Shown here one piece after another: positions 1-21,407 of a DNA stretch of 21,407 bases. Below the pieces are notes generated by a model. That model searched no databases. It saw nothing but the letters and a program-made list of their open reading frames with translations, and was not told the DNA's origin. Numbering within the stretch: the first letter of the stretch is position 1; the number at the start of each line of letters is the position of its first letter. The translations under genes and the position numbers were made by a program. Source of the stretch: Takakia lepidozioides (taxonomy: Eukaryota > Plantae > Bryophyta); NCBI GenBank assembly GCA_030704615.1, contig JAKLZA010000369.1, positions 1 to 21,407 of the forward strand, in the 5' to 3' direction.

Positions 1-330
1 GACACAGGGAGGCAGTTCGAGTCTCAACGTGTGAGACACGATGACCGTTCGCCTTTGGCAGAGTGGGTCAACAGGTGGGGTCAACCACGAGCAGCATACC
101 ACACTGCCTCAGTTCCAGGATTCCCATGCTTTTCGGGATGGTGGACCTGGCCTCCTGTGGGATGCTCAGGTGCAGCAGTTAGTGGAGCCTAATGCCGACG
201 AGCGAGAGCGGGCTATGGGGTTTTCCACTGGGACCACGGCGGGTGCCTTCTCTTTCTGAGGCATCACGTCGTCAGGTGTTGGGGCAAGCAATGGATCTCA
301 AATTGCTTGACCTGGATTGTCAGCTTGGCT
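1..330 (+). pseudogene. C-terminal part of a C5-cytosine DNA methyltransferase domain in the Gypsy polyprotein (frameshifted)
   Basis: Joining frames gives EPNADERERAMGFSTGTTAG..LSEASRRQVLGQAMDL.CLTWI. This matches DNMT motifs IX (E.ER..GF) and X (R.Q.LG.[AS]) in order and spacing. Confidence 0.7.
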
Positions 331-739
331 ATGGCTGACAACGTAGAGTGCGGAGTGCACTTCCTTGACGGTCTCTCTGCCTACCGAGACGGTACAGGAG
401 CGGAGTGGGGGGAGCCGGTGAGGACCACGAGGTGTGTGTAGACATCCATGGCACATGTGGGAGGTGCTCGAGGTTCAGAGGGAGTTGGCAGCGAAGGCAG
501 CTGTGATACGTGATGATGAGGTGGGGATTCTTCTCGGGATGAGGAGGTCCTCAATGATGAGATGATGGGGCAGGATGAGGCCTGTCATTGACTGAGCAGG
601 AAGGGGGTACTGCTCAAGAGGTTGCAGCATAGCAACCACGGGACGCGTCCTCTACCTCTAAGCCCACTGGACTTAAGTTGCAGTTACGGGGACAATTGGG
701 AGCCTGATATTGGACCCATTGTCACCGGAGGAGAGAGAG

Positions 740-2130
740 AGACGACGTATATACGGCGGTTCCTGAGGGCTTATAGGAAATTGCTTTGCCTTCAGTTTGA
801 AGGACTTGGGAGCACTGAAGGGTCAGAGATCCGTATTGAGTTGGCCACTGACATGCCAATCTTTCGGAGACCCTATAGATACAGTGACATGGAGAGGTCT
901 TTGATTCAGATGAGGACTCAAGATCTCTGGGAGCAGGTTTGTGGAGCTCTCTGTGGAGAGTATGCTTCAGCCACAGTGATGCCAGCTAAGAAGGATGTCT
1001 ATGGCATTGGACGGAGAGACAGAGAGTATGTGCGGTGATTACCGGCCTGTAAATCGTCAGACCAAGTCCGATAGGTATGCCATGCCAACACCAGAGGAGA
1101 GAGAGATCTTTGATGCCATTGGGCATTCAAGGTCTTTAGCACGTTGGATTACGATCCGGATATCACCAGTTGCCGAATCAAGGAGGCGGATAAGCAAAAG
1201 ACGGCATTCTGGGGGATCAATGAGCACGGGAAGGATTGCCTATACCAGTGGCGGTTCTTACCATTTGGGCTTTAAAAACGCTCCCGCTAAGTTTCAAAGA
1301 GTCATGGACAGGATTCTAGCAGGGGTGGAGTTTGCTCGGTGCTACATAGATGACATCCATCTTTAGTGCTACGGTGGGAGGAGCCATGATGAGAGACACC
1401 TTCAGGGGGTATTTGAGCGCTTGAGGACGCAAGGATTGAAATTACATCGGGCAAGTGCAAGTTTTCCACAACCAGATTGAGTATCTGGGTCACATGATAT
1501 AATCCTGGAGGATTGGGGGTACAACAGACTAAGGTAGAGTCCATTGCACAGGTTCCACGCCCCATGGATGTGAGCCGAGTTCGAGCTTTATGGGGTTAGC
1601 AAACTATTACAGACGGTTTGGTAAGGGATTTAGTGCCATTGCAAAGGCTCTAACCCAAGCTGACCAAGGTGGACCAGGAGTGGCAGTGGGAAGATGAGCA
1701 AGAACAAGCTTTTCAAGAGCTCAAGGCGAGGTTGACCTCGGCGCCCATCTTGAGACGACCTATCAGGGGCGTTCTTTTCAGCTGCATACAGATGGAGCAT
1801 GCTGGGGCTTGGAGCGGTGCTCACACAGGTGGATGATGAGGGAAGAGAGTTCGTAGTGGCTTATGCTAGCAGCTCGAACAATGCTGCAGAGTCTAAGTAT
1901 AGCTCATATGAGGGAGAATGCTAGCTGCAGTGTGGGCCGTGGCACACTTCAGGTGCTATCTATACGGCAATCTCTTCACCCTTGTCACGGATCACCAACC
2001 ACTCAAGTGGTTGATGGAGTCAGACAAGCTTACGGGGAAGCTTGCACGGTGGGCACTCATCCTTCAAGAGTATGACTTTCAGGTGGTGCATCGACCGGGT
2101 TTGGTCAATCGAAATGCAGATGGGTGAGTC
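740..2130 (+). pseudogene. pol: Gypsy reverse transcriptase + RNase H (frameshifted)
   Basis: Fragments IRIELATDMPIFRRPYRYS, MCGDYRPVNRQTKSDRYAMPTPEE, GFKNAPAKFQRVMDRIL, CYIDDI, AAVWAVAHFRCYLYGNLFTLVTDHQPLKWL, KLARWALILQEYDFQVVHRPG. Confidence 0.93.
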
Positions 2131-2310
2131 GCAATCCATGCACGAGCCAGCAGGATGACACTGGAGCTCGGTTGCATGGTGAGAAGACGAGGAGATGGTG
2201 CCCGGATGGCATGCATCTGCATTTCTGTGTATCTTGGCAGCGGAGGGCCAGGTTGGACCTACAACAGGGATGACTGTTAGATCAAGTGTCTGAGGACCCT
2301 GAGGCCAGCA

Positions 2311-3827
2311 ATGAGCAGGGTGGCGCCAAAGATTACCAAAGATATACATGAGGATTCAGTTGTGTTGGACTACCTCCGCAGTGGAGACACGACAGCCACT
2401 ATGACTGCCAAGGAGAGGGATCGGATCCTACAACGAGCCAAGAGGTTCAGGTGGGAGGGGACACACCTGCTTCGAGTGTGGGAGGATTGGTCGAGTGAGG
2501 ATTGTGCCTCACCCAACACAGCGGGGCACGGTTAGTGCGGCATGCCATGAGGAGTTGGGGCATTTTGGGGTGCGACGCACTCATAGTCTACTGCAGGGGC
2601 AGTATTGGTGGCGTGGTATGCACACAGAGGTGCAACAATTTGTGGCTAGGTGCATGGTGTGTGACAGGGTGCGTGCTTCATTCAACGCCCCTACTCCACC
2701 ACAATTGCACCCTCTTCCGATCATGGGATTGGGCTACAGGTGGAGTCTTGACTTCGCAGGGCCGTTGCCACTGACCATGCGCCACAACAAGTACGTGTGG
2801 TGATGGTGGAGGGAGCACTTCTCCAAGGGGATTGAATTGGTTCCATTGCCTGATAAGGCTAGTGAGGGAGCTGCGTATGCATTCCTGGATGTGTGCTAGC
2901 GATTGTGTGCTTAGCTGAGGATTCGCACGGACGAGGCTGAGGACTCAGGAGAGAGAGGGAGAGAGTTCTTGGGGGAGTTTCAGGCTTTGTGTGACAAGGC
3001 CTTGATAGACCACCGCACCACTTCCCGGGATCATCCTGAAGCCGATGGCTTGGCAGAGAGAGAGTTGTTCAGACAAGTTAAAGAGGGGTTTGCGCAAGTA
3101 AAGTATGGCTTGCAGAAGGGACACCTAGGGGATTGGGACCTTCAATTACCTGGTTAGCCATGGGCTACAGGTCAGCAGCAAGCAAGCATCACTTGCCTCC
3201 TTCTCACCATACTTCTCTTCTCTTTGCTGAGAGCCGGATTTGCCTACATCCATTCGCAGAGAGAAGCTGCTACAGTTCTTAACCTTGACGATCCGGGACG
3301 TGTGGGCATGTGCATGTGAGCAGCGTGCAGAGTTGTTCAAGAGAGTCATGCCCATGGCTTTCGAGAACCTTGCCATTGCACAACACCGTGATACGTTGAG
3401 TATGCTACCATACGTGGTGGGGGGGCTATCGTCCTGGGGTTCGGAGTCAACCCTGGGTGACTATGTCTATCTGCAGCACAGACTGCTCCTACGACCCTGG
3501 ATGTGACTGCAGGACGTGTTATTTTGAGGGTTCGAGAGGTCTTGCCCTCAGGCGTCTTGGTCTTGGAGGGTCGGGATGGCATAACTTGGAAGGACCATGT
3601 GCGTAATTGTGCGCCATGTCACCTTCCGAATGTCGATGGCAGGATTGACCCAAACCTGGCAGTGGTATATCTGCAGTTTGAGGTGCATGTTGTGTGGGTC
3701 TGCTAAAGGGGCAGCCACCATGCTGGTGTGCGATCAATGCTCTAGAGGTTGGCATATGGGATGCTTGACTCCACCTCTTGAGATGGTTCCGGATGGGGAT
3801 TGGTTATGTCCACATTGCATTGGATAG
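2311..3827 (+). pseudogene. Gypsy integrase with C-terminal PHD finger (frameshifted)
   Basis: Zinc finger CHEELGHFG...CMVC, core WSLDFAGP and DHPEADGLAER, terminal C4HC3 PHD CMLC...CDQCSRGWHMGCLTPPL..VPDGDWLCPHC, stop at 3827. Confidence 0.92.
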
Positions 3828-4076
3828 TGGGAGTGGATACAACCATGGAAGGCTAACAAGAAACGCAAGGCCCAGCTACTAGGAGACCTTGAACACACGA
3901 GGTCCTGGCTCAAGTTCACAGATTGCAAGATGGCGACTAACGATGGGGCTACTCTTGTACCCGGCCTCTTGGTCTATAGAGTTTGAGTACAATAGGGACA
4001 GTGATAGAGGACTTAGTACGGCTGTGGCTATTACATCTTGTAGCTATCTGGAGGTAGAGGGACCTATCCACCAGCT

Positions 4077-4086
4077 AGGGGGGCGA
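4077..4086 (+). other. Polypurine tract
   Basis: AGGGGGGCGA one base before the TGT that starts the LTR. Confidence 0.7.
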
Positions 4087-4087
4087 T

Positions 4088-4626
4088 TGTGGCAGACTAC
4101 TTTATTGTGCATATATGTGTGGTGTGGTTTGGACAGCGATGTAGTTGTGTAGCGATATGTATGCGCACGACAGCTGTCAAGTTAAATAAGCACAGTGTGA
4201 AAACAGCTAGAATAAAACTAGTTATTTGTAGTTAAACACTTGGATTAGGTCAAGTGTTAAATCAGGTGTCAAGTTTAGTTTGACACCTGGTCCGTCTTAT
4301 CTTCACGAGAGCGGCAGTCGCGCGGCGCTCATCTTTCTCGAGTTGAGCCTGCCGCGACCGAGCTCTTGTGTGCGTTTAGATCTGAGTTTACTCATGATGG
4401 GAGTGTAGGTTGTGTGGGGTGGAGTCCCCATAGCTTGGGGTGCCCCTGGCTCGACTACTGTTTTAAAGAGTGATGGTTTTGGATTTCACATTGTTTCTTG
4501 TGTGGAGAGCAGTGTCATTTGTTAGCTTTCTTATCATTGTGGCAGACTACTTTATTGTGCATATATGTGTGGTGTGGTTTGGACAGCGATTGATGTAGTT
4601 GTGTAGCGATATGTATGCGCATGACA
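4088..4626 (+). repeat. 3' LTR (~540 bp) with its first ~85 bp duplicated at its end
   Basis: Starts TGT after the PPT and ends ACA where the methyltransferase exon resumes on the minus strand. 4088-4172 and 4538-4626 are near-identical. Confidence 0.75.
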
Positions 4627-5798
4627 ATGCACGTCCACTTCTTTTCAGAATCGGGACGGCGCTCTTGCGGGTCCACTTCGCAATTCTGTCTGAGTGTTTT
4701 TTCCTCTGCTCGCCAGGACAAACCACACAGCCTCTGTCGTCCAACACCATGCGGGCAAGCCCGAATCATTTCTTCCAAAAGTCCTCCGAGTACCTGTTCC
4801 AAGATGGCAAAGCTTGCAGTCCTTCCACAGGCTCTCCGTCCGGAATATCCAAGATGATCATATCGCAAGACCACTCGGTGGCATTTCCGCCCCTCCTACA
4901 ATCCTTGTCTGCACACACCCTCTCAAATAATGAGACCATATTCTGAATCCTGGGGGTGTCGGAAGGCTTTTTCGGCAGTCGCCTTCTTCAGTGCTCTGCC
5001 CTTCAGACCCTCCATGGTCTTCATGTATGCCAACTTCGCTGCCCGTCATCCCAAAGCCGCCAAGAAACTCTCATTTACACACTGGACTACTGTTTCGGGA
5101 GCCACTTTCGGCCTCTTCATTTCCACCGGCTCGAAAGGGTGCCCCCCTGGGGGGTTGAAGAGTGCCTTCTTTGCCGAGCCAGTTCTCGTGCCTCTCGTGA
5201 CAACGGTGGGACAGTGGGCACAGGGGAGGCAGCCTGCGTTTGGGGGGGTGGGCTGGTTGCAAAGTCTCCATCGGAGTCCTCTTCCTCACCCTCTTCCTGA
5301 ACAGGCTATTTCTGCTTCTTCGTTTTGGGGGTGTCACAACAGCTGCTCCTTGCTGGCGAGTCCTCTTCTTTGACCCTTCTGTTGGGCCTGCACAAGCTGC
5401 ATCCACCGTCTTTTGTGCCATCTCAGTTGCCTTTCTGGATTCTTCCAGAGCAGCAGATTCCTTTGCCGACTTTGGCCCCAGCAGGGACACGTCTTTCCTT
5501 TCTCTTCTCTTCTGCCAAGGCATGCAGATCTTTCTCAGACTCGTCAACAATACCGCCAGACATATCCAGGTACCAGGGGCATCCAAACGAGATGCGCGGG
5601 ATGCCATTGGTTCTGCATCTCGGGTTGTGTAGACACAGCTTGGGGCCCGCCACGGTCCAAGCCATGAAGAACGGGGGCTCTTGAGCCAGGCCCCTGTCTG
5701 AAGGCAGCACGTATTTCATATACCTGCAAGGCAGTCAGCATGGCGTGAGCATAAGATTGGACGAACCTACTGGCAGAGTGCCACCGAAAACAAAATGC

Positions 5799-5816
5799 AA
5801 ATGCGGTGCCGCATTT
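5799..5816. promoter_or_regulatory. Intronic palindrome AAATGCGG-TG-CCGCATTT (host-copy variant of the element palindrome)
   Basis: 8-bp perfect arms, in intron 5724-5868. Regulatory role is inferred. Confidence 0.5.
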
Positions 5817-7011
5817 CCGAGACAAACCTCGTAACCAGGCTTCGCATACAAGGGCAGCTGTGCTTCACCTGTAAACAATTCGCATTTGCAGCTTCCCCGC
5901 TCCCTCCTGATGTGTAACTCCACGCTCCTTCTTGCTGTCTGTAGCTCTCTGGCGAAAAAGGTTTGTCCTTGTACGCACATCTGAAACGCGTCACGTAGTC
6001 TTCCAATGTCTGTGTTCCATCCCATTTGACGTACAAGCCGAACGAATTTGTGTGCATTACGACTTGCTCCTTCGCATTCGACATTACCTACGATTCCCAA
6101 ATGCATTGTCACGTAGCAGTTCAGAGGAATTCATTTCAGAAAAGCAAATCTGGGGAAGTACCTTGAATTACCTGGAACCACCAGTCATGCGGTTGAGCCA
6201 CACATCCACTGCAGGGTCGGAAACTTCGAGTGGAAAAGACCACATTGTCCTTATGCTCTCGGATGCATTCCAGATCGACAGCCACCGTGTCTGCCATTTC
6301 CGATCCAATGTCAGGAGCTGGAAGAGAGTGGCTATTGCTAGGAAGGAACTTCAGTGCATTGAAACCTCACCTTCTCTTTCGCCTCAACACATGCCGTTGA
6401 GAGGTAGGTGATGCAGTTTCTCCAATTGCATGGTCGGCTGCATGGCCCAAGAATAGTGTTTTGCAATCTCGGGATGAAGTCCTTTCCAAGTGCCGGATCT
6501 GCAATTGCCACCAGCTTCACAAGCTTTGACTTGTATTTGGTTCTGGACTTGACACCGGCTTCCTTCAAGTGCTCAGTCAATGACTGCAACGTTTTGACCT
6601 GCCCCTCACTTTCCATGAAGAAGCGTTTGGCATGGGCCAAATCCGGCTTGATGTGTTGGACTGCCAACAAAAACATGCAGAAGCGTTACATTCGATTCAT
6701 GTGGAAAGATTACTGGAAATTGGGGAAGGATGAGCAGAGGGAAATCGGAGGACGACTTACTTTGTATATCACCTCCACCATTCCATCCATAGTGAGACGA
6801 TACCATGTCCGGTCTGTTTTTGCCAACGGCTTTCTGAATGAGCTCGGGCTCCAGCATTTCCGCAAAACATCTGCGGATCAGTGAGACCAGTTTCCTCACC
6901 CTGTACAGCATATGTGTCATGTGGGTATGCACGTACGCATTCTCAGTGACCCTGCAAGGCACACTCTCCAGTTCAGTACACGGAAGCACGGAAACAAACC
7001 AGAATGGAAAC

Positions 7012-7033
7012 CGAAATGCGGCACCGCATTTCG
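7012..7033. promoter_or_regulatory. Intronic palindrome CGAAATGCGG-CA-CCGCATTTCG (host-copy variant)
   Basis: 10-bp perfect arms, in intron 6952-7063. Regulatory role is inferred. Confidence 0.5.
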
Positions 7034-7992
7034 AACGTGCTAGGGAGGGTATGAGTATCTTACGAGTTGAGGTCCGCCATGGCATTCTTGAGCAGGGAAG
7101 AGTCTGCCGCCTTCACCTTCAGGATGACACACTCCACCATGTAATGCCAGCCAATGTGCTTGGCATGGTTCTGCTTGATGTACTCCTACCAAGCAAGAAG
7201 TCGGTGATTCCCGTCCCACACAAAGAACATTTTACCCGACATATGGCCGAAGTCTGGATCACCCTTCAGCGTCGCCTCAAATTCGGTTGGTTGCGAGGTG
7301 CCAGTGGGTATCCCACGTTGACAATTCATCGGCAGTGGGTCCACGAGTTTCGCCGTCCTCATTCTCAATGGAAACGTAAAACGCTGCCGATCCCAGACGG
7401 TACCCTTCTCGAAATGCGAACTTGAGCTTATCCACATCTCCGGGAAGGGCCTGCCTGACGATGGAAGAGACCACGACGAGTGGGAGAGAGGGAGACCATG
7501 CGACAGAGTGGATTCAAAGAGTCCGCTGGAATACCCTGCTGCCAGAACTCTGCCAATGCTACTGTGTGTCTCCTCCAACATTTTATCCTGCTGCACTTTT
7601 GAAATCCTCCGGAGACATGTCTGTAGGTGCTGGCTGGCAGTGGCTGAGCAGCTGGAGCATCCTCAACTGGAGCTGCACTCTGGGGCCTGTCTGCGGGCAA
7701 TTCTGCCATTGCAGAGGCCTCCTCCGGGCCTGCTTGCTCATCGGTGGTGAGGTCTTACTGCGAACGTTGAGCGGCAGCACCCTCCTCCGGTACCAAATCG
7801 ACAGAAACGGTCGATCCCATTGCCTTCGCTGCGCAGCAGAGTCGGCCCCACCATCTACAGGCGGAAATCCTCCAGGAACTGAGCTTCAGCTCGTGGAAGC
7901 GGTTTTGCGAGAGATTATTCGGCCGTCGCCCCTGATTGCCTTCTGCTTCCTCATCCTTGCAGGTGAAGGGTGTCGCTTGCAATTGAATCTGT

Positions 7993-8001
7993 CTTTTACC
8001 C
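7993..8001 (+). repeat. Left target-site duplication CTTTTACCC
   Basis: Identical to 20979-20987 and directly abuts the left TIR. Confidence 0.9.
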
Positions 8002-8049
8002 GAGGTTTGCTATTTCATGAGCATGAGCGGCATGAGCGGCATGAGCAGA
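8002..8049 (+). repeat. Left terminal inverted repeat
   Basis: GAGGTTTGCTATTTCATGAGCATGAGCGGCATGAGCGGCATGAGCAGA; the right end reads GGGGCTGCTATTTCATGAGCGGCATGAGCATGAGCGG on the minus strand. Confidence 0.88.
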
Positions 8050-8244
8050 GTAGTAACACAATCGGTTTTCATGAGCAGAAGTACAAATTTCGAAAATAAA
8101 AAACAATTAAAAAACAATAATTTAATGCAATGTGTCAGGAAAAACAAATATATTATTCGCCCCTTGAAGGGAAAATTGCAGTTTTGACAGTTGTGCTCAT
8201 GATATTTCGTCTTCCGCTCATGCCAATTCCCAGCGACATGTGCA

Positions 8245-8684
8245 AATATGGCGCCGAATTTCGCGGTAATAGGGTCCGTAACCTGAAAAAACGGCGACGT
8301 ATTTCGTACGGTAATAGGTAATAGGTCTCTGGCGAAAAATGGTGCCGGAATTCCGCGGCTATAGGTCCCCTCATGACAGGTAATTCGGCGCCATTTTTCC
8401 AGTGCATGTTCGGACTTAGCCAGTTTTCGGCGCAAAATAGGGAAATTCGGCGCCATTTTTCCAGACACTGTACCAGTGCATGTTGGGACTTAGCCAGTTT
8501 CGGCCCAAAAAAGAGAAATTCGGCGCCATTTTCCAGACACGGTACCAGTGCATGTGGGACTTAGCCAGTTTTCGGCCCCAAAAAGAGAAATTCGGCGCCA
8601 TTTTCCCAGACACAGGTACCAGTGCATGTTGGGACTTAGCCAGTTTTCGGCCCCAAAAAGAGAAATTCGGCGCCATTTTTCCAG
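8245..8684. repeat. Palindrome array A (~73-bp tandem unit plus degenerate copies)
   Basis: GGCGCC cores at 8387, 8449, 8522, 8594 and 8669, further copies at 8250, 8293 and 8341 (the latter two degenerate). The unit also contains GGGACTTAGCCA. Confidence 0.95.
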
Positions 8685-8840
8685 AAATGGCCCCACAACT
8701 GCTTCTGTTGGATCTCAGTTTGAATGGAATATTGCCTCATTCCAGGAGTTTTGGGGTGCATTTCATTACACTGCAAAAAAAAAGTCTGATACAGCAAAAT
8801 GCATTTGAAAATATCCATATGGAGGATTCCCTTTGCCCCA

Positions 8841-11800
8841 TCAATGATTTCTGGAATCCCTAAGGAGGAGTTTGTGCAGCTCGTTCACGCTCAACGCCGG
8901 TGCATGAATAAAGTCATCAATAGTCACGTTCATCCTCAACCTCTTCAGGTAGATGTAATACAGAAGATGCTTGCACGGATAATACTTCGAACCCTTCTTT
9001 GCTTCCATCAACGAGAAGTCCGTACAATTGCAAGTCGGCTCCACTCCAATCGTAATTGTGTATACATCGTCGCGTACAGCCGAGCCGGCCGTTGCCATCC
9101 GATACACACGCCCAAGGCCGGGTGGGGGTACGTCCACGGAGCTCTTGAATAGTGCAAGCCATCCCAAGAGCATTGGCAATCCGAGTCTCATTCAACTTGT
9201 TGGGAGGGGTGTTGTCTCTTCACTCTTCCGAATCGCATTGTGGGATGTGCAGAATTGTCCAATCCGTCTCTACTGGACGGCCGAGCAAGTCTGCAATGGC
9301 TGGGTCTGAGGAACCGGAAATGCGTGGGCCGGGATGTCTGTGCGTTGCACCATTCGAAATCCTGCTGCAGATAGAGCATCCGCCTCATTCTGAGAGAGGC
9401 TGCAACCCGGTGCAACAGGCTAGACGCCCGGAGGCTCCGACATTCCCTGAATCCCGTACTTGGGCTTGCCAAATACACAGGTCATTATGTCGTGCCTACA
9501 GAACCAAAATGTCTGCGTTGTGGCGTGAGCAAATGTGGGAGTCCAAAAATCTGCCGCTGAAACAAGGTGCAGGTACAGCACCGTGTGGGTTCCTCCGAAT
9601 CATCTCACCACAACGTGCTCTCGTATCCACCCGGATGGCGCAGCACTTCCTCGAAATGCCGGCAATGTCCTCGCAATTCTCCACTGTGACTCCGACACTC
9701 TTGTCTCCACAATGGGAATGTTGTACTGCTTTACTACAGATGGCTCGTTATGTTGTCGGGGCACGCGCCCTGTGCTCAAAGGAGATGGCGATCTTGAACG
9801 TGCAGGACTTGCGGTGCTCGACGAGACCTCCTCGGGCAACATCACCGGACCACGAGGGAGCGTGCAAATATTTTTGTCAGCTCGCCATGAATCCTCTTCT
9901 CCGCCAGGTGCCTCGTCAAGTCTTCGTCTCACTGGACGGGTATGAACATCTCCTTCCAAATGTTGGCCTCTTCGCAGCAATGGCGTGTCCCGAAGGCCCT
10001 CTCGCAAGGTCGCCGCCCACTTTCGAGGATTCTTTGATCTGGAGGCCGTCCGCATCAGCATTTCCTGCCTGTCCGGCCCCAAGCCCCACTGTTTCCCTTT
10101 CAAGAACTCGTTTGTACCTGCATTGCTGCATAATTGACCTCACAACGACGTGTCACCGAGGCGGCCCGTTGAGGAGCGATGCATGTTTCCGAAAACGAGG
10201 CCGCCAAGAGCGAAAGGAGGGAGGAATCCGAGGAGCCGGAGTCGGGAGCTGTCTCTAATCCCTTTTCCACAAGGTAACCGGGTAGAGAGAATCTTTGGTG
10301 GTTGCGGATTACGGTTTTAGAATAGAAATTAGCCAAAGAAGCATCTCCGATTGTGTGTCCTCTCCTTTCATCTCACAAATAGCAATTGTCATTAGCATCC
10401 TGCAGTGGGTGTCGTAGACATGTGCACCCATTGTCACCCACTGGTGATTTGTAATTCGCTTGATATGGTCGAACATGACCCAACTGTTTGACAAGTTCCC
10501 ACTCGTCATCCTGTCGACCACCAGTTCGACGCCGCTGCCAGGTCCACACGTGGACATTTTGAATACGAAACAACGATCTGCCTCAGTCCCTTGTCCTGGA
10601 AACCTACTTCCATGAATGTAGTCATATCGACATCGTCGCTTCACCTCCAGAATGGAGTGCATATCCGAGCCACGCCCAATTTTCTGTTTGCATGAGACAA
10701 TGTGGTTTCGGACATTCGGTGAACATACATGGGACACCGACTCCAGCAATGCCTCCATTTCCTTCTCGTCGAGAGGAACTCTATCGGAGCCGTCTTCCGA
10801 CATAATTCTGGCCAATGCCATCTTATGGGCGGCTTGGAGCTGTATCTGTTTGGGTTTGGCACCCGGTCTCAACTTAACCTCCTCCTGAACGAGCTCCTCT
10901 GCTTCGTGGGCAGCCTCCTGCGAGTTCCCCCTCGCCAATTTTGTGACAATGGGAACCAACGTGTATGCAAGCTCGGGTGAGGTCAGGGAAAACGTGCAAC
11001 ACATAGAACTGCTTGGCATTACAAACAGACATGCAGTGTGGTGGTTCTTTGCAATGCGCACACTTAAATGTGGAGTTCGGAACCTTCTCCTGAGCTCGAA
11101 ATGGTTGGTGAGCTGTGCCTGTCCAATCGGTCTCGTTCCTGTGACCTCTGGATTTAAAGTGGAAGCAAGTTGGGGAGAAACACCGCAACGCGCCCGCACA
11201 ACAACGTAGCGCACCCGCACACCATCGAGCATCTTCATGCTGGTGGTTTTGGTAACGCACCAAGGATGACCGTCATGTTTTATATCCATATCTGTCAACA
11301 TTCCGGACGCCCTCAAGTAGTCCGCCCGAGGAGGGAACTCAAAGAAGATATTACCGTCGACGTCGGCGGGAAGACATGTAACCGATTTAGTTGCGAACTT
11401 GCTGTAGTCCAGCCCGGCCAGCTCCGACCGGTGTCCTTCCAGGTGAAGCCCTCGCAGAATTTCAAGAATAGATCGAACTGCGGTGCTCGTGCTGGGAATA
11501 TGACTCCCTCCTCCACTGACGTCCATTGAGGACTTGCCTGATCTCCAGGACGACCTCAGAACTTCCATGACCTCGTCTGAGTCGGACAGGTTGTGAACAA
11601 CCCGGTTCTCGCTCGTCTTCATGGATGGGTTCGGCTCTGGATTTACTTCGTTGCGGACTTCTCTCTTTGAGGTAGCCATTCTCTCTGATTCGCGGATTGT
11701 TTCGTGGAAGGCGCCAGGATAGAAGGTGCATTTGGCGGGCAAATGAAGTCCCCAACAGCCCTGTATATGACGCTGTCCGATGGTGGAACTCGCCATTCCC

Positions 11801-12017
11801 TGCCATCGCCGAAATCATCGTGGAGCACAACAATACTCTCGACAACAAGGCCGTTAGAGTCCTTCCTTTCCTCCTCCAAAAAAACCGACCCCGGTTTCAG
11901 GTGGTATCGAACGCACAGATATTTCTCCATCACCCGGCAGGTGTCCCCTCTGCACGGAAATGAAGCTCTATGCTCGTGAGGAGGGCAGTACACTGTAGCG
12001 CTCGGGTTTTCCGCCAT
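8841..12017 (-). pseudogene. MULE-like transposase: GCM/WRKY-like Cys-His domain, N-part of DDE domain, C-terminal SWIM finger; frameshifted, catalytic core apparently deleted
   Basis: KHDGHPWC...CAGALRC...CAHC...RACIHVGSHCH (~10940-11290), WVMFDHIKR...TMGAHVYD...TIAICEMKGED (~10340-10490), SWIM PTCNCTDF...YPCKHLLYY (~8960-9035). Start codon uncertain (12017 or ~11680). Confidence 0.75.
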
Positions 12018-12298
12018 GGGAGATGTGCACACAAGACTGCCAGGATGGCGTGCGGGGAAGCTCCCTGGTAGAAGGGGGTGCAATGATGGGAATGAATGCG
12101 ATGCCGATTTGTCCGAGCGACGAAGCCTGATCCAAATCCAGGGAGCCAACTATCTCAAAAATCCACAGTCAGAGTGTTAATGAACCTTGTCTCCGGAATG
12201 CGGCCCCTGGTCTTTGCGCAATAACTGCCAACGGTATGCAGTCAGAAAGTGGGGGGCCGTCCGGATGATGACGGCTGAAGGGGAGAAGCCGGCACCGT

Positions 12299-13990
12299 GC
12301 CGTCACATTACTACCCCCGAATGGAAATTCGGCACCCAATATCCAACAGAGGAAGCCCGGATGAAGTCGCCTCGGGCGCAGAGGCCGGCGCGTGTGCGAC
12401 AGAGAACATCCCCTGGATGGAGATTCGGCGCCGAATTTCCATCCGGGCCCCCCAAAGGGAGTCGTGTCGGGGGGTCAGGCCGAAAACTGGACGGCATAAA
12501 AACATCCCCAGATGGAAAAACGGCGCCGAATTTCCATCCGGGGCGGTTCGGATGCAGTCGGGGAGGGGGGGTGGCCGGCACTTGGCCGTCACATTTCAAC
12601 CCCCGGACGGAAATTCGGCACCGAATATCGAACAGGGGACGCCCGGATGAAGTCGCCTCGGGCGTAGAGGTCGGCACGTGTTCGACAGAGAGTATCCCCT
12701 GCATGGAGATTCGGCGCCAAATTTCCATCCGGGTCCCCCCAAAGGAAGTCTTGTCGGGGGGTCAGACCGAAAACTGGCCGACATAAAAACCTCCCCAGAT
12801 GGGAAAACGGCGCCGATTTTCAATCCGGGGCCGTTCCAAGCAGTTGGGGGGGGGAGGGGGGAGAGGTCGGCACCTGGCCGTCATATTTCAACCCCCGGAC
12901 GGAAATTCGGCACCGAATATCCAACAAAGCGGCGGAGAGGCGGCACCTCTCCGACAGAGACCATCCCCCGGATGGAAATTCGGCGCCGAATTTCCATCCT
13001 ACAGGTAAGTGGAATCCCGGATGGATGGAAATTCGGCGCCGAATTTCCATCCAGCAGGTAAGTGGAATCCCGGAGGATGGATGGAAATTCGGCGCCGAAT
13101 TTCCATCCAGCAGGTAAGTGGAATCCCGGATGGATGGAAATTCGGCGCCGAATTTCCATCCAGCAGGTAAGTCGGATCGCTGGCGTATGGATATTTGGCG
13201 CCGAATTTCCATCGCCAGGTATTTCATCGCTCAGAATTACCTTCCTGCAGGTAATCCTATCGATGCGGTAGGAAGGTAATTCCTCATCAGAATTACCTGC
13301 ACGAAGGTAATTCTCATCTGGGAATTACATGCAGGAAGGTAATTCTGAGCGATGAAATACATGGCGAATGGAAATTCGGCGCCGAATATCCATACGCCAG
13401 CGATCCGACTTACCTGCTAGATGGAAATTCGGCACCGAATTTCCATTTATCCGGGATTCGAATTACCTGCAGGATGGTAATTCGGCGCCGAATTTCGATC
13501 CATCCGGGATTCCACTTACCTGCTGGATGGAAATTCGGCGCTGAATTTCCATTCATCCGGTATTCGAATTACATGCCGGATGGAAATTCGGCGCCGGATT
13601 TCCATCGAGCGCTTCCGAATTACCTGCGTGAGGGAAATTTGGCGCGCCGCCCGACCTGCGCGGATGGAAATTCGGCGCCGGATTTCCATCCGCGCGCTTC
13701 CGAATTACCTGCGTGAGGGAAATTGGCGCGCCGCCCGACCTGCGCGGATGGAAATTCGGTGCCGGATTTCCATCCGAGCGCTTCCGAATTACCTGCGTGA
13801 GGGAAATTTGGCGCGCCGCCCGACCTGCGCGGATGGAAATTCGGCGCCGGATTTCCATCCGCGCGCTTCGGAATTACCTGCGTGAGGGAAATTTCCAGCG
13901 CCGCCTACCTTGCTGGATGGAAATTCGGCGCTGAATTTCATCCTGCTGCGCTCCGAATTACCTGCAGGATGGAAATCGGCGCCGGAATTC
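12299..13990. repeat. Composite palindrome array B between the divergent genes (~290-bp, 53-bp and 84-bp sub-arrays)
   Basis: About 22 copies of the core, up to the 30-bp perfect palindrome GGATGGAAATTCGGCGCCGAATTTCCATCC, in three different spacer contexts. Confidence 0.95.
12968..13606. repeat. Long inverted repeat, ~285-bp arms, 68-bp spacer
   Basis: 13160-13255 is the near-exact reverse complement of 13324-13420. Cores pair symmetrically (13197/13378, 13144/13431, 13091/13484, 13035/13537, 12982/13590). Confidence 0.9.
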
Positions 13991-14942
13991 TATCGCAGCG
14001 CTCCGAATTACCTCTACGTTGGAAATTCCGGGACTGTTTACGTCGATTTTCATCCGACATGGAGGGCTTCATCCGACATTTATTGCGCAGTTGGGCAATA
14101 AATGTCGACCGCTGTCGGTTATTATTCGGGCTGGCGACGCATGGCTTCCTGGACACGTACCCTAAATCTCATGCTATCTTGCTTAACATGCTATTCGAGG
14201 CATGTACCCCAAAAAAGGAGATCTTTTTGGCTGGGACTTATGCCGCCTGAAGGGCGTGGCTCTCCTGAGAGAGACCTCACATCCAGACCGTGGCGGAAGT
14301 TGAAAGCTCTGTACTACGGACGACGGCCAATCTCTCGCATGGCCAAACTGAAGCTCCAGCAGGAGATTCCAGTGTCTTGCTCACAACCTGCGCCAACTGA
14401 GCCGAGTACTCTTAGGCAAGCCACTTCTGCTTTCGGTTTGTTCGATTTATTTTTGCTTTCGCTTTGTTACCTCGCTTTGTTTTGCATCTTCATCGTGGCT
14501 TCGCTGTATGAGTGAACTTTAGATAGTTGAGTGAACCTTAGATTGTTTGCAATGCGTGTGCAAATCCGGCAGCTCTGGAGAAGGCTGCTTGTGCATGTCA
14601 TTCTCAGGTAATGGTTTGCATTTGTTTTCATTGTTGTTGCATGGCTCTCCATACTTCCTAAACTTGTTATGTTTTCATTTTTGCTACACGATTGTTGCTA
14701 TGGTGGTTGCCTGCTCGTTGCGATGCTGCTTTTTGCACCGATGTTGGTTTTCACGATTTTTGTCAATGACAGAGTGACGACGAGCCCGGCACGCTGGTGG
14801 TATCATCGACAGCTCCAACTCATCGCATGTTTGAATTGCCCAACTTGGGTGAGAGGGCAAACTTAAACTTTTTGTTGGTGGACGGGAGGACTTGCAACGA
14901 GAGTACGACAGAGTAGGCATTGGGGAGGTTGGTGCAGGCGGC

Positions 14943-17900
14943 ATGGCAGGTGAAGGGCGTGAGGACATGAGGACAGCAGATCCGGCAATGGAGGTTGTTC
15001 ATGCACATGCAGTAGGGCCCGCCCACGCAAAGAAAAAGAAGAAAGCTAAGCACATGCAATCCCCGGCGAGAGAGCAGTCACGGGCTGCGGAGGGGGGAGT
15101 GAGCAGTGCGCGCAGGGTGTCAGTTCGCCTCAATCAAAGGTGGTCGTCCTGGAGGGCTCCCCTGCTGCTAGCCCTAGTAAGAAACAGAAGCCCGTGAGAG
15201 GGCAAAAGAGAGGGCAAAAGAGCAACGAGACAGAATGCTAGCCAGGAGGAAAGAGAAAAGGCAGCTGAAGAGGCCAGGGGTGCCCAAATGACAGATGCCA
15301 ATGTAAGCGAGGGACGCACAGAGACGGTGGATCCCTCCAAGACACCACAGAGAGGCAGTAACACACCGGTTAGACCATCGCGGGCAAGAGCAGCCCCCGC
15401 AATTACCCATACGGTGGAGAGTGGAGGAGAGAAAAGAACACCTGAAAGAGCACGGATTGTGCAAGTTCGAGGTGAAGCCAGGGAGAGGGCAGTAGAGAGA
15501 CGGGGGAGAGTGCTGGAGGTGGTTTCGCAGGTGGCTGACCCTGTTGAGGAGGACGACAGGGAGCTTTCTGACCAGGATGACATCCTCCTGGACATCCCCA
15601 GGCCCCAAACCCGGAGCATACAGGCTGGATTTGGCGGTCCTGGTGGGCTGCCGGAAAACCCCTCTGTAGCAGACGTCATGTCTGAGGCGGATATGAAGTT
15701 GGCCGCTGCCAAGATGTTGGAGGCAACCCACAGCAACATTGGCAGGGTGTTGGGGGGCATGGTGTACCCGGCCAAGCTTCGAATTCCCCTTTGCCGCTTG
15801 GTGTCATTGCAGGTGGTGAGACCTGCCCTCCCAGGCGATATCGACAAGCTGAAATTCTCTTTCCGGGATGGATATCGAATGGGGTCTGCCGCGTTTACGT
15901 TTCCATTGAGAACGACCACGGAGCTTCCCGTGCCCACACTTCCGATGAGGTGGACAAATGGGGTCCCCATTGGCAAACGCGAAATGAGGAGTTCGAGAGA
16001 TCGATTGCTAGTGATCCTCTTTTCCAGCACTTGTCCGGTAAGATGTTCTACGTGTGGGACGGCAATCATCGCCTCCTGGCATGGATGGAGCACATTGCCC
16101 AAGCCCACCCCAACGACCTCGATTGGCATTTCGCCGTGGATTGTGTTGTGCTGAAGGTTGCGGGGCCCAAAGATCGCAGTCTTCTCAAAGCTGCAATGGC
16201 GGACATCAACTCGTAAGTTACAACGCCTCTCGCTTTTGGACTTTGAATTTGGAAGTCATTTCATTGCGAATCCTCATATATGATGAAAATTCCCATTTCA
16301 GTATTGTTTGATGGAAATGTGGCACTGCAGGTGACTGAGAATGCCTTCATTGCCACCAACTTGTCCCATATGCTCTTCCGAGTGAAGGATGTCGGGAAGC
16401 AGGGGGTGCAAGAGTTTGCCAATTCCCTCAGTGCCGACCTCCTGCGCAAGTCGGAGGCAAAGGCAGACAGAACCTGGTATAGGCTGAGCGTGGTGGACTA
16501 CATATTTCGGGTAAAGCTCCTGACAGTTTTGTTGAGCTAATCTGTCTCTCCTCCCCCAATAGAAGAAATTGTGTTGAGCAGGATCTCTAATCTTATGTGC
16601 GCATTCTTGACAGACGAAAATACAGCAGGATTTGGCACATGCGCGGAGGTTCTACATGGAGTCAGAGGAGAAGAATCCAACCCTCCCGGAACTTGAATCA
16701 TATGTCAAAGCTGCGGAGGTGAGGGCCCGCATAAAGTACAAGTCGTGGATGGTAAAGTACGTGGCCATAGCTGATCCCGCCCTTGGTGCCGACTTTCTGG
16801 TGGAGGTGGGGAAGCACTACTCTCGCGCTCTGAAGCCCACAATGACATTGGAGAAGCTCCATCGTCTAGCCACATCCTGTGTGGATGCAACAGAAAAGGT
16901 GATACATTCTTAACAAAATTGTGGTGGCAACAACTCTTTTTTGTGGTGTTTGGCGCTTACGAATATGCTGGGTGGTTGGACAGACCCGGTGGCTCCAAAT
17001 CTGGAATGGTTCCCAAAGTACCAGGGACATGTGGAGCTTCCCCAAACCGGACAAACTCTCTGACCCCACATTCGACATGTGGATGAACCGCATGACATGG
17101 TGGTTTCAGGTACTTCCCCACGCTTCGTTTGGGGCTTCTACTCTAGTAGGGGGTGGATTCATTGTATTTTTTGAGGAAAGCGATCTGATGGACAATCTCC
17201 ACAGGTGACGACGAATGCGCAAGAGCAGCTGGACACACAAGCACATCAGTTCAAGATGGAGATATCTCCTGCAGCAGAGAGCCTACGTGACTATGTGACG
17301 AGGTACTTTCTGCTCTACAAAACCAACCTATTTTTTCGGGAGATAGCAGATGCTCGCCGGAACCACGAGTTCACCGACCAGCCGAACGCGGACAAAGCAG
17401 CAATGCGCCTTCTGTATAGGTACATACGCGCTGCCTTTCTTTCAAGTCCTGGCATTTCAGGATGTTAGAGGCCTCAAGTGGTGTTAGGGAAAATGGCGCC
17501 GAATTTCCAGTCAGGGCTCCGAAAATGGCTAAGTCCCTAGACTGGCTGGCCCGGAACTGGAAATTCGGCGCCATTTTCCAATTCCAGGCCCTATTGCCGT
17601 CCAGGGACTTAGCCATTTTCGGTCTAAGTCCCTAGGGTGGCTGGCCCGAAACTGGAAATTCGGCGCCGTTTTCCAGTTCTAGGCCCTATTGCCGTCCATG
17701 GACTTAGCCATTTTCGGGCTAAGTCCCTAGGGTGGCTGGCCCGGAACAGGAAATTCGGCGCCGTTTTCCAGTTCTAGGCCCTATTGCCGTCCAGGGAATT
17801 AGCCATTTTCGGGCTAAGTCCCTAGACTGGCTGGCCCTGAAGTGGAAATTCGGCGCCATTTTCCAGTTCCAGGCCCTATTGCCGTTCAGGGACTTAGCCA

Positions 17901-20758
17901 TTTTCGGGCTAAGTCCCTAGACTGGCTGGCCCTGAAGTGGAAATTCGGCGCCATTTTCCAGTTGTAGGCCCTATTGCCGTTCAGGGACTTAGCCATTTTC
18001 GGGCTAAGTCCCTAGGGTGGCTGGCCCGGAACTGGAAATTCGGCGCCGTTTTCCAGTTCTAGGCCCTATTGCCGTTCAGGGACTTAGCCATTTTCGGGCT
18101 AAGTCCCTAGGGTGGCTGGCCCGGAACTGGAAATTCGGCGCCGTTTTCCAGTTCTAGGCCCTATTGCCGTCCAGGGACTTAGCCATTTTTGGGCTAAGTC
18201 CCTAGACTGGCTGGCCCTGAACTGGAAATTCGGCGCCGTTTTCCAGTTCCAGGCCCTATTGCCGTTCAGGGACTTAGCCATTTTCGGGCTAAGTCCCTAG
18301 ACTGGCTGGCCCTAAAGTGGAAATTCGGCGCCATTTTCCAGTTGTAGGCCTTATTGCCGTTCAGGGACTTAGCCATTTTCGGACCTCATTGTGTTTTTCA
18401 TGAATGCAGGTACTGTAAGTTCTCCCTTTTGGAGAAAGGTCATCTGTCTTCGGAGCCACCATTCTTCCTGGCATGGAGGAACCCTGGGGCTGACTCCATG
18501 TACACTGACGATATTGTGAAGGAGTGGCATCTGGAACATTTGCGTGATTGCCCTTGGTATGTGGACCTTCCGCCCGGCTCGCTCGACCCATCCGAGTTTC
18601 AATTGAAGCTGGATGCTGAATTCCGACGAAACCGGGCTCCGCTGCCTCCGTTGGGTGCAAAAGAGGCAAAAGCGCTTGCGAACTCCAGGAAAGCGACAGA
18701 GCTTGCTCAGGCAGGAATTCAGGAGAAATTGCATGAGAAGAGTAAAGGTCAAAGGAAAATGACAAGGAAACAGGTGACTGCAGTAACACCCAAAAAGAAG
18801 AAAACCATCGGGGCATCGGAGGAGGCGCAGGAGGGGACCCAAGAGAGTGACTCGGACGACGACTTCGTTCAAGGTCCTTCGACTGCTGTTGCTCCTACCC
18901 AGTCACCGGTCGTCCGGGTTCCCAAGTCAGTTCGGAGTGGGACTGGCTCTGCCAAGAAGTTGGCATTTGAGGGCGAGCCTACACGCCGGTATTCGGCGGT
19001 GACGTTTACGCACAGGCCAAAGCTAGAACCTCCAACCATCATCCAATGCGTCAATGAGAGCTTCCTTGACGCTCTCGCTGCCAGGGCGAAGAAGGTGGCA
19101 CACAACAAGTCTCTGGCGGAGCAGAAGGGGAAAGCCAAGAAGAGGGCTGGCGGTACAGAGCCTAAAGACACCCCTGGTTTTGAAGCCATGATGGAATTCT
19201 TCACGGCTGTGAGCACGAATTGCAAGAGCACTCGGGGGGGGTTGAGGTGGAGAGAGCTTGCGACATGATTCTCCTCGACATTCCAGATGGGGAGCTGCTG
19301 GAGGGCCTGGATGGTGTGCCCACCTGGAACAGGTTTACTGAGCACTACTAGAAAGCCGGGTTTGGGCTGGTGGGGATGCTTCTGGATGACGGTGGATGTG
19401 TGGTTGTCATTGCCACGAGAGGGAAGACCACAGAGAATGCGGTGGCAAGGTGGACACCGAAAAGTGTCACCCCGGTCCTCCTCAGAAAATGGTTCTGCAT
19501 CAGTACGCAGGGGTTGCGAACAGAGGGCCAAAGTGTAAGTTATCAATCTTTGCATTCACTTCATATTGTGGTGTATGTTAAGTAGACCCTGGAGTTGATC
19601 CCTTCTTTGTTGGATGTGCAGACATTGGTGTTTGAGGCATATTGCTTTGTGAAGAGAGGGTCTACGCTCAAATTCCGCAACGACGGTCGTCTTGTTGATG
19701 CCGCTGTGGACCCTGTAACCTACGATGTCCTCTACAACTATGTGCCCCACTCCAGTATGCCGAATGACACAAAGACAGGCAAACCGTGGCGGTACAGCCG
19801 GACCCGGAGCCCTGCTTTCATCCAAACCCTCATGGAGACGTGCTCGGATGTCCAAGGGCGGATTCTGGACCTCACATGCGGCACGGGTAAGCCTTCACGT
19901 GCTCAGTTTGTCCCCTGGCCCGACTGCAATTGCATGCCGCAAGCTATTAACCGCCCGCTTTGTTCCTCAGGTGCTTCAATGTGGGCAGGGACGTTGTCCG
20001 ACAGGCATGTGTTCGCCTTCGAGCCAGATACTGCCCTCCACAACTCGGAACTTGCAGCGGCTGAACGTCTGCCGAAAGAGGAAGAGGCATCCTCGGAGGA
20101 TGAGGAAAAATCCGAGAAGGAGCAGGGGGAGGAAGTTGGGATCGAGGCCGAGGAGCCCCCGGTTTACGAGTGAGTGGTGGCATTGTAAGTTGCCTCCAGA
20201 TTTTGTGAGGCACCTCCCTCCGCTCTCTTATTTCATTGAAAACCCTTTCTGGTTGTGCTGGTATTGACATTCTTGAAGTGGATTTGTTCTTACTGTAGGA
20301 TGCCAAGTACTGCCGGAGGGACGTCTACACCGGAGTTCATGGGCAGGAGGAACGTGCCTTTTTTTGCCAGGGGGGATTTCATGCCTAGTCCAGAAAGGGA
20401 GTACATCCTTCCTACTTATGCTGCCCGGCTTGCTTTGGTGTCCATTAGGAGGTGTTCCGAACGTAGTCGTGTACAGCAGATTTTAGACGAGGCAAGCCTC
20501 AAGAAAATGAAGATGAGGGAGGAGGCAGCAGCTATTAGAGCCCGTCGGGCTCGTAGATTTGTGTTGGATTCTGCTGAGGAAAGTGGGGGAGAAGACGCAG
20601 AAGATTCCCAGGAGGTGAGGTGGACAGTCCCCCAAGGAGAGGACGGGATTTTTGAGAGGCATAGTGGAACTGATGCATCACAGAGCTCGGAGGATGAGGG
20701 GGATGAGGGGGATGAGGAAGAAGGTGGGGCAAGTTCCTCGGAGGGTGTAGGAGAGTAG
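14943..20758 (+). CDS. Multi-exon cargo gene: low-complexity N-terminus, ParB/Srx-like domain, helical region, beta-class amino (N4C/N6A) methyltransferase fold, acidic tail
   Basis: IPLCRLVSLQVVRPAL...KMFYVWDGNHRLLAW (DGNHR at 16058-16072); motif IV-like DMILLDIPDG (19262-19291) before motif I-like ILDLTCGTG/ASMWAG...RHVFAFEPD (19862 onward). Introns at 16213-16330, 16511-16613, 16899-16983, 17110-17204, 17420-18409, 19535-19621, 19887-19970 and 20170-20298. A few 1-bp frameshifts and a TAG at 19349-19351. True start uncertain. Confidence 0.8.
17488..18382. repeat. Palindrome array C: nine 95-bp units inside an intron of the cargo gene
   Basis: Cores start at 17558, 17653, 17748, 17843, 17938, 18033, 18128, 18223 and 18318, plus one inverted core at ~17488. 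Confidence 0.97.
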
Positions 20759-20919
20759 TGCCCATTCCGGCTATGACAGTTAGAACATACTTGTATAGAC
20801 GTGGCTTGCCACAAAATTTGCAATAAAATGTTGCATTTCAAGTCCACTGGTGCCACATTCCAACTTCACATGACCCTATTTCCGTGCCTCCTAACCCTAT
20901 TTCCGTGGACTCACAATGG

Positions 20920-20978
20920 TCTGCTCATGCTTTTTTTTTTTCCGCTCATGCTCATGCCGCTCATGAAATAGCAGCCCC
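20920..20978 (-). repeat. Right terminal inverted repeat
   Basis: Reverse complement of the left terminus, with the same CATGAGC(GG) micro-repeats. Confidence 0.88.
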
Positions 20979-20987
20979 CTTTTACCC
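20979..20987 (+). repeat. Right target-site duplication CTTTTACCC
   Basis: Identical to 7993-8001. Confidence 0.9.
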
Positions 20988-21306
20988 TGCTGCTTCATTC
21001 GCGTTGGTGGGGGTGAAGCGGCCTGAGCCGGTTCAGAAACCAGTAGAGGGACGGGCTGCTTCTTCTTCGACTTTGCTGGAGAAGGGCCCGACCCCTGCTG
21101 GCGATTCTCCATGACCGAAGAACGCGAGTCGATCTCTGGGGCTTTGAACTTGCCCTTCGAAGCCGCGTCTTTGAAACGCACAGGGCTAGGCCCGGCAGGA
21201 ATACCCAGGCTCGGGGATCGGGTGGGTGTACGTGCTGCAGCTAGCTCCTCGGACTCTTCCTGCGGCTCTTCGGATTCCTGCGATCCCTCCAGCACGTCCA
21301 CCTTTC
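20979..21306 (-). pseudogene. Upstream exon portion of the host ParB-methyltransferase gene
   Basis: Acceptor ...cctaacag at 21307. The open frame ...PPPTRMKQQGKR joins in frame to QIQLQATPFTCKDEE (7992 downward) when the insertion is removed. Confidence 0.75.
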
Positions 21307-21407
21307 CTGTTAGGTATGCAAACATGTTCTGCATTCAAGTCTCCTAGCATTCAGTCTAAGAATTACAGAAGCAAAATGGGGGGTTCGGTGCTCGATCAGC
21401 TGCGCGC

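Follow-up and report, generated by a model that had tools for sequence, protein, structure and literature searches.

Two introns of a transposon-borne cargo gene in the moss Takakia lepidozioides hold exact copies of an 18 bp palindrome, which probably represent one family's version of a site common to a whole clan of elements, comprising a variable 5 bp flank, CGG, any two bases, CCG and the mirrored flank. In the window, the whole 21,407 bp stretch of DNA that was analysed, this gene (the host gene) is interrupted by a second transposon carrying a paralogous cargo gene and its own arrays of palindromes. Judged from sequence, we put at roughly 70% the probability that the cargo protein encoded by the family itself binds the site as a dimer, which would load cooperatively at phased arrays and spread over the element.

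Organisation of the nested elements

The inserted element, 12,977 bp in length, lies within the N-terminal coding region of the paralogous host cargo gene (Table 1). The main part of the host gene contains frameshifts and a stop, and its 3' end has been cut by the LTR of a Gypsy-type element near position 4628; the inserted cargo gene is likewise broken by frameshifts or stops. A 9 bp target duplication, terminal inverted repeats and a SWIM finger, all found in the inserted element, are typical of the Mutator superfamily. Pfam gave no match to the MULE DDE domain (PF10551) in the window's fragments or in three homologues, the latter showing D...CxxH...E-like motifs by eye, and the Atlas held no usable match for the transposase. 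The complete inserted element consists only of transposase and cargo gene, and none of the 17 ORFs scanned matched a ParA partner; a ParABS partition system was rejected on account of the absence of the ParA ATPase from this element.

The ParB-like domains of the host and inserted genes are 58% identical over 137 columns, with tblastx segments ranging from 29 to 81%, and pair as closest neighbours in a tree of 83 such domains, from which the locus L084 was left out (SH-aLRT 93 by a quick method, the grouping not being starred). The three arrays of the inserted element together contain 37 AAATTCGG-type sites.

Table 1. Coordinates of the nested elements, their genes and their palindromic sites in the window
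Feature	Positions	Strand	Remarks
Gypsy-type LTR retrotransposon, truncating the host gene and outside the system	1..4627	+	LTR duplication; identity read from sequence
Host cargo gene, main part: ParB-like exon ~7490-7064, helical middle exons, start of methyltransferase-like part (DIPD near 4860)	4628..8001	-	
Host-type site 1, AAATGCGG-TG-CCGCATTT	5799..5816	.	Host intron 5 (5724-5827); no variant listed in family contigs
Host-type site 2, AAATGCGG-CA-CCGCATTT	7014..7031 (22 bp arms 7012-7033)	.	Host intron 1 (6952-7063)
9 bp target-site duplication CTTTTACCC, left copy	7993..8001	+	Right copy 20979-20987; only two occurrences in the window
Inserted Mutator-like DNA transposon, 12,977 bp	8002..20978	.	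Short imperfect terminal inverted repeats (G...GCTATTTCATGAGC)
Array A, AAATTCGG-type sites, period 72-75 bp, asymmetric half-sites	8244..8680	.	
Broken transposase gene, C-terminal SWIM finger	8841..12150	-	PF04434, E 5e-4; homologues found
Array B, between divergent genes, periods 95-96, 53 and 84 bp	12325..13990	.	
Inserted cargo gene: ParB-like exon 15771-16213, helical middle exons, beta-class methyltransferase-like end	14744..20170 (5' limit approximate)	+	DIPD near 19275, DLTCGTG near 19870
Array C, period 95 bp, in inserted intron 5 (17420-18409)	17489..18338	.	Intron orthologous to host 5724-5827
Host cargo gene, 5' part: low-complexity N-terminal coding region, displaced by the insertion	20979..21407	-	Frame continues across target duplication

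Host-type palindromes in the introns

An earlier note on this DNA had reported two variant palindromes in introns of the host gene, and both are real: each matches exactly, within a GT-AG intron of the minus-strand gene, where 0.01 matches per shuffle are expected by chance for the host-type pattern with up to two mismatches allowed. The five host introns seen account for ~453 of the 3374 host bases. The interval that had been given for the second palindrome, 7012-7033, proves to be a 22 bp perfect extension of the 18 bp site. One copy had been placed in the intron equivalent to that holding array C, correctly, as introns 5724-5827 and 17420-18409 break the same codon context. The T-to-G change described as mirrored in both arms is found at the fifth position of the half-site, which is G in 4/4 host half-sites and in none of the 74 half-sites of the inserted arrays (T 52, A 18, C 4; 37 sites, the array copies not being independent). 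By contrast, the inclusion of a CG centre in the inserted motif ('AAATGCGGCGCCGCATTT') was wrong, the two central bases being free among relatives; since they lie outside the motif, 'AAATGCGGCGCCGCATTT' is unfit as a search pattern.

Contigs of the same organism indicate that the host variant is a family trait. Positions 4000-9000 of the window matched 33,390 contigs of run X1 (which, with run X3, represents one sample), 4,345 of them at 90-95% identity, indicating a multi-copy family. The narrower interval 5715-5840 was matched by 186, 27, 4 and 0 contigs from four runs. Variation over this interval comprised substitutions at seven positions and six indel rows, all within 5742-5791, and no other letter was listed at the palindrome 5799-5816, its TG centre included, among the 186, 27 and 4 family contigs. 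The chance of seven variable positions missing an 18-of-104-base stretch is ~0.26, such that the invariance of the site is not significant by itself; this is the family's usual state, and its constancy among contigs is not proof of selection.

Host-type sites also occur in tandem. Among 12 listed joint sequences, with 18 further ones unlisted, seven join one host-type site to another. The periods of the tandem host-type copies are 33, 33, 33, 53, 53, 53 and 65 bp with differing spacers, in short contigs of one run with sides of ~20 bases, which do not join these arrays to the host gene. Hence the proposal that the host variant is family-specific holds, on the basis of the unchanged palindrome in intron 5 across family contigs and of the tandem copies in contigs of the same organism. 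In viral contigs, the host pattern gave three isolated single matches.

That only two copies lie in the window might suggest that they are chance matches, or the result of copy-specific decay of the inserted motif. This is refuted by the shuffle expectation, the tandem copies elsewhere in the same organism and the lack of any alternative letter in the family contigs; the four half-sites, 1.2 kb apart, are moreover identical, and the probability of such an origin is negligible.

A fixed core with variable flanks among relatives

A profile search identified 755 clusters with the ParB-like domain. Homologues that carry a name come from the liverwort Riccia sorocarpa, in which many are annotated. 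The relatives considered here are 81 loci, namely the best 80 of 169 confirmed metagenome loci together with L085; L084, a sole match of 20 residues in viral contigs, was dropped from all counts. A cyanobacterial origin of L085 was rejected, and the locus was treated as plant contamination of a cyanobacterial assembly, because intron-like gaps separate its exon matches and the genome's three site matches all fall on one contig.

When at least 4/5 symmetric flank pairs were required, CGG-NN-CCG was found at 43 sites in 23/81 loci, compared to 0-1 site in each of 20 dinucleotide shuffles, and CGG ranked top among the 64 possible cores. This strict test gave no site in 58/81 loci, many of them short, and a CGG-core site was also absent from the long loci L055, L056/L058/L060, L040, L076 and L081. 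Ten flank variants are present in two or more copies: AAATG and AAATT, which are the window's own flanks, CCTCT, GGCCT, GGTCT, GCATT, TGTCT, GGTGC, ATTGG and ACTTT. Another three, AGTCT, GGTTT and TATGT, were each seen at a single site. The central dinucleotide takes at least ten forms (AT, AA, TA, AG, TT, GA, TC, CA, TG and CG), which identifies it as a spacer.

Orthologous intron 5 holds a family-specific site in the host and inserted genes and in L078 and L079, and is without one in L063, L071, L024 and L037. Symmetry is not universal: L033 and L011 use asymmetric sites, and 35/74 half-sites of the inserted element differ from its own consensus.

Relationship between motif and protein

The flank variants map onto clades of the ParB tree, with GGTCT occurring in two unrelated clades. 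Among 27 rows, identical flanks are shared by 5/8 pairs at 80% ParB identity or above, 19/30 at 65-80%, 4/16 at 50-65% and 5/297 below 50%; in total, 24/38 pairs at 65% or above. A Mantel test over these 27 rows, in which motifs were hand-assigned, C-to-T decay was corrected and the asymmetric site of L033 was coded GGTCT, gave rho 0.22 (p 0.017); this set left out the near-twins L034, L065, L066, L074 and L075 and the decayed or late-found L009, L038, L059 and L079/80/82. Among 14 clade representatives (<65% identity) there was no correlation between motif and protein distance (rho -0.09, Mantel p 0.73). The motif is thus passed down with the family, turning over at 35-50% protein divergence.

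The earlier note had suggested family-specific co-evolution of protein and site, and this stands in part: close relatives do share a motif, and when the palindrome variants are mapped onto the cargo-protein phylogeny the flanks follow clades among kin. The reciprocal component remains a hypothesis: no correlation was seen across clades, relatives inherit their motifs in common, no residue determining specificity came to light, and a mirrored change could also arise by template-switch repair with no protein taking part. The pattern fits co-evolution, yet is also expected from shared descent alone. What is demonstrated is co-inheritance of motif and protein; strict co-evolution and binding would go beyond that.

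These data bear on the main competitor of the preferred reading, in which specificity never changed: a single tolerant protein would read chiefly the CGG-NN-CCG core, while drift alters the flanks, template-switch (quasi-palindrome) repair mirrors the changes and array homogenisation spreads them, such that the variants merely record ancestry. The absence of a motif-protein correlation across clades is as this account would have it, as are the off-consensus half-sites tolerated by the inserted element and the asymmetric sites of L033 and L011, and quasi-palindrome correction is a described mutational route. It accounts less readily for the complete absence of G at position 5 in the 74 inserted half-sites, in which T, A and C all occur, for the conservation of ACTTT between clades at 58% ParB identity or less, set against the three changed positions that separate GGCCT from CCTCT at 63%, and for the retention of the family variant by dispersed single intron sites outside arrays. 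We regard it as a realistic possibility of clearly less than even probability; as it still requires a binder, it is compatible with most of the preferred explanation. Strict discrimination between AAATG and AAATT, with host and inserted pairs that do not cross-react, would have odds somewhat short of even.

Placement and helical phasing of the sites

The sites that were mapped are located upstream of the cargo gene or in the gaps between its exon matches. This is relevant to the suggestion that the transposase, rather than the cargo protein, binds them as subterminal or internal sites. Transposases of several DNA transposon superfamilies do bind subterminal repeats, and array A lies less than 700 bp from the left end of the inserted element; most sites, however, are found ahead of the cargo gene or within it, well away from either end of the element, the motif of the terminal repeats differs from the palindromes, and the arrays of red algal elements are reported, in the passages covered, to adjoin the ParB gene. 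This alternative is accordingly improbable. Transposase matches among relatives were confined to L055, L056/L058/L060 and L065, and Pfam found no transposase family in the 85 ORFs scanned, out of 144 from long loci.

Array spacing was summarised from gap sizes of 25-280 bp, each counted when it turned up at least twice within a locus, with irregular single gaps omitted. The resulting 17 periods, from 12/20 sources, are 51, 51, 53, 64, 73, 74, 75, 84, 95, 105.5, 107, 127, 127, 127, 138, 150 and 213.5 bp, and concentrate around integer multiples of ~10.6 bp (R 0.84 at 10.6, p ~5e-5; for the 10 distinct values, p 2e-4), although some periods are common to kin and 51 and 150 are poor fits. The host-type periods, which stood outside this test, correspond to 3.1, 5.0 and 6.1 turns and agree with multiples of ~10.6 bp.

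Periods of nearly whole helical turns, a fixed core and tolerated asymmetry together favour a protein on double-stranded DNA over a hairpin. Were the palindromes instead RNA or single-strand DNA hairpins, acting as splicing, small-RNA or cruciform signals, a mirrored change would merely maintain pairing; both host sites are intronic and foldable as DNA (-5.6 and -9.6 kcal/mol, values that carry no shuffle control). Pairing alone, however, leaves unexplained the invariant CGG core, the whole-turn periods, the arrays between divergent genes and the poorly pairing asymmetric arrays (A, C and that of L011), making a hairpin function more improbable still. Both transposase binding and hairpin function fit worse than the tolerant binder.

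Domains of the cargo protein

The model of a liverwort relative, P0167 (pLDDT 84), resembles ParB-like proteins. The best six rows from VIA-align are KorB (Z 7.5, rmsd 2.7, 95 aligned), pNOB8 ParB (Z 6.9), PadC, Srx, a free serine kinase and Spo0J, and the top 10 from Foldseek are all Noc, ParB or Srx (E 0.13-0.35). All these fold scores are weak (Z <8, E >0.1) and come from the liverwort relative, not from the window's broken proteins. Neighbours in the Atlas include ParB_N (11% of members) and DUF6551. A ParB N-terminal (CTPase/Srx) fold is thus predicted for P0167 with moderate confidence. Pfam gave no match on the window's own cargo exons, nor did a profile search against solved structures bring up any ParB. 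The G-x-x-R sequence of box II, canonically GERR, reads DGNHR in both the host and inserted genes and is nearly invariant in 40 relatives.

The middle helical domain was modelled with a pLDDT of 90. Its match to the DNA-binding half of KorB (residues 150-252 over model positions 6-215) ranked 42nd, at background level (Z 4.2, rmsd 4.4); Foldseek retrieved nothing related with this model, and hhalign against 21 bacterial ParB/KorB sequences was blank. Given the background-level KorB match and the blank hhalign result, the DNA-binding domain remains putative. Searches for a DNA-binding fold being blank or weak, a match seen by eye between the helix of exon 3 and the recognition helix of ParB is unsupported.

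Towards the C-terminus, motif IV precedes motif I in the inserted gene, the order of beta-class methyltransferases. The relative P0187, which is 33% identical to the host protein (E 7e-8), scores 25.9 bits against PF01555 (E 1e-5), just below the cut-off of 26.7. Motif IV, canonically (D/N/S)PP(Y/F/W) as in DPPY, is DIPD in the host and inserted genes, DVPE in L085 and D/N-x-P-x-G in eight relatives. Such departures from (D/N/S)PP(Y/F/W) as DIPD make methylation doubtful, and the methyltransferase-like domain may act by binding or shielding DNA rather than by methylation.

Proposed mechanism and known systems

Under the preferred reading, the sites would be docking points for a dimer of the same family's ParB-like protein, with conserved residues reading the invariant core and variable residues the outer flank. 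The dimer might load cooperatively on one helix face at arrays, then spread as a nucleotide-gated clamp, and once bound could mark the copies of its own family, or screen them from silencing by the host, in the manner of VANC; by analogy, the odds that protection from silencing is the purpose are about even. Arrays would homogenise through tandem duplication and introns would be seeded with single sites, the host and inserted pair representing an early step of divergence. A stronger version is doubtful: that a ParB clamp of bacterial type forms a self-recognition code in land plant DNA transposons, each family's protein loading solely on its own CGG-NN-CCG variant in phased arrays and sliding with a methyltransferase-like domain that marks or shields the element, with at least ten non-cross-reacting pairs and the nested pair constituting a one-base specificity switch.

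The following comparisons draw on the covered passages of the papers cited. In red algae, Plavaka, Zisupton and Mutator elements have an accessory gene, PAG3, with an N-terminal ParB-like domain and adjoining tandem inverted-repeat arrays, for which self-binding and self-modification have been proposed (bioRxiv 10.1101/2025.02.11.637652). The present elements similarly combine, within a DNA transposon, a ParB-like gene and inverted-repeat arrays next to it, but PAG3 is fused to a 2OG-oxygenase, the methylase being a separate gene, PAG2, whereas here ParB-like and methyltransferase-like domains are fused, in a land plant; the PAG3 account, in the passages covered, is without site sequence, family variants or phasing. 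An accessory gene of Sola1-1_Ec32 in Ectocarpus, proposed to bind and modify its own element, does fuse a ParB-like domain to an N4C/N6A methyltransferase and is transcribed in the opposite direction to the transposase (PMC12477816), an arrangement and orientation shared by the inserted cargo gene, where the second domain is methyltransferase-like. That element differs in its Sola backbone and brown algal host, and 'palindrom' occurs 0 times in the main text of its description, the basis of this comparison. ParB accessory genes with inverted-repeat arrays and ParB-methyltransferase fusions are therefore already described from algal transposons. ParB folds fused to N6/N4 methyltransferases are also common in phages, and such folds bind CTP, ATP or GTP (bioRxiv 10.1101/2025.10.10.680097).

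In the VANDAL elements of Arabidopsis, the VANC protein and its target diverge between families via non-coding tandem repeats, binding and hypomethylation having been shown experimentally (PMC5735166). Common to both systems are an accessory protein of a plant transposon and family-specific short motifs in introns or other non-coding tandem repeats. VANC proteins, however, contain DUF1985/DUF287 and bind 8-9-base non-palindromic motifs arrayed in one orientation, as opposed to the unrelated protein and 18 bp palindrome, known from sequence alone, described here; Pfam found neither DUF in the 17 window ORFs or seven relatives. The elements thus appear to resemble VANC in their working without belonging to it. 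Bacterial ParB-parS and Noc-NBS provide an example of paralogues with switched site specificity (PMC7383237), and the ParB, Noc and KorB proteins likewise combine a ParB fold bearing a G-x-x-R box with a palindromic site and paralogues of differing sites. Unlike bacterial ParB and Noc, the present system has no ParA seen, an intron-containing eukaryotic gene, a helix-turn-helix that is putative only and an additional methyltransferase-like domain.

No description from land plants, catalogue of fixed-core variants or report of helical phasing was found in the literature searched, to which subscription papers were mostly external; Fig. 13 of the Bostrychia supplement may show arrays. The locus and its relatives supply a site logic for the self-binding proposed in algae, comprising a fixed core, a free two-base centre, mirrored family flanks and whole-turn spacing. 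The two proteins are sisters with ParB domains 58% identical and with sites one mirrored base apart, and form a minimal pair for testing this proposal. If the specificity is true, these elements would represent a second, independent VANC-like system of self-recognition in plants, and would provide ParB/site pairs native to plants that could serve to label loci or to target epigenetic marks.

Spacing and further repeats of the palindrome arrays

Across families, in both the inserted element's palindrome arrays (A, B and C in the window) and those of the related loci L010-L085, which encode the ParB-like domain, array periods are close to a whole number of multiples of approximately 10.6 bp, and the same spacing is found in tandem copies of the host-type site. 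Arrays A and C also contain a second repeated motif, GGGACTTAGCC, which makes an inverted pair of its own in array C; in one contig, the motif directly follows on from a host-type site, with the joint linking 5818 and 8630. Array B includes a long inverted duplication, with arms of up to 138 bp that are 93% complementary, enclosing a 32-bp sub-array.

A half-site of the host type, in degenerate form (AAATGTGG-CA-CTGCAGGT), overlaps the 3' splice site of intron 1 in the inserted gene, the same intron that holds the second host-type site in the host. This half-site may be either a vestige or a chance match.

Coordinates of features in the window and related loci
Feature	Location	Coordinates
PHD-like Cys/His finger (apparent)	window	3700-3830
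Insertion of sister-family element	window	7993-8002
GGGACTTAGCC motif, array A	window	8400-8680
Inverted duplication, array B	window	13075-13606
Degenerate host-type half-site	window	16315-16332
GGGACTTAGCC motif, array C	window	17500-18390
172-codon open frame	window	20240-20758
GGTTT site	L047	58-75
GGTTTCAC-NN-GTGAAAC	L056	9125-9360
GGTTTCAC-NN-GTGAAAC	L060	5271-5500

Sites at related loci

One clade lacking CGG-core sites, seen in L056 and L060, carries three copies of GGTTTCAC-NN-GTGAAAC, the half-site of which is similar to bacterial parS, except that the spacer here is 2 bases long. L047 belongs to the TGTCT clade, yet its site is GGTTT, present as a single intact copy within a repeated unit; this represents a candidate recent switch between closely related proteins. 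At L085 (G001:C58), a cargo gene of plant type shows intron-like gaps and is accompanied by an array of sites; the genome record holding it bears a cyanobacterial title, and the locus is likely to be contamination of that assembly.

Other open frames and the nested insertion

The 172-codon frame close to the inserted element's right-hand end, which had no match in a Pfam search, may be an additional exon or a third, small gene. Judged by eye from the sequence, the pol region of the Gypsy retrotransposon appears to terminate in a PHD-like Cys/His finger. The cargo gene of the host was the target for insertion of an element from its own sister family; as this is a single case, it could be due to chance or to cargo genes lying in open chromatin.
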